A stretch of 64,000 nt of DNA from a bacterium. Its GTDB lineage: Bacteria; Hinthialibacterota; Hinthialibacteria; Hinthialibacterales; Hinthialibacteraceae. Shown piece after piece: positions 1 through 64,000 of this stretch. The number at the start of each line of letters is the position of its first letter. Position 1 is the stretch's first letter. The position numbers and the translations under genes were made by a program. The stretch covers positions 1,440,001-1,504,000 of the forward strand of contig CAXXMV010000006.1 in assembly GCA_963662285.2 (NCBI GenBank). The letters run 5' to 3'. The notes beneath the pieces are model-generated. The model worked only from the letters and a program-made list of their open reading frames with translations. It ran no database searches and had not been told where the DNA came from.

Positions 1-61
1 GATGGGATACGCTGCTATGGTGATTTAAATGATAAAGTTTTTTCGCTTTGTCCCATCCTAC
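1..61 (-). repeat. GTAG-type REP-like palindrome with enlarged loop (may be cut by the window edge)
   Basis: GATGGGATAC...GCTTTGTCCCATCCTAC; same arms as the copy at 7821-7853; reverse strand begins GTAG. Confidence 0.6.
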
Positions 62-74
62 TTTTTTCTTCGTA

Positions 75-1647
75 TTATTTAAGATTTATTTTTATAATGC
101 GAGTTTTGTTTGGTTCGAGATTGATGGCAAGTCCATTATGCAGTTGGGCGCCGGTGAATGTTTTGGCGCCGTCATCCATGGTTACGTTATAACTTTCTTC
201 CGGTTCTACCGTAAACCATTCGGGGATGGTGTTCATGCGCGGCCAGTCTTTCTGGAATCCCATGTAGAGTCGATAGCGTGGTATATCGAATTCCAGATGT
301 CCTTGGTAGTTTTCTTTAGCTCGCAATGAAATAACGATGCCATTGTCTATAGGTGCGGCGCCGAGTTCCAGCCCTTGCTGCCAGGGACGCGCCAGGACGC
401 CTTGAGTATGCATCAGCGCTTGCATGATGGTGGTGCGGACGCCGTTAGCTTGCAATTTCATGGTTCCCCAGAGCTCGCCGTTCTCCAGGCGCGAGGGATG
501 ATCAACTATGTTGTTTTTGGTTTCGCGGTCGACCCATTCAAATCCTTCTTTGACGGGAAGACGGTTGAGCATGTAAATGGCGCCTTCAATAGAATCCGCA
601 TACCCGTCAATGGATTCACCTTCCCAGGGATAGTCTTTGTATTTGGGATTCATCATGCTGGCTAGAGTCGCCTTCATGTGTGATGTGTATGTGTTCGTCC
701 CCATCGCCATGTCGTAGCAAAGATACCCCACATAGTTGTATCCCCATCCATCGCTCATTCTGCCATTCCGATCGTCCCTTTTCGTGAGATGGTTATACAT
801 CATGCCCACGTCAAGGATGCCTTTTTCGAGAATCGTGTCATACATTTTTTTCAGGCGGTCGCCATATTCAACCGCTTTTTGCGGGCGGTGTGTGGTGAGC
901 ACAGCTTGCAATAAACCGAGACCGCCTATTATTTCACAGCCGTGGTCGCGCAGGACGCGTCGGGACATAGTTGTCGTCGGCAAAATAATAGTCGGCCAGT
1001 CGTATTGCCCAGGTAAGATATTTTTCATCTCCAGTCATGGTGTATAACCGCGCCAGCGCTTGCAGCTGCTCGCCATTCACTTCGACATCGTTGGAGGGGA
1101 TCATACCGAAAGGCGTCTCAATATCCGCGAATTTCCAGAGGTCGTCTTCAATGGCGCGCATGCGGTCAAACCATTCATCGCGGCCAGTCACTTCGACAAT
1201 AGCTATAAGGCAGTCTTTGACGTATTCCGATGCCTGAAATACTAACTCTTCGTTTTTTACTTTGATAGTCTCTTGTTTTTTGTAATCATACGGCGCCGGG
1301 ATGCGGCCTTTCACATTGCATAAAGAACGTTCAGCATGCAGTATGCTGCGTACCGGGCCGTTTAATGCTTCTATATCAGTGGCCCATGCCGCCCATGTCA
1401 GGAAGGGATAACAATCGGCCGCTGTATCCCGGTAATTCCAATAACCATCGGCAATGTACAAACCTGTTTTTTCGTCAATTTTCGGCAATGCGATTTCATG
1501 CAGCCAACGATGGACCTTGCTTAACGAATGGCCGGCGATTTTGGCTGACCGTGAGGCTCGCGCAATGGCGTCAGCATCTTTCTCTTGCGCCAAAGATATC
1601 TGAACCATCATGCCAGTGATTAATGTAAGTAGAATAAGACGTTTCAT
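75..1647 (-). pseudogene. Secreted (alpha/alpha)-barrel glycoside-hydrolase-like protein split by a frameshift at ~953 (ORFs 934..1647 and 75..1028)
   Basis: Signal peptide MKRLILLTLITG; motif ALARLYTMTGDEKYLTWAIRLADY; removing one C from cgt-c-ctg-cgc-gac-cac (GG at 953-954 on +) joins DDNYVPTR to LRDHGCEIIGG, giving ~523 aa. Confidence 0.7.
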
Positions 1648-1789
1648 AATATTATTTCCATTATCTGTTTAAAATTGGAATTAGAGAGATGATTCCGTGA
1701 AATTCTCAATTAGAATTATGCGGTTTAAATTCTAAAGAGTCAACATGATATGCATATTTCGTTATAATTGGCGGCGGGCGTCAAAAGAG

Positions 1790-1896
1790 GGTGCCAAGGG
1801 CAGTGTATTTTCTGCCCTTGATGCGATCACCCACGGATCTAAGTATCCCTCTCCCAAGATTGGGAGAGGCCAGGTGAGGGTTGATAACAACCACCC
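1790..1896 (+). repeat. Composite direct repeat copy 1 (GCCAAGGGC hairpin + CTCTCCCAAGATTGGGAGAG hairpin)
   Basis: Aligns with 2490-2602, including CTCTCCCAAGATTGGGAGAGGCCAGGnGAGGGTTGATAACAACCACCC. Confidence 0.85.
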
Positions 1897-1993
1897 AATC
1901 ATAAAAAAACTAAACAAATGTACATGATTGGCACGCTTCTTGCCATATAACGTATCGAAGCATCAAATAAATCCAATATTCAGGAGAAGCCAA

Positions 1994-2344
1994 ATGTCTA
2001 TCACGCCCCAAGCCATATCCAAATTCGATGAAAATATCATGGACGCCATGTACCACTGCATCATGAAGATTTCAGAAAACTTAAAAAAAAGATACGACCC
2101 GGATTCCCCCGAATCAAACGCCCTCTTCCGTCTCTTCTGTTCTGCATCCAGAACCATGATACAAATGACCAATAAATATCTTAAGGCGCAAGATAAGATA
2201 AATCAAAATACCCAAAATCCGCTAAACAACAAACAATCAAACTTAAACAATATCCCGGTTGATAACTCAAATTCATCCTTAAAACAGCAAGATAACGACA
2301 AAAATCATGGAGGATCATTCTGGAGAAAAAAGAAAACCGCATAA
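1994..2344 (+). CDS. Hypothetical protein (116 aa) with N/Q-rich tail
   Basis: AGGAGA RBS before ATG 1994 inside ORF 1928..2344; no recognised motif. Confidence 0.6.
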   Translation: MSITPQAISKFDENIMDAMYHCIMKISENLKKRYDPDSPESNALFRLFCSASRTMIQMTNKYLKAQDKINQNTQNPLNNKQSNLNNIPVDNSNSSLKQQDNDKNHGGSFWRKKKTA

Positions 2345-2489
2345 CCAAAACGGTTTCAAAGAAAAATAAAAACCAATTTCCCGCCGTTCCTCGACGGGCG
2401 CGGGATAGTACTGCGCGTTATCTTGCACTGACCAATATAAATGGCCGCCAATAATGGGTGGAAAGGCGATATTGTCATTAAGTTAAGCG

Positions 2490-2602
2490 GGCGCCAAGGG
2501 CAAGACCGCAAAGCGGTCAGCCCTTGATGCGATAACCTACGTTTCCCAGTATTCCTCTCCCAAGATTGGGAGAGGCCAGGAGAGGGTTGATAACAACCAC
2601 CC
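2490..2602 (+). repeat. Composite direct repeat copy 2
   Basis: Aligns with 1790-1896. Confidence 0.85.
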
Positions 2603-2708
2603 GAATGAAAAAATCCACCACAAAAAGTGAGCAAAGAGCCTAATCCTCTATTGCTGACAAATCCAGTATGTTACAATCAACCTAATCCTATACATCAGGT
2701 TAAATATT

Positions 2709-5279
2709 ATGACGCCCGAAGAAAAAGCGCTTAAGAAAATCAAAGCAGCCAAACGAACCGGCGCCGATTATCTCGATCTTTCAAATATGGGTTTAACCTC
2801 GCTGCCGCCGGAGGTGTGTGGACTCACCAACCTGTCTAGACTAGATTTGGATAATAACCAACTAAGCGTGCTGCCGCCGGAGGTGTGTGGACTCACCAAC
2901 CTGACGACACTCTGGCTGAATAATAACCAACTAAGCGTGCTGCCGCCGAAGGTGTGTGGACTCACCAACCTGACGAAACTCTGGCTGAATAATAACCAAC
3001 TAAGCGTGCTGCCGCCGGAGGTGTGTGGACTCACAAACCTGACGGAACTGTATCTAAGTTATAACCAACTAACCTCGCTGCCGCCGGAGGTGTGTGGACT
3101 CACCAACCTGTCTAGTCTAGATTTGGATAATAACCAACTAAGCGTGCTGCCGCCGGAGGTGTGTGGACTCTCCAATCTGACGAGACTGTATCTAAGTGAT
3201 AACCAACTAAGCGTGCTGCCGCCGGAGGTAGGTCAACTCGCCAATCTCACTTCACTCGATCTACGTAGCAACCAACTAATCGTGCTGCCGCCGGAGGTAG
3301 TTCAACTCACAAAATTAGAATATCTCTTTCTTGTTGGAAATAAATTACCCATACCACCTGAGATTCTCAATTATTCTCATAATCCATCAAAAATCCTAAA
3401 TTACTATTTTGAGCATATTAAAACCGAAGCGCCTAAACGGGCGCTTAATGAAGCCAAGGTGCTGTTCGTTGGCCAGGGAGATGTGGGTAAAACATCGTTG
3501 ATCAAGATGCTGCTGACAGGTAAATACGATAAGAACGAGAACAAGACGGAAGGGATCGACATTCATAAGTGGGATGTGAAGATAAAAGGCGATAAGGTGC
3601 GTCTTAACCTCTGGGATTTCGGCGGGCAGGAGATTATGCATTCCACCCATAAATTTTTCCTCACCAAACGCAGCGTATATGTTCTGGTGCTCGATTCGCG
3701 CAGGGACGATCGCGCTAACCGTTTATCCTATTGGCTGAGGCTGATCGAAAGTTTTGCCAGCGATTCTCCGGTAATCGTAGTTTGCAACCAGTGCGATGAG
3801 GATCAACTCAACCTCGATTGGCGCAACCTGCATGCTAAATTCCCGAATATCCGCCATTTCGTCAAACGCGCATCCTGCGAGACGCCCGAGGGGATAGATG
3901 ATCTAAAAGAGGCCATTCGTGAACAGGCTGCTAAACTTGATCACCTCAAAGATGTCCTGTTAGAAAGCGAGTTTGCTGTTAAAGATGAACTTGAAAATAT
4001 GGAGGAACCTTTCGTCTCGTATGACGACTATCTGGAAATGTGTAAGCGACATGGTTTGACCAATGAACAGAGCCAAAACACCCTGCTTGAGTTTCTGCAC
4101 GACCTGGGAATTGTGTTGCATTACAGCGATGCGCCTCACCTGGAATTTACCAATGTCCTGAAACCTGAATGGGTGACTGAGGGAGTTTATAAAATCCTCA
4201 ATGCAAATGAATTTAAAAACACCAATGGCGTGGTGGAAACGGATAAACTATCCCTCGTTCTTGACCATAAAGCCTATCCCAAAGATAAGCGCATGTTCGT
4301 ATTAGAGATGATGGTGAAATTCGAATTGTGTCATGAGTTTGAAGGTTCGCGTCACTCAAAATTCCTTGTACCGGATTTACTGCATACCGAAGCACTTGAT
4401 ACCGGCGACTGGTCGGATGCGCTGGCTTTCCAATACCACTACGAGGTGCTCCCTCAAAGCATCATGACCCGCTTTATCGTACGCATGTTTCCGTATATGT
4501 CTGATAGCGTCTGCTGGTTGAAAGGGGTCATGCTTGAATCGGAAGACGGCAGGAATCAGGCGTTGATTAAATCAGATTTAGACGATGCCAAAATCTTCAT
4601 TAAAGTGCGGGGCCAAGAGGGAACCCGCCGCGACCTGCTGCAAATCATCCGCGCCGAATTCAGGTTGATACATGAGACATTTTCCAAACTAAGGCCAAAG
4701 GAAATGGTTCCAATCCCTGATACAGAAGCAGTGTATCCATACAAAAGTTTATTGAAATTGAAAGAAAATGTGATTGATAAATACTATCTTCCGGAAGCTG
4801 ATTGTATTATCTATCCTAATCAATTATTGGATATAGTCGAAACGCCAAAATGGCGTGAAGATCATAAAAAAATGAATTCATCTGAATCAGATGGATCAAT
4901 TAATTTAAAAATTGATATTAATCAGGGAGATAAGAGAATGGAAAAATACAAGATTAATAATGAAGGCGGCGCGGTTAATATTAAGGGAACACAGAACGTT
5001 GGTTCTATCAATTTCGTTAAATCGGTTGAACAATCCACTTTAAGCGACGACCTGAAAAATGCCTTTACCGCCGCTTATCAGAAACTAAAGGAAGGCGGTC
5101 TACCGGAAGCATACCAAAAACCTGTTGAAGACGACCTAAATACAATCAAGACGGAGATGGAAAAAGAAACTCCTGATCAAGGGGTGGTCAAAACAATATG
5201 GAATAGAATCCAACAGGTAGCTCCATCCGTAGCAACAGCGCTTGGTATGGCGGCGGCGTTAAAATCATTGTTGGTCTAA
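2709..5279 (+). CDS. LRR-Roc-COR (Roco family GTPase) protein with C-terminal helical extension
   Basis: 23-aa LRRs; P-loop GQGDVGKTS, TEGI, WDFGGQ, NQCD; COR motifs LLEFLHDLGIVLHY and VLKPEWVTEGVY. Confidence 0.93.
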   Translation: MTPEEKALKKIKAAKRTGADYLDLSNMGLTSLPPEVCGLTNLSRLDLDNNQLSVLPPEVCGLTNLTTLWLNNNQLSVLPPKVCGLTNLTKLWLNNNQLSVLPPEVCGLTNLTELYLSYNQLTSLPPEVCGLTNLSSLDLDNNQLSVLPPEVCGLSNLTRLYLSDNQLSVLPPEVGQLANLTSLDLRSNQLIVLPPEVVQLTKLEYLFLVGNKLPIPPEILNYSHNPSKILNYYFEHIKTEAPKRALNEAKVLFVGQGDVGKTSLIKMLLTGKYDKNENKTEGIDIHKWDVKIKGDKVRLNLWDFGGQEIMHSTHKFFLTKRSVYVLVLDSRRDDRANRLSYWLRLIESFASDSPVIVVCNQCDEDQLNLDWRNLHAKFPNIRHFVKRASCETPEGIDDLKEAIREQAAKLDHLKDVLLESEFAVKDELENMEEPFVSYDDYLEMCKRHGLTNEQSQNTLLEFLHDLGIVLHYSDAPHLEFTNVLKPEWVTEGVYKILNANEFKNTNGVVETDKLSLVLDHKAYPKDKRMFVLEMMVKFELCHEFEGSRHSKFLVPDLLHTEALDTGDWSDALAFQYHYEVLPQSIMTRFIVRMFPYMSDSVCWLKGVMLESEDGRNQALIKSDLDDAKIFIKVRGQEGTRRDLLQIIRAEFRLIHETFSKLRPKEMVPIPDTEAVYPYKSLLKLKENVIDKYYLPEADCIIYPNQLLDIVETPKWREDHKKMNSSESDGSINLKIDINQGDKRMEKYKINNEGGAVNIKGTQNVGSINFVKSVEQSTLSDDLKNAFTAAYQKLKEGGLPEAYQKPVEDDLNTIKTEMEKETPDQGVVKTIWNRIQQVAPSVATALGMAAALKSLLV
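2794..3310 (+). repeat. 69-bp tandem repeat array encoding LRRs
   Basis: CTGCCGCCG(G/A)AGGT recurs at 2802, 2871, 2940, 3009, 3078, 3147, 3216, 3285. Confidence 0.95.
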
Positions 5280-5290
5280 AATGCAACGAA

Positions 5291-5382
5291 GTAGGGTGGG
5301 CTAAAAGCGACAGCGTAGCCCACCATGATACGTAGGTGGCTCCGGTGGGCTACGCCGCTTTGCGGCTTTTAGCCCACCCTAC
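5291..5382. repeat. Inverted pair of GTAG REPs (REPIN/BIME-like) between convergent genes
   Basis: GTAGGGTGGGCTA...TAGCCCACC (5291-5324) and GGTGGGCTAC...TAGCCCACCCTAC (5344-5382). Confidence 0.85.
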
Positions 5383-5414
5383 GGGATTTTTTTTAATCCA
5401 CAACAGGATGTCTT

Positions 5415-6449
5415 TTATCCCAACAGCTCTTGCAGCATTTTCTTGCCATAGCGCAGCGTTTTTTGCATGTCGGGGACGCCGTCTTGCTCGAAGGTCAGGT
5501 AGCCGGTGTATTCTATGTCGCGCAGAGTTTTGACTACTGCTTTGAAATCCATTACTCCTTCGCCGATCCCTACGAAGACAAGACCTTCGCTGTCGATATC
5601 GCGGATGTGGGCGTTCATCAGATGATCCTTAACCTTGAGAATGGCCATCGGTGGATATTCGCGCTGCAACTGAATCCAACCGATATCCAGATTCATGCCT
5701 AAGCGTGGGTCTTTGATGTGATCCCACAGCCGCAGGAAAGCGGTTGAATCGTGTACTAAGGTGTGGGTGTGGTTTTCGATGGTGAAGCGCAGGCCGTGGT
5801 GGGCGGCGCGTTCGACGCAGCCCTTCATGGTATGCACGAAGGTATCCCACACTTGGTCGTAATCGAATCCCTCTGCGATATCTATGTGGAACTTCTTACC
5901 GGCGCCTGATTCAGCGAAATAGCGCGGCAAGTAGGCGTGCGGTCCGGTCATCTCGCGGGGCCAGGGCGACACGATGTTGATGAAAGGCGCATTCAGGGTG
6001 CGCCCGATTTTGCAGCCCTCCTCGAACACATCCAGGCTGCGGTTGCGGTCGTCGGAGTTGAGACTGGAGAGGTTTTCCACGGCGGATTGAAAGAGCACAA
6101 ACTGCGAAACGGCCAGGTTGTGCGAATCAAGTTTCTTCTTCATGTTGGGGATGGTGGAAGGCTGGAGCCAATAGTCTTTGAGATCGACTGCTTCTCCGAT
6201 GATCAACTCGATGGCGTCGAATCCCAGCCCGGCGGTCTGGTCTATCGCCTTATCAAAGGGATAGCCTTTGATGATGCCGCCGTAGTTCCAACACACGTTG
6301 CCCAGTTTGATCTGACCGGGCTTAAAACCGGGGGGGATGAATCTCTTAGGCTTTGCGGCGGCGCCCAATGCGGGAACGGCGCTGACAGCGGATGCCAGGG
6401 CGGCGCTTTGGAGGAATTGTCTACGGTTGGCAGTGGAAGTCGATTTCAT
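5415..6449 (-). CDS. Tat-exported sugar phosphate isomerase/epimerase (xylose-isomerase-like TIM barrel)
   Basis: NRRQFL Tat motif; IENH, NLDIGW, HIRD, GEGVMDF, TFEQD. Confidence 0.85.
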   Translation of the reverse strand: MKSTSTANRRQFLQSAALASAVSAVPALGAAAKPKRFIPPGFKPGQIKLGNVCWNYGGIIKGYPFDKAIDQTAGLGFDAIELIIGEAVDLKDYWLQPSTIPNMKKKLDSHNLAVSQFVLFQSAVENLSSLNSDDRNRSLDVFEEGCKIGRTLNAPFINIVSPWPREMTGPHAYLPRYFAESGAGKKFHIDIAEGFDYDQVWDTFVHTMKGCVERAAHHGLRFTIENHTHTLVHDSTAFLRLWDHIKDPRLGMNLDIGWIQLQREYPPMAILKVKDHLMNAHIRDIDSEGLVFVGIGEGVMDFKAVVKTLRDIEYTGYLTFEQDGVPDMQKTLRYGKKMLQELLG

Positions 6450-6563
6450 GATTTCTACTCCTTGAAGTGTATCCTTTTGTATGCAGAATTACTAAACACT
6501 ACATAAAATACTCGATATTGAAAATCAAAAAGGGCATACAATTTGTTATAATAAGTGGCTTAA

Positions 6564-6598
6564 TCAAGGGCTGACCGCAATGCGGTCTTGCCCTTGGC
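6564..6598 (+). repeat. TCAAGGGC...GCCCTTGGC palindromic repeat
   Basis: TCAAGGGCTGACCGCAATGCGGTCTTGCCCTTGGC; 7 family copies in window. Confidence 0.85.
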
Positions 6599-6664
6599 AC
6601 CCATCTAATGTCGTGTGGGTTTTGTTGTTTTAATATATAACCTAATGTATACATCATACAGTAA

Positions 6665-7669
6665 TTATGCAACGCCAATCCCAGAGCCATCAGGCATAAC
6701 GATCACGCCCCGGTCGAGCCGCATTCCCTGGAACGGGTCGTTGCTAAGCAGGGCGGCGCCGTCCAGATCAATGTAATCAACCAGCGGCGCCAGATGCGCG
6801 GCGGCGGTTACGCCCAGGGAACTTTCTATCATACAGCCCAGCATGATGCGCAGGTTGTTGGTTCTGGCTATGTCGATCATCTGACGGGCGCGGCGCAGCC
6901 CGCCGCATTTAGCCAGCTTGATGTTGATGCCGTCAGCTAAGCCGATCCACTTGGTTATATCCTCGGGGCCGTGGACGCTTTCATCCACGATAATGGGGAT
7001 TCCGGTATGGTTGGCTTGCATGATGCGGCGGTAGCCGTCGTGATCGGCGCCGGGCAGGGGCTGTTCGATCAAGCGCACATTGCATTGCTGCATGATGGGA
7101 AGGTATTCCAGAGTCTGTTCGGCGCTCCATCCCTCGTTGGCGTCGATGTAGAGCGGCTTGCCGGTTTTCCCGGCGATGGATTGCAGCGTTTCGAGGTCTT
7201 GGCGCCCGCCCACTTTGATCTTGAGAATGGGATAAGGCGCCGCGCGTTCGACTTTCTGCATAACCACATCCAACTGATCCATGCCGATAGTGAATGAAGA
7301 GATCAAACCGCTGAGTTGGGGGATATGCCACATTTGATCCAGAGACGCGTCTTGCTTCTTACCCAGTGCGTCATGCATAGCCAGATCGATGGCCTGCCAG
7401 AGTCCAGTCTCGCCGGGGAATTGCTGGATCAGTTCATCGAGTATGGCATCCACCGGACGCTCTAAGTCGGGTTGTTGAACCACCCACTCGTGCGCCAGTT
7501 GAGCCATGCGCTCAACCGTCTGCCCGCGGTAGTAGATGGGCGCCCCTTCTCCCAGACCATCGCCGATGCGGATGAACAGGTTGCTCACCGTGCGCCGCAT
7601 GCCGCGCGCGATGCCGAATGGATCGCGCAGCTGAAGTTCACGGATGTCTATTTCGATAGGTGGATTCAT
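6665..7669 (-). CDS. Dipeptide (L-Ala-D/L-Glu) epimerase, enolase superfamily
   Basis: KIK, DANEGW, EQP, DES, NIKLAKCGG, GCMIES, DLDG motifs. Confidence 0.9.
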   Translation of the reverse strand: MNPPIEIDIRELQLRDPFGIARGMRRTVSNLFIRIGDGLGEGAPIYYRGQTVERMAQLAHEWVVQQPDLERPVDAILDELIQQFPGETGLWQAIDLAMHDALGKKQDASLDQMWHIPQLSGLISSFTIGMDQLDVVMQKVERAAPYPILKIKVGGRQDLETLQSIAGKTGKPLYIDANEGWSAEQTLEYLPIMQQCNVRLIEQPLPGADHDGYRRIMQANHTGIPIIVDESVHGPEDITKWIGLADGINIKLAKCGGLRRARQMIDIARTNNLRIMLGCMIESSLGVTAAAHLAPLVDYIDLDGAALLSNDPFQGMRLDRGVIVMPDGSGIGVA

Positions 7670-7691
7670 AAGGTATTACTCATGATATTAA

Positions 7692-7853
7692 AACGGAGCG
7701 TAGATTGTTCTACGCTCCGTTGATTTGCATGTTGTTGGTGGAGTGGTTTTGAGTGGGTGATTCGTGGTGGGCTACGCTACGCTTTTAGCCCACCCTACTT
7801 GCTATTGCATGAGTGGTTTTGATGGGACACGTTTGCGCTTTGTCCCATCCTAC
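7692..7853. repeat. Cluster of palindromes: AACGGAGCGTAGA hairpin and two GTAG REPs (7766-7798, 7821-7853)
   Basis: Direct inspection; REP arms match those at 5344, 20810 and 1-61. Confidence 0.8.
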
Positions 7854-7888
7854 CTTTTTACTACATACCACACACTATCCACTGCACA

Positions 7889-8824
7889 CTATTTCACTGC
7901 CTTAAAGAATTCTGCGGCTGATCCGGCGATTCCTTCGGCGTCCAGTTTGTATTCTTTGTACATATCTTCGGGGCTGCCGGATTGACCGAATTGATCCAGA
8001 ACTCCCCAGCGTTTAACTGGTACGGGGAATTTCTCTGACGTCACTTCGCAAACCGCTGAACCCAGGCCGCCAATGATGCTGTGATCTTCGACGGTGAACA
8101 GGCATCCTGTTTCCTTGGCGCATTTTACGATCAATTCTTCATCAATGGGCTTGATGGAATGGATGTTGACGATGCGAGCATCAATCTTCTTGGCGGCCAG
8201 CAGCTCTTTGGCTTTGAGCGCATGTTGTACGGTTCCACCGGAAGCGATGATGGTCATATCAGCGCCGGGCGCCAGTTCAGCGCCTTTACCTAATTGGAAT
8301 TTATAACCCTCGCCATTGACGTCGGGTAGTTTCTGACGGGTTAGACGCAGGTAAACCGGGCCGTCGTGTTGCGCGGCGAAGGCTACGGCTTGTTTGGTTT
8401 CCACTTCGTCAGCTGGTTGAATGACGACCATACCGGGGATAGAGCGCATCAGGCCGATGTCTTCCAGACCCATTTGGCTGTGGCCGTCTTCTCCGATGCC
8501 GATTCCGGCGTGGGTGCCGACGATTTTGACATTGGCTTTGGCGTATCCAACCGAGATGCGGATAGTATCGAAGCGTCCCGTGATGAAGCAGGCGAAACTG
8601 CATACAAAGGGGACTTTGCCCGATAGAGCCATTCCGGCGCCGGCGCCGATCATGTTGGCTTCAGCGATTCCAAACTCAAAAAAGCGCTCGGGGTATTTAT
8701 CGGCGAAGAGGCAGGTCATGGTGGATTTGCTTAAATCAGCATCCAGAACCACAACATTAGGATTGCTCCGCCCGATATCCACCAAGGCTTCTCCAAAGGC
8801 GAGACGAGTTGCTTTTGTAGACAT
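7889..8824 (-). CDS. Transketolase, C-terminal (pyrimidine-binding) subunit
   Basis: LDADLSKST, GIAEANM, GEDGHSQM, GPVYLRL, TVEDHSIIGGLG. Confidence 0.95.
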   Translation of the reverse strand: MSTKATRLAFGEALVDIGRSNPNVVVLDADLSKSTMTCLFADKYPERFFEFGIAEANMIGAGAGMALSGKVPFVCSFACFITGRFDTIRISVGYAKANVKIVGTHAGIGIGEDGHSQMGLEDIGLMRSIPGMVVIQPADEVETKQAVAFAAQHDGPVYLRLTRQKLPDVNGEGYKFQLGKGAELAPGADMTIIASGGTVQHALKAKELLAAKKIDARIVNIHSIKPIDEELIVKCAKETGCLFTVEDHSIIGGLGSAVCEVTSEKFPVPVKRWGVLDQFGQSGSPEDMYKEYKLDAEGIAGSAAEFFKAVK

Positions 8825-8922
8825 ATTATCCTTCCATATCTATAGGAAAATTCTATTAATTTCAGTGTTACCCCGGTATGTCTGGTTACTCTGGTAGAAC
8901 CGGGTTTGATCCAGATCAGGAA

Positions 8923-9756
8923 TTATACTTGAGCCAGTTCCTTGAGCGCCTGCTCGGTCTCTTCAGGATTGGGAGTCTTGCCATGCCAGCCGACCTGGTT
9001 TTCCATGAACGAAACGCCTTTGCCTTTGACGGTTTTAGCCCATATAAGAGTGGGGCGGTCTTTGGTGGCCTGGGCTTCGTCGAGCGCTTTGATAACCTGT
9101 TCCATGTCATGGCCGTTGATGGCGATGACGTGCCAGTTGAATGAGCGCCATTTGGCGTCGATGGGCGTTAATGACATTACGTCTTCGACATAACCGTCGA
9201 TCTGGGCGTTGTTGTTATCCAGGATAAGCGTCAGGTTGTTGAGTTTGAATTTGCTGGCGGCCATAACCGCTTCCCAGATTTGGCCTTCCTGTGATTCGCC
9301 GTCGCCGATCATGCAATATACGCGCCAGGCTTTTTTGTCCATTTTGGCGGTCATAGCCATGCCCAGAGCGATGGAGAGTCCTTGTCCCAATGATCCGGTC
9401 GAGGCTTCCATAGCGTTGCAGCGAACGCGGTCGGGGTGTCCCTGGAGGAATGATCCGAATTTGCGCAGATTGATGAGTTCTTTTTCATCAAAATAACCCG
9501 CCTGAGCCAGGGCGGAGTACCATGCCGGGACGCAGTGTCCCTTGGACATGATGAAACGGTCGCGTTCTTCCCATTGGGGATTGGCCGGATCGTGTTTCAT
9601 TACTCCGAATAGAAGCGCCGCCGTGATATCCGCGGCGGATAATGAACCACCCGGATGTCCCGAACCGGCTTCAGCCAGCATCCTGATGCTATTCATGCGA
9701 ATATTTCGCGCGTGTGATTTGAGCGTACTTATGTCTCTAGTGAGTTCAAAAGCCAT
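8923..9756 (-). CDS. Transketolase, N-terminal (ThDP-binding) subunit
   Basis: SGHPGGSLS, RDRFIMSKGH, STGSLGQG, GDGESQEGQIWEA. Confidence 0.95.
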   Translation of the reverse strand: MAFELTRDISTLKSHARNIRMNSIRMLAEAGSGHPGGSLSAADITAALLFGVMKHDPANPQWEERDRFIMSKGHCVPAWYSALAQAGYFDEKELINLRKFGSFLQGHPDRVRCNAMEASTGSLGQGLSIALGMAMTAKMDKKAWRVYCMIGDGESQEGQIWEAVMAASKFKLNNLTLILDNNNAQIDGYVEDVMSLTPIDAKWRSFNWHVIAINGHDMEQVIKALDEAQATKDRPTLIWAKTVKGKGVSFMENQVGWHGKTPNPEETEQALKELAQV

Positions 9757-10072
9757 TACTGATCCCTTCAGCCTTCTTCTCCCGAAAGGGAGGAATATTC
9801 ATTCATGTAATCAGATTTAATTATGATGATATTGACTGAATGTCAATGCGGCAAGAGTGACGGAGCGATTGAATTAAAAAGTTGCCTGAAGCGTCAGTTG
9901 TGCGGTAGTTTTATTAAGAATCGTTTTTAAGCGTATTTAATAGATTATCGAGATGATGTAAGATAGTGAACGGTGTCTATTTGATTGGATAGATATGATA
10001 TTGTTTGACTTAGGCGCAAAATTTGTTTTATCCCGGAAATGATTGCTTATTGATTGACGCAGAATTAAAAAA

Positions 10073-10235
10073 TGTCTGAATCTGGATGTCCTTGATAAAA
10101 GGATACTCTGGATGGGTGAATCTATAATCTGATGTTATCCAAATACAGGGATTCTGAATAGCCTGAAAATAGGAATAGGGCGAATGATGAAAAATCCTGG
10201 ATATCCTGCTAATCCAGGGTATCTTGATTCAGACA
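10073..10235. mobile_element. MITE-like element with TGTCTGAATC / GATTCAGACA terminal inverted repeats
   Basis: TGTCTGAATCTGGAT at 10073 and ATCTTGATTCAGACA ending 10235; a lone right end also at 59414-59458. Confidence 0.6.
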
Positions 10236-10301
10236 AAAAAAATATCTTTAAAATATATTCAAATGCATGTTGAAACTAAAATTTATTATAAAGGAAAAAC
10301 T

Positions 10302-10784
10302 ATGATATTTCATCTGAACGATAAAGAGCAATGGCAACCTGTGGTTGATAAATGGCGTGAAGAGGGCAAAGTTATCGTCACCACCAACGGAACTTTCGAT
10401 ATCGTCCATGTAGGACATATCCGGCTGATGACCGAAGCCAAAGCGCAGGGCGATATCCTAATCCTGGGATTAAACAGCGACAAATCAGTTAAACAATATA
10501 AAAGCGAGAAGCGCCCCATCGTCCCCCAGGAAGAACGGGCCAAGTTGATTGAAGCCTTACGCTGCATCGATATGGTGATCATTTTCGATGAACCGGAAAG
10601 CGCCCGCTTCGTCACCGAGGTCAAACCTGATATTCACGCCAAAGATTCAACCTATGGCTATGACCTGATCGAAGCCCCCATAGTAGCCGAATACGGCGGC
10701 AAGATTTATCTGGTCGAAAAAGACGGACATTCCACTACTAATGTTATTCAGAAAATTATTGATGTTTATAAGGATGAGTTGTAG
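10302..10784 (+). CDS. rfaE2: RfaE domain II-like cytidylyl/adenylyltransferase (heptose-1-phosphate adenylyltransferase)
   Basis: TNGTFDIVHVGH, GLNSDKSV, RPIVPQEER, STTNVI; AAGGA RBS before ATG 10302. Confidence 0.85.
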   Translation: MIFHLNDKEQWQPVVDKWREEGKVIVTTNGTFDIVHVGHIRLMTEAKAQGDILILGLNSDKSVKQYKSEKRPIVPQEERAKLIEALRCIDMVIIFDEPESARFVTEVKPDIHAKDSTYGYDLIEAPIVAEYGGKIYLVEKDGHSTTNVIQKIIDVYKDEL

Positions 10785-10829
10785 GTAAGGGATGGACTTA
10801 ATGCTTTCGCTTGTGATTTTGAGTACTAC

Positions 10830-10858
10830 TCAAGGGCTGAAAATATTCTGCCCTTGGC
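10830..10858 (+). repeat. TCAAGGGC...GCCCTTGGC palindromic repeat
   Basis: TCAAGGGCTGAAAATATTCTGCCCTTGGC. Confidence 0.8.
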
Positions 10859-10979
10859 GTACGCGCCTATTCATGTAGTAGATTGATATAATGCATATTA
10901 TTGAAGGTTCATCTCAAAAGTGATTTGCAAATTATATATTTGCCCGTAAAATATATAATAGTTGTTCATTCCCGCAGAA

Positions 10980-11222
10980 ATGGATAAGACGCTGATGAAT
11001 GCCCTGGACATTATTACAGCGATAGAAAAACTGCCGCAAGATGAAAAACAGTTAGTCATTGATTTTGCGGTTTCTATCAGAGAAGCAATGTATCTAGCTG
11101 CTGACTATTCCCCGGAAGATGAGGAGATGATCGTTGAAGAAGCCAAACTCTGTAAACAAAGGGTAGATGTAAAAGAACATTCTTCGGCGGATGACTTGCG
11201 TAATTCTCTTGGTTTAACCTAA
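10980..11222 (+). CDS. Putative antitoxin (acidic, ~75-80 aa)
   Basis: Small acidic ORF 10 bp upstream of RelE-type toxin; C-terminus HSSADDLRNSLGL; start could be 10980 or 10995. Confidence 0.7.
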   Translation: MDKTLMNALDIITAIEKLPQDEKQLVIDFAVSIREAMYLAADYSPEDEEMIVEEAKLCKQRVDVKEHSSADDLRNSLGLT

Positions 11223-11232
11223 GAGCAATTTA

Positions 11233-11493
11233 ATGAGGTTTGTTCACCGCAAAAAATTCACCAAAGGTCTTGAAAAACTCACCCCAAACCAAAAGAAGAG
11301 CGTTGGGGAAGTTATTAAATTATTCGAAGATGATCCTTTCCATCCTAAACTCAATAATCATGCCCTTCATGGTAAACTAAAAGATTTGCGATCTATTTCT
11401 GTCGGAGGAGATTTACGTATCACTTTTTTTGAAGAAGATAATTATGAGGTGGTCTACCTTGTATGTATTGGAACCCATAACCAAGTGTATTGA
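11233..11493 (+). CDS. Type II TA toxin, RelE/YafQ-family mRNA interferase
   Basis: KKFTKGLEKL, HALHGKLKDLRSISV, DLRI, C-terminal IGTHNQVY. Confidence 0.9.
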   Translation: MRFVHRKKFTKGLEKLTPNQKKSVGEVIKLFEDDPFHPKLNNHALHGKLKDLRSISVGGDLRITFFEEDNYEVVYLVCIGTHNQVY

Positions 11494-11528
11494 AGATTCT
11501 TTACATTGGCGCCCCGGTATGATTTCAA

Positions 11529-12182
11529 TCAGGCTGGTTTCATTTTTAGGATTTTTTTGACAAGAAGGTCAACGTTCGTATATGGATGCCATGTTCTACT
11601 TGATGGATTTGCAGCAGAGTTATGATGAAAATCGTTAATTCTTTCTGCACCTTTAAATGCTTTTTCAAGGTTGGGGTATAACGAATTAATAATTGATTGA
11701 TTCTTTTTGTAATCTGGGATATATACTTGTAAATCATGTCTGACTTCATCGTTATCCTTAAATTGTTTTGTTGTATAAGCGAAATGAAGAAGAAACCAGA
11801 ATTCAAAACTGGGAGTTGAAAAAGCGATATTAAAGGTAGGCTTTTTCCCTTTTATATTGTTATTTATACTATTTGCTTTATCGATGGCTTTATCGAAAGT
11901 TTCATGTGTATCGCGATCAAAAACACACCAAATGTGATCAAACAGTGCTTTATTTTTATTGAGCATTTTTTCTGCATGTTCCACAACCTTTATTGGTGCA
12001 GAGTCACATTCTTTACCATGGATTTCTATCTGGAGTTGATGGATTTTCCTCTTTTTTCTTAGATCTTTAAAATATTGTGTTTCGGTCGTCTCTCTTTCGC
12101 ATACAATCAATATTTTATTACCTGAGAATTTAGGAGCATTTTGAGTGAATTTATTTTTTGCGCGATTTTGATGTCTACTCAT
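11529..12182 (-). CDS. rloB: RloB-family protein (AbiLii-like)
   Basis: ILIVCE..TETQYF, WCVFDRD, STPSFEFWFLLHF, PYTNVDLLV. Confidence 0.9.
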   Translation of the reverse strand: MSRHQNRAKNKFTQNAPKFSGNKILIVCERETTETQYFKDLRKKRKIHQLQIEIHGKECDSAPIKVVEHAEKMLNKNKALFDHIWCVFDRDTHETFDKAIDKANSINNNIKGKKPTFNIAFSTPSFEFWFLLHFAYTTKQFKDNDEVRHDLQVYIPDYKKNQSIINSLYPNLEKAFKGAERINDFHHNSAANPSSRTWHPYTNVDLLVKKILKMKPA

Positions 12183-13462
12183 TAGAAATCAAGCCCCCCC
12201 AGGAATGGAATAGCGCCATAGCGTCCCGCCAAGTATCCTTTTTGCAGGGCTTCTTCTTTCCGGGGCTTAAAATCGGTCAGGGGATATAAAATAGTCGCGG
12301 CTTCTTTATTCTTCTCGGTAAACCAGACTTGGTCGCGTCGCAATATATCCGTATTCAACTGGGTTGTATCATGGGTTGTGAAAATTAGTTGAGCGCCATT
12401 TTTATTCAACTCCTCGCTGTGCACCATCTCAATCAATTTTCTGAAAAGCATAGGATGTAAATTTGAACCGATTTCATCCAGGAAAATAGTTTTTCCTAGA
12501 TTTAGTGAATCTACCAAAGGGCCGAGTAATGAGAACAAAACTCTTGTTCCTGCCGATTCTTTATTTGGAGTTAAATAGACATTTTTGCCTGTATCATTTT
12601 TCTTGTGAAGGAATTTCCATGCTATTAATTCTTCTTTTAATTTCTTAATAAACATATCCATTATTGAATTAGGTTTACTTGTTGGTGATTCTAAATTACG
12701 AAATTCATTCCTTTTCGTTTTTATATCCATAACGCCTAAATCCGCTTGTTTTAATATATTTCTAATGATAATAGACTGTTCATTTTTATCATCAATAATT
12801 GAAGCGGTAATTTCTGAATTGGATAATGATTCAAAATAATCTAAAAATCGAAAGCAGTTTTTGAACCATTCGTAAACATTACCTAATTGCCTATGGTTAA
12901 ATTGAGCGGCAGTCGATAGAAAGAGAGTTTTAAATTTTGTTTTCTCTTTCAGGCTTTCTTTCTCGCCCTTGAGGAATGTACTGAAATTCCATTCATACTC
13001 TTTTTTTTCATCATTAAAAAAACGGTAAAACCATTGCTGGGCTTTCCCATTAGGGTAGGCAATAAGCCATTCCTTATAAACTTTCTTTTTTTTTATCGCA
13101 AATCCATATTGATAACGGATTCCCTCATGAATAAAGATGATTTCGAATTCACTTAGTTCCTTTTCGCTTTTTGAATCAAATCCAAAAGGAGCAATATCAA
13201 TTTCATCAAGAAAATTTCTTCGGATTGATTCGTCAACAATTAAATTTCTCATGAATTTTCCGGCTTTGTATAAATTGCTTTTGCCTGATGCGTTAGCGCC
13301 GTAGATGGCTGCGCTTTTTAGTAGTTTTACGTTAGATAATCCTGGCGCTTGGGGATCGATCAGGTGGTTGGGGTGTTCGTTGTCTTTATTGTTGGCCACC
13401 ATGCTCAGGGTTTGTTTATCTTTAATGGAACGGTAATTTTTTACTGAAAATTCAATCAACAT
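12182..13462 (-). CDS. AAA_21/ABC-type ATPase (RloA/AbiLi-like)
   Basis: MLIEFSVKNYRSI, Walker A YGANASGKSN, ESAGT, LDEIGSNLHP, QLIFTTHD, RRDQVWF, YLAGRYGAIP; TAATG stop/start overlap with rloB. Confidence 0.92.
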   Translation of the reverse strand: MLIEFSVKNYRSIKDKQTLSMVANNKDNEHPNHLIDPQAPGLSNVKLLKSAAIYGANASGKSNLYKAGKFMRNLIVDESIRRNFLDEIDIAPFGFDSKSEKELSEFEIIFIHEGIRYQYGFAIKKKKVYKEWLIAYPNGKAQQWFYRFFNDEKKEYEWNFSTFLKGEKESLKEKTKFKTLFLSTAAQFNHRQLGNVYEWFKNCFRFLDYFESLSNSEITASIIDDKNEQSIIIRNILKQADLGVMDIKTKRNEFRNLESPTSKPNSIMDMFIKKLKEELIAWKFLHKKNDTGKNVYLTPNKESAGTRVLFSLLGPLVDSLNLGKTIFLDEIGSNLHPMLFRKLIEMVHSEELNKNGAQLIFTTHDTTQLNTDILRRDQVWFTEKNKEAATILYPLTDFKPRKEEALQKGYLAGRYGAIPFLGGLDF

Positions 13463-13630
13463 TGTACTTGCCTATCAATTTAATCGCGATTTCCGCATAA
13501 AAACTGCGGATGTATGGTTATAATTTACATATATATCGGATTATGTGCAAGTTTACTTGATCTTTTTTTAGATATTTATCTAAAATACTCTAATCATTTC
13601 TGAGAATATTCAGAATCATAAGTGATAGCA

Positions 13631-13668
13631 TCAAGGGCTGACTGCATTGCGGTCTTGCCCTTGGTGCC
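13631..13668 (+). repeat. TCAAGGGC...GCCCTTGG palindromic repeat
   Basis: TCAAGGGCTGACTGCATTGCGGTCTTGCCCTTGGTGCC. Confidence 0.85.
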
Positions 13669-13792
13669 AGGCAATATCCTCTTTTACTGTTTTTTCTATC
13701 CAAGTAGATTATTTCGACTCATCATATTTCTAATAATAAATACCATGTTGATGATTATTGAGGTTGCTGTCGGAATTTTTTGAAACAATTTG

Positions 13793-13836
13793 TTGACATT
13801 TATTGTAACAAAGATTATGATTATTAATCTTTGTTA
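13793..13836 (+). promoter_or_regulatory. Sigma70 promoter of pAgo-SIR2 operon with overlapping inverted-repeat operator
   Basis: TTGACA (13793) - 17 bp - TATGAT (13816); TAACAAAGATTA-N7-TAATCTTTGTTA at 13806-13836. Confidence 0.7.
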
Positions 13837-13912
13837 TATTCTATATTCTGTGAAACCGAAAGCAAAATATAGATAAACATTATTTGAAAATCATTAATAT
13901 TGGCGAATTAAA

Positions 13913-15814
13913 ATGAATGATCATAAAAAAATAGCTTTGAATTTCTTACCCATAGAACCACAGAATTTTGAATTCACAGTTTATCGCAAGTTAATGATAA
14001 ATAATGAACAGAGACCTTGTGAAGATGTTTTTAAATCTTCATTACCAAATGAAAAGAAAAATGAACCTTGGCCCAAATATTGGGTGTCCTTTACACAAAA
14101 AGAAGATTATGAAGAATTTTTAGTTAATACTAAAACAAACAATTATTTGACTAGAGAGTATCTTTTTCAACAATTAGTAATGAATATCAAGGAGCATATT
14201 CCTGAACGACTCGAAAGAAATGAAGAAAAATTCTATAAACGTAGAATATTTTTTAAACTTGAAGAATTTGATATTGGCAAACAAGTAATATGGCTAGATC
14301 CATTTTATTTAAAAAAAACATCCACTTTTGGATTCTTAATTGATTTTTGTTTTATCTCTAATGATGATTCATCACATTCAAAAGAACGTCAAAAACTATC
14401 TCTTAATTTAGATAGTTCCTATCGCTCAAACAAAAATTTCCACCAAGAAAAACTTTATAAAATAAAAAATTTCATTGACATATTTCTTGAAAAATTAAAT
14501 CCAATTTCTGATAATACTGACTTGAACTTAAGGATATCTAACAAATTTTCATGCATTAATTCAAGTACATTAAGTAATAAAATCTACAGTTTTGATAATA
14601 TGAAAACTAATAATTCTCAATTTCAGGGAATCAAAGAATACGGACCCTATCAAAAAAGTAATATTAATATTCACTATCATTTTATATTTAAGGAAGAAAA
14701 TATCGATTTAGGCCGGGATCTATTAAGGGCTTTAAATGGAGAAACATTTAAACAAACTTTTCCAGGAATGGAAAAAATGTTTCATATAAAATTAGGAAAG
14801 GATAATGTTTCAAAAATAATAATTAATTCATATAATAAAAGTGAAATTGATAAAGCAATCGAATCAATCAACAAATCAGGCTATGAAAATAACATTGCTA
14901 CTTTCATTTTCCCAGAAAAAGATTCAGATTTTTACTATAACCTAAAGAATGTTTTTCTTAATTCTGGTGTTTTAACCCAAGGCGTTCATATTGAAACCTT
15001 AAAAAATACGTCTGGTTTAAAGTGGTCGATTTCAAGTATTGCTCTTCAGTTGTTTTCAAAATCTGGTGGGGTGCCTTGGAGGCTTAAACCTAGTAATGAA
15101 AATTGTTTAATCATTGGAATTGGCAAAGCGCACCATCTGAAAAAAGATAATGGTCGAACTTTAGTTGAAAAATATTTTGCATATTCTGTTCTGACAGATT
15201 CAAGTGGAAAATATGTTTCTATGGATGTACTTTCTAGTGAAAAGGATGAAAATAATTATCTAAATAGTCTTCAAGCAAATCTGAAAAAAATTGTAGAAGA
15301 TTATAAAGATAAATATCAAAAAATCACTCTACATATACCTTTTAAAATACAACTACGAGAACTTGACGCAATAAAGAAAACGATTATAAACATAGATTCA
15401 GAGAAAGAATTTGTTGTAATCAAAATTGATGATCAGAGTAAATATTTTGGATATAATATAGATGTTAATTCATTTGTGCCTTATGAAAGTACTTTGTTAG
15501 AACTTTCACAAAATGAATATTTATTATGGACTGAAGGTTTAAATTACCATAATAAAAAAGTGATTAAACGATATTCAAATCCACTCCATATAGAATTTTA
15601 TTATTCAAATAAAAATTTATTAAGTCAGAGTGAAAAGAATTTATATTTACAGGATATAATGAATTTGTCAGGTGCAAGCTGGCGGGGATTCAATGCAAAG
15701 AAACTACCGATATCAATGTTTTATCCCAAGATAATATCACGATTCATAAAAGAGTTTTCAACTCGTAATCTAACAGAGATTAATTTTCAAGATTTACCAC
15801 CTTGGTTTTTATAA
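13913..15814 (+). CDS. Prokaryotic Argonaute, catalytically inactive (long-B-like)
   Basis: MID pocket YYNLK...TQGV...QLFSKSGGVPW; PIWI with degenerate tetrad (IIGIGKAH, TLHIPFK, LPISMFYPK); C-terminal PWFL; ~230-aa region N-terminal to FQGIKEYGPY. Confidence 0.9.
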   Translation: MNDHKKIALNFLPIEPQNFEFTVYRKLMINNEQRPCEDVFKSSLPNEKKNEPWPKYWVSFTQKEDYEEFLVNTKTNNYLTREYLFQQLVMNIKEHIPERLERNEEKFYKRRIFFKLEEFDIGKQVIWLDPFYLKKTSTFGFLIDFCFISNDDSSHSKERQKLSLNLDSSYRSNKNFHQEKLYKIKNFIDIFLEKLNPISDNTDLNLRISNKFSCINSSTLSNKIYSFDNMKTNNSQFQGIKEYGPYQKSNINIHYHFIFKEENIDLGRDLLRALNGETFKQTFPGMEKMFHIKLGKDNVSKIIINSYNKSEIDKAIESINKSGYENNIATFIFPEKDSDFYYNLKNVFLNSGVLTQGVHIETLKNTSGLKWSISSIALQLFSKSGGVPWRLKPSNENCLIIGIGKAHHLKKDNGRTLVEKYFAYSVLTDSSGKYVSMDVLSSEKDENNYLNSLQANLKKIVEDYKDKYQKITLHIPFKIQLRELDAIKKTIINIDSEKEFVVIKIDDQSKYFGYNIDVNSFVPYESTLLELSQNEYLLWTEGLNYHNKKVIKRYSNPLHIEFYYSNKNLLSQSEKNLYLQDIMNLSGASWRGFNAKKLPISMFYPKIISRFIKEFSTRNLTEINFQDLPPWFL

Positions 15815-15826
15815 AAGAAGATTAGC

Positions 15827-16879
15827 ATGAATTTTAAGGAAAACGAGATAATTTTTTTATTAGGTGCTGGGGCTAGTAAAGATGCAGATATCCCAATGTC
15901 TAATGAAATGATTGAAAAAGTTGAAAATTTAATTTTATCTGATAAATTTTGGAAAGAGTTTAGGGATTTTTATTATTTGATAAAGAGTGCAATTTTTTAT
16001 GCAGATGGTGTTCAGGGTAAGTTTAATAAAAAAGTTAACTTTAATATAGAGAGATTGTTTAATGTCTTAATTGAACTAGAAAAAAAAGAAGAACATCCAC
16101 TATATCCATTTATTGGCCAATGGAATATTAAATTTTCTGAAATTGTAGGTAATGATTATGAGTTAATTAAAAAATTTCAAGATTTAATCTTAAGTGAATT
16201 AAAAAATTGGATTACGCTAAAAATTAATAGTAACGCAGATTACTATAAAAAACTCAAAGATTTTAAAATAGAGATCAATCATTCTCTCAGGTTATTTACT
16301 CTTAACTATGATTTATGTGTAGAAAAGTCATTGTTATCAGAAGATTTTATTGTGGAACGAGGCTTCAATGAAAATCGCATTTGGGATTACAAAAAGATAA
16401 TTGACTTTCCTGCTGACAATACTCCAGATATTTTTCTATATAAGTTACACGGCTCTATTGATTGGGAAAGAGATAAGAATACTGGAGAAGTCAAATATAC
16501 TGATTGTAATGCACAAAATCCAGATTTGATTTTTGGAAGCGCCTATAAACTACAATATGTAGATCCATATTTATTTCAATTTTCTGAATTTAGGCACTAC
16601 ACTCTTAAAGCAAAACTCATAATTGTTGTTGGTTATGGCTTAGGAGATGAACATATAAATGGAATCATAAAGCAAGCGTTGGAGCAGGATGATTCAAAAA
16701 AATTGCTATATGTATCTCCTTCTGCAAATAAAGAAGAAATACAAAAATATCTTGGATTGAACAATGATGATCAATTGGAAACGATAAAATCAAGTGCCTC
16801 GAATTACTTTCAGAAAGAATTAGAATTGAATAAATTGAAAAACTTCTTTCCAGATGATTCAGATGATTTATGGATGTGA
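15827..16879 (+). CDS. SIR2-like (SIR2_2) NADase effector
   Basis: FLLGAGAS, FTLNYD, YKLHGSIDW, VVGYGLGDEHIN; 12 bp after pAgo stop. Confidence 0.9.
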   Translation: MNFKENEIIFLLGAGASKDADIPMSNEMIEKVENLILSDKFWKEFRDFYYLIKSAIFYADGVQGKFNKKVNFNIERLFNVLIELEKKEEHPLYPFIGQWNIKFSEIVGNDYELIKKFQDLILSELKNWITLKINSNADYYKKLKDFKIEINHSLRLFTLNYDLCVEKSLLSEDFIVERGFNENRIWDYKKIIDFPADNTPDIFLYKLHGSIDWERDKNTGEVKYTDCNAQNPDLIFGSAYKLQYVDPYLFQFSEFRHYTLKAKLIIVVGYGLGDEHINGIIKQALEQDDSKKLLYVSPSANKEEIQKYLGLNNDDQLETIKSSASNYFQKELELNKLKNFFPDDSDDLWM

Positions 16880-17034
16880 ATAAATATAGTGATTTTAGTG
16901 GATGCTGGTTCAAAAGGGGTGATACGACAATGCCTTTTGTACGTTTGATCTTTTTAATGGATTATTTAAGAATAGTAGTTTTGTTGTAATGTGAATTGTG
17001 ATATTACCAGTTGTAGGTAACAACCACACCCCTC

Positions 17035-17838
17035 TTAGAGATAGAAGATGGTGGTGAAGATCAGGTCGGTTATGATGATTAGCAGGATGGAGAAGACTAC
17101 TGACCGGGTGGTGGAAACGCCGACGCCTTCTGCGCCGCCTTCTACTGAGAGTCCTTCATGACAGGCCACGATGGCGATAACCGCTCCGAAACCTACGCTT
17201 TTTATGAGTCCTGTGAATAAGTCGGTCAGAGTCAGGCTGGTTATGGTTCCGTTGAGGTATAGTCCCATGGACATGTTCAGATCGAAAATACCTACCATAA
17301 GACCCCCTGATATGCCGATGAAGTCATCAATGATGGTGAGGCAGGGCATCATGAAAACCAGAGCGATGAAACGGGGGACGACCAGGAAGGGAATCGGTCT
17401 AAGCGCCATGGTCTGCAAAGCCATGATTTCTTCGCCGACCACCATAGTTCCCAGTTCGGCGGTGATAGCGGCGCCAACCCGTGCGGATATCATGATGGCG
17501 GTTATCAGCGGCCCGATTTCGCGGCAGATAGTAACGCCGACCAGCCCGGAAACCATGTTGCCCGCTCCAAATTTATTGAGCTGATAAGCGCTCTGCATGG
17601 CCAGGATCAAGCCGATAAGGAAATTTATTAGTATGAGAATTGGAAGCGAGCGTAAGCCCGCTTCCAGCATCATCGAAGTTGTCGCCTCGCGGCGGATGGT
17701 TTTGGATTTCGAAAATGGAGCAATTACGACATTATACATAACAGCGGAAAAAAGAATCCATAACCGTCCAATATAAATAAAGACGCCCGCCAGTCTTGAA
17801 TTCAGCATTCCGTTAGTTTTGTCTATTTCTGCTTTCAT
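17035..17838 (-). CDS. mlaE: MlaE-family ABC transporter permease
   Basis: REIGPLITA, RVGAAITAELGTM, EEIMAL, LVVPR, GAEGVGVSTTRSVV. Confidence 0.92.
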   Translation of the reverse strand: MKAEIDKTNGMLNSRLAGVFIYIGRLWILFSAVMYNVVIAPFSKSKTIRREATTSMMLEAGLRSLPILILINFLIGLILAMQSAYQLNKFGAGNMVSGLVGVTICREIGPLITAIMISARVGAAITAELGTMVVGEEIMALQTMALRPIPFLVVPRFIALVFMMPCLTIIDDFIGISGGLMVGIFDLNMSMGLYLNGTITSLTLTDLFTGLIKSVGFGAVIAIVACHEGLSVEGGAEGVGVSTTRSVVFSILLIIITDLIFTTIFYL

Positions 17839-17841
17839 AAA

Positions 17842-19299
17842 TTAAAAGTTATTGAGTTCCATTAACCAATCGTTGGTTGAATAAGGCGTTGCGTTGACTG
17901 ATGTTAGCCCCATTGCGTTAAGTAATTGGGTGTAAACGCTGAGATAGCCATAACGGGTTGTGACGACGTTAGTCTGCGCTTCAACCAGTTCGGTCAAGGC
18001 CTGGGTTACATCCAGGCTGTCGGCTAAACCTTCTTCGAAAAGGTTCAAGAAACGTTCGTGGTTTTCCTTGGCCACGATCTCTGCTTCCAGAGAAATTTCC
18101 ATGTTGCGTTGTTCTTCCTGCAATGCTAAAGCCGATTGCTCAACCAGTGTTGATATGGTTCTGATAGCGTCTTCATAGCGTTTTTGCTGAGCGTTAAGTT
18201 GGGCTTTGGTGCGTTTCATTTTGGCTATTTTTCTGCCGCCTTCAAAAATGGGAATTTCTACCTGGAAGGATAGGGCCCATTCTTCTTGTTCAAATTCGAC
18301 GCGCCCGCTTTCATTGAAACCCCAACGACCGCCAGCCGAAGCGCGGGGAGCGAATTCACCGCGTGCGATGTTAACCGACTCGCTGGTCTGGTCTACTAAT
18401 AGAGCAGCCACTTTGATGGAAGGATGAGTCTCCCTGGCTATAGCAAATAGTTTTGAATAATTCTGCACAACATCAATGTTTTTGGATGATGGATTAAAAT
18501 TAGCTAATTTATCAATTTGGAATGAATAGAGGTTGTCGATTGGGTTGCCCATGATCTGGTTTAGTTTCACTTGAGAATTTTGCAGAGCAATTTCGGATGA
18601 AACTACATCCCGCAGAGCTGAAGAACGGGATAATTGAGCGCGCAATACATCGGTGCGGATTCTCATGCCAACCTCAAAGTTGGTGGTAGCGCTGTTAAGT
18701 TGTTTGTCCGCTAAAGCCAGGCGTTGTTTTTGAACATTGAGTAGTTCCTGAGAGCGTAGGACGTCAATATACGCAACAACGGTATTATAAACTACGGCCT
18801 GTTCCTGACCGGTCTCCTGCCATTTGGCTGCTTCTTGCTTAAGTTTCGATAGTTTGATTTGGCCGATTACGGAGCGGTCGAAGATCAATTGGGATACGTT
18901 GATGCTATTGATGTAATTGGCGCCGGAGAAACCAAGTGCGCTTGGATCAAAAATGCCTGCTAAGGGAGAGTCTGCGGGCATATCAAAATCATAACGACCA
19001 GAAGTGACTTTACTCATGCTGTTTTGAAATGAAACTTGCGGCCAATAGTAGCTATAAGCTTCGCTTTTGCCGTGTTTAGAGGCTTGTGAATCGAAACGTA
19101 CGGCCATCAGTTCCCGGTTGTTTTCCAGTGAATTTTGGACTGCGTCGGATAAGGTGAGAACAGGGCGGTCGTCGGCAGTGGATTGAATTGGATCAATCAC
19201 ATTAAGAGTCAAAGAAAAGATGAAAATGCTGACAATAGAAATGCAATATATAGTTGATTTGATTTTATCAACTATTGATTTCGTGCGTATAAGATGCAT
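17842..19299 (-). CDS. TolC-family outer membrane protein
   Basis: LTLSDAVQNSLENN, duplicated OEP helical repeats, IPIFEGG. Confidence 0.9.
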   Translation of the reverse strand: MHLIRTKSIVDKIKSTIYCISIVSIFIFSLTLNVIDPIQSTADDRPVLTLSDAVQNSLENNRELMAVRFDSQASKHGKSEAYSYYWPQVSFQNSMSKVTSGRYDFDMPADSPLAGIFDPSALGFSGANYINSINVSQLIFDRSVIGQIKLSKLKQEAAKWQETGQEQAVVYNTVVAYIDVLRSQELLNVQKQRLALADKQLNSATTNFEVGMRIRTDVLRAQLSRSSALRDVVSSEIALQNSQVKLNQIMGNPIDNLYSFQIDKLANFNPSSKNIDVVQNYSKLFAIARETHPSIKVAALLVDQTSESVNIARGEFAPRASAGGRWGFNESGRVEFEQEEWALSFQVEIPIFEGGRKIAKMKRTKAQLNAQQKRYEDAIRTISTLVEQSALALQEEQRNMEISLEAEIVAKENHERFLNLFEEGLADSLDVTQALTELVEAQTNVVTTRYGYLSVYTQLLNAMGLTSVNATPYSTNDWLMELNNF

Positions 19300-19489
19300 G
19301 GGGGAATTCCTCCGAGATTATATTGTAAAAAGTTTAGATACAGTTTGTATGACTTAAGTAGAATACTCAACCCTTTATAAGGAATATTGCCCAGTTTTTC
19401 TTTGGTGAATATTTGTATGTAAATAGATTCACCTGAATGTTTTTCGGAATGTGAATAAACGTTTTTATGTGAATCACTCTGATGCAGAT

Positions 19490-19521
19490 GGCGGCGAGAT
19501 TCGTTTTGGAATCTCGCCGCC
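19490..19521. terminator. Stem-loop, probable terminator
   Basis: GGCGGCGAGATTC...GAATCTCGCCGCC downstream of 19554..20648. Confidence 0.6.
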
Positions 19522-19553
19522 TGATATAATTAATCGGTATGCAGTTGATATTT

Positions 19554-20648
19554 CTATCGCTTTAATCCAAGACCTAATGTTTCTTTGCAATATTTAAGGC
19601 TTTGTTCGAGATCGAATTTTTGCTGACGTTGACTTAGTTCTTTTGATCCCTCGCCGGATGGACGTTCGGCTGGATGATCCCAGGCTTTGCCACGTTTGGC
19701 CATAGCGACGAAACGGGCGAATTCATGAGCGCGGGCTTTGGGGAAAACATCCCAGAATTCAGGAGTCAGGTATTTAAATTCGCGCGGCAGGCCGGAAATG
19801 ATTTCCAGGATGAAAGGTACTTCGGGGCAGAGTTGTTTGTAGAGTTTGAGATATGCATCCCAATTAATTTGACCGTCGCCTATGTTAGCCCAGGCGGTCA
19901 TGGCGCCGTTTTCGGTTTCCCAGACTGCGTCATCGCGGATGCCGGTGGTGACTGCATAAGGTCCGAGGATTTCTAGATTGACCATAGGATCTTCGATAGC
20001 CCAGATGGCGTTGCCGTTATCCATTGTGGCGCCTACGTAATCTTTGCCCGCTGCTTCAATGAGCATGGCCAGTTCCCAGGCTTGCATGTCGCCAGCGTGG
20101 TTTTCGATGGCGATTTTTACGCCAGCATCAATGGCTTGATTGCGAACCGCCTTGCAGGTTTTTACGGTTGCTTCAATATGGCGGTAGATGCCGCCTTCGC
20201 CCTTGCGGTCTGCTGAATGCCCCTGATAACAACGCGCCACAGGTGATCCCAGCGCTTTGGCGACGCGGATTGTTAGAGCCAGGTGCTCTTCGCTGGTTCC
20301 ATATTTGGTGATGGCGCGGGATGAGGTGGGGCAGATGCCTCCCGTTCCAGCGTGAAGTTCGATGCCAAGGTCATCGGCTTGTTTTTTGACTTCACGCAGG
20401 TATTTATCTTCCAGGCTTTCGTATACATCCAGGTCGGAAAAGAGCACTACATCAACTTTAAGCGATGCGGCGTATTTAATGATTTGGGGAGCTTTCCATC
20501 CAAAATCCCGGATGGAGAAATTATCGAAGCCCAATTTGATGTTTGATTGTTTGGCTGATGCGCTGGCCAGTAATGATGTATTCATGGCGATGGCGCCAGT
20601 CGCTAGTGCGGTTCCTATGAATTTCCTTCTATTTATCGCATCACTCAT
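19554..20648 (-). CDS. Tat-exported sugar phosphate isomerase/epimerase family TIM barrel
   Basis: NRRKFI; IAIENHAGD, MDNGN, IGDGQINW, ILEII. Confidence 0.85.
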   Translation of the reverse strand: MSDAINRRKFIGTALATGAIAMNTSLLASASAKQSNIKLGFDNFSIRDFGWKAPQIIKYAASLKVDVVLFSDLDVYESLEDKYLREVKKQADDLGIELHAGTGGICPTSSRAITKYGTSEEHLALTIRVAKALGSPVARCYQGHSADRKGEGGIYRHIEATVKTCKAVRNQAIDAGVKIAIENHAGDMQAWELAMLIEAAGKDYVGATMDNGNAIWAIEDPMVNLEILGPYAVTTGIRDDAVWETENGAMTAWANIGDGQINWDAYLKLYKQLCPEVPFILEIISGLPREFKYLTPEFWDVFPKARAHEFARFVAMAKRGKAWDHPAERPSGEGSKELSQRQQKFDLEQSLKYCKETLGLGLKR

Positions 20649-20756
20649 GATATTCTCCCATTTATATTATGTGTCTTTGTAAAATTGTTGGTTAAACTCG
20701 ATAAAATAACTTATCATATTTCGCGGTAATTGGAAGATGGACTGGCGGTGGTTTGA

Positions 20757-20891
20757 TCAAGGGCTGAGCGCAATGCGCTCTTGCCCTTGGCGCCCATGCA
20801 GGTGGTTCAGGTGGGCTACGCTATCGCTTTTAGCCCACCCTACGCGTAGGCGTGTTTAATCAAAGGCAGAAAATACACTGCCCTTGGCGCC
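20757..20891. repeat. Mosaic repeat cluster: two TCAAGGGC-family palindromes flanking a GTAG REP
   Basis: 20757-20794, 20810-20843, 20860-20891. Confidence 0.85.
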
Positions 20892-20916
20892 CCCATCTGA
20901 TGTCGGTTAGTTTTTG

Positions 20917-21621
20917 TTAACTCTTCGGCGACCCGACTGCCAGAATGTAAATCGGTTTTTCTTCCTTGGGGATGCCTAAAATATCTTTGGCTTTGGGTGT
21001 GAGTACCGAGCCGTTTGGAACGCCTCCCAATCCTAGAGGGATCAATTGCAGCAGAAGGTTTTGCGCCGCGTGTCCTCCTTCGAGGTAGACATAACGCTCC
21101 GCTTCCTCTTTGTACTTGCTATAGGTGCGTTCGATGACGGCGGATATCACGAAGACGCAGGGGGCGTCATAAGCCGAATTGGTAGATAATCCTTCTTTGG
21201 AGAGAGCATTCCAAACATTACCTGACTGCACTTGAACTGCTGCGTGTTCATCCGGCAGGTAATGATAAACTCCATCCGCTACGATGTAATAGATTTCCAA
21301 GGGATACGTCCCTCCTGCTGATGGCGCGGTGCGGTGTTGGTTGGCGGTGCGGTTGACTCCCTGGGCGGCCCATAGCAGTTGGCCGATTTGTTTTGTGGTG
21401 AGAACTTTATCAGAGAATGCGCGTGTTGATTTACGTTGCCATAAGGTCTCTTCGAGTGAAAGGTTGCCTTGTTTTTCCACTTTAGGGAACATGATTTTCT
21501 TCGGAGTTGGTTTTTGCGCTATGGCTGTGGATGTTACCAATCCGAGTAGAACTAAAAAAGAAAGAAGTTTGCCTGCGTATGATAGACTTATCATTATTGT
21601 TTCTCCTGTTTTATGATGCAA
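20917..21621 (-). CDS. SagB/ThcOx-type nitroreductase-fold protein with signal peptide
   Basis: RKSTRAF, QLLWAAQG, RTAPSAGGTYPLE, EGGHAAQNLLL; true start may be ~21594. Confidence 0.88.
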   Translation of the reverse strand: MHHKTGETIMISLSYAGKLLSFLVLLGLVTSTAIAQKPTPKKIMFPKVEKQGNLSLEETLWQRKSTRAFSDKVLTTKQIGQLLWAAQGVNRTANQHRTAPSAGGTYPLEIYYIVADGVYHYLPDEHAAVQVQSGNVWNALSKEGLSTNSAYDAPCVFVISAVIERTYSKYKEEAERYVYLEGGHAAQNLLLQLIPLGLGGVPNGSVLTPKAKDILGIPKEEKPIYILAVGSPKS

Positions 21622-22760
21622 TCCATCAGAGGATTGAATAAGTATTCTTCCATGCCGCCCCAGAAACTATCTTTTTGCATTAAGCCGCCCACGCGGACGG
21701 CTATCAGGTCGAGACTGGGGATTACCAGTAAAACCTGATTACCGGCGCCTGCGCCCATGAAGGCGTCGCGGGGGAGTTTGGCAATTACGCCATCTGAGTT
21801 AACCCACCAGGCCAGACCTGCGCGGGGGCAGGGGCCTTCGCCGGGGCCGCGGTATGGATCAGGCGTTCCGGCGTCGGAGGTGACTAATTCGACTGTTTCG
21901 GGATCGAGGATTTGCTTATCCCGCCATTTGCCTTTGCGCAGCATCAACCGGCCTACGCGGGCTACGGCGCGAGCGGTGTAGGCGCCGCCGCCCCAATTGG
22001 CGACCAGCGGAAAACCATCAACGGTGTATGTTGCGTCATAACCGCACGACCATTCGGAATCGTCCACTCCGATGGGACGCATTACCCGTTCGCGTAATAG
22101 AGTTCTGATGTCATGGTGCGGAGAATCTTTTAGGGCAACGGTCACGGCGTATGAGAGCAGCGCCATACCGGGGTTGCTGTATTCGAATGAGGTTCCCGGT
22201 TTGAATTTCATCGGCGCCCAATCGCGTGATATGGAGAAAGGATCGGGTTGTTTTTTCCAGAAGCGGGTTTTCCAGCCGCTGGATTCGAAATGCCCCATAT
22301 CTTTGACTTCGGCGTCTTCCACGCCTGATGAGTGGGTCGCCAAATGACGGATAGTGATTCCCGCGCGGGTGGGATCATCGCGCCATTGTTTGATATATTT
22401 ATCTGCGGGATCATCAATATCAATCAGACCATCCTGCAACGCGAGCAGAAGAGACATGCCGCCCACCAGGGCTTTGGCCATTGATGCGGTGTAGTGTTTT
22501 TTGTCAGGGGCGAGTTTAGGTGAATACCACTCGCAGACAACCCGGTCGCCTCGAACAATGAAGAGTCCGGCGGTGGAATGCTCTTTTAATCCGACGAGCA
22601 TCTGTTCCACTTTTGCACCGGACATGCCTTGTTCATGCGGCGTGGACTTGCGCCATTGGAATTGATGTTGTGATTGGCTCAATACAGGATTCAATAGCAA
22701 GCCAATCATGAATATGATCAACATGATTGGTTTGGTTGTATGGAAAGTTAGGTAACGCAT
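21594..22760 (-). CDS. Serine hydrolase, beta-lactamase class C-like
   Basis: SMAK (SxxK), HLATHSSG, FEYSN, GAGNQ, IPSLDL. Confidence 0.9.
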   Translation of the reverse strand: MRYLTFHTTKPIMLIIFMIGLLLNPVLSQSQHQFQWRKSTPHEQGMSGAKVEQMLVGLKEHSTAGLFIVRGDRVVCEWYSPKLAPDKKHYTASMAKALVGGMSLLLALQDGLIDIDDPADKYIKQWRDDPTRAGITIRHLATHSSGVEDAEVKDMGHFESSGWKTRFWKKQPDPFSISRDWAPMKFKPGTSFEYSNPGMALLSYAVTVALKDSPHHDIRTLLRERVMRPIGVDDSEWSCGYDATYTVDGFPLVANWGGGAYTARAVARVGRLMLRKGKWRDKQILDPETVELVTSDAGTPDPYRGPGEGPCPRAGLAWWVNSDGVIAKLPRDAFMGAGAGNQVLLVIPSLDLIAVRVGGLMQKDSFWGGMEEYLFNPLMDCIIKQEKQ

Positions 22761-22780
22761 GTTATCACCTATGAATCATT

Positions 22781-23947
22781 CTAGAGTGAAAGTTTGGCAT
22801 CCAGTTTTTCATTATCGGATAGCATTTCTTTCCAGGTATATTCTTTGCCCTGGTAAGCGGCGTTTCGTCCCATGATGGCGGTCAGAGTTGATTCGACTCC
22901 CTGCGCCGATTCGTTGATGTATTCTTTACTGACTACGCTATCGTAGAACGCTTTTACCTTGAGCGCTTCTGGATTCTCTTCTTCACCTTTATATGACCAT
23001 TCGTTTTCGCCGCGTATTTTGGCTGGTCCACTCAGTGAATCAAGGGCGCCTTTGGGGCCATTGAAGCGTTCACCCGCATCTCCCCAGCCCAGTTTGAGGA
23101 ATTGAGTTGATGCGAAGACGATCTCTGCGCCATTGGGATACCAGAATGTTACGCCGTAATGATCCCATGTATCGCCGACGGCGGTGCGTATTTTTCGTCC
23201 TCCGGTTCCATAGGCTTTCACTGGATGAGCATCCATTACCCAATTGCATACATCAATGACGTGGATATTCTGTTCGACCAGAATATCGCCGGATAGCACT
23301 ATGTCAAACACCCAGTTGCGAATGCGTTTTTCCTGTTCGGACATCCCCGGTTTATGTTTGGGACTGAGCCAGCCGGAATGGTAGTGGGCTTGACCGCAAG
23401 CGATTTCTCCGATGGCGCCTTGATGGACCCGTTTGACGGTTTCTTGCAGATCAGGGCGGAAACGGGATTGAAAACCGACCATGACCGTACATTTTCCATT
23501 AGCTTTCTTTCCCGCCTGGAGTACGCGGTCGGCGCCGGGGGCGTCAATCGAAACCGGTTTCTCTAGATAGACATTTTTCTGCGCAGCCATCGCCGCTTCA
23601 AAATGCTGTGGATGAAAGTAGGGCGGGCTGGTAATGATGACACTATCCACATCGGTGGATAGTAGTTTTTCATAGGCGCCGAAACCCTGAAAGGTTTTGG
23701 GTTTACTGTCTGGAAATCTGCTTTTAGTAGAATCAAGCCGGTCTTGATAAGGATCGGCCAGCGCGGTGATGCGGCTGTTGCCATATTTCGTGAAATTATC
23801 CGCATCATGATTGCCTCTTCCGCCGCATCCGATGACGCCCACGGACATCGCTGAGTTCGCTTTTGAACCAAGAGCGGCTTGTGATGTCATGACGGTGAAC
23901 GCTGTTGCTGATGTATGAATGAATTTACGTCGGGTTACATTATTCAT
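22781..23947 (-). CDS. Gfo/Idh/MocA oxidoreductase, Tat signal
   Basis: TRRKFI; GVIGCGGRG; YLEKP; EQNIHVID; AAGGAG RBS before ATG 23947. Confidence 0.9.
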   Translation of the reverse strand: MNNVTRRKFIHTSATAFTVMTSQAALGSKANSAMSVGVIGCGGRGNHDADNFTKYGNSRITALADPYQDRLDSTKSRFPDSKPKTFQGFGAYEKLLSTDVDSVIITSPPYFHPQHFEAAMAAQKNVYLEKPVSIDAPGADRVLQAGKKANGKCTVMVGFQSRFRPDLQETVKRVHQGAIGEIACGQAHYHSGWLSPKHKPGMSEQEKRIRNWVFDIVLSGDILVEQNIHVIDVCNWVMDAHPVKAYGTGGRKIRTAVGDTWDHYGVTFWYPNGAEIVFASTQFLKLGWGDAGERFNGPKGALDSLSGPAKIRGENEWSYKGEEENPEALKVKAFYDSVVSKEYINESAQGVESTLTAIMGRNAAYQGKEYTWKEMLSDNEKLDAKLSL

Positions 23948-24255
23948 TATAGTTCTCCTTTTTTCGTGAATCAGATTGCTTGGCATAATAACATTTACTT
24001 TCGCGTTTCGACGAATCCAGTAAAGATTGGTTTTGTAGAAGACTAAAGTCAATAATTAACGAACATCATTTAGATAACTGTTATAACTTAACAAAGAACT
24101 ACTAGGAAGTTGAGAGGAGTGAAATGTTGCGATACAATTATTTTTTTTTTGATGATTCCTGATCAATCATGCTTCATCTTTCTATACAGAAATTAGATAT
24201 CTGTGTCATACTGTAGATACATAAGTTTCTGATACTGGTCTGGAGGAGTGGGGTA

Positions 24256-25578
24256 ATGCATAGAACAAAGAGCATTTCGCGGCGTAATTTTTTGGGCGGC
24301 TTTGTTGCAGCGGGCGGAGTTTTAGCGGCGCCGTATATAATTCCAGCATCGGCCTTGGGTAAAGAAGGCGCATCGGCGCCTAGTGAACGCATTACGCTTG
24401 GGATAATAGGAACCGGCAGTCATGGGGTGAGCCGTAATATAAAACGGTTTCTTCCCGAACCGGACGCCCAGATCGTGGCGGTATGCGATGTTGACCGCCA
24501 ACGGCGCGTTGACGCTAAAAAATTGATTGAAGACCGTTATGCCGAAAAGTTTGAGGGAACTTATAAGGGCTGCGATGATTATAACGATTTCCGCGATATT
24601 ATTGCGCGGGATGATATCGATGCGGTGATGGTGGCCACGCCGGATCATTGGCATGTTATCCCGTCAGTGATGGCCGCACGGGCGGGCAAGGATGTGATGT
24701 GTGAGAAGCCGCTGTCTCTCACCATTCTCGAAGGCCGCATCCTCAGCGACGCCATCAAAACACATAACCGCGTCTTTCAGACTGCCACGGAAAATCGTTC
24801 GGACGTTAATTATCACCGCATGATTGAGTTGGTGCGTAATGGCCGCATCGGAAAATTGCATACTATCCGGGTGGATTTACCGAGTGGTTTTTCTGTCCAG
24901 GAACAGAGTTATGAAGTATGCCAGCCTCCAGACGGTTTTGATTATAATATGTGGCTGGGGCAGGCGCCTGAGGCGCCTTATTGTCCAGCCCGGATTCATT
25001 GGAATTTCCGTTGGATTCTTGATTACTCAGGCGGGATGCTGACAGACTGGGGCGCTCATATGATCGATCTGGCGCAGTGGGGTAATGATTCAGAATATAC
25101 TGGGCCGATTGAGGTTGAAGGTAAAGGTGAATTTCCCAAAGAAGGTTTGTATAACACTGCGACCAAGTTCCGTATTGAATGCAAATTCGCCAATGACGTT
25201 AAGATGATCATTCGATCCAAATCTCCAGCCCTGCGGTTTGAAGGGACTGAAGGATGGATTGCCAACGATGGCTGGCGGGCGGAATTGAAAGCCAGCGATC
25301 CCAAAATACTGGAAGAAAAAATCGGTGCTGATGAATTGAAATTGTATACCTGTCCTGAAGGCGAACAGCGCAATTTTCTGGACTGTGTGAAATCCCGTGA
25401 GTTATGTTACGCTCCAGTTGAGGTTGGCCACCGTACTATCACTATCGCTCACCTGGGGAATATTTCTATGGTGCTGGGACGCAAGTTGCGTTGGAATCCT
25501 GATATAGAAAAGTTTATTAACGATCCGGTGGCTGATTGGCTGCTGTCCCGGCCCATGCGCGAACCCTGGACGTTATAA
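24256..25578 (+). CDS. Gfo/Idh/MocA oxidoreductase, Tat signal
   Basis: SRRNFL; ATPDHWH; CEKPL; TDWGAHMID. Confidence 0.92.
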   Translation: MHRTKSISRRNFLGGFVAAGGVLAAPYIIPASALGKEGASAPSERITLGIIGTGSHGVSRNIKRFLPEPDAQIVAVCDVDRQRRVDAKKLIEDRYAEKFEGTYKGCDDYNDFRDIIARDDIDAVMVATPDHWHVIPSVMAARAGKDVMCEKPLSLTILEGRILSDAIKTHNRVFQTATENRSDVNYHRMIELVRNGRIGKLHTIRVDLPSGFSVQEQSYEVCQPPDGFDYNMWLGQAPEAPYCPARIHWNFRWILDYSGGMLTDWGAHMIDLAQWGNDSEYTGPIEVEGKGEFPKEGLYNTATKFRIECKFANDVKMIIRSKSPALRFEGTEGWIANDGWRAELKASDPKILEEKIGADELKLYTCPEGEQRNFLDCVKSRELCYAPVEVGHRTITIAHLGNISMVLGRKLRWNPDIEKFINDPVADWLLSRPMREPWTL

Positions 25579-25632
25579 GAATAAATTGAGTAAAGAAGCA
25601 ATTATATTTGAAAGAAATTAATTGAGGAGAAA

Positions 25633-26643
25633 GTGATGGAAATGAAAAAGTTATTTATACGGGGATTGCTGATGACTGGTTTTTTGGGATTGGCGTTGAC
25701 CTCTTTGGCGGCGGGCGACCTATGGGTTGAATATGAAGGCAAGGTAGGCATTGGCCAAGGCAAGCATATTGTTTTTGTGACCGGCGATGAAGAATACCGT
25801 TCAGAAGAATCCATGCCGCAGTTAGCCAGAATCCTGGCTAAACATCATGGATTCAAATGTACCGTGTTATTCGCTATTGATCCTAAGGATGGATCGATTG
25901 AACCCAATCAGAGTTCAAACATTCCCGGTTTGGAAATGTTGAAAGACGCCGATCTGATGGTTATCTTCACCCGCTTCCGCGACTTGCCGGACGATCAGAT
26001 GATTCATATTCTCGATTATATTAATTCCGGTAAACCCATTATTGGACTCCGTACGGCGACTCATGCCTTCAACTTCAATCAGAACAAAACTTACGCCAAG
26101 TACAGTTACAATAACAAGAGTGAAGATTGTAAGGGTGGATTCGGCCGTCAGGTTTTGGGCGAAACCTGGATCAATCATTACGGCAATCATCAGAAAGAGA
26201 GCACGCGCGGTTTGATTGCAGAGGGCGCTGAAGGTTCACCGATCGTCAAAGGGTGCGACGATATCTGGGGTCCATCGGATGTATATGGCATTACTACGCT
26301 GCATGGCGACAGTAAACCAATAATTATGGGTCAGGTTCTGGTGGGGATGAATCCCGATGATAAACCTAATGACGAAAAGAAAGCCATTCCAGTAGCATGG
26401 ACCAAGACATTTACTGGAGATAAAGGGAAAATTTCCCGCGTCTTTACCACAACCATGGGGCATAGCGGCGATTTGCAAAGCGAAGGATTCCGCCGTTTGT
26501 TAGTGAATGCATGCTTATGGGGATTGGGGATGGAGGATAAAATCCCTGACAATGCTAATGTCGAGTTGGTTGGGAAATATGATCCCAGTCCAATCGGTTT
26601 CAACAAAGCTAAAAAAGGCGTTAAACCTTCAGACCATAAATAG
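25633..26643 (+). CDS. ThuA-like (trehalose utilization / class I GATase-fold) secreted protein
   Basis: GDEEYRSEE, IFTRFR, GLRTATHAF, RVFTTTMGH. Confidence 0.85.
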   Translation: MMEMKKLFIRGLLMTGFLGLALTSLAAGDLWVEYEGKVGIGQGKHIVFVTGDEEYRSEESMPQLARILAKHHGFKCTVLFAIDPKDGSIEPNQSSNIPGLEMLKDADLMVIFTRFRDLPDDQMIHILDYINSGKPIIGLRTATHAFNFNQNKTYAKYSYNNKSEDCKGGFGRQVLGETWINHYGNHQKESTRGLIAEGAEGSPIVKGCDDIWGPSDVYGITTLHGDSKPIIMGQVLVGMNPDDKPNDEKKAIPVAWTKTFTGDKGKISRVFTTTMGHSGDLQSEGFRRLLVNACLWGLGMEDKIPDNANVELVGKYDPSPIGFNKAKKGVKPSDHK

Positions 26644-26656
26644 AGGATTATAAATA

Positions 26657-27979
26657 ATGAAAAAAACAAATCACTTACGCAGAAATTTCTTGAAGGGCGC
26701 TTTGGCGGCAGCTGTAGCTCCCTCTTTTGTGCCTTCTACCGTGTTTGGCGCAACCGCTCCCAGCAATAAATTCACTATGGGATTTCTCGGTACAGGCAAC
26801 AACGGTACTAACTGGCTGAGGGGATTCCTAAAAGATGAACGGGTGCGCGTCATAGCAGTGTGCGACGTTAATCGCGAAGGCCCTGGTTACTGGGATAATT
26901 CAATACGCGGACGGGATGTCGCCAAGCGCATCGTGGATGAGCATTACGGGGGCGTTGGTTGCGGCTCTTATGAAGATTTCCGTGATGTGATCGCGCGGGA
27001 TGATATTGATGGAATCTATATCGGGACGCCGGATCATTGGCATGCCATCATGGCTATTGCTGCGGCGAATGCAGGAAAGGATGTCTATGGTCAGAAGCCG
27101 CTTTCGCTGACTATCGCCGAAGGACGCGCTATGTCCAACGCCATCCAACGTAATGGGGTCGTCTGGCAGACGGGAAGCCAGCAGCGCTCTGATTCCAATT
27201 TCCGCCGCGCCTGTGAATTGGTGCGTAATGGCCGCATCGGAAAATTGCATACTGTTCGTTGTGGATTGCCGGGAGGCATGCCGGATTATGGTCATACTGC
27301 GAATCTGACTGATCCTGCGCAGGTTCCCAAAGGATTCAATTATGATATGTGGCTTGGACCATCGGAAGAAGAATATTATTGCCCGGCTCGCGTTGGAGTC
27401 AATTTCCGGTGGAATCTAAATCATTCCGGCGGCCAACTGACTGACTGGGGCGGCCATCATCCCGATATCGCCCAGTGGGGCATGGATACGGAATATACCG
27501 GACCAGTCGCTATCAAGAATCCCAAGGCCAAATGGGCGGAGCATCCTGTTTATAACACTGCTACGGAATACTATTTCGAATGCGAATACAAAAACGGCCT
27601 GAAATTGATTATTTCCGATAAGGAAAAAGGCGGCGTAACATTTGAAGGATCGGACGGCTGGGTTTGGGCTAACCGGGGAAATCATAAAGCCAGTTCTAAA
27701 GAAATTCTTGAATCGAAGATTGAGGATAACGAGATTCATTTGTATGAAAGCGATGATCATATCACTAACTTCGTCGATTGCGTCTTCTCACGCAAAGAGA
27801 CCATTGCGCCGGTAGAGGTAGCCCACCGTTCTATCTCTCTGGCTCATCTTGGCAATATCGCCATGATTCTGGGACGTGATATAAAATGGGACCCGGAAAA
27901 AGAGAAGATAATTGGAGATGGCGGAGCGAATTTCTTGTTGAAGCGGGCTTACCGCGCTCCCTGGGTTTTGGAAGCATAA
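26657..27979 (+). CDS. Gfo/Idh/MocA oxidoreductase, Tat signal
   Basis: LRRNFL; GTPDHWH; GQKPL; QTGSQQRS; TDWGGHHPD. Confidence 0.92.
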   Translation: MKKTNHLRRNFLKGALAAAVAPSFVPSTVFGATAPSNKFTMGFLGTGNNGTNWLRGFLKDERVRVIAVCDVNREGPGYWDNSIRGRDVAKRIVDEHYGGVGCGSYEDFRDVIARDDIDGIYIGTPDHWHAIMAIAAANAGKDVYGQKPLSLTIAEGRAMSNAIQRNGVVWQTGSQQRSDSNFRRACELVRNGRIGKLHTVRCGLPGGMPDYGHTANLTDPAQVPKGFNYDMWLGPSEEEYYCPARVGVNFRWNLNHSGGQLTDWGGHHPDIAQWGMDTEYTGPVAIKNPKAKWAEHPVYNTATEYYFECEYKNGLKLIISDKEKGGVTFEGSDGWVWANRGNHKASSKEILESKIEDNEIHLYESDDHITNFVDCVFSRKETIAPVEVAHRSISLAHLGNIAMILGRDIKWDPEKEKIIGDGGANFLLKRAYRAPWVLEA

Positions 27980-28027
27980 TTTTTGTTGTTTATCTATAAA
28001 CGGCAAGTAAAATGCTACTGAATTAAT

Positions 28028-28057
28028 CTCAAGCCCCTGATTTTTTAGGGGCTTGAG
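28028..28057 (+). terminator. Stem-loop terminator
   Basis: CTCAAGCCCCT-N8-AGGGGCTTGAG. Confidence 0.65.
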
Positions 28058-28405
28058 TTATAATGTTATACATAGAAACAAACTGCCGGATAGAACAACG
28101 CGTGTAATAATCTATTATCTATGTTTAGATCAAGATAATATGCGTAACGTTGAGGCGAACAGAAAGCCTCCTTGATATATTGCAGATTCTTTCCAGGAAT
28201 AGTAGATAGAATTATTATCAATTAAACTTCGTTCATTGAATTATGTTTTTTTCTTATTAATTCTAATATGCAAAATTTTTTCATGATTTTGTTTGCTGCT
28301 ATCTCCTTTATTATTACTTTCAACATTGAATGGTCTTGGATGGATGTGTTTATTTGTTACTAAGACTGACTGATAAACTCTTGTTTTATGGAATTGAGGT
28401 GAATT

Positions 28406-29353
28406 ATGCCTATTGTAAGTTTATTTTGCGCATCGCATTGCCATGGCGAGGAAATCGCAAAGCGAATTTCTCAAAATCTTGGATGCGAATTAATTGAAAA
28501 TAAAATAATTAAATTAGCTGCAGAACGATTTGATGTTGATTATGATAAATTGCTTCGTTCCATGCATGGTCAAGTATCAATTTTTAATAATATTAGCCAC
28601 GAAAGAGAACGATGCATCGAATATATCAGAATGGCCTTTGCCGCAAGATCCAAGCAAGACGATTTTATCTACTCTGGTTTTGCCGGTCATTTAATGCCTC
28701 GAAAATTCAATCATATTCTGCATGTTTGCATCGTCGCCAATAATGACTATCGGATTCGGCAAGCTGTAAAAGGTGATAACCTAAATGAAAAAGAAGCTCT
28801 ACGTCGTATTCAGATAGATAACAAACAGCGCTTCGAGTGGACTAACTATTTACATAATTCCAATCCATGGGATCAATCATTATACGATATAAAAATCCCT
28901 ATTCATATTATGCCGGTTGATAAAGCGGTAGACCTGATTTGCGAACATGCCATGGTTTCTATCCCTGAACCTGCGCAGAATATTATGCAGGACATTGAAG
29001 ATGAAATCACCAAATGCAAAGTGAAAATTTTATTGCAAGACAAAGGCTATGATGTCAATGTCTCATGCATTGATGGCATGGTCACTGTTCAACTTAATAA
29101 ATTCACTCTGCGATTGGAAAGAATGAAAACCAAAATTGCCAAACTGGTCAAATCATATCTATGTATTGAGGATATAGAAATACGCGCCGGTTCCTGTTTC
29201 AACCGTCCCCGGATTTCTCCTTACGATTTTGAGATTCCTTCCAAGGTTTTACCAGTTGATGATGAAAAAGATTATGTTCTTACTATGTCTAAACGCCTGC
29301 AAACAGAGGAATATAATCATTTTTTTGAAACCTTTGAATCCGTATTATTGTAA
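28406..29353 (+). CDS. Cytidylate-kinase-like family protein with truncated C-terminal receiver domain
   Basis: GEEIAKRIS, degenerate P-loop start, WDQSLYDIKI; ends KVLPVDDEKDYVLTMSKRL (REC beta1-alpha1). Confidence 0.7.
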   Translation: MPIVSLFCASHCHGEEIAKRISQNLGCELIENKIIKLAAERFDVDYDKLLRSMHGQVSIFNNISHERERCIEYIRMAFAARSKQDDFIYSGFAGHLMPRKFNHILHVCIVANNDYRIRQAVKGDNLNEKEALRRIQIDNKQRFEWTNYLHNSNPWDQSLYDIKIPIHIMPVDKAVDLICEHAMVSIPEPAQNIMQDIEDEITKCKVKILLQDKGYDVNVSCIDGMVTVQLNKFTLRLERMKTKIAKLVKSYLCIEDIEIRAGSCFNRPRISPYDFEIPSKVLPVDDEKDYVLTMSKRLQTEEYNHFFETFESVLL

Positions 29354-29533
29354 TGCCTGTATGGAAATACCCCTTCTTCATTGTCGTACTCAAATTATGT
29401 CTTAAACCTCAGATATTCAGCAGTTCTCTTTGATCTAGCATATTGCGCGCAATAAGGCCGCGCTCTATCTATAAGATATGTAAATGTGTTAATATCGAAG
29501 TTGGATTTTATTAAAATATCTTAAGGTGAACTG

Positions 29534-31840
29534 ATGAAAAAGACTGGTCTGATAATATTTATTTGGGCGATGGCCGCGTCAATTTGTTATGCGGTTAGTT
29601 TGGATAAACAGCTGCGTAATCCGATTCCAGTTAATACGGCTGAAGCGGTATTGGAAATATTCTGGGATCCCGATATCAGCGATTTTTCACAATGGGAAAT
29701 TACTCCTGGTGAAGCCCATGGTCTGAAAATTTTTCAAAATTGGGGCGCAGTGGATTTCCAATGGACGGTGAAACCGAAACAAGGTCCGGCGCTTCAGATG
29801 AAACGGCAGGTTTGGGCTGATTGCTCGAAATACGATAGTTTGATTCTTAGCCTGACAACCCCTCAACAATCTATAGTGAAAATAATCGCCGGTACTGATA
29901 AGGGAGCAATTACTTTTACATCCAAACCATCCGAAGGTAAAAAATTAGAATTACTGATGGATTTAAATGGCGCCCGAATAATTGAAGAACTTACATTGGA
30001 AATCTATGCGCAGGATGAAGGTATTTCCGCCGGATGGTTGAACTGGATAATGCTGCAAAACTCAGAACAACTAAAAATCCATTTAGACCAGTGGAACCAT
30101 TTTGATGATAAATGGATAAAACATCTTAAATCTGAAGATTATCAACCTTCTTTTGATCCGGCATACGGAATATTTCTAACCAAAGATGAGGTTGACTTAT
30201 TGCGGGATATTCATAAAAAACAGATGAAGGAACATGGGGAATCTTATTTCTCGCGATTGGCGCTGAGCGCACGGAATTATCAGCCCGAAAAAGCCATAAA
30301 GCAATTCGCGCGGGGCAATACCCGACTTAGAGATGATAATGCTTCGGGATTTTCAAGCATTGCAAGAAAGGCCGCTGTTGCTGCTATTGTTCTAAAAGAT
30401 AAGGAACTGCTGCGTATCGCGGCGCGTAATGCGCTTTCTCTGGCGGTCAGCCAGTATTGGGATCATGGTTTCAATACCCAGTTTCCATTATCCGGCTGGG
30501 AACTGAGAGCGTTTAAGCGGTCTTATTGTATGGAAGATACAGCATGGATAATGGATCTTGCCGGAGAATTGTTTACGACTGCGGGGCGTCGATTAGTGCT
30601 TCGTAAACTATCTGAAGAAGGGGCTGGTCCGATCAATTTTTGCACCTGGCGGCATGAGTATATTTTCGATTGCAATCAGCTGGCATTTTTTAATACAGGG
30701 CGCATGGCAGGGTATCTGGTGCTTGAAAGAGAATATCCCAGAGTTAAATCATATACTGATATTGCGTTTAATGAATCAATCGAAAATATCGAGCGCGCCA
30801 TTGCTTCTGACGGCGGTTACTATGAAGGTCCTGGATATTTCTCCAGCGTGGTTCGGCGCAATTGCATGGTCATTCAACAATACGCCAAAGCGCGCGGCGT
30901 GGATTATTCCGCCGTACTCCCTGAAATCTTGAAGCGAACTGATCAATTCGCCTGCGCTATTGCATCCACGACTGATAAAGATCACCTGGCAATCTGCGAT
31001 GGCGACGATGACGGCCTTGATCTTCAGGCCATGTTGATTCTCGCCGCGCTGATGCCTGACAGTTATTGGGTGACGATGAGCCATAAAATGATGAATCGCA
31101 TGACGCCGGGAAGTATGGACCCTTTCGACCTTCTCTTAAGCAGACAGATACCTCCTCAAGGCCCTGTCTTGCCTGAATTTGTCTTTTTGCCGGAAACCGG
31201 ATACATGTGTTCCCATCGAAAATTAGATGGTAAAGATGTGAAACTATTTATTATGGGCAATATGAAAGGCGCTGATCACTGCCATGAAGATAAGGGCAGC
31301 TTCATTCTTGAGTATGCCGGAGATTGTTTCGCCGTAGATATCGGCATCGGTAGTTACAAAGATCCATTGCATTTTCCTTATAAGCATTGTCAACGCCATA
31401 ATATGCTGGTTCCGATTGATGATGGCGTGCGCGTGGCGCCGAAGAATCCCATACCTTTTGATATTAAGCCCGTTGGGCAGGGTGATAGCCAAAAGTTCGC
31501 CGCTGAAATTGATGCGTCTGTCGGTTGGAACGGCTATTATAAAAAATGGGTTCGACGATGGAACTCACCTTCGCCAGACCTGATTATTATCGAAGATGAG
31601 TATGAACTCAGTAAAGGGAAGGGCGTAGAGTTTTATTGGCAGACGCTTTTACCCTGCAAGATAAACGGACGTATGGTGGAGATTCAAGGAAAGAATGGTA
31701 CAGCAATCATCGAAGCGCCGGAAGATTGCGGCATCAGAATTGAACAGTTGCCCATGCAGAAAGGCGCCGAACAAAACCGGATCGCCATAAGAAAATTATC
31801 ACGATCCGGTACATTGAAAATATCTGTCAGACTGCAATGA
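29534..31840 (+). CDS. Secreted heparinase II/III-like polysaccharide lyase
   Basis: Signal peptide; DGGYYEGPGY; HCHEDKGSFIL; RHNML. Confidence 0.75.
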   Translation: MKKTGLIIFIWAMAASICYAVSLDKQLRNPIPVNTAEAVLEIFWDPDISDFSQWEITPGEAHGLKIFQNWGAVDFQWTVKPKQGPALQMKRQVWADCSKYDSLILSLTTPQQSIVKIIAGTDKGAITFTSKPSEGKKLELLMDLNGARIIEELTLEIYAQDEGISAGWLNWIMLQNSEQLKIHLDQWNHFDDKWIKHLKSEDYQPSFDPAYGIFLTKDEVDLLRDIHKKQMKEHGESYFSRLALSARNYQPEKAIKQFARGNTRLRDDNASGFSSIARKAAVAAIVLKDKELLRIAARNALSLAVSQYWDHGFNTQFPLSGWELRAFKRSYCMEDTAWIMDLAGELFTTAGRRLVLRKLSEEGAGPINFCTWRHEYIFDCNQLAFFNTGRMAGYLVLEREYPRVKSYTDIAFNESIENIERAIASDGGYYEGPGYFSSVVRRNCMVIQQYAKARGVDYSAVLPEILKRTDQFACAIASTTDKDHLAICDGDDDGLDLQAMLILAALMPDSYWVTMSHKMMNRMTPGSMDPFDLLLSRQIPPQGPVLPEFVFLPETGYMCSHRKLDGKDVKLFIMGNMKGADHCHEDKGSFILEYAGDCFAVDIGIGSYKDPLHFPYKHCQRHNMLVPIDDGVRVAPKNPIPFDIKPVGQGDSQKFAAEIDASVGWNGYYKKWVRRWNSPSPDLIIIEDEYELSKGKGVEFYWQTLLPCKINGRMVEIQGKNGTAIIEAPEDCGIRIEQLPMQKGAEQNRIAIRKLSRSGTLKISVRLQ

Positions 31841-31854
31841 GGCGGTGGTATTCT

Positions 31855-32160
31855 TTACCAGTCAACATCATCTGGAAAGATGCTGTTGTGTTTGACGCCG
31901 ATACGCTTTTGCGCCATCCAGTCTTGCACCGTTTCACGCCAGTCGAGGTAATGCTGGGTTTGTTGATGGATGCTGAAATCTTTTGGTGTTTTATAACATT
32001 CATAAAGGAAGAAGCGGTTCGGATCATCCTCCGCTTTGAGCACATCGAAACACAGGTTGCCCGGTTCTTTGCGCGTGTTGCGGGCGTTATTCAGAGTGGC
32101 CTGGATAAACTCTTCCGTGTTTTCCGGTTTAACGTGAATCGTAACGCATACTACATACAT
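31855..32160 (-). CDS. ABM-family (putative quinol monooxygenase / LsrG-like) protein
   Basis: TRKEPGNLCFDV, FFLYECY, HQQTQHYLDW. Confidence 0.88.
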   Translation of the reverse strand: MYVVCVTIHVKPENTEEFIQATLNNARNTRKEPGNLCFDVLKAEDDPNRFFLYECYKTPKDFSIHQQTQHYLDWRETVQDWMAQKRIGVKHNSIFPDDVDW

Positions 32161-32233
32161 AATTGAAATCTCCTGGTAATTATTTGTCTTGGTTCATTGG
32201 TAGTGATAGGTCAGCCAATTGAAGCGCGTTATT

Positions 32234-32318
32234 CCTCCCCCAAGCCTGGGGGAGGTTAGGTGGGGGTTGATCCGTCGAAGCGCAACCCCCCTCTAACTCC
32301 CCCCAAACTTGGGGGGAG
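32234..32318. repeat. Inverted pair of CTCCCC..GGGGAG hairpin repeats
   Basis: CCTCCCCCAAGCCTGGGGGAGGTTAGGTGGGGGTTG...CAACCCCCCTCTAACTCCCCCCAAACTTGGGGGGAG; related to hairpins at 1849, 2555 and 55123. Confidence 0.75.
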
Positions 32319-32395
32319 AATTTTGACATGATCGCTTTGTATAAAGCATAGTTATTATGTTGTGACTTTATATGGCTGAACTGTTAGCATCGGGA

Positions 32396-33166
32396 TTATT
32401 TGAGTTCCTTGATTTTGATATCTTTGAAGCGGATTTTTAGTTGATCGCCTTTATGGATTTGCAGGGCGATGAAGCCTTTTTGTCCGACATTCAATTTTTT
32501 ATGGATCTCATCATTGAGGATGCCGTCGCCGTTGAAGTCAGTGATGATGACGCCGTTTAATTTCGCTGTAACTTTTAATCCTTCTACTTTAATTTCAAAA
32601 TCATTCCAACCACTTTTTTCGTCGCTGTAGTAAAAAATGATGCCCGGCTTAGCCATGGATTCATTGACCCAGCCTTCAGCGAGATCGGGGAATATCCAAC
32701 GCTGATTGCCGCGCGTCTCATCCCACATCATGCCGGTGCGCCAGAAGCCGCTGGGATGGATATCCACTTGCGGGCCATTGAGCCAGCCATCTTGATCATT
32801 ATCATCGTAACGGCTCATAATTTGAACGCCGCTGTTGCCTTTGCAGTCTCTATAAGCCTGGAATTTTAAGCGCAGCACGAACTGAGAGTATTCTTTATCG
32901 CTCATCAGCCACACGTAGTCATGACCCTTGTAATCCAGTGAATCGGCCAGAATGGTTCCCTGGTCAACTTTCCAGAATGGCTTTTCTTTGTCGGCTGCTT
33001 TGCACTTAACCGTCCAGCCGCTGAGGTCTTTGCCATTAAAAAGCGGCGTCCATTGCCCGGAATCCTCTTTTTCACTTGCAAGAGCATCTAAAGAGTACAG
33101 GCAAACCGCTAGAAGCAAAACGGATAGCAAGGCGCGTCTCATTAACAAACCGGTATTGATCTTCAT
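32396..33166 (-). CDS. DUF1080 / 3-keto-disaccharide hydrolase family secreted protein
   Basis: LFNGKDLSGW, GNSGVQ, WNDFEI, GFIALQIH, IRFKDIKIKEL. Confidence 0.9.
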   Translation of the reverse strand: MKINTGLLMRRALLSVLLLAVCLYSLDALASEKEDSGQWTPLFNGKDLSGWTVKCKAADKEKPFWKVDQGTILADSLDYKGHDYVWLMSDKEYSQFVLRLKFQAYRDCKGNSGVQIMSRYDDNDQDGWLNGPQVDIHPSGFWRTGMMWDETRGNQRWIFPDLAEGWVNESMAKPGIIFYYSDEKSGWNDFEIKVEGLKVTAKLNGVIITDFNGDGILNDEIHKKLNVGQKGFIALQIHKGDQLKIRFKDIKIKELK

Positions 33167-33636
33167 TGGGTTTTCCTTTTGAAATATATCTTTGTTAAGT
33201 AAATCTCATGAAAGGATACATCATCAGTGAGTTAAGAATCAAGCGAATGGCGTGAAACAGTTAAGGAGAGATGTGTGGCAAGCATGAGCAAGGAGGCGGG
33301 GGATTTGAAATATCTATTGACATTACTCTCAAAATATGATTTTTCTTAAAAAGGATGAAATATCTTTAGCCAATAGTTCAAACGCCAATAACAATCCTTA
33401 AATTTCATTCATCAACATTCTTTTTGTGTAAGTTAAGTTATCATAGTTGTTTTATGGTAAGTAATGATGATTAAGTAGAGTAATATTGGATCGAATTACC
33501 GGAATAATATACGCCATTTCCTTGAGTGCCGTTGCATTTGGAGTGATTTTTTTGATAGTATTACTTTATCCAATAATTTGAAAATCTGTATTAAAAACAC
33601 GAAAAGGGGCTGTTTCCCTAAAAAGGAGGAAACAAA

Positions 33637-34956
33637 ATGTCAATGTTAAAATCAATCCTTGCCGAGCGGATTCCTAAATTTCGGGAAGCACGGCAACGTA
33701 TTGCGAAGACTTATGGAAATTTGAAGGTTTGTGAAGTATCAGTCGGTCAGATATATGGAGGTTTGCGCGGTGTTCGTGGACTTATATGCAACACTTCATC
33801 TGTTGAACCTGATCAGGGGTTGAGAATTAGAGATATTCCGATCAAGGAACTCACAGATAAACTGCCTGAAGAAATTCTATTCCTTTTATTATCCGGTTCA
33901 TTGCCGGACGCCGAGCAATTGAAAGACTTGCAGAATGACCTGTCCAGCAGATGCAAGGTTCCCGCTTATGTGGTGGATGTGTTAAAAGCCATGCCTTCCG
34001 ATTCGCATCCCATGGCTATGTTCAACACCGCCATTCTGGTGATGCAGGGTGAATCGATATTCGCCAAGAAATATGAAGAAGGTATACCTAAGTTAGAATT
34101 ATGGGATCCCGCTTTTGAAGACGCAATGAACATCCTTGCAAAATTGCCCGCAATCGCCGGTTATGTATATCGGTTGCGATTCAATAAGGGTGAACTGATT
34201 GAACCAGATCCTTCTCTGGATTGGGGCGCCAACCTGGTTCGTACGCTTGGACTACCCGATTCAAATGGTATGTTCACCAAATTGATGCAACTATATCTTA
34301 CGCTTCATTCAGATCATGAAGGCGGTAACGTCAGCGCTTTCACCAGCCGCGTAGTCGGATCGGCTTTATCTGATGCATATTATTCGTTGTCTGCTGGTTT
34401 GAATGGTCTGGCTGGACCGTTGCACGGATTGGCCAACCAGGAATGTTTACGTTGGGTGGCTATGCTGCGCGACAAGTTCGGTGGAGTTCCTTCTGATGAA
34501 GAATTACGTGAATTCGCATGGGAAACTCTTAATAGCGGACAGGTTATTCCCGGCTATGGTCATGCTGTGCTGCGCGTAACCGATCCGCGTTATGATGCAT
34601 TCCTCGAATTTGGAAGAAAACATTGCATGGATGATGAAATTTTCCAACTGGTTTCTAAAATATTTGATATCGTTCCCGATGTTCTTAAGCAAGTTAAGAA
34701 AATTAGCGATCCCTGGCCCAATGTAGATGCTGGATCAGGCGCCTTGCTGAATCATTATGGTCTAGTGGAATATCCGTATTATACAGTATTGTTCAGCGTG
34801 TCGCGTGCGATGGGCATTTTGGCGCAATTCGTTCTGGCTCGCGGCGTCGGAAGACCGATCACCAGACCTAAATCAGTTACAATCAAATGGATGATGGATT
34901 TTATAGAAAAAGAGACTGGCGACAAAATTGATCGCGGCATCTATGGCGAAATTTAG
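33637..34956 (+). CDS. gltA: Citrate (Si)-synthase, eukaryotic type
   Basis: HSDHEGGNVSA, NGLAGPLHGLANQE, IPGYGHAVLR.TDPRY, WPNVDA, RPKS. Confidence 0.95.
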   Translation: MSMLKSILAERIPKFREARQRIAKTYGNLKVCEVSVGQIYGGLRGVRGLICNTSSVEPDQGLRIRDIPIKELTDKLPEEILFLLLSGSLPDAEQLKDLQNDLSSRCKVPAYVVDVLKAMPSDSHPMAMFNTAILVMQGESIFAKKYEEGIPKLELWDPAFEDAMNILAKLPAIAGYVYRLRFNKGELIEPDPSLDWGANLVRTLGLPDSNGMFTKLMQLYLTLHSDHEGGNVSAFTSRVVGSALSDAYYSLSAGLNGLAGPLHGLANQECLRWVAMLRDKFGGVPSDEELREFAWETLNSGQVIPGYGHAVLRVTDPRYDAFLEFGRKHCMDDEIFQLVSKIFDIVPDVLKQVKKISDPWPNVDAGSGALLNHYGLVEYPYYTVLFSVSRAMGILAQFVLARGVGRPITRPKSVTIKWMMDFIEKETGDKIDRGIYGEI

Positions 34957-35017
34957 AGGGGTTATGTCTGGAGTGGTTGCGGATTAGCGCTCACCCAACC
35001 ACGAGTGAATAAATCCC

Positions 35018-35212
35018 GTAGGGGTACCTTGTGGTTGCCCGGTTCCAGATTTTCCCATGTTAGGGTTGCTCGTAGGGGCAATCCCTCGTGGTTGCCCGGT
35101 TCCAGATTTTCCCATGTTAGGGTTGCTCGTAGGGGCAATCCCTCGTGGTTGCCCGGTTCCAGATTCTCCCTTGTGAGAGGTAGCCCGTAGGGGCAATCTC
35201 TTGTGGTTGTCC
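35018..35212 (+). repeat. Tandem array of GTAG REP units (54-58 bp period, 3.5 copies)
   Basis: GTAGGGG...GTGGTTG(C/T)CC starts at 35018, 35072, 35129, 35187; linkers near-identical. Confidence 0.9.
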
Positions 35213-35237
35213 GCCTTAGTAACCAATGAATAAAGAT

Positions 35238-35268
35238 AAGAAGCGGCCTGTTATGGGCCGCTTCTTTC
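35238..35268 (+). terminator. Stem-loop terminator after gltA/REP array
   Basis: AAGAAGCGGCC...GGCCGCTTCTTT. Confidence 0.6.
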
Positions 35269-35308
35269 ACTTAAGTAGATAAAACTTGCCAAAAAAATGA
35301 ATATCCCC

Positions 35309-35339
35309 TTGCGAAAAGTTAGGCAAGCCGTAAAATATA
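35309..35339 (+). promoter_or_regulatory. Promoter with DtxR-like operator upstream of the regulator
   Basis: TTGCGA-16bp-TAAAAT enclosing AAAAGTTAGGCAAGCCGTAAAATATA; near-copy at 36204. Confidence 0.6.
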
Positions 35340-35381
35340 AGGTGTGACGAGTATGTTGAGTGGATACTAGAAACTATAATT

Positions 35382-35906
35382 ATGACAAATACCAAAACTC
35401 TTAGCGAAAGTCTTGAAGATTATCTGGAAGCCATTTTCCACATTGTGGATAAAAAACAGGCCGCCAGAGCTAAAGATATCGCATTGCGTATGAATGTTAA
35501 GAGTTCGTCCGTTACAGGGGCGCTGCATGCGCTCTCTGAAAAAGGTTTGATCAATTACGCACCGTATGACCTGATTACCTTGACTGTTGAAGGAACCAAA
35601 AAAGCTGATAATGTAGTGCGGCGCCATCGCGCGTTACGTGACTTCTTCGTCAAGGTTCTTTCGGTTGGAGAAAAAGAATCTGAAGAAGCTGCATGCAAGA
35701 TGGAACATGGCGTATCACCCAATATTTTGAAGCGCTTTCGTGAATTTATTGGATTTATTGAAAGATGCCCGCGAATGAACATTCATTGGACTGAAGGAAG
35801 AGGTTATCATTGCGAGCATGGTGACCTGGTCGTCAATTGCGAAAAATGTATATCCCTATGTTTGAAAGACCTGAAAGTTGGAAAGGACAAAGCAGAGTGC
35901 AATTAA
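35382..35906 (+). CDS. DtxR/MntR-family metal-dependent repressor with Cys-rich tail
   Basis: LSESLEDYLEAI, SSVTGAL, RRHRALRDFF, ACKMEH. Confidence 0.93.
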   Translation: MTNTKTLSESLEDYLEAIFHIVDKKQAARAKDIALRMNVKSSSVTGALHALSEKGLINYAPYDLITLTVEGTKKADNVVRRHRALRDFFVKVLSVGEKESEEAACKMEHGVSPNILKRFREFIGFIERCPRMNIHWTEGRGYHCEHGDLVVNCEKCISLCLKDLKVGKDKAECN

Positions 35907-35926
35907 GCGCTCTCAATGTGATCCCT

Positions 35927-36166
35927 ATGGTAACACCCAATACAACCAAAATGCCTTTAGCCATGGTGGAAACTGGAAGAGTAGTGCGACTGGTTGAAAT
36001 AACCGCCGGAAAAAATCTCAAGACTCGCCTGGCAGATATGGGACTGTATCCTGGTATGGAATTTACTGTCATAAAGAATACAATGGGCGGACCATTTATT
36101 ATTGCTGTAAAAGAGAGCCGCATAGCTATTGGTCGAGGTATGGCTCAGAAAATCATGGTAGAATAA
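35927..36166 (+). CDS. feoA: Ferrous iron transport protein A
   Basis: RLADMGLYPG, GPFIIAV, RIAIGRGMAQKIMV; start 35927 or 35951. Confidence 0.92.
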   Translation: MVTPNTTKMPLAMVETGRVVRLVEITAGKNLKTRLADMGLYPGMEFTVIKNTMGGPFIIAVKESRIAIGRGMAQKIMVE

Positions 36167-36203
36167 TTTAAAATATCAATATAAGAAGAGTTTTTTTTGG
36201 ATA

Positions 36204-36228
36204 AAAAGTTAGGTGCTCCTAAAATATA
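36204..36228 (+). promoter_or_regulatory. DtxR-like operator upstream of feoB
   Basis: Perfect dyad TTAGG-TGCT-CCTAA (36209-36222) with the same flanks as the site at 35315. Confidence 0.65.
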
Positions 36229-36240
36229 TAGGAGAGCCAA

Positions 36241-38790
36241 ATGAGAAAGAATAAAATGTCTTCAAAAATAAACAAAATAACTATTGCCTTAGTCGGGAAT
36301 CCAAACTCAGGCAAAACCACAATTTTCAATAAAATAACTGGCGAGCGCCAGCATGTTGGTAATTATGCAGGCGTTACGGTCGAAAAAAAAGATGGTTATT
36401 GTGAACATAAAGGGGTGAATATCCATGTAGTCGATCTGCCTGGAACATACAGTTTAACGGCATTTTCTCTCGAAGAGTTGGTAGCCCGGAACTTCATTAT
36501 TGATGAAAAGCCGGATGTGATTGTTGATATCCTTGATGCATCAAATATCGAACGGAATCTTTATCTTGCAACTCAATTGATGGAACTCAACGTCCCGCTG
36601 GTTCTGGCGCTTAATATGAGCGATACGGCGAAATTGCGCGGGATAGAGTTTGACCTGAAGCTTTTGTCTGATCTGCTTGGAAGCCCAATCGTTACTACAA
36701 TTGGCCATAAAGGCAAAGGGATCAATGAACTGCTGGATGCAGTGATATCTGTCGCAGAAGACGAGAATAGGGCGCCTGGCATCCAGATGAATTTAGGACG
36801 CGATATTGAGAAGCACATCAATAAGATTCAGGGATTGATTGAACGTGAACAAAAACTGACTGAGAAATGCAGTCCCCGATGGCTGGCCATAAAATTATTG
36901 GAAAATGATAAGGAAATCCACCAGGAAAACTGGCCTGATGATATTATTCAGGCAACCGAAAAAGCAGTCAGGCGTATTGAAGAAGTGCTGGGCGATTCGC
37001 CTGAAATTATTATCGCCGATAAAAGATATGGCATCATCTCCGGCGCCTGTCAGGAAGCTGTCCGCCTGACCGTCGAAGCGCGTCATACTTATTCAGATAA
37101 AATAGATGAAGTTCTCACCAATAGGATACTAGGTTTGCCGATATTCTTCATCATGATGTATATCGTTTTCCAGTTAACCTTCGCTTTTGGTGAAATCCCC
37201 ATGGGGTGGATAGAAAACGGCTTCGCTTTTCTGGGTGACTCGATAAGTTACCTATGGCCTAATGGATCTGATAGCCTTTTGCTTTCATTGCTGGTAGATG
37301 GAATTATCGGCGGGGTTGGCGGCGTTATCGTCTTTGTTCCCAACATATTTCTGCTCTTCATGGCCATAGCCATTTTGGAAGATACCGGTTATATGGCGCG
37401 GGCGGCGTTTAATATGGATCGTTTGATGCATAAAATCGGCCTGCATGGCAAGAGTTTTATACCTATGCTGGTCGGATTCGGCTGTTCGGTTCCGGCGATT
37501 ATGGCAACCCGCACCCTGGAAAACCGCCGCGACCGCTTGATTACTATGATGATTGTTCCATTGATGAGTTGCGGCGCCCGGTTGCCCATATACACTTTGA
37601 TTATTCCCGCTTTTTTCCCACAGGTATGGCAGGCGCCGATTCTCTGGTTGATCTATTTGATTGGAATTATGGTTGCCATTGGTGTGGCTAAACTGCTGCG
37701 TATTGCTGTTTTTAAGGGAGAAAGCAGCGCCTTCGTTATGGAACTGCCGCCCTACCGCATCCCCACTCTTAAAGGCGTCATGGTTCATGTGTGGGAGCGT
37801 ACATGGTTATACCTCCGTAAAGCGGGCACTGTCATTCTGGCCATCTCAATTGTAATGTGGGCTTTATCAACCTTCCCTCAAAAAACGGTTTATGACCATG
37901 ATTATGATGCCATTACAGAACAATCCACCAATGATTATTTATCCGCTATCAGAGGTCTTAATCCACTACTTGATATATCGCCTCAATCTACGGTTCTGGT
38001 AGATGCGCTTCACGCTGAATATAACATGATTGAAGAACAACAGGCGTTTCACCCGTTTGAAACGGGATTTGAAATGGCGGAGCAAAAGAAGAATAAAACC
38101 ATTGATCGACTGGTTCAGTCTGAAGAAGGAAAGAAATTAGCCGTTTTTCTTGAAATGATCGAACAGATATCAGTAGTTAGAAATAATTTTGATGCATCCA
38201 TCGAGCAAAATGAATTGGAAACAGGCACTACGAAATATTTATTGTTTGATCAGGAGAAAGATCATACTTTGGAAGCAATTGAAAAATCCAATCCGGTAAT
38301 ATATCAAGCCGCTGTTAAATACATAGATGATATCAAATCTCCATACGATGAGAAAATGTCTGAGATCAATCAATTAATTCACTCGGAGCAAATGACCTAT
38401 TCTATTGCAGGTCGCATCGGCAAGGGTATAGAACCGGTTTTGAAGCCGCTGGGCTTCGATTGGAAAATAGGAACCGCACTAATAGGGGCTTTCGCCGCCA
38501 AAGAAGTATTCGTGGCTCAATTGGGTATTGTCTATTCGTTGGGAGAGACCGATGCAAAATCTGATGCGTTGCGTCAGAAACTACAGAAAGATTTCACGCC
38601 CTTAGCGGCTTTCTGTATTATGATATTTTGCTTGATCAGTGCGCCATGCATGGCCACCATAGCAACCACCAGGCAGGAAAGTGGTTCCTGGAAATGGGCT
38701 ATGCTGCAGTTAGGTGGATTGACTCTGATAGCCTATATTCTCACCTTGGTTATCTATCAGTCCGGTTTATTATTTGGAATAGGAATCTAA
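36241..38790 (+). CDS. feoB: Ferrous iron transport protein B with large extracytoplasmic insertion
   Basis: GNPNSGKTT, GVTVE, DLPGTYSL, GFGCSVPA, MSCGARLP, FVMELPPY, AKEV, APCMAT. Confidence 0.97.
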   Translation: MRKNKMSSKINKITIALVGNPNSGKTTIFNKITGERQHVGNYAGVTVEKKDGYCEHKGVNIHVVDLPGTYSLTAFSLEELVARNFIIDEKPDVIVDILDASNIERNLYLATQLMELNVPLVLALNMSDTAKLRGIEFDLKLLSDLLGSPIVTTIGHKGKGINELLDAVISVAEDENRAPGIQMNLGRDIEKHINKIQGLIEREQKLTEKCSPRWLAIKLLENDKEIHQENWPDDIIQATEKAVRRIEEVLGDSPEIIIADKRYGIISGACQEAVRLTVEARHTYSDKIDEVLTNRILGLPIFFIMMYIVFQLTFAFGEIPMGWIENGFAFLGDSISYLWPNGSDSLLLSLLVDGIIGGVGGVIVFVPNIFLLFMAIAILEDTGYMARAAFNMDRLMHKIGLHGKSFIPMLVGFGCSVPAIMATRTLENRRDRLITMMIVPLMSCGARLPIYTLIIPAFFPQVWQAPILWLIYLIGIMVAIGVAKLLRIAVFKGESSAFVMELPPYRIPTLKGVMVHVWERTWLYLRKAGTVILAISIVMWALSTFPQKTVYDHDYDAITEQSTNDYLSAIRGLNPLLDISPQSTVLVDALHAEYNMIEEQQAFHPFETGFEMAEQKKNKTIDRLVQSEEGKKLAVFLEMIEQISVVRNNFDASIEQNELETGTTKYLLFDQEKDHTLEAIEKSNPVIYQAAVKYIDDIKSPYDEKMSEINQLIHSEQMTYSIAGRIGKGIEPVLKPLGFDWKIGTALIGAFAAKEVFVAQLGIVYSLGETDAKSDALRQKLQKDFTPLAAFCIMIFCLISAPCMATIATTRQESGSWKWAMLQLGGLTLIAYILTLVIYQSGLLFGIGI

Positions 38791-38803
38791 AAGGAAATCT
38801 ATC

Positions 38804-39001
38804 ATGTTTGAAAACATCATTGTTTTTATTATAATCTGCATCGCAGGATTTTTTGTAAGCCGTTCGTTAAGGAAATCCTTATCCGCCAAAGGTGGAGGAT
38901 GTAATTGCGGACAAGGCGGCGAAGGTTGCAGCGGGCAATCATGCTGCGATTCTTCTCAAGAAACTATTAGTATTAGTAACAATAAAGATCAAAAGAAATA
39001 A
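38804..39001 (+). CDS. FeoB-associated Cys-rich membrane protein
   Basis: N-terminal TM helix then GGCNCG..GCSGQSCC, right after feoB. Confidence 0.85.
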   Translation: MFENIIVFIIICIAGFFVSRSLRKSLSAKGGGCNCGQGGEGCSGQSCCDSSQETISISNNKDQKK

Positions 39002-39042
39002 AGATTGCAATTTGTTTTTCGACTTCACAGGTTTATATCTCT

Positions 39043-40782
39043 ATGCCAAGACTAAGTCGAACCAATAGGATTGAAAGTTTCATATTAGGCCTTTTACTTT
39101 GGTTGGGGATTTTTTGCGTTAACTCTTATGCATTGGAAATTGCTTATAAAATCTCGATGCCTAATCCTGCTGATCACTATTTTATTGTTCAGATAGATAT
39201 CTCAGGTATTGAGACTGATTCACTCGATCTTCAAATGCCCGCCTGGTCTCCCGGACATTATCAGATTTTCGATTTCTCCCGTAACATAAGCCGTTTTTCC
39301 GCCCAAGCGAATGGAAACTCTCTTCCATTCAATAAAACAGATAAACTAACCTGGAATATTCAGATGCTTGGCGCCTCTCAAGCAACCGTTAAATATCGAG
39401 TTTTCAGCGATAACCTGACCGGAGAATTATCTCAACTCAATGATTTTCATGCTTTCCTGATTGGCGCCAGCCTGTATATGTATGTGGTTGATCATCAAGA
39501 CAATCCAGTATCTTTGGATATCGAGCCTTATCCGGGGTGGCATATTTTATCCAGCGCCGGTGAAATCGGTCAGAGGCATTTTGAGTTTCCCCATTACGAC
39601 CGGATGATAGACGAATTGGTTCAAATGGGTGAATTCATTGTGGATCGTTTCACTATTGCCAATACAGAATATCGCGTCTGCATCGCTAACACCGGAAGCG
39701 GGGAAAGACGGTTGGAGTTGGTTGAAACGCTTCGCGTACTTCAACAGTACGCCGTCGAAATGTTAGGCCCCATAGATAATGACATCTATACTTTCTTCTG
39801 GCATTTTTTCCCTGATTCAAATTACAGCGCCGCGATGGAGCATATGAACTGCTGTCAGATGACCCGTAGACATGCCTTGAATGATCAAACGCCAAATATG
39901 GATATGACCATCTGGGTGGCTGCTCATGAGTTAAGCCACACATGGAACGTTAAACGGCTTCGTCCTCAAGGTTTGGGGCCGTTCGATTACACCAAAGAAG
40001 TTTACACGGATCTTTTATGGTTTGCCGAAGGGTGCACCAGTTATCTGGCTGATCTGATCATGGTGCGATCCGGCGTTTGGAACAAAGAAGAATTTTATGA
40101 TCAATTCGCTGATCAAATGACGAATTTCCGTAATTCAACGGGAATTTATGAACGCAGTCCTGAGCAGGCAGGTTTTGATAACTGGCTGATTCCAAATAAT
40201 GATAAGTATAAAACTGATTGGTATAGTAATTGGACCAGTTATTATATATCCGGCGAGTTGCTAGGCATGTGCATTGATCTGGAAATCCGCCGCTTAACCG
40301 GCAATCAGAAGAATTTTGATGATTTCTTTTTGCTCTTATATAACCGCGCTTACCTGCAAGCGGAAGCGGAATCTTATTATGCTCCAGGACGCGGCTATAC
40401 CACCAGCGACCTTCTGCAAGCGCTGCATGATACAACCAATACTTCCTGGGATTTATTTTATTCTGATTATATCGCCTCTTCCGGCGATATTCCTTTCGAG
40501 CAATTTTTGGCTTACGCAGGATTGGAACTGATTGATATTAATAACGAAGTCTCAGCCAACTTTTATCAGTCATCAGCTGATTTTGAAGCATACCCGGATA
40601 TTTATCTTAATCAAAAAAAATTCTTCATAGAAAGCGATACGCTCTCTTCAGTGGATATCCAGAATGAAATTAGGATTTACAAAATTATCGAATCAGATGA
40701 CGCATCGCCGTTAGCTTTAGAAATACGGCAAGATTGGCTCCAACCTCAACATACAACCTCTCTCGAATGGATGCATTACTAG
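39043..40782 (+). CDS. M61-family metallo-aminopeptidase, secreted
   Basis: MPAWSPGHY, AMEH, AAHELSHTWNVKRLRP, LWFAEGCTSY, SYYISG. Confidence 0.92.
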   Translation: MPRLSRTNRIESFILGLLLWLGIFCVNSYALEIAYKISMPNPADHYFIVQIDISGIETDSLDLQMPAWSPGHYQIFDFSRNISRFSAQANGNSLPFNKTDKLTWNIQMLGASQATVKYRVFSDNLTGELSQLNDFHAFLIGASLYMYVVDHQDNPVSLDIEPYPGWHILSSAGEIGQRHFEFPHYDRMIDELVQMGEFIVDRFTIANTEYRVCIANTGSGERRLELVETLRVLQQYAVEMLGPIDNDIYTFFWHFFPDSNYSAAMEHMNCCQMTRRHALNDQTPNMDMTIWVAAHELSHTWNVKRLRPQGLGPFDYTKEVYTDLLWFAEGCTSYLADLIMVRSGVWNKEEFYDQFADQMTNFRNSTGIYERSPEQAGFDNWLIPNNDKYKTDWYSNWTSYYISGELLGMCIDLEIRRLTGNQKNFDDFFLLLYNRAYLQAEAESYYAPGRGYTTSDLLQALHDTTNTSWDLFYSDYIASSGDIPFEQFLAYAGLELIDINNEVSANFYQSSADFEAYPDIYLNQKKFFIESDTLSSVDIQNEIRIYKIIESDDASPLALEIRQDWLQPQHTTSLEWMHY

Positions 40783-40983
40783 CAAAATACCTTAAATACC
40801 ATTAATCTGCTTTTATTCCAATGATTTTACAAAGATAAGCCCAAAAACAATGGTTTAAGACAAATTTCATTTTTAATTGACTATAATATTAGTAGTTGGA
40901 AAACTCAAAAAAACTGACAACATATTCGCATTTCTTCTCGTTAATATTAGTTGAACACTCTTTTATTTGATAATGATATATAT

Positions 40984-43900
40984 ATGAAAAAGTTCTTGTT
41001 TAATACTGTTTTGCAGTTATATTCGTCGATTTCTTATCGAATGGTCTGTCTATTTATTCTCGCATTGTTTTATTCTACACTGGTTTTCGGCGAATCAGTT
41101 TGGGTATCACGGTTATTCAAACCCTTCGATGGGCTTGCTTATCAAGTAGTTCGCGACATGGTTCAGACTCCCGATGGATCGATTTGGTTTGCCACATGGG
41201 GAGGAGGACTTTCCCGTTTCAATGGCTCTAAATGGGAAACAATTAATGAAGAGAAAGATTTATCAGATTATATGATCCGCAGTCTTGCCTGCGATCTTCA
41301 AGGTGGATTATGGGTCGGCAGTATAAAGGGTATTAAATATTATGATGGTCTGCAATGGAAACAGTATTCCACCCAAACTGTACCGGATTTGAAAATGGAC
41401 TCAGTGTTTACTATACTCCCACGAAAAAACGGTGAGATATGGTTCGGGATGGATAACGGGTTTCTCTATTCATATAATTCCCTGGAAACTGCCTCTAAAG
41501 AATGGACTCTTGTTAATAATCCTGAGTTTTTCCAAAACAAAGCCATCCGCTGTTTGATTGAACTGGATGATGGATCGATCTTGGCGGGAGGAAATAGAAT
41601 CTATCAATTCAATGGGCGGGAATGGAATGATCATTCTTTAGGTCAAGATATTCGTTATTTATATAAAATGAAAAATGGTCGAATTATGGCCGCAGGACTT
41701 AAAGCGCTCTTCCAGTTTGATGGAGAGCGATGGGAAATAGTAGAAGATGCAGCTGTTCAACCACGTAGTATTTTTGAAACCCACGATAGTTCCATCATGG
41801 TTGGTACGAAAATGGGTGTGCGTTTGTATCAACACAATGCTTGGAGCGATTTTAAACTATCCAATGACTTCGCTCAACCATATGTGGAAATGATTCGCTC
41901 TTTTGAAGATGGCTCGATATGGATAGGTACAAGAAATGGAGTCTATTTAGTTCAGCGATCAGATTGGGCAATATTCACGCCGCCACCATCAGAATATATT
42001 TTTAAAGCGAAGCGTTTTTTTTCATCTCCACAAATTTCTCCGAGAATAATCACGCAAAAAGGTGAAATCATAAGCCCAATAGAAGATGACTGGATAAACC
42101 TTGGGACTTTTAAGAAAAACAATGATGAAATTATTGAAATCCTGCATTATGATAAGGATCGACTGACGATTCATACGAGAAATGCTTTTATTGAATACAC
42201 TGCCAACGATCTTTCAATCATACGCTCAGTTCCAATACCTGATTCTTTGAATCAATTAAATGGATATCAAACTGTTGATGGAGTATTCTGGTTATATGGT
42301 GCGGAAGGACTATTCTATTGTACTGGATTGGGCTGGAAGCCTTATGAACGGAACAATCATCAGCCAAACGAGAGAGTAAGATTATTCAAGGAAACACGGG
42401 ATGGAACAAGATGGATAGTTTTTCATGATGGTATAGAAGTGATAGGTAAAGAATATCCTTTTTTAGATATATTTAAAACGCCGCGTAATATTGGCCATGC
42501 CGTAACTGATATTTGCGTTGACCGTGATGGTTCCATCTGGTTTGGGACTAGTGGATTGGGTATTTTCGTTTATGACGGTATGGATTTTAAGAATTATAAC
42601 AGTCGCAGAGAACTTCCCAGTGACTGGATATTATGCCTGTATGAAGATTCCGGGGGCGCTATATGGGCGGGGATGGATGATTCTACCGTTGCTTCTTTCC
42701 GGGACCACAGATGGATCACTTTTTCAAAAAAAGAGATCGAATTGGAATCCCGGATAACTAAAATTACTGAAGATTCGAGCGGCGCGGTTTGGTTTGTAGT
42801 AGAACCCGCAGGTTTGGTGCGATACACTCCATCAACCTATGCCCCCGAAACCATGATTGATGTTTTTCCCAAAGATATTGTTCCGCAAGGAATGGGCATT
42901 TTTTCATTTCATGGATGGGATGCGTTGCATATGACGCTTCCAAATGAGTTGGCTTTTTCTTGGCGAATATTAGATCATCAAAGCGGGAATGATATCGTTC
43001 CATGGTCGCCATATGAAAAGAAGAATACGGTCAGTTCTCCTCCCTTGAATCCCGGAGAGTATGTATTCGAAGTGCGGGCGGCCGATAAGGAAAGAAATTT
43101 TGATCCCACTCCCGCATCCGTGCGGTTTTTTGTTGAACCGTATTTTTATATGAAAACCGGTTTCTGGATTCCATTACTTGTTTTAATTATCCTTGTATTG
43201 GTTTCATTACTCATCGTTTACCGGAAACACCGGGCATTACGGGAAAGTGAAAAATGGCTTTCTCATGCTCAGAAAATCGCCCACATTGGTCATTGGATCG
43301 CAGATTTTTCTCAAAACAAACTGTTTGGATCAGATGAGGCTTATAGAATATTAGGAACCGCAAGGGAGAGTGTTAAAGGTTCGTACCAATCCTATCTGCA
43401 TTTCGTTCATCCTGAAGATAGGAAATACGTACAGCAAACTATTCGTACGGCATTAACAGAAAAACAAACGTTCAAATTCGATCACCGTATTATTTTAGCG
43501 GAAGGCTTATTATGTACGGTTCAGATACAATCCAATATCGTGACCAACGATTCCGGCCAACCAATTCGTATGGTGGGCACTATCCAGGATATAACTGATA
43601 AAAGACGCGCTGAAGAAGACGCTCAAAGAATTCAAAAACTCGAAGCGATCAGAGTCTTAGCTGGCGGAATCGCGCATGATTTCAATAACCTTCTGATGGC
43701 GATTCTCGGGAACATTTCATTAGTCAAACGTTCTCTTGATCCCCAGAGTGTTGCTTATAAACGATTGCTCGTATCGGAAAAGGCCAGTCATAAAGCTCAT
43801 GATTTAACCATGAAACTGATATCTTTTGGTGAGGCGAGCAAGCCAATCAAGAAATTGTGTTCTCTGGACACAATAGTGAAACGTTCATCACTCCTCGCGA

Positions 43901-44361
43901 TTAATGAATCCAATACTCGTTTGGAGTTTGACATACAGGATCATCTCGATGCGGTTGAAGTTGATGACCGGCAAATCGACCGGGTAATCAAGAATGTTAT
44001 AGATAATGCCAGTCAATCCATGCCGGACGGGGGGCTTATAAATATTTGTATCAAGAATATTGAAATTCATGATGAATCGATGATTGATTTATCCAAAGGA
44101 CATTACCTTGTAGTCACTATCGAAGATCATGGTTGCGGAATTCCTTCAGAACATCTATCCAAGATATTCGATCCCTATTTTACCACTAGGGATAACGTGA
44201 CTCAGAAAGGTATGGGTTTGGGCTTGGCAATCAGCTTTTCAATAATCAAACAACATAAGGGGCATATCATAGTGGAATCCGAACCGGGCATTGGATCGAA
44301 ATTTCATATCTATCTACCCGCTTATGAAGGACATCATGCCAATTCTGATAATATTGATTAG
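40984..44361 (+). CDS. Membrane sensor histidine kinase (beta-propeller + Y_Y_Y-like + TM + PAS + HisKA + HATPase)
   Basis: DGSIWF repeats; PGEYVFEVRA; LAGGIAHDFNNLL; NVIDNA; DHGCG; IFDPYFTT; GMGLGL; start uncertain (40951/40984/41041). Confidence 0.92.
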   Translation: MKKFLFNTVLQLYSSISYRMVCLFILALFYSTLVFGESVWVSRLFKPFDGLAYQVVRDMVQTPDGSIWFATWGGGLSRFNGSKWETINEEKDLSDYMIRSLACDLQGGLWVGSIKGIKYYDGLQWKQYSTQTVPDLKMDSVFTILPRKNGEIWFGMDNGFLYSYNSLETASKEWTLVNNPEFFQNKAIRCLIELDDGSILAGGNRIYQFNGREWNDHSLGQDIRYLYKMKNGRIMAAGLKALFQFDGERWEIVEDAAVQPRSIFETHDSSIMVGTKMGVRLYQHNAWSDFKLSNDFAQPYVEMIRSFEDGSIWIGTRNGVYLVQRSDWAIFTPPPSEYIFKAKRFFSSPQISPRIITQKGEIISPIEDDWINLGTFKKNNDEIIEILHYDKDRLTIHTRNAFIEYTANDLSIIRSVPIPDSLNQLNGYQTVDGVFWLYGAEGLFYCTGLGWKPYERNNHQPNERVRLFKETRDGTRWIVFHDGIEVIGKEYPFLDIFKTPRNIGHAVTDICVDRDGSIWFGTSGLGIFVYDGMDFKNYNSRRELPSDWILCLYEDSGGAIWAGMDDSTVASFRDHRWITFSKKEIELESRITKITEDSSGAVWFVVEPAGLVRYTPSTYAPETMIDVFPKDIVPQGMGIFSFHGWDALHMTLPNELAFSWRILDHQSGNDIVPWSPYEKKNTVSSPPLNPGEYVFEVRAADKERNFDPTPASVRFFVEPYFYMKTGFWIPLLVLIILVLVSLLIVYRKHRALRESEKWLSHAQKIAHIGHWIADFSQNKLFGSDEAYRILGTARESVKGSYQSYLHFVHPEDRKYVQQTIRTALTEKQTFKFDHRIILAEGLLCTVQIQSNIVTNDSGQPIRMVGTIQDITDKRRAEEDAQRIQKLEAIRVLAGGIAHDFNNLLMAILGNISLVKRSLDPQSVAYKRLLVSEKASHKAHDLTMKLISFGEASKPIKKLCSLDTIVKRSSLLAINESNTRLEFDIQDHLDAVEVDDRQIDRVIKNVIDNASQSMPDGGLINICIKNIEIHDESMIDLSKGHYLVVTIEDHGCGIPSEHLSKIFDPYFTTRDNVTQKGMGLGLAISFSIIKQHKGHIIVESEPGIGSKFHIYLPAYEGHHANSDNID

Positions 44362-44387
44362 AACTAATAATTCTATAATTATTAGCA

Positions 44388-44414
44388 ATCCCCGGCAATA
44401 AATCACCGGGGATT
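44388..44414. terminator. Bidirectional stem-loop between convergent genes
   Basis: AATCCCCGG...CCGGGGATT. Confidence 0.55.
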
Positions 44415-44446
44415 ACTTTATTACGAATAGTTACGAAAAGGTTTGA

Positions 44447-46771
44447 TTAAAATCCTGGAGGACCTCTCATGAATCCTCTTGGTGGTCTGGCGTTTTGATT
44501 AATACCTCCAGTTATTTCACTATTATCGAGATCATTACTTTGATTGGCGTCCCAATTCTTGAACCAATCCGCCCATAATGATTTGAAATCAGATTGAGTT
44601 ATATTGCCGTCATCATCCGCTTTTTCCATAAAAGGCGCCACCAAGAGCATTCCTGGAGAAAAACCTTCTGGAGGACCGAATGGCATGTCTTCTGGAGCGT
44701 GAAAGATTTGCCCTAAACCATCTGAAATCTCTTTTTCATTTAGAATTTTGCTATTGTCCTTATCCCATTCAGTAGACCATTGAACAACCTTGTTATCCCA
44801 TTCGGATTGAGGAATTTTGCCATCTTTATCAATATCAAGTACATCAAGGAGTTGTGGGCCTAAAAACATACCCGGACCAAAACCGCCGGGACCGCCGGGA
44901 CCGCCGGGGCCGCCGGGGCCGCCAGGACCGCCTCTACCACCAGGGCCGCCTCGCGTGAGTTTGACTCCTTCAGATTCTCCATCCAACTGTTGTTGGATGG
45001 ATAGACGACGTCCTTCGATCCAGGAAACAATAGAAAAACTTGAGCGTATTCCCCCTGGTCCTCTTCCTCCGGGGCCTCTTCCAAAATCTGGTCTTCCTTC
45101 TCTACGGACTTCTCTGTTCTGATCTGCCCCTGGTCTATTTCCGGGAGAAAATGGATTATCTATCTCTCGCGTTATATCAATGGGTTCATCAGAGATTGCT
45201 TTAACGTATTGATCGAATTGCGAGTTCGGTTCTTCTTTTACTGTATCTTGAATGACCTTATTTATGGCGTCAATTTTGTCTCTGATGCGTTCCGGTTGGA
45301 AAATTGTTTTATTGAACTCGCGGATATATCCCAAATATTTTTCTTTCCACTGAGGTATAGCCAGTATGCGTTCAATAAGAATCTGATTAGTCGCTACAGG
45401 TTGATCTATGTTCGCTTGCATTTGATTAATGTAAGATCCAACCATGGGGAACGTGCCGAATGAATGATTCAAATCCCAAGGTATCCATAGGTATTTTTGA
45501 CTATTGGGATCGCCATAGATGTAAAAATTCTGTCCCATCGAGAGAATTCCATCGTAATTGGAGGTAACCACATATACCGATAGAAAACGCAGGAATTGAT
45601 TTACATCGGTATATTTTTCGATCTGTCCTGTGAATTCTTCATCGCTCGATTCATTGACGAATTTGGTGAAATCCATAAACCGTTTGGCTTCTTTCCAGGT
45701 AACATCATCCGATTTTGGCATGTATTGTCGTACATAATTATCCCAGTTTTCGCCCAGGTATGGAAAATCTTGAAGATGTTGCGCTTTGACTAATAGACCT
45801 TTTTTTTGATCAAAATTACGTTTCAGAAAGTCTGAATCGACTTGTTCAATCATGGTATATAAACCAAGATATTCAGGTTCGTTGCGTCCTTCCACATTCA
45901 AATAAATCTTAGCCAATGCTGTTCTGGGCGCCGCTATCTGGAAATCCCTGAACATTTCATAAGCCAATGTATCGATCATGTGAGATGGAGTCATCATATT
46001 GTTATTCAGATTTAATTTTTTGATGCCAAAAAATTTCTGGTTTTTTGAGAATCTATTAAAATCAACTTTGAATGATTTCTTGGGGCTATTACGCGCCATC
46101 ATAAATGTTGAATGCCCCTTAAACCGTAGACCAACATTCTTGATGGTTTGTCCTTCAAATACAAAATCTGCTTTAACGTATGTAAAATTCGTTCCTCCCA
46201 TACCAGGTCCCGGGCCTCTCATTCCTCCTTCTCGGCGGTTTGGACGTTGATCTTGTGTATCAGGTCGGTCGTTAGAATCTCGTATGTTTTGATCCGGTCG
46301 TGGAGGACGTTGATCTTGCGCATCAGGTCGAACGTTAGTATCGCGCATGTTTTGATCCGGCCGGGGAGGACGTTGATCTTGTGCATCAGGTCGAACGTTA
46401 GTATCTCGCATGTTTTGATCCGGTCGTGGAGGACGTTGATCTTGTGCATCAGGTCGAACGTTAGTATCTCGTATGTTTTGATCCGGTCGTGGAGGACGAT
46501 TATCTCCATCATTCATTGGCGGACGATTGCCCATAGGAGGTCCACCGGGGAATCCACCGGAATTTTCCGGTTCGATTTTTTCCCATTGTTCAGCGGAAAC
46601 CTTTAATTGTATGGTCCATAGTTTCGTCATGCCGAATAATTCATCTGATGATTTATCACCCAGCGATTTTGATTCAGCAATTTCTGGATAATAGACGCAC
46701 GCCAATAGAAGAATTATTAAAGTACAGCAAATTGTGAAATACTTAGATGTCATCTTGTATTTTCCTCTCAA
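44447..46771 (-). CDS. CotH-family secreted kinase with 21-aa tandem repeats, GGP repeats and EF-hand-like C-terminus
   Basis: VGLRFKGHST, KKSFKVDFN, YLGLYTMIEQVD, NFYIY, WIPWDLNHSFG; DIDKDGKI; start 46771 or 46753. Confidence 0.9.
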   Translation of the reverse strand: MRGKYKMTSKYFTICCTLIILLLACVYYPEIAESKSLGDKSSDELFGMTKLWTIQLKVSAEQWEKIEPENSGGFPGGPPMGNRPPMNDGDNRPPRPDQNIRDTNVRPDAQDQRPPRPDQNMRDTNVRPDAQDQRPPRPDQNMRDTNVRPDAQDQRPPRPDQNIRDSNDRPDTQDQRPNRREGGMRGPGPGMGGTNFTYVKADFVFEGQTIKNVGLRFKGHSTFMMARNSPKKSFKVDFNRFSKNQKFFGIKKLNLNNNMMTPSHMIDTLAYEMFRDFQIAAPRTALAKIYLNVEGRNEPEYLGLYTMIEQVDSDFLKRNFDQKKGLLVKAQHLQDFPYLGENWDNYVRQYMPKSDDVTWKEAKRFMDFTKFVNESSDEEFTGQIEKYTDVNQFLRFLSVYVVTSNYDGILSMGQNFYIYGDPNSQKYLWIPWDLNHSFGTFPMVGSYINQMQANIDQPVATNQILIERILAIPQWKEKYLGYIREFNKTIFQPERIRDKIDAINKVIQDTVKEEPNSQFDQYVKAISDEPIDITREIDNPFSPGNRPGADQNREVRREGRPDFGRGPGGRGPGGIRSSFSIVSWIEGRRLSIQQQLDGESEGVKLTRGGPGGRGGPGGPGGPGGPGGPGGFGPGMFLGPQLLDVLDIDKDGKIPQSEWDNKVVQWSTEWDKDNSKILNEKEISDGLGQIFHAPEDMPFGPPEGFSPGMLLVAPFMEKADDDGNITQSDFKSLWADWFKNWDANQSNDLDNSEITGGINQNARPPRGFMRGPPGF
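46242..46498 (-). repeat. 63-bp tandem repeat x4 (RPPRPDQN(M/I)RDTNVRPDAQDQ)
   Basis: Near-identical DNA units inside the cotH-like gene. Confidence 0.95.
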
Positions 46772-46816
46772 TAATTAACTTTTATTTTCAGGATTTTTTT
46801 TACAAATATGTTAATT

Positions 46817-47000
46817 TGCAAGAATGAGGCCAATAATTATTTATCCATGAGTATAAGTTGATGCATAGCAAAAAACGCTGGATTGTTTTATTGATTTGTG
46901 GTTTATGAGAAATTAAAGTATTTTTACGAGGAAAATTGTTAATACATAAATTGAGCAAAATTAGCACATTAGCGCAGGTTGTTTGCGCAATTATTGCTCA
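46817..47000 (-). promoter_or_regulatory. Sigma54 -24/-12 promoter plus two upstream 17-bp enhancer dyads
   Basis: Minus strand TTGGCCTCATTCTTGCA (GG-N10-GC) at 46833-46817; TGAGCAAAATTAGCACA (46952) and TGCGCAATTATTGCTCA (46984), 32 bp apart. Confidence 0.65.
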
Positions 47001-47036
47001 AGGGATGAAAGGTAATATGAATGCCATTCAAGTTAT

Positions 47037-47786
47037 TTATGTATTTTGAGGATTTGGTATAAGGCGTGTTACGTAAGGCGTTTGATATAAATCATATCCA
47101 TCATCTAGATGATTTTTAGGTTTCACTTTCTTTTTGGGGGATTGAATCAATTTCACTCCACGAACCACTATTACCAGGTCTTGATAATCATTATCCCCGG
47201 TGAATTCCCAACATATTACATACCAATTCTGTTTGATGCCGGATTTTGTTTTATAAGGATATATCCGGGCTTTATGGATATGGCCATCAAAACGCGTGAT
47301 GGGTTTATTCCTCTTATCCTGGGTATAAACAGTCTCTTTTTTTACTGAAAAAGTAGGATTAAATGCGGCGCTTTGCACGAAAAATCCGAAGGGACTTGGT
47401 GGCGGAACAAACCGGTATGGCCCTCGCGGCGTTGCCGGGAGACCTGAAATCCGGCTTTGACCATCAACCTCCGATCCACTTTCGAATAATGTATGAAGGC
47501 GGGTGGGAGCGCCTAAAGAATAATAACCAAACCTGATTTTTGCAGTTTCTGGTTCTTGGGTAGATGAATATTTTGCTGCAAGAACAATTTCTACTTTTGG
47601 TTCAACTTTTATAAATAATCCTTGTAAAGAGGCGCTATTTTTAATGTAATCGATCTGGTTTAACATAAATCCAAGATCATCCAGAACTTTTTTTACTGGC
47701 GGTTCGTTATTTTGCGCAAAACAGACGCTCGAAATAAGCGCCAATATAACTATACTGATTAGGCGCGTCATAAAAATACTCCTCAT
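47037..47786 (-). CDS. Secreted hypothetical protein, DUF4114-like C-terminal motif
   Basis: Signal peptide; YVICWE..GDNDYQDLVIVV. Confidence 0.6.
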   Translation of the reverse strand: MRSIFMTRLISIVILALISSVCFAQNNEPPVKKVLDDLGFMLNQIDYIKNSASLQGLFIKVEPKVEIVLAAKYSSTQEPETAKIRFGYYSLGAPTRLHTLFESGSEVDGQSRISGLPATPRGPYRFVPPPSPFGFFVQSAAFNPTFSVKKETVYTQDKRNKPITRFDGHIHKARIYPYKTKSGIKQNWYVICWEFTGDNDYQDLVIVVRGVKLIQSPKKKVKPKNHLDDGYDLYQTPYVTRLIPNPQNT

Positions 47787-47919
47787 TTACTTTTACTATG
47801 GGAATTATCACAAACTGATTGTAATACTGATAACATTTTCATTCATCCCCCTTCAATCAGGGACTGGTTTTTGTTCAAATAAAAGCCTCTATTTTTTATC
47901 TCTGATAGGAGTTGCACCC

Positions 47920-49017
47920 ATGAGTAACATTTCACTATCCAGAAGGTCCTTCGTGACAAAGTCAGTTGCTGGAGCCGTTTTGGCGTCGAGCGTCGCAACC
48001 AATAGTCTGGCCGATTCCACCGAAGTGGTGGATGCTAAAAAAACAGACGATTCCAAAGGTTCCCAGAGGCTCAGTCTGGATCAATTAAAAAAGTGGGAAG
48101 CTCTGCAATATGGCATGTTTATCCATTTCGGTATGAGTACCTTTGTTTCTAACGAACTTCCAACAGGTAATGATGATCCTATAGTATACGCCCCGGATCG
48201 GCTGGACGTCGATCAGTGGGTCAGCGTCGCACGGGATTCTGGGATGAAATACGCTGTATTAACTACTAAGCATGTTGCCGGTCATTGCCTGTGGCCTAGT
48301 AAACAAACTCACTACTCGGTTGCAGCCAGCGGCAATAAAACGGATGTTGTAGAAGAATTCGTCAAAGCATGTGAACGCCGGGGAGTGCTGCCGGGATTCT
48401 ATTATTGCTCATGGGATAATCATCACCGGTTTGGCAGCGTTACCTATTCTGATGCCCGGAATCAACCCGAAAACGAAAAACAAAAAATAATTCCATACAC
48501 TACTTCTTTATATCAATCCTTTCAAACCGCCCAAATTACTGAACTTCTCACCCAATATGGCTCAATCGCTGAGGTGTGGATTGATATTCCCGGCGTCTTA
48601 GGACGCGGTTACAGGCAATTTCTTTATAATCATATTGCCGAGTTACAGCCCGAATCCATCATTATGATGAATAGCGGTATAGGAACCGGGGAAAATTATA
48701 GAGTAGATTACGCCTGGCCGTCTGATTTGATCGCCATTGAAAGAAAAATGCCTCCAGAAGCCGGTCATCAACCCTGGCGAACCATTGAAGGCAAAAGATA
48801 TTACATGCCAGGTGAAATATGCGATCCCATTGGTAAAGAATGGTTTTACGTTGATGGAGACGTCCCTCGCGCTGATGAAGACCTTAAGAATCTATTTGAT
48901 ATATCCATACAGCGCGGCGTAAATCTGCTGCTGGATGTTCCACCAGACAAGCATGGCGTTATTCCCAAAGATAACGTTGAAGCCTTAAAGCGTTTACGGC
49001 GTAATGTGAAAATTTAG
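47920..49017 (+). CDS. Alpha-L-fucosidase (GH29), Tat signal
   Basis: SRRSFV; YGMFIHFG; LTTKHVAGHCLWPS; EVWID; NLLLDVPP. Confidence 0.9.
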   Translation: MSNISLSRRSFVTKSVAGAVLASSVATNSLADSTEVVDAKKTDDSKGSQRLSLDQLKKWEALQYGMFIHFGMSTFVSNELPTGNDDPIVYAPDRLDVDQWVSVARDSGMKYAVLTTKHVAGHCLWPSKQTHYSVAASGNKTDVVEEFVKACERRGVLPGFYYCSWDNHHRFGSVTYSDARNQPENEKQKIIPYTTSLYQSFQTAQITELLTQYGSIAEVWIDIPGVLGRGYRQFLYNHIAELQPESIIMMNSGIGTGENYRVDYAWPSDLIAIERKMPPEAGHQPWRTIEGKRYYMPGEICDPIGKEWFYVDGDVPRADEDLKNLFDISIQRGVNLLLDVPPDKHGVIPKDNVEALKRLRRNVKI

Positions 49018-49024
49018 TATTATA

Positions 49025-49786
49025 TTATTCAGGAATTAATCCTGGATTAACGCCCAACACCCATTCACGCTTGAAACGGTCAATAAACGCTTCATCAAAT
49101 GCTGTATGTCCTTCTATTGAGCGTGCTTTCCAATGCTTCTGTAGGTCTATGGTTAAGTATTGTTTCAGGTAGGGGATTGATAATTCAGAATAACTCCAAT
49201 GCCATGGTTCATACGCATATCCCGTGCGTAGCGGATCATTGGTGTAAACCTCTTCAAATCCAAAAGATGCACCATTTTTTTTAAGCCACTGGTAAAGATC
49301 ATGGTAAATCCCCCCTTGAAGATAATGCTCGGTTAATAGTGGATCAGACGGACGGGGTTTGGAATTATCTATGATGTCCAAATCAGTTCCCCAATGATGA
49401 CGTGATGTTCCGGGGATGCTGGAATATCTAATAATATTCTGGATGATTTTTTGAGGCGGTATTTTTTTCTTCAGCAGTGCTCTATATTTACTGTTCCATA
49501 TATTTTTCTGACGTTCGAAACTCCGGTAACTTGATAAAGAATAAAGTTCGATTCCGTCTTTTTTGGCGGCGAAGATCATTTTTTGAAAAGCTTCGGCTGC
49601 TGGTTTTCTTAAATTGAATCCCTTACCAAACAGGGAGGGCTGTTGTATACCCAGTAGTTCCAGATCGGATATAGAGTGATGAGTAGCCTTGGCATTGCTA
49701 TAAGATTTGATGGGATGAAGCGCCGGGCATAGTACAGCGCCGCAAAAATAACCAGTAGTATTTGAAATAAATTGCCTGCGTTCCAT
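49025..49786 (-). CDS. M15B D-Ala-D-Ala carboxypeptidase (VanY-like)
   Basis: SSYRS, PGTSRHHWGTDLD, YEPWHW. Confidence 0.92.
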   Translation of the reverse strand: MERRQFISNTTGYFCGAVLCPALHPIKSYSNAKATHHSISDLELLGIQQPSLFGKGFNLRKPAAEAFQKMIFAAKKDGIELYSLSSYRSFERQKNIWNSKYRALLKKKIPPQKIIQNIIRYSSIPGTSRHHWGTDLDIIDNSKPRPSDPLLTEHYLQGGIYHDLYQWLKKNGASFGFEEVYTNDPLRTGYAYEPWHWSYSELSIPYLKQYLTIDLQKHWKARSIEGHTAFDEAFIDRFKREWVLGVNPGLIPE

Positions 49787-49823
49787 TATCTATCCTTATC
49801 TTTTGATATCTATGCAATAAAAA

Positions 49824-49864
49824 AAATCAGACTATTCGGCGCTTAACCAAACAGTCTGATTTTA
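49824..49864 (-). terminator. Terminator after ferredoxin
   Basis: AAAATCAGACT...AGTCTGATTTT with a poly-A run on + strand. Confidence 0.55.
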
Positions 49865-49906
49865 TTTAACCTATAAAGTAGTAACGTGAATAATTAAGTG
49901 ATTTAA

Positions 49907-50137
49907 TTATCCATCATTACCGACAGATTCTGTAGGGCAACCTTCGATAGCGGCTTCCAGTTGTTCTATCTCTTCTGGAGTCGTTGGTTGTTTGGTTATA
50001 TAGCAGTGGTCGCCATCATCGCTTTCAGCGATGTTATCGGGAGCTTCGTCCAAGCATACCATGCAATAAGTGCAGCTCTTATCGATGTAATATTTGCCTG
50101 GTGCATTGTCTTCAAAACGATCATTCTTATCAGCCAT
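49907..50137 (-). CDS. Single-cluster ferredoxin
   Basis: CTYCMVC...GCPTESVG. Confidence 0.9.
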   Translation of the reverse strand: MADKNDRFEDNAPGKYYIDKSCTYCMVCLDEAPDNIAESDDGDHCYITKQPTTPEEIEQLEAAIEGCPTESVGNDG

Positions 50138-50379
50138 TATAGTAAACCTCGCAATTAATGTTTATCGAATGAAATAATCACTCGATGCAAATTGAACCTC
50201 TAAAAAACAAGTGTATTTTTTTTCACTCAGCCGTCAAGCGTTAAGAAACAGATTAAAGGTTTTGAATTAACCCTTTTCTAATTACTGAGTATTGTAGTAA
50301 TATGTTTATTGATGATTTCAAATAGTATTTTGATATCTTCGGGGGAATAAAAAATTCACCGTCAAATAAGAGAGGAAAC

Positions 50380-51693
50380 ATGAGAATGGAAAATATTTTA
50401 TCGTCTCGACGTAATTTTATGAAAAAAACCGGTTTGGGAGTTACTGCCGGTTTGGCAGCTGCAAATTACCAGGCTCTTTCAGCTTTTGGAAGTAACGACA
50501 AACTCAATCTCGCCATCATCGGCATCGGCGGTCGTGGAAGCCACCTGTTGAGATGGGCCAAGAAAAAAGAAGGCGTTCAGTTTGTCGCCGTTTGCGATGT
50601 TTATGTCAAACGCCGTAAAAACGCCGCCAGAGCCGCTGATCTTGATCCTGAAAATGAACAGGATTGCACCGGCGATTATATGGAAGTTTTGAAACGTAAG
50701 GATGTAGACGCTGTAATTATCGCTACTCCTGACCATTGGCATGCCCGCATCGCTCTCGACGCCATGAAGCAAGGTAAAGACGTCTATCTTGAAAAACCAA
50801 TGACCAAAACCGTCGAAGAAGCCGTCGAAATTTGGAAAATGGTTAAGCAAACTGGACGCGTTCTTCAGGTTGGCAGTCAGACCACATCCAGCGACCAATG
50901 GTGGCAAGCCAAAAAAGCCATGCAAGAAGGCATGATCGGTAAACTGATCATGAGCCAAGGCTCATATCATAGAAATTCCATTGAAGGTGAATGGAACTGG
51001 AGCATTGATCCTGATGCAGGCCCCAAGGCTTCTGGCGACAATTACGTTGATTGGGAAACATGGTTGGGATCAACAACCAAACGCGACTGGGACCCTGATA
51101 GATTCTTCCGTTTCAGAAAGTTCTGGGATTATTCCGGCGGCATCGCTACAGACCTTTTCTACCACGTCATGGCGCCATTGAATATCTGCTGGCCCGAACC
51201 GCAATTCCCATACAAAGTTATGGCCAGCGGCGGTACATACATCTTCAAAGATTCACGTGAAGTGCCTGATACTTTTGCGTTAATGGCTGAATATCCCGGC
51301 GAGCATCAGGTTGTTCTAAGTTCAAGTATGGCCAACAGTACTCACATTCCCGGGCTGATCCGCGGCCATGAAGGAACTATCATGATGGTTCCTCACGGCC
51401 AGTTTGAAGGACATGTTGACCACATTACAGTTACTGCTGAAAAGAAATTTGAGAAGAAATTTGTTGATAAATTCGGCAAAAATGAAATCCAGTTTGCTTG
51501 TGAAAAACGCGAAGATCACATGGATAACTTCCTGGGCTGCGTAAAATCACGCAAGGCTCCTGTTTTGAATGCTGAAACAGCGCTCAAAGCCATGGTTACT
51601 ATCGCCATGTCAGTTGAATCATATCAAAAAGGGAAAATTCTCTACTTCGATGAAAAGAACTTGCGTGTTCTCGAGAGTCCTCCCAAAGCGTAA
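50380..51693 (+). CDS. Gfo/Idh/MocA oxidoreductase, Tat signal
   Basis: SRRNFM; IIGIGGRG; ATPDHWH; YLEKPM; QVGSQ. Confidence 0.92.
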
Positions 51694-51719
51694 ATCAAAG
51701 ACATAACCTTAATACAATC

Positions 51720-51754
51720 AGGGTCTGATGGATTTATTTCCGTCAGACCCTTTT
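51720..51754. terminator. Stem-loop terminator between convergent genes
   Basis: AGGGTCTGATGGA...TCCGTCAGACCCTTTT. Confidence 0.7.
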
Positions 51755-51781
51755 AAGATTTACCTCATTTTTATATGCAAA

Positions 51782-52294
51782 TCATTCTTCAGCAGGAACA
51801 ACCGGAATCGGCCCCATTTTAGGCATCTTCTCTAATTCTCTGAACAGGTCGGGGAACATATCTTTGGCTAAGATATCATCATCACTTGGTGCGCCGTCTT
51901 TTCCATAACTGCGTAAATCCACTTTGCCGTTCTGGTCGATGCTATAAATCAAACGATGATTCCAGGGATCAAGGAAAACCTTATCGCTCAAAGCATAGGG
52001 ACCTTTCCATTCGCCGGTCGCTTCAAGAATTTCCGGTTTGACGATTAGAGCATCAAGGTTGTTCGTCTCATTGGGGTAAGAGCCTGTATGCAGACGGTAT
52101 AACTCAAGGGAAACCATCACATATAACATTTGCTGTTTGAAAGTCAGACTCTTATCCCCGATCTGAACGCGATAGGAATCGATTGCAGGGCTATTATTAT
52201 TAGATTCTCCACAACCCATGAATATAACGGCAGCTGCCAGAATAATCAGTATTGTTTGAAATGGATTCTTGTTTGATTTAATAAAGTTATTCAT
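51782..52294 (-). CDS. Lipoprotein carrying a GspG (T2SS pseudopilin G) globular domain
   Basis: Lipobox-like FMGC; LELYRLHTGSYP, WKGPY, DPW, SYGKDG..DDDI. Confidence 0.75.
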   Translation of the reverse strand: MNNFIKSNKNPFQTILIILAAAVIFMGCGESNNNSPAIDSYRVQIGDKSLTFKQQMLYVMVSLELYRLHTGSYPNETNNLDALIVKPEILEATGEWKGPYALSDKVFLDPWNHRLIYSIDQNGKVDLRSYGKDGAPSDDDILAKDMFPDLFRELEKMPKMGPIPVVPAEE

Positions 52295-52330
52295 AGGTAT
52301 TTATAGATTTGAATCAAACTTTGGCCGGGA

Positions 52331-53026
52331 TTATCTATTCTCACGAAGCATGGGATCATTTCTGGCATCGAATATAATGTCTTCTAATTCCTTGCGCGCC
52401 TTATCTTCCTGACCATTCTGGATAAACGATAGCGCTCGCGATGCAATCATCCGGTCGAAGATGCGCTGTCGCGCATGTGGAGAAGGGAAACTCTCAATAA
52501 CCAGCGCCCGCAAGGTTCCAACCAATTCCAGGAAAGTACCATATTCCTCGCCATAAGCCATTTCTAATTCCTGGCGGATGGATGCCGCCAGAGTCGGGCT
52601 GATGCCGGATGTCGAAACCGAGATCGATAATGGACCGCGTTCAACTGAACTGGGGACGATAAAGGTGCATTCTTCAGGAGCATCAACCACATTGCAAAGA
52701 ATATCTTTTGATTTACATAGTTTGGCAATAAGTTTGTTCGTCTCTCTGTCATCGGTTGCCGCTATAACCAGAAACATATCATCTACGTCGGATGGTTTAA
52801 AATTGCGTTCTTTCCAAATAATCTCTTTTTGAAAAGCCATATATTCCAATACAGAATCAAGTTTCGGGCTGGTAACGGTTACTCTGGCGCCGCAATCGCT
52901 TAACGAAGCGACTTTACGCCGGGCTACATCGCCGCCTCCAGCAACCAGAACCGGCTTGTCGGTAACCTTCAAACAGGCTGTATAGTAGGGCTTATACGCC
53001 ATATTCGGCGATTTCATATCAAGCAA
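52331..53026 (-). CDS. Precorrin-2 dehydrogenase / sirohydrochlorin ferrochelatase (CysG N-terminal/SirC type)
   Basis: VAGGGDVARRK, VIAATDD, CNVVD, FIVPS, STSGISP. Confidence 0.92.
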   Translation of the reverse strand: MLDMKSPNMAYKPYYTACLKVTDKPVLVAGGGDVARRKVASLSDCGARVTVTSPKLDSVLEYMAFQKEIIWKERNFKPSDVDDMFLVIAATDDRETNKLIAKLCKSKDILCNVVDAPEECTFIVPSSVERGPLSISVSTSGISPTLAASIRQELEMAYGEEYGTFLELVGTLRALVIESFPSPHARQRIFDRMIASRALSFIQNGQEDKARKELEDIIFDARNDPMLRENR

Positions 53027-53104
53027 CCTCCATAAATTACACTATTAGTCATTCTAGCATAATGGAAACAAAATTTCTTATGGTTCAAAGAAAAAAAATC
53101 TTAA

Positions 53105-54880
53105 TTAATTAGTTTGTTTTATTATCCTTACAGACCACTCAGCCATTTTTGGGATCGGGATTTTGGTTCCCGGAAATTCACTTTCAAGCGTATAAGCCTC
53201 AGGGGACGGATTGATTAACAGGTTTATAGATAGATTTTGCTCATGTAGATGTACGAAAATCAACCCGGATTGCATGGAACGAATAATCGATTTTGATTGC
53301 GGACCAGCTAATGTGTACCAACAAAATCTATTCTTGTAATGGACCCGTAACCTTTCACCTTGATTGAATTCTTCATAGTTTGGAATAATTCCTGTTGGAA
53401 ACAAAAGTTGCGCATCGGTATTGGTGAAGGTTAGGACGCCCTCCTCAATTCTTTTAATGATTGCTGAATGAACCTTATCTTTTATCAATTCGATTATCGC
53501 ATCTTCAAAGGGCTGCTTGTGTATAACAACAGTCATGTCATCTGAAAAAACATAGGCCGTTGTTAAATTATCGCTTGGAACAAACAAAACCTCTATTCCA
53601 TCAGTGACGGAGACAACTTTATAAGATGACAATTGGTTTTTATCATTTGCATTGAGCCGTTTGCTGTCATAACCATAACCAATGGTTCGTGTGAACTGGG
53701 GGTGAGCAGGGAAGATAACCGGCGGTTGACCTTTATAAGACCAAGACTGCATTCCTCTGGCGGCGCCGGGGTCCTGCAATATTACCGCCGCCTGATAATT
53801 CTTGCCGACTAGCGCATATTTCGATAGCATAGACTGCTCGTGAATCTCGAAATACGGTTTATAAGGCGTCTCTGGCAATACTTCAGGTTGTTTATGATAT
53901 GCCGCGCCTAACAGGAATGTGCATCCCCCTCCTCCCAGGCTGAAACCGGGCGGCGAATCGAGCAACGATTCGATATAGCGCGTGGCAATTTGAGTGAAAT
54001 CCGCTTCTCGCCGGGAATAATACGATATAGGACCAATCAGTTGAGCGATGCCAGAGCCATTTAACTCTCCGTTATTTTGGTTATCACTGATTAAGGGAAT
54101 GCCCCGGAAATTATAAATTCTGGAAAACCACCTCAAGCAGCCGACAATAGAATCATCTAAATCATTTTGGTCTGTATGAAGCCGATATAAAAACAGATAG
54201 CGTATGAAACTCAACGCCCGGCGTAAACCAATTCCGTTGGGATCAAGGTATTCACCGGACTCTGCGATTAGTGGTTTCAGCCAATCAAAGGCCAGATGCG
54301 CGGCTTGCTGATATTTATCATCGCCGCTCAGGCGCGACGCCAAAGCCATTACGGCGCACCAGGTCATCCCTTTTTCATTCTGCATACGGACCGGGTGAGT
54401 GAATAAGAACTCGATGCGTCCATCCAGAAATGCTCTCAAAGCGGTTTTTTCTGGCTTAGGCAAATATTGAGCAATAAGAACATAAGCATTAATCAAAGGT
54501 TCGGTAAGCAATGATGATTGGTAAGATTCGTTCTCCGCAGAGAGAATTGAGGCCGATTTTTGATCTATCAGAGCAGCGATATTAGAACGGATTTGTTCCA
54601 GGATCACTTCGCTTTTGCGCCATTTGGATGATGGAATGGTATAAGCATAGGCCATTGCGCCCGTCAATTCAGAGCGCCGTAATGCTTTTAGTTGATCAGT
54701 AGATGCATCAATTGTTTTTAATAATTCCTCAATATCACGGTCCAGCATAGCGACGTACAGTTTGGCGATTTGGCTGTCCTGCACCGTAATTTGTATAGTT
54801 GAGGCGTCTTCAGCGTAAATTGGATTAGTTGTGGCGAATAAGGCTAAGGTTATTAAAAATGAATGGATTAATAATTTCAT
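53105..54880 (-). CDS. Secreted hypothetical protein (helical N-half, beta-rich C-half; lyase-like architecture)
   Basis: 591-aa ORF with signal peptide; no diagnostic motif. Confidence 0.6.
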   Translation of the reverse strand: MKLLIHSFLITLALFATTNPIYAEDASTIQITVQDSQIAKLYVAMLDRDIEELLKTIDASTDQLKALRRSELTGAMAYAYTIPSSKWRKSEVILEQIRSNIAALIDQKSASILSAENESYQSSLLTEPLINAYVLIAQYLPKPEKTALRAFLDGRIEFLFTHPVRMQNEKGMTWCAVMALASRLSGDDKYQQAAHLAFDWLKPLIAESGEYLDPNGIGLRRALSFIRYLFLYRLHTDQNDLDDSIVGCLRWFSRIYNFRGIPLISDNQNNGELNGSGIAQLIGPISYYSRREADFTQIATRYIESLLDSPPGFSLGGGGCTFLLGAAYHKQPEVLPETPYKPYFEIHEQSMLSKYALVGKNYQAAVILQDPGAARGMQSWSYKGQPPVIFPAHPQFTRTIGYGYDSKRLNANDKNQLSSYKVVSVTDGIEVLFVPSDNLTTAYVFSDDMTVVIHKQPFEDAIIELIKDKVHSAIIKRIEEGVLTFTNTDAQLLFPTGIIPNYEEFNQGERLRVHYKNRFCWYTLAGPQSKSIIRSMQSGLIFVHLHEQNLSINLLINPSPEAYTLESEFPGTKIPIPKMAEWSVRIIKQTN

Positions 54881-55197
54881 GATCCTCTTATTATGCTCCA
54901 GGATTAAATACCTTTTAAGATATACATTACCAATAAACTTTGAGCAACTGCTATATCGCTTTTCCTTTTCAATTGATTCTTATATCATAGTTATGGTTCT
55001 AATACCATAGTTGCATGTAGAGCGATACTCAATATGACGTGTTTCAATGTGATTTCAATACGCATATTGTTTGTTTAATAGTTATACTATTTTTGCCAAC
55101 AATTAATTCCGGGCGTCAATGTCCCCTCTCCCCGCGGGTGAGGGTAAGGGCTAAGTTAATATTACCCATGATCAAACGAGTTGGAAAGATATAACCA

Positions 55198-57681
55198 ATG
55201 CGCAACGTTTCTCTATATTTATCAATCGGTTTGGCTGTTTTATTATCTTCATGTGGAGCAAAACAGGATAATTCTTCAAAATCAGTGCTGCATCTTTTCT
55301 CTGATGCGGAACTGGTTGAAGCGCAAGGCGCGCTTCAATATCCTGAAGACAATAAACCACTGCCTTCCATGTTAACCTATCCACACGACTCCGCATTATG
55401 GATGACCGATTGGCAGGGTAAGCAGGCGCTGCGTTTTGAAAGCAATGAATCCGGTGATTTGCGTGGTACGCTTTATTCGTTTCATAAACCACTCGAAAAG
55501 AACTTTGAGGTCTGTTTAAGCAGCTGGATGGATATTTCACGTCCAGAATCATGGAATGGCATTGTATTTTGGATGGGTGATAACATCAAACGCGCGGTCG
55601 GCGTCAGATGGAAAACCATTGGAGTTAAAAATGAAATATCTGTTCAGGTATTCAATTATCTATTCCCTCATGTTAATCCATTGCTGAAGCGTTCATTGCC
55701 CATTAATGATTCACATTGGGCTGATATCAAACTCAGCGTTCAAGACAATAAAATATCTTTCACCATTGACGATCAGCAACCAGTCACTTTCCAGGCAAAA
55801 GAAGAATGGTATTTAGGCGATACATTTGGATTATTCCAGGGCCTAGGAACGGGATTCTTCGCTGATTTAGTCGCTTCAATGGGAAACAACCAGTATCAAT
55901 TTGGCGATCTCTTCAAAAATTGGAACAACGAGATGGCCAAAACCACCCGCAAAATCCTGCTTGAAAAAACTGCAATCCCCGACGATTTCGTCGGTAAGGA
56001 TATTCAGGTGCGTAGGCTCGCTATCGCGGATGACTGGCGTACTACCGTTCCAGTGCATTGTCCCAGCCAATTGGTTTACAAAGTATCTGTTCCTGCAAAC
56101 GCTGTATTGCATTCAGCCTTTGGCATTCTGCCGCCTTTTTCGCTGGTTTCGACCGCAGCTGAATTTCAAATAATCGCCAGGACATCCAATAATAAGGAGA
56201 AAATACTTGCTTCTAAAGTAATAACTCCGGTAAATGAACCGCTAAGTTCTTTCCGGTTCCATGATTATCATTTATCGCTGGCTGAGTATGCCGGAAGCGA
56301 AATTGATCTGATATTCAAACTTGACAGACTGAGCGGGGAAGAGCCGCTGATCGCCTGTTGGGCTGAACCCGTCATCGGCGTTTCTAAACCCGAAAAGAAG
56401 AAGACCAATGTCCTGTTGGTTCTGCTCGATACTCTCCGGGCGGATCGCGTTGGAGCCTACGGTAATCAGAGCGGCCTGACGCCATACATTGATCAATTGG
56501 CTCTAAACGGTTCGACCTTCCTTCAGACTGTATCGCAGGCGCCTTGGACTACCCCGTCACACGCCTCTTTCTTTACTGGTCTCTACCCGTCCGAAACCGG
56601 CTGCGGTAATCCCGGAAGCAAGGGAAACCGCTTGCAGGAATCCTATCTAACCTGGGCTGAACGTCTCCAGCAAACCGGCTATAGCACCGCCGCCTTCACC
56701 TCTGGAATCGCCGTGCGCGGCGACCTGGGCTTTAACCAGGGTTTCGACCGCTATTATGATATGATGTACGACAGTTCATATAGTTACGAAGCAGTTCATC
56801 AACGCGCCTGTGAATGGTGGGACGCGCATCAGGGCGAGCCGTTCTTCCTGTTTTTACATACTTACGCCGTACATTTTCCCTACAAGCATCATCAGTTCCT
56901 GGAATACCGCAATATCGCCCGGACATGGGATGATCAAAAAATACTGGATGATGATTCGTATGATGGCGGCGTGCGCTATGCTGATGAATGGACTGGTTCC
57001 ATTATTCGCGAGTTAAAGCAGAGAAAGCTCTTCGATTCAACTTTGATCATCATCGCTTCCGACCACGGTGAAGACCTTGGCGAACGGGGCATGCCCCGGC
57101 CATCGCGGCATGGGCATACGCTTTATGATGAACTATTGCAGGTTCCCTTGATTTTTCATCTCCCCGGCAGCATACCTCAGGGCAAGAAAATCAATCAGCA
57201 AGTGCGTTTGCTTGATATGATGCCCACCGTCTTGGATGTATTGGGGCTGGAACAACCTGTTATCCAACGCGGCAAGACTCTGTTGCCTCTTATGAACGGT
57301 AAAAAAGAGATTGATAGATTTTCCTATAGTGAGGGAATGACCTACGGTACGGATCAAAAAGCGGTACGAACCGAAACATTCAAATACATCTTCGCGCCGG
57401 ATATTAATAAAAAACTGGATAACTCACCTACTGGATACCCCATGCCCGTACCTGCGCCTATCCAGTTATACGACTTAAAAGCTGATCCCGCAGAAACCAA
57501 TAATATTGCCGCTCAACAACCCAAACACCTACAAGATATGCAAGCCATATATCAGTATATTCAAAGTGAATCACTATCCCCGGAATTCTTCACCAGCGGC
57601 GATACCACGCTTGAACCTCCCGCTATTCCCGCTGATATACAGGAACAGATGGAAAAACTTGGATATGCAGCGAAGAACTAG
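55198..57681 (+). CDS. Sulfatase-like lipoprotein with N-terminal beta-sandwich domains
   Basis: LLSSC lipobox; LDTLRAD, APWTTPSHASFFTGLYP, FLFLHTY, ASDHGE, HGHTLY, QLYDL. Confidence 0.88.
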   Translation: MRNVSLYLSIGLAVLLSSCGAKQDNSSKSVLHLFSDAELVEAQGALQYPEDNKPLPSMLTYPHDSALWMTDWQGKQALRFESNESGDLRGTLYSFHKPLEKNFEVCLSSWMDISRPESWNGIVFWMGDNIKRAVGVRWKTIGVKNEISVQVFNYLFPHVNPLLKRSLPINDSHWADIKLSVQDNKISFTIDDQQPVTFQAKEEWYLGDTFGLFQGLGTGFFADLVASMGNNQYQFGDLFKNWNNEMAKTTRKILLEKTAIPDDFVGKDIQVRRLAIADDWRTTVPVHCPSQLVYKVSVPANAVLHSAFGILPPFSLVSTAAEFQIIARTSNNKEKILASKVITPVNEPLSSFRFHDYHLSLAEYAGSEIDLIFKLDRLSGEEPLIACWAEPVIGVSKPEKKKTNVLLVLLDTLRADRVGAYGNQSGLTPYIDQLALNGSTFLQTVSQAPWTTPSHASFFTGLYPSETGCGNPGSKGNRLQESYLTWAERLQQTGYSTAAFTSGIAVRGDLGFNQGFDRYYDMMYDSSYSYEAVHQRACEWWDAHQGEPFFLFLHTYAVHFPYKHHQFLEYRNIARTWDDQKILDDDSYDGGVRYADEWTGSIIRELKQRKLFDSTLIIIASDHGEDLGERGMPRPSRHGHTLYDELLQVPLIFHLPGSIPQGKKINQQVRLLDMMPTVLDVLGLEQPVIQRGKTLLPLMNGKKEIDRFSYSEGMTYGTDQKAVRTETFKYIFAPDINKKLDNSPTGYPMPVPAPIQLYDLKADPAETNNIAAQQPKHLQDMQAIYQYIQSESLSPEFFTSGDTTLEPPAIPADIQEQMEKLGYAAKN

Positions 57682-57932
57682 GGATTATGTTGATAGTTTG
57701 GATTAGGTTAGCGTTGGTAAGTTGTAGTTTTTGTGTGGAGTATAGATTTTTCTTATATAGAGTGTGAGAACACTCTTTCTTTTAATTAATTCTACTGAAG
57801 AATATCTTCACAAATAAGATAATATCGCTTTATATCTACTAGAATCTGTGATAGGATTTTTTCGTTCGACGATATCTTATTAAAAATCAATTGATTATTA
57901 TCACTTATTCCGCAATTTAGGAAGACACTATA

Positions 57933-59318
57933 ATGAAAATTTTATTTCGTTCGATTCTATTACTATGCCTGATTACTAGCGCTGCTTCACCCGATGATCT
58001 TAAAACTCAGGTTGATCAGTATTTTCGTCCTCTTCTGGAATGGAAGCCTAAATGCGCATTGGTAATTGGAGTCGTCGAAAACGGTAATCAGCATGTTTTT
58101 AGTTACGGGCAAATGTCCCATGATAATCCCCAAAAACCGGATGGTGATACGGTCTTCGAGATTGGTTCGATTACGAAAGTTTTTACTGCAATTCTACTTT
58201 CTGATATGGTGCTCAAGGGTGAGGTAAATCTGGAGGATTCCATTAAAAAATATCTACCTGATTCAGTAACAATGCCAAATTGGAAAGCGCGGGATATTAC
58301 TTTGCATGATTTGGTATGTCATATTTCGGGTTTGCCTGGACTACCTAGTAATATGAAACAAGAAGATGCTGTAAATCCTTTCGCCAATTATTCTGTGGAG
58401 AATTTATATGAATTTCTCAATCAAGTAGAATGTAAAACAGAACCTGGAACAAAATATGCCTATTCAGAAAGTGGATTTGGTTTACTGGGGCATTTGTTAG
58501 AGAGGATAAGCAATTCTAACTATGAGACCCTCTTGGCATCACGATTGACTAAACCATTGGGTATGAAAGATACTGTAATAACTTTCAATTCGGATATACG
58601 CTCAAGAGTGGCTCAAGGTTATGAAAGAGATGATACTCCTATAAAGAACTGGGATTTAGCAGAGGCCCTTGTGGGAGCGGGTGCGATACGATCCACCGTC
58701 AATGACATTATGATATTTCTCCGCGCCAATATGGAAATTGATCAAACAAGCCTAACACCGGCCATGAAATTCTCGCATCAAGCCCACCTTCCGAAGGATA
58801 AACAAGTGAATCAGAGTATTTGTCTTGGTTGGCATATTTCTTACGGTGGCAATTATAGAACTCCCTTTATTAGTAAGGGTGGAGAAACGGGTGGCTATCG
58901 CGGATTCCTAGGATTTAATAAAGAAAAACAAATTGGAGTGGTAGCAATGATTAATTACAGCGTTTGGCAAATGGAAAGTGGAGTTAAACATTTAATGAGC
59001 GTCCTTTCGGGTTCGGAAGCATATATGGATATGCCAGAAAAAACCCAAAAAATATCAGTTGCTCCCTCCATATTAGATGCTTATGTCGGCCAATATGAAC
59101 TACCAGGCAAAGTAATAGTACTAATCACGAAATTTAATAATCGTTTATATGTTCGAACTGCGGGAGGAGAAATAATGCCAGCTTTTCCTGTTTCGGAAAC
59201 TGTGTTTTTTGCTAAGAGATTTCAGGCGGAAATTACGTTTTGTAAAAACGATCAAGGAAAGGTTACGCATTTTCTTTTGCATCAAGGTCTAGATCATAAA
59301 GCAATGAAAATCAAATAA
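57933..59318 (+). CDS. Serine hydrolase (AmpC/AmpH-like) with DUF3471-like C-terminal domain
   Basis: FEIGSITK, YAYSE, KGGETGGY, LDAYVGQYE. Confidence 0.9.
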   Translation: MKILFRSILLLCLITSAASPDDLKTQVDQYFRPLLEWKPKCALVIGVVENGNQHVFSYGQMSHDNPQKPDGDTVFEIGSITKVFTAILLSDMVLKGEVNLEDSIKKYLPDSVTMPNWKARDITLHDLVCHISGLPGLPSNMKQEDAVNPFANYSVENLYEFLNQVECKTEPGTKYAYSESGFGLLGHLLERISNSNYETLLASRLTKPLGMKDTVITFNSDIRSRVAQGYERDDTPIKNWDLAEALVGAGAIRSTVNDIMIFLRANMEIDQTSLTPAMKFSHQAHLPKDKQVNQSICLGWHISYGGNYRTPFISKGGETGGYRGFLGFNKEKQIGVVAMINYSVWQMESGVKHLMSVLSGSEAYMDMPEKTQKISVAPSILDAYVGQYELPGKVIVLITKFNNRLYVRTAGGEIMPAFPVSETVFFAKRFQAEITFCKNDQGKVTHFLLHQGLDHKAMKIK

Positions 59319-59413
59319 CATTGTTCCTGACTCATACAGCCAATACAAATTCCATAATATTAGGAATAACATACAGTCTAGGAATATCAATTTTTGCAAT
59401 TACTTAATCATAA

Positions 59414-59458
59414 AAAATCCTGAATATCCCACCCATCCTGGATATCCAGATTCAGACA
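59414..59458 (+). repeat. Lone end of the GATTCAGACA repeat family
   Basis: AAAATCCTGAATATCC...ATCCAGATTCAGACA resembles 10191-10235. Confidence 0.7.
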
Positions 59459-59475
59459 AAATAACCAAAAGCCAC

Positions 59476-60975
59476 CTATTGCTTTTCCACATCCCGTTCA
59501 AAGATAAAAAACCATCCATAATAGCTCTCTCCAAACGAAACGCGCTGCGGCGGTTTGAAATTCTCATCCAGCCATTCACGCATGGGTGTCATCAGGGGAT
59601 CATCCATTATCTGGCGGATATATTTGTCATAGGCCACTACGCAGCCGATGGGCAGCGTCTTCCAATACTCAACCGTCCGCTGCATATCATCAGGCGTCAT
59701 ATAGCCGCGTCCTGCGATAGTCATGAAAAATGGCATACGCGTCATGCGTTCGCCTTGAAACGCGGGGGGAATCTCTTTATCAGTCCAGACATAAAGCGCT
59801 GGATTGGTAAGATTTAGCAGATATGGTTCATCGCAAAAACGTTTAGCGTGTTTGGCCAGATTGCTCTCATCGGTCAGAGATATCCCTGGATAGAACCAAT
59901 CGTTTTTAGGCCAACCAGCCATTGATGCAAGAATAAAAACACCTATACCTATCCAGTTAACCAGTGTTTTCTTTTCAAAGCGCTGAGTAATTTGATCCAG
60001 CAGCCATGCAGCGAAGGCGCCCGCCAACAATGCCGTCGGCGCCGCGCAAACCAGGAAATAATGACGCCATAGGTGAGTCGGGATGATAATATTCCCTAGC
60101 AAAACGGTAATAAACAATATCCATACAAAGCCAATCGTTTTATATTGCTTACCCTTCAGTAACATCAGGGAACCGAGGGGTAGAATCCATAAAACCGGGG
60201 CGAGATTTACGATTGATTTCCATTCATGCCAGCGGAAAATCATGGTGTGATGCGTGAAAGCTCCAGCCATCAGGTGGTGAGCCGTCCAGATATCGAACCA
60301 CATGGCAGGCAACGCGCCCAGTATGAGCATAGTAATCAGGAAAGGCGCCATGATCAACATGATTCCTACAATCCACGTCAAGCCATCTTTGATGAATCTG
60401 TCAAGAGATTTTTCTTGACAGAAGATAAGCCATGCTGCAATAGCCGGGGGAATCACGAAAATGGCAGTCTGTTTGGATAGGGCGTATAAGCCCAGCACGA
60501 CCCCAGACAGTAGTATGCGTTTAGTATTATTGCGGATTAATCCTGTTATCAGCAGCCAATAGACTATCGTTTCAAACCAGGGCGCCCAGGTTGAAGTATG
60601 CAGGTATTTAGCCCAGATGCAGGTGAACGGTTCGAGGGTTAGAATCAGCAATGCCGCCCAGGCCGCTTTTTCTCCCAGAAGTTCCTTGCTTAAAAGCCAG
60701 AGCGCTAATAGTCCAATTAAGCTAAATAGAACCATTGCCAAGCGCATGGGGATTATAGGTGCGTCTCCCACCAGGAAGAACAGGGCGGCTATTATAGGCG
60801 CCAGGGGAGTCTTGTTGAATTGGGTGTCGCGGTAGATTACATAACCATCGGCCAGTTGTTTGCCTTCCGCCCAATAGACTCCCTCATCGACGTTGGTGCC
60901 GCACCAGACAGTGGCCAGGCGGATGATGGCCGCGATTATTAAGATTGCAATTAAGTATCGGTTGTTTTTGGACAT
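59476..60975 (-). CDS. GT-C fold (ArnT/PMT-like) membrane glycosyltransferase
   Basis: NVDEGVY, YRD..FNKTP, LSKQ, WRHYF; multiple TM helices. Confidence 0.85.
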   Translation of the reverse strand: MSKNNRYLIAILIIAAIIRLATVWCGTNVDEGVYWAEGKQLADGYVIYRDTQFNKTPLAPIIAALFFLVGDAPIIPMRLAMVLFSLIGLLALWLLSKELLGEKAAWAALLILTLEPFTCIWAKYLHTSTWAPWFETIVYWLLITGLIRNNTKRILLSGVVLGLYALSKQTAIFVIPPAIAAWLIFCQEKSLDRFIKDGLTWIVGIMLIMAPFLITMLILGALPAMWFDIWTAHHLMAGAFTHHTMIFRWHEWKSIVNLAPVLWILPLGSLMLLKGKQYKTIGFVWILFITVLLGNIIIPTHLWRHYFLVCAAPTALLAGAFAAWLLDQITQRFEKKTLVNWIGIGVFILASMAGWPKNDWFYPGISLTDESNLAKHAKRFCDEPYLLNLTNPALYVWTDKEIPPAFQGERMTRMPFFMTIAGRGYMTPDDMQRTVEYWKTLPIGCVVAYDKYIRQIMDDPLMTPMREWLDENFKPPQRVSFGESYYGWFFIFERDVEKQ

Positions 60976-60979
60976 AAGG

Positions 60980-62032
60980 CTAAGCGTTCATCAATGCGCT
61001 TTGGATATCAGAAGGCTCTAGATCATAAATCGATTCGGGAATTGCGTCATTAAACTTATTGTCAAAGATATGACAGGCCACTTGCCGGTTCCCGATCTGC
61101 ATCAACTGTGGTTCATGCTTGTCGCAGGGATCGAAGCAAAAATGGCAGCGCGGGTGGAAGCGGCAACCCGAAGGTGGATCGATAGGATCGGGTACGTCTC
61201 CCTCCAGTAGTATGCGTTTTCTCTTCTCTTCAGGATCGGGAATCGGGGCCGCTTCGAGCAATGCGCGGGTATAGGGATGCAATGGTTTAGTATAGAGGAT
61301 TTCGGTTTCAGCCAGTTCAACGATCTTACCCAGGTACATGATGGCCACGCGGTCGCTGATATGACGAACCACGGAAAGGTCGTGGGCGATAAACAGATAA
61401 CTGAGACCCAATTGGTCTTTCAAATCCATCATCAGATTAACGATCTGCGCCTGGATCGAAACATCCAACGCCGAGACCGCTTCATCGGCCACAATCAATT
61501 CCGGTTCAACCGTCAGAGCGCGGGCGATGCCTATTCTCTGCCGTTGGCCGCCGGAAAATTCATGGGGATAACGGTTCAGGTGTTCTTCCAGCAGCCCGAC
61601 TTTTTTCATTAAATCGATGCATCTTTCACGTAAATCCGCCTTGGTTAGCGCTAATTTGAATATTTTAATCGGTTCGCTCAAAGCGCTGCCCACTTTTAAG
61701 CGGGGATTGAGCGACGAGTATGGGTCCTGGAAGATAATCTGCATCTGCTTGCGGTAGGGTCGCATCTCTTTATTGGATAGATCAAGCAGGTTGGGAGAAT
61801 CCTTAAAATAGACTTCTCCTGAGGTCGCATCCAAAAGGTTGAGGATCATGCGCCCGACCGTGGTCTTACCGCATCCGCTTTCGCCCGCCAGACCCAGCGT
61901 TTCGCCTTTATGAATAACCAGATCGACGCCGTCAACCGCTTTTACATGATTGACGATTCTTCCGAGAACGCCTTTTTTGATCGGAAAATGCTTGACTAGA
62001 TTTTTAACCCTAAGTAATGGTTCCAATTTCAC
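60980..62032 (-). CDS. oppF: Oligopeptide/dipeptide ABC transporter ATP-binding subunit
   Basis: [47 protein letters not shown]. Confidence 0.9.
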
Positions 62033-62215
62033 TATTGATATCCTGTTTTTCTGAGCTAACGGCTATAATTACTACTCGATAATAAAGAGAGAACAGCAAA
62101 ACGAAAAGGGATCGTTTCCAGTCAGTCTCTCATCTACAGCGCCTTATTGAGCGATTCCTTTATTCAATGTAGTATAACCCTCTCAGCAATCCCAATCAGG
62201 AGAACCATATAACCG

Positions 62216-63490
62216 ATGAAATTGCAACGACCCATAGGTACTTACGATCTTACTCCGGAAGAAACATCCGTTTGGATTATCCTTGAAAACCGCATCAGGG
62301 ATATGTTCCACCGCTATAACTATGGTGAAATCCGCACCCCGATGTTCGAGTATACTGAACTTTTTCAACGCGGCGTAGGCGAAGCCAGTGATATTGTCGC
62401 CAAGGAGATGTATACCTTTAAGGATCGCGGCGACCGCAGCCTTACTCTACGTCCCGAAGGAACGGCGGGCGTAGTTCGCGCATTCATCGAAAACGGTTTA
62501 GAGAAAAAAAGCCCTGGAATATCCAAACTATTCTATTTAGCACCCATGTTTCGTTACGAACGCAAACAACGGGGGCGCTTCCGTCAACATGTTCAATACG
62601 GCTGCGAGGTTTTCGGCGCTGACGGTCCCAATATTGACGTTGAATTGCTGGTTATGCTCAATCAGTTTTATCAGGAACTCGGATTGATCGAACTTGATCT
62701 GATAATCAACAGCGTGGGCTGCAATGTTTGCCGTCCCGGTCATCGTGATGAATTCGTGGCCTGGGCTAAACCTTATCTGAAAGATTTCTGCGAAGATTGC
62801 CAACGCCGCTTCGGCGCTAATCCCCTGCGGATGTTTGATTGCAAAGAGGAACAATGTCAAAAAATCCTGCAACACGCCCCGAAATTGATTGATTACCTCT
62901 GCGATTCCTGTCAGCCCCATTTTGAAGAACTACGGGCCGGGTTGGATCGGCATGGCATCACCTATGAAGTCGATCCCAAACTGGTGCGCGGTTTGGATTA
63001 CTACACCAAGACCGCCTTCGAGATGAGCTACGCCCCGCTAGGATCGCAAGGCGTATTGATGGGCGGAGGCCGTTACGACGGATTAACCAAGTACCTGGGA
63101 GGCTCTAACACCCCCGGCATCGGCTTCGGCGCCGGCTTAGAACGTCTCATCATGATATTGCAGGAAACAGGCAAGGGAATTGAGCCAGACACGGGCATGG
63201 ACCTATTCGCAGTATCTATGGGAGACCGTGCGAAGATTGAAATAGAAGGCCTGTTGCTCAAAGCCAGGGCATTAGGTCTACGATGCGACCGCGACTTCAC
63301 TGGAAAATCAGTCAAAAAGCAATTCCTGGCCGCCAACAAACTAGGTGCCCGCTTCGCTGTAGTAATCGGCGACGATGAAATTGATAAAAAGATAATCCTG
63401 CTGAAAAACCTGGTAGAAGGCTCGCAACAGGAAATCCCCTGGACTGATGATTTGTCTGAATTACGGGATAGTATCAATGGTTCCGCATAA
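62216..63490 (+). CDS. hisS: Histidine--tRNA ligase
   Basis: LRPEGTAG, FRYERKQRGRFRQH, LVRGLDYY, GGGRYDGL, GFGAGLER. Confidence 0.98.
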   Translation: MKLQRPIGTYDLTPEETSVWIILENRIRDMFHRYNYGEIRTPMFEYTELFQRGVGEASDIVAKEMYTFKDRGDRSLTLRPEGTAGVVRAFIENGLEKKSPGISKLFYLAPMFRYERKQRGRFRQHVQYGCEVFGADGPNIDVELLVMLNQFYQELGLIELDLIINSVGCNVCRPGHRDEFVAWAKPYLKDFCEDCQRRFGANPLRMFDCKEEQCQKILQHAPKLIDYLCDSCQPHFEELRAGLDRHGITYEVDPKLVRGLDYYTKTAFEMSYAPLGSQGVLMGGGRYDGLTKYLGGSNTPGIGFGAGLERLIMILQETGKGIEPDTGMDLFAVSMGDRAKIEIEGLLLKARALGLRCDRDFTGKSVKKQFLAANKLGARFAVVIGDDEIDKKIILLKNLVEGSQQEIPWTDDLSELRDSINGSA

Positions 63491-63582
63491 ACTGATTATT
63501 ATCATAACCAATTGAAAAATCTCAGGTGTTAGAAAACAACCCTCTCTTTGAATGACCGGGCACATAGTTTACACTTTAGCAT

Positions 63583-63612
63583 GTAGGGTGGGTCGCGCCT
63601 CACCGACCCACC
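63583..63612 (+). repeat. GTAG REP
   Basis: GTAGGGTGGGTCG-CGCCTCAC-CGACCCACC. Confidence 0.75.
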
Positions 63613-63646
63613 GAAACCACCTAAGTATCCAAACATATCCGATGGT

Positions 63647-63680
63647 AAAAAAAGCCCAGGATGAAAATCCCGGGCTTTTT
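63647..63680. terminator. Bidirectional terminator
   Basis: AAAAAGCCC(A)GGAT...ATCCCGGGCTTTTT. Confidence 0.7.
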
Positions 63681-63709
63681 GAATTATTGTAACCTATGCG
63701 AAGCCGTTA

Positions 63710-64000
63710 TCACCACTCCCAACCCGCTAATTGAATTTCGTTGGTTTCTTCAAACTGACGAGTAGAATATGAAGAATCATAAACTTGGTCAGTGTGAATC
63801 TTATAGGCCGTATTACTAAAAATCCAATAGGTTTTCCGGGGGATTTTTATTTTGACTATATATTCTCGCTGTTCCACAGGTGAATCGCCCTGTTTTGGTA
63901 TTGGCAGAGGTCTCATCCAAATGCTAGGATCCATATACTGCTCTCTTCGATAATCACCCTGTTGTGAAGCATGGGTTATTCTGGATGTAACAGACTGAAC
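63710..64000 (-). CDS. 3' end of a hypothetical protein running off the window
   Basis: Frame of ORF 63710..63934 stays open to 64000 (VQSVTSR...EQYMDPS...AGWEW). Confidence 0.6.
   Translation of the reverse strand, partial: VQSVTSRITHASQQGDYRREQYMDPSIWMRPLPIPKQGDSPVEQREYIVKIKIPRKTYWIFSNTAYKIHTDQVYDSSYSTRQFEETNEIQLAGWEW

Follow-up and report, generated by a model that had tools for sequence, protein, structure and literature searches.

A probable BPAS-type abortive-infection module of an inactive long-B Argonaute and a stand-alone SIR2 protein

Two adjacent genes in the window (the whole stretch of 64,000 nucleotides that was analysed) very likely form a BPAS-type abortive-infection module, in which a PAZ-less, catalytically inactive long-B prokaryotic Argonaute (pAgo) is paired with a separate SIR2 effector, and we put the probability of this reading at about 85%. 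The original prediction of a dead long-B-type pAgo with a separate downstream SIR2, that is, of BPAS and not SPARSA, is supported by the profile matches, the fold, the gene linkage, the conserved residues, the co-divergence of the two proteins and the model of their complex. The features of the locus are the following:

13793..13821, (+) strand: tentative candidate for a sigma-70-like promoter (TTGACA-17-TATGAT, 11/12 match), some 90 nt before the ATG of the pAgo gene
13913..15814, (+) strand: pAgo gene, 633 aa, catalytically inactive single-chain Argonaute of the long-B type
13913..14347, (+) strand: pAgo N domain and linker L1, residues about 1-145, with approximate borders deduced from the AF2 secondary structure and size comparison with EcAgo
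14348..14617, (+) strand: pAgo linker L2, residues about 146-235, including the helix 176-195, from the profile alignment to EcAgo
14618..15097, (+) strand: pAgo MID domain, residues about 236-395, with the 5'-phosphate pocket Y341, K345, Q356 and K383
15098..15811, (+) strand: inactive pAgo PIWI domain, residues about 396-633, with the C-terminus PWFL and the predicted contact loops 516-522 and 543-552
15827..16879, (+) strand: SIR2 gene, 350 aa, stand-alone bAgaS-like effector of the SIR2_2 family, with the GAGAS NAD-binding loop, N160 and H208, and without APAZ

The two proteins and their residues

The stop codon of the pAgo gene and the ATG of the SIR2 gene are 12 nt apart, and the open reading frames first proposed (a 633-aa Argonaute and a 350-aa SIR2 protein, 12 bp apart) were confirmed exactly in coordinates and lengths. 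All of the motifs quoted for them were found in both translations, and these motifs together with the profile matches far exceed chance. In Pfam, the pAgo matches Piwi (E 8.9e-14) and the SIR2 protein matches SIR2_2 (E 1.4e-12), both exceeding the gathering scores, with SIR2_2 being the only Pfam match of the SIR2 protein. PADLOC, which the original prediction had suggested running, matched both proteins to full-length models, pAgo_II (E 6.9e-207, profile positions 2-617 of 617) and the class II model Aga_SIR2 (E 4.5e-119, profile positions 1-340 of 343). The NCBIfam equivalogs scored far under their cut-offs (ProtArgonAgoRhdb 26.3 bits vs. 700, SIR2_antiphage 46.1 vs. 500), therefore the pAgo and the SIR2 protein are not orthologues of RsAgo and the named anti-phage SIR2, respectively. 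Among the 5.8 billion sequences of one collection, no protein exceeded 59% identity to the module.

The motifs of the pAgo are Y341-x3-K345, Q356 and K383, G402-I-G404, H474-I-P-F477, Y604-P-K606 and the C-terminal P630-W-F-L633. Residues Y341, K345, Q356 and K383, which presumably are the ones named the YKQK motif of the MID pocket, are invariant in 81/81 family sequences, in agreement with the earlier claim of an intact 5'-phosphate pocket, and the C-terminal PWFL is also present in all 81. The catalytic positions of PIWI were located via the GxDxxH and RDG motifs, which we take to be the landmarks of these positions in pAgo, and via alignment to the inactive AfAgo and EcAgo, by which two Asp positions were placed. 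The position of the first catalytic Asp is G404 (G in 71, S in 8 and A in 2 of the 81 sequences), and that of the third is I475/P476, with an acidic residue at 475-476 in none of the 81. Judged at these two placed positions, non-acidic in 81/81, the PIWI domain appears to be without the DEDX catalytic tetrad, and the Argonaute would be catalytically dead, as had been claimed. According to Ryazansky 2018, all long-B pAgos are inactive.

The AF2 model of the pAgo (pLDDT 87.1, pTM 0.86) contains the predicted MID-PIWI fold and is RsAgo-like, with RsAgo structures as the best Foldseek matches in the PDB (query TM 0.72-0.76). In a profile search of the PDB, the pAgo matched AfAgo (6.2e-32), EcAgo of BPAN (7.5e-30) and RsAgo (about 2e-16), which are all long-B, while the short pAgo 8in8 scored only 5.7e-06 in the same search. 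By these profile and fold matches, the full-length pAgo_II match and a relative from Epilithonimonas bovis that is drawn as long-B, the pAgo is a member of the long-B clade.

The N-terminal region of about 235 residues is confidently folded and conserved across the family, and its N and L1 part is made mainly of beta strands with one long helix (77-95) in the AF2 model. The borders in EcAgo are N 1-92, L1 92-155, PAZ 155-218 (about 60 residues) and L2 218-308, as given in PMC13535254. In the profile alignment, the first EcAgo residue covered is 254, which lies within the EcAgo L2 and faces profile position 180; EcAgo T308 (start of MID) is aligned to Q236 of the pAgo, and EcAgo S484 (start of PIWI) to about residue 396. 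No PAZ or PAZ* was found in the pAgo by length (633 vs. 731 aa in EcAgo, i.e., 98 aa shorter), by the EcAgo alignment or in the AF2 model, where only about 26 residues (150-175), with one short helix (157-162), connect the last L1 strand to the L2 helix. The N-terminal part is most likely N-L1-L2, with PAZ either absent or trimmed to no more than about 26 residues. The “compact N/L1/PAZ*” region first proposed is corrected to N-L1-L2, since size and the EcAgo alignment leave no room for PAZ. The canonical description of long-B pAgos includes PAZ*, and the pAgo of this pair appears to be without it. The absence of PAZ leaves membership in the long-B clade possible, because long-B pAgos with complete loss of PAZ are reported by Manakova et al. 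2024 (PMC10954474).

The SIR2 protein carries the motifs G13-A-G-A-S17, T158-L-N160-Y-D162 and L207-H208-G-S210, of which N160 and H208 are conserved in 78/78 full-length homologues, and G13/G15/S17 in 78-79 of 79 alignment rows. The catalytic residues of a SIR2 NADase are present, with the Asn equivalent to N155 of GbbAgaS and N112 of ThsA. The closest solved folds to its model (pLDDT 86.0) are the stand-alone SIR2 proteins of SIR2-HerA systems (about 333 aligned columns, TM 0.67), while the SIR2-APAZ protein of SPARSA is aligned weakly (Foldseek TM 0.45 by query, 0.29 by target), and the PADLOC class I models of SIR2-APAZ type match residues 4-36 only (E 1.3e-05 and 9.1e-04). The SIR2 protein as modeled is a single SIR2 domain with APAZ absent, and the near full-length alignment to stand-alone SIR2, next to the weak one to SIR2-APAZ, is consistent with the initial remark that there is no room for an APAZ domain.

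Gene linkage, predicted complex and proposed mechanism

Related loci were found in genome contigs in 201 cases, of which 80 were kept for analysis. A SIR2 homologue lies immediately downstream of the pAgo on the same strand in 80/80 kept loci, and chance adjacency is thus excluded; 79 of these loci have a gap of 5-31 nt, and one has a gap of 183 nt. The co-conservation of SIR2 with homologous pAgos, on which the original prediction depended, was thereby found in every kept locus, and the tight tie of this Argonaute family to its SIR2 partner is confirmed across many phyla. The two proteins co-diverge, or co-evolve: the identities between pairs of pAgos follow those between the corresponding SIR2 proteins with r = 0.878, and 0/999 permutations are as high (Mantel-type test, 78 pairs). 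The present pAgo belongs to a sub-clade of 11 members (support 0.997), together with Saprospiraceae, Chlorobiota and Bacteroidota MAGs. In the E. bovis locus (L041), the pAgo is 38% identical over residues 7-633, and the SIR2 homologue starts 16 nt past the pAgo match, as measured between the ends of tblastn hits. Clustering of the flanking ORFs (up to 3.5 kb) in the 80 loci gave no third conserved gene; the commonest flank families are subunits of type I restriction-modification systems (in 16, 14, 8 and 7 of the 80 loci), and since even the commonest is found in only 16/80, there is no third conserved component.

The modeling of the pAgo and SIR2 as a complex, also suggested at the outset, resulted in an ipSAE of 0.67, well above the 0.01 of the best of three controls (58 of the 80 solved complexes attained this mark, as did 2 of the 110 mismatched pairs), with at least 95% contact agreement between runs and a partner pLDDT of at least 82. 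The predicted contact surface of the pAgo consists of part of L2 (172-189, 209-214) and the PIWI loops 516-522 and 543-552. This model supports binding of the two proteins to each other. To hypothesize further, and this we consider doubtful, the SIR2 protein could be pre-bound 1:1 via its N- and C-terminal tails and residues 148-153 (before the catalytic strand), docked on L2 and the conserved PIWI loops 516-522/543-552, so that the PIWI sheet would signal a sensed duplex directly to the NADase site without APAZ or recruitment of an effector, which would differ from the solved BPAN and short-pAgo systems. PDB searches returned no solved close homologue of the SIR2 protein in complex with a pAgo, and no BPAS structure was found in literature or PDB searches, so such a pre-bound interface, if true, would be new. 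The predicted interface, the domain map with the loss of PAZ and the list of invariant residues could help in planning mutagenesis or cryo-EM work on BPAS.

In the proposed mechanism, short guides with a 5'-phosphate are most likely taken up by the pAgo in the conserved MID pocket, and they would be RNA if the pAgo behaves like RsAgo, EcAgo and the characterised inactive pAgos. The loaded pAgo would scan for complementary invader DNA, with SIR2 held on it through the predicted contact (L2 and the two PIWI loops) and kept inactive there. A guide-target duplex would then release or activate the SIR2 NADase, NAD+ would be depleted, and the cell would be killed or arrested, so that the plasmid or phage would not spread.

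Genomic setting and alternative explanations

The GC content is 23-32% across the pair vs. 45-55% in the flanks. The pair is present in one copy in its own genome, with no match to the module in 40 related genomes searched, and it was probably acquired horizontally. It lies in a small low-GC defence islet next to AbiL, where a toxin-antitoxin pair is also found. In Pfam, the neighbouring ORFs matched transketolase, cytidylyltransferase, YafQ-like toxin, RloB, AAA_21, MlaE and OEP, with no integrase among the hits. There is no tRNA in the window, no convincing direct or inverted repeats flank the islet, and the module has no match in the phage collection. HerA and TIR are also missing among the Pfam matches of the neighbours; Thoeris ThsA, for which a SLOG domain or a ThsB TIR partner would be expected, and SIR2-HerA were tried as identities of the SIR2 protein and ruled out, given SIR2_2 as its sole Pfam match and no HerA or TIR neighbour.

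The promoter-like site lies in a divergent intergenic region of 450 nt common to the pAgo and AbiLi. Since promoter-like sites were not more numerous (27) than in shuffles (22.0 +/- 5.5), this best match is a candidate only. Neither of the two start codons is preceded by an evident Shine-Dalgarno-like sequence, and no terminator was seen downstream of SIR2 by a simple scan. Two sequencing runs contain the stretch; both belong to one study and may stem from the source sample.

SIR2-family proteins show several chemistries, and a working pAgo-SIR2 module could therefore act without bulk NAD+ depletion (as an ADP-ribosyltransferase, a deacylase or a maker of a signal), or it could serve plasmid competition or gene regulation instead of abortive infection. 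That the closest solved SIR2 folds come from SIR2-HerA and not from pAgo systems speaks for this reading, as does the single BPAS tested so far according to PMC10620215; however, that BPAS is described in the same source as depleting NAD+, and the N and H on which the NADase activity of ThsA-like SIR2 proteins depends do not vary in the family. The setting in a defence islet (AbiL, toxin-antitoxin) and the frequent type I restriction-modification genes beside related loci argue for abortive infection, and we regard these other functions as improbable. The very foreign GC content and the start codons without an evident Shine-Dalgarno-like sequence would also fit a silent or decaying relic of horizontal acquisition, functionless in the present host, but both frames are intact and full length relative to the family profiles, all checked family-invariant residues are kept, and a strong promoter-like candidate lies upstream, and we hold a relic to be slightly more improbable still.

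We give hardly any weight to a SPARSA-type short-pAgo system, or to a fragment of Thoeris or SIR2-HerA beside an unrelated Argonaute. A SIR2 effector is indeed common to SPARSA, and the SIR2 fold resembles that of SIR2-HerA, but the pAgo has its own N-L1-L2 with a full-length fold that matches RsAgo, the SIR2 protein lacks APAZ and is matched by the SIR2-APAZ-type models over residues 4-36 only, and linkage in all of the 80 loci contradicts a chance neighbour. The preferred reading is a BPAS-type module.

Comparison with known systems

The original prediction had suggested that this divergent member may be undescribed, which was not upheld, as PADLOC models from 2023 cover both proteins, 201 related loci were found, and the E. 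bovis relative is in PMC10954474. The pair is no new class of system, but one more intact BPAS-type module of a widespread, described type, and it is therefore ordinary.

The closest comparison is with GbBPAS (Song et al., Nat Commun 2023), where, according to PMC10620215, a two-gene operon likewise encodes first an inactive long-B-type pAgo and then a stand-alone Sir2_2 protein. The position of the catalytic Asn is comparable (N155 in GbbAgaS, N160 here), and the genes co-evolve in both, with binding demonstrated by pull-down there (PMC10620215) and predicted here. As described in that report, GbBPAS depletes NAD+ in the presence of a plasmid with the CloDF13 origin, GbbAgaS alone is toxic and its toxicity is suppressed by GbAgo, GbAgo and GbbAgaS co-purify, and the effect is abolished by N155A. 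In contrast, the pAgo here appears entirely PAZ-less, and the likeness described is one of architecture and residues.

Manakova et al. (NAR 2024, PMC10954474) show EbAgo of Epilithonimonas bovis among the long-B pAgos that consist of a single chain, have a reduced PAZ or none, and are followed by a gene for a Sir2-like (ThsA-like) protein. EbAgo shares the architecture of N-L1-L2-MID-PIWI plus a separate Sir2-like gene, although it was described by bioinformatics only, and the present copy falls in a different, well-supported sub-clade. EcBPAN and RsAgo belong to the same pAgo clade by profile and fold, with an inactive PIWI and an effector gene downstream in both, but their effector is a PD-(D/E)XK nuclease and not SIR2, and EcAgo has PAZ and the longer chain. 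Among long-B systems, anti-phage activity has been demonstrated for BPAN only, according to PMC13535254.

SPARSA itself was ruled out as the identity of the pair, with the pAgo not being MID-PIWI only and the SIR2 protein not fused to APAZ. SPARSA likewise has an inactive pAgo in control of a SIR2 NADase and leads to abortive infection, but the N-L1-L2-like APAZ is fused to SIR2 there and to the pAgo here, so the boundary between the two polypeptides is at a different place, and the SIR2 domains of the two systems are distant relatives only.

Coding sequences and conservation of the Argonaute-SIR2 pair

The pair had been proposed from sequence alone to be a catalytically dead long Argonaute (pAgo) with a SIR2 effector, and the predicted ORF positions, sizes and 12-nt spacing are borne out by the ORF coordinates:

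13793-13821: best promoter-like site (11/12 match), a candidate of a kind not enriched in comparison with shuffles
13913..15814, + strand: pAgo ORF, 633 aa
15827..16879, + strand: SIR2 ORF, 350 aa

All of the motifs quoted in that prediction were found in the translations, namely Y341-x3-K345, Q356, K383, G402-I-G404, H474-I-P-F, Y604-P-K and the C-terminal PWFL in pAgo, and GAGAS (13-17), TLNYD (158-162) and LHGS (207-210) in SIR2. Pfam Piwi (pAgo residues 331-610, E 8.9e-14) and SIR2_2 (SIR2 residues 156-308, E 1.4e-12) both scored above the gathering score.

A protein database search with pAgo, in which 8000 candidates were scored, returned 263 relatives at E <= 0.001; the best 120 of them reach no more than 59% identity, and most have lengths of 600-668 aa. 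From a locus scan with one genome per species, 218 pattern matches were obtained, 201 of which encode a pAgo relative, and 80 were kept. The expected co-conservation was seen by tblastn in 80/80 loci, where a SIR2 homologue lies directly downstream on the same strand (three of these genes are cut by contig ends). The two matches are separated by 5-31 nt at 79 loci and by 183 nt at the remaining locus. The pairwise identities of the two proteins are correlated (78 pairs, r = 0.878), a value reached by 0/999 label permutations. In a FastTree of 81 pAgos, the window protein groups with Saprospiraceae, Chlorobiota and Bacteroidota MAG sequences in a clade of 11 members that has a support of 0.997.

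The MID 5'-phosphate pocket is intact, as Y341, K345, Q356, K383 and the PWFL terminus are invariant (81/81). Acidic residues are absent from the PIWI positions, with G (71), S (8) or A (2) at position 404 and never an acidic residue at 475-476 (n = 81), the catalytic Asp positions being those we presume from the GxDxxH and RDG motifs and from alignment with inactive relatives. H474 is invariant (81/81), and position 606 is variable (K 33, Q 27, others 21). In SIR2, N160, D162 and H208 are present in 78/78 full-length sequences (the sole gap in 79 rows is a fragment, L046), and G15 and S17 in 79/79. According to Ryazansky et al. 2018, long-B pAgos are all catalytically inactive.

Class, fold and domain layout

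The PADLOC check, with PADLOC-DB version 2.0.0 (2023), gave a match of pAgo to pAgo_II (PDLC02381) over profile positions 2-617 of 617 (E 6.9e-207) and of SIR2 to Aga_SIR2 'Class II' (PDLC02408) over positions 1-340 of 343 (E 4.5e-119). Full-length models of both proteins were thus already in that database, and the suggestion that this member may be undescribed is not supported; PAZ loss is already published. Since the NCBIfam matches are far below threshold (pAgo to the RsAgo-type equivalog, 26.3 bits with a cut-off of 700; SIR2 to SIR2_antiphage, 46.1 bits with a cut-off of 500), neither protein is an orthologue of these named equivalogs.

Among solved structures, the single pAgo sequence matched AfAgo (2.5e-20), EcAgo (3.8e-08), which belongs to the nuclease-associated BPAN type, and RsAgo; with a 23-sequence family profile, the values were 6.2e-32 for AfAgo, 7.5e-30 for EcAgo, circa 2e-16 for RsAgo and 5.7e-06 for the short pAgo 8in8. 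The AlphaFold2 model from the family alignment (pLDDT 87.1, pTM 0.86) had RsAgo chains as the best Foldseek matches in the PDB (query TM 0.72-0.76, whole length). AfAgo, EcAgo and RsAgo are long-B pAgos according to their papers, and the long-B-type reading is supported by both profile and fold.

Domains were mapped with the family profile alignment to EcAgo, for which PMC13535254 gives N 1-92, L1 92-155, PAZ 155-218, L2 218-308, MID 308-484 and PIWI 484-731. Q236 of pAgo aligns with EcAgo T308 and residue ~396 with S484, while the alignment starts at EcAgo residue 254, within L2, opposite pAgo helix ~176-195:

N + L1: remaining ~145 residues (155 in EcAgo)
L2: residues ~146-235
MID: residues ~236-395
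PIWI: residues ~396-633

In the AlphaFold2 model, just ~26 residues with one short helix connect the last L1 strand (138-149) to the L2 helix, and pAgo is 98 aa shorter than EcAgo; because of this, PAZ is missing or a small remnant, rather than the compact PAZ* originally proposed. Manakova et al. 2024 (PMC10954474) describe single-chain long-B pAgos ranging from PAZ* to complete PAZ loss, and show Epilithonimonas bovis Ago among them; its locus (L041) is in our family set, with 38% identity to the window pAgo.

SIR2 is a single SIR2 domain with a helical insertion (model pLDDT 86.0). It has no APAZ, as predicted, and the PADLOC class I (SIR2-APAZ-type) models cover only the first 30-odd residues. 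The best solved relatives by sequence are SIR2-HerA proteins (1.2e-12), and the model aligns with the stand-alone SIR2 of these anti-phage systems over ~333 columns (TM 0.67), but much worse with DSR2 and with SPARSA SIR2-APAZ (TM 0.45 by query, 0.29 by target).

Genomic setting

The GC content of the pair is 23-32%, versus 45-55% for the transketolase and MlaE/OEP genes that flank the region. The neighbouring genes are:

10962-11222, + strand: 86-aa ORF without family match
11233-11493, + strand: YafQ/ParE-like toxin, 86 aa (Pfam E 3.6e-08), adjoining the AbiL pair
11529-12182, - strand: AbiLii, RloB-like, 217 aa (E 4.8e-24), overlapping AbiLi by one base
12182-13462, - strand: AbiLi, AAA_21 ATPase, 426 aa (PADLOC E 5.8e-97), immediately upstream of pAgo and divergent

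The two genes at 10962-11493, on the margin of the low-GC region, probably encode a type II toxin-antitoxin system, and together with the AbiL and pAgo-SIR2 pairs they form a small defence islet (~6 kb). No tRNA was found in the window, no integrase among the Pfam matches of the neighbours, and no convincing repeats flanking the islet. Elsewhere in the window are an 856-aa ROCO-type protein (2709-5279, + strand) with leucine-rich repeats, Roc GTPase, COR-A (Pfam E 9.1e-42) and COR-B, and a protein of 774 aa that contains a CotH kinase domain (44447-46771, - strand; Pfam E 9e-59).

The module is present in one copy in its own genome (7.29 Mb, 8 contigs), and this query gave no match in 40 related genomes (completeness 59-100%). 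Full-length homologues occur on four PLSDB plasmids, and none were found in phage records. For the pair on a Hymenobacter plasmid, the RefSeq names are 'Piwi domain-containing protein' and 'SIR2 family protein'. At the homologous pAgo-SIR2 locus of a Hymenobacter qilianensis plasmid (L082), a TIR-domain protein (5903-6631) is annotated downstream, ~440 nt from the SIR2 gene, and a DNA methyltransferase lies upstream. No conserved third gene was found in the flanks of the 80 loci. Subunits of type I restriction-modification systems make up the most frequent flank families: HsdS-like proteins at 16 of the 80 loci, HsdM-like at 14, and HsdR-like at 8 and at 7 (e.g., L002, 365-6001; L025, 10154-13105). 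The pair thus often has such genes as neighbours, which fits a defence-island habit.

Predicted complex and comparison with known systems

Modeling of the complex with paired family alignments (three runs, three controls) gave an ipSAE of 0.67 (runs 0.66-0.67), compared with 0.01 for the best control. The ipSAE mark is reached by 58/80 solved complexes and 2/110 mismatched pairs, counts that hold only roughly here because custom alignments were used. Contacts agreed by at least 95% between runs, with partner pLDDT of at least 82, and this prediction supports binding without demonstrating it. The model probably does not reproduce an already solved BPAS complex (long-B pAgo with stand-alone Sir2), since no pAgo-bound homologue of this SIR2 was found in the PDB; a BPAS structure was likewise not found in the PDB or literature searched. 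The confidently predicted contacts involve L2 172-189 and 209-214 and PIWI loops 516-522 and 543-552 (with near-invariant N519 and S520) of pAgo, and 2-5, 148-153 (just ahead of the strand with N160), 189-201 and the C-terminal 345-350 of SIR2. A 2025 preprint (10.1101/2025.04.08.647717) proposes that a PIWI 'beta-relay' passes duplex sensing to effectors and speculates that long-B systems modulate effectors through it; the contacts predicted here on the PIWI loops would agree with this idea, without testing it.

SPARSA identity was rejected, as the N-L1-L2 module is fused here to the Argonaute and not to SIR2. BPAS, in Song et al. 2023 (PMC10620215), is defined by an upstream long-B pAgo gene and a Sir2_2 protein (orthogroup og_44). 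The same paper reports for GbBPAS that Sir2 alone is toxic, that GbAgo suppresses this toxicity, that the two proteins co-purify, and that cell killing and NAD+ drop occur only with a CloDF13-origin plasmid and are abolished by N155A. By analogy, pAgo would be a guide-loaded sensor that holds SIR2 and then unleashes its NADase activity; the guide would be a 5'-P RNA and the target DNA, with the trigger and activation step equally putative. According to PMC13535254, demonstrated anti-phage activity is lacking for BPAS.

The original observation is confirmed and its interpretation supported: every BPAS feature that can be tested computationally is present or, for binding, predicted in this putative guide-sensing SIR2 module, with NADase action proposed by analogy. 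Among the effectors of long-B pAgos, PMC10954474 names two main types, one of them a "Sir2-like protein similar to ThsA" that is conserved downstream of the pAgo. The pAgo departs from the textbook long-B description only by its apparent lack of PAZ, a published variation, and the pair is a further example of the already known BPAS-type system.
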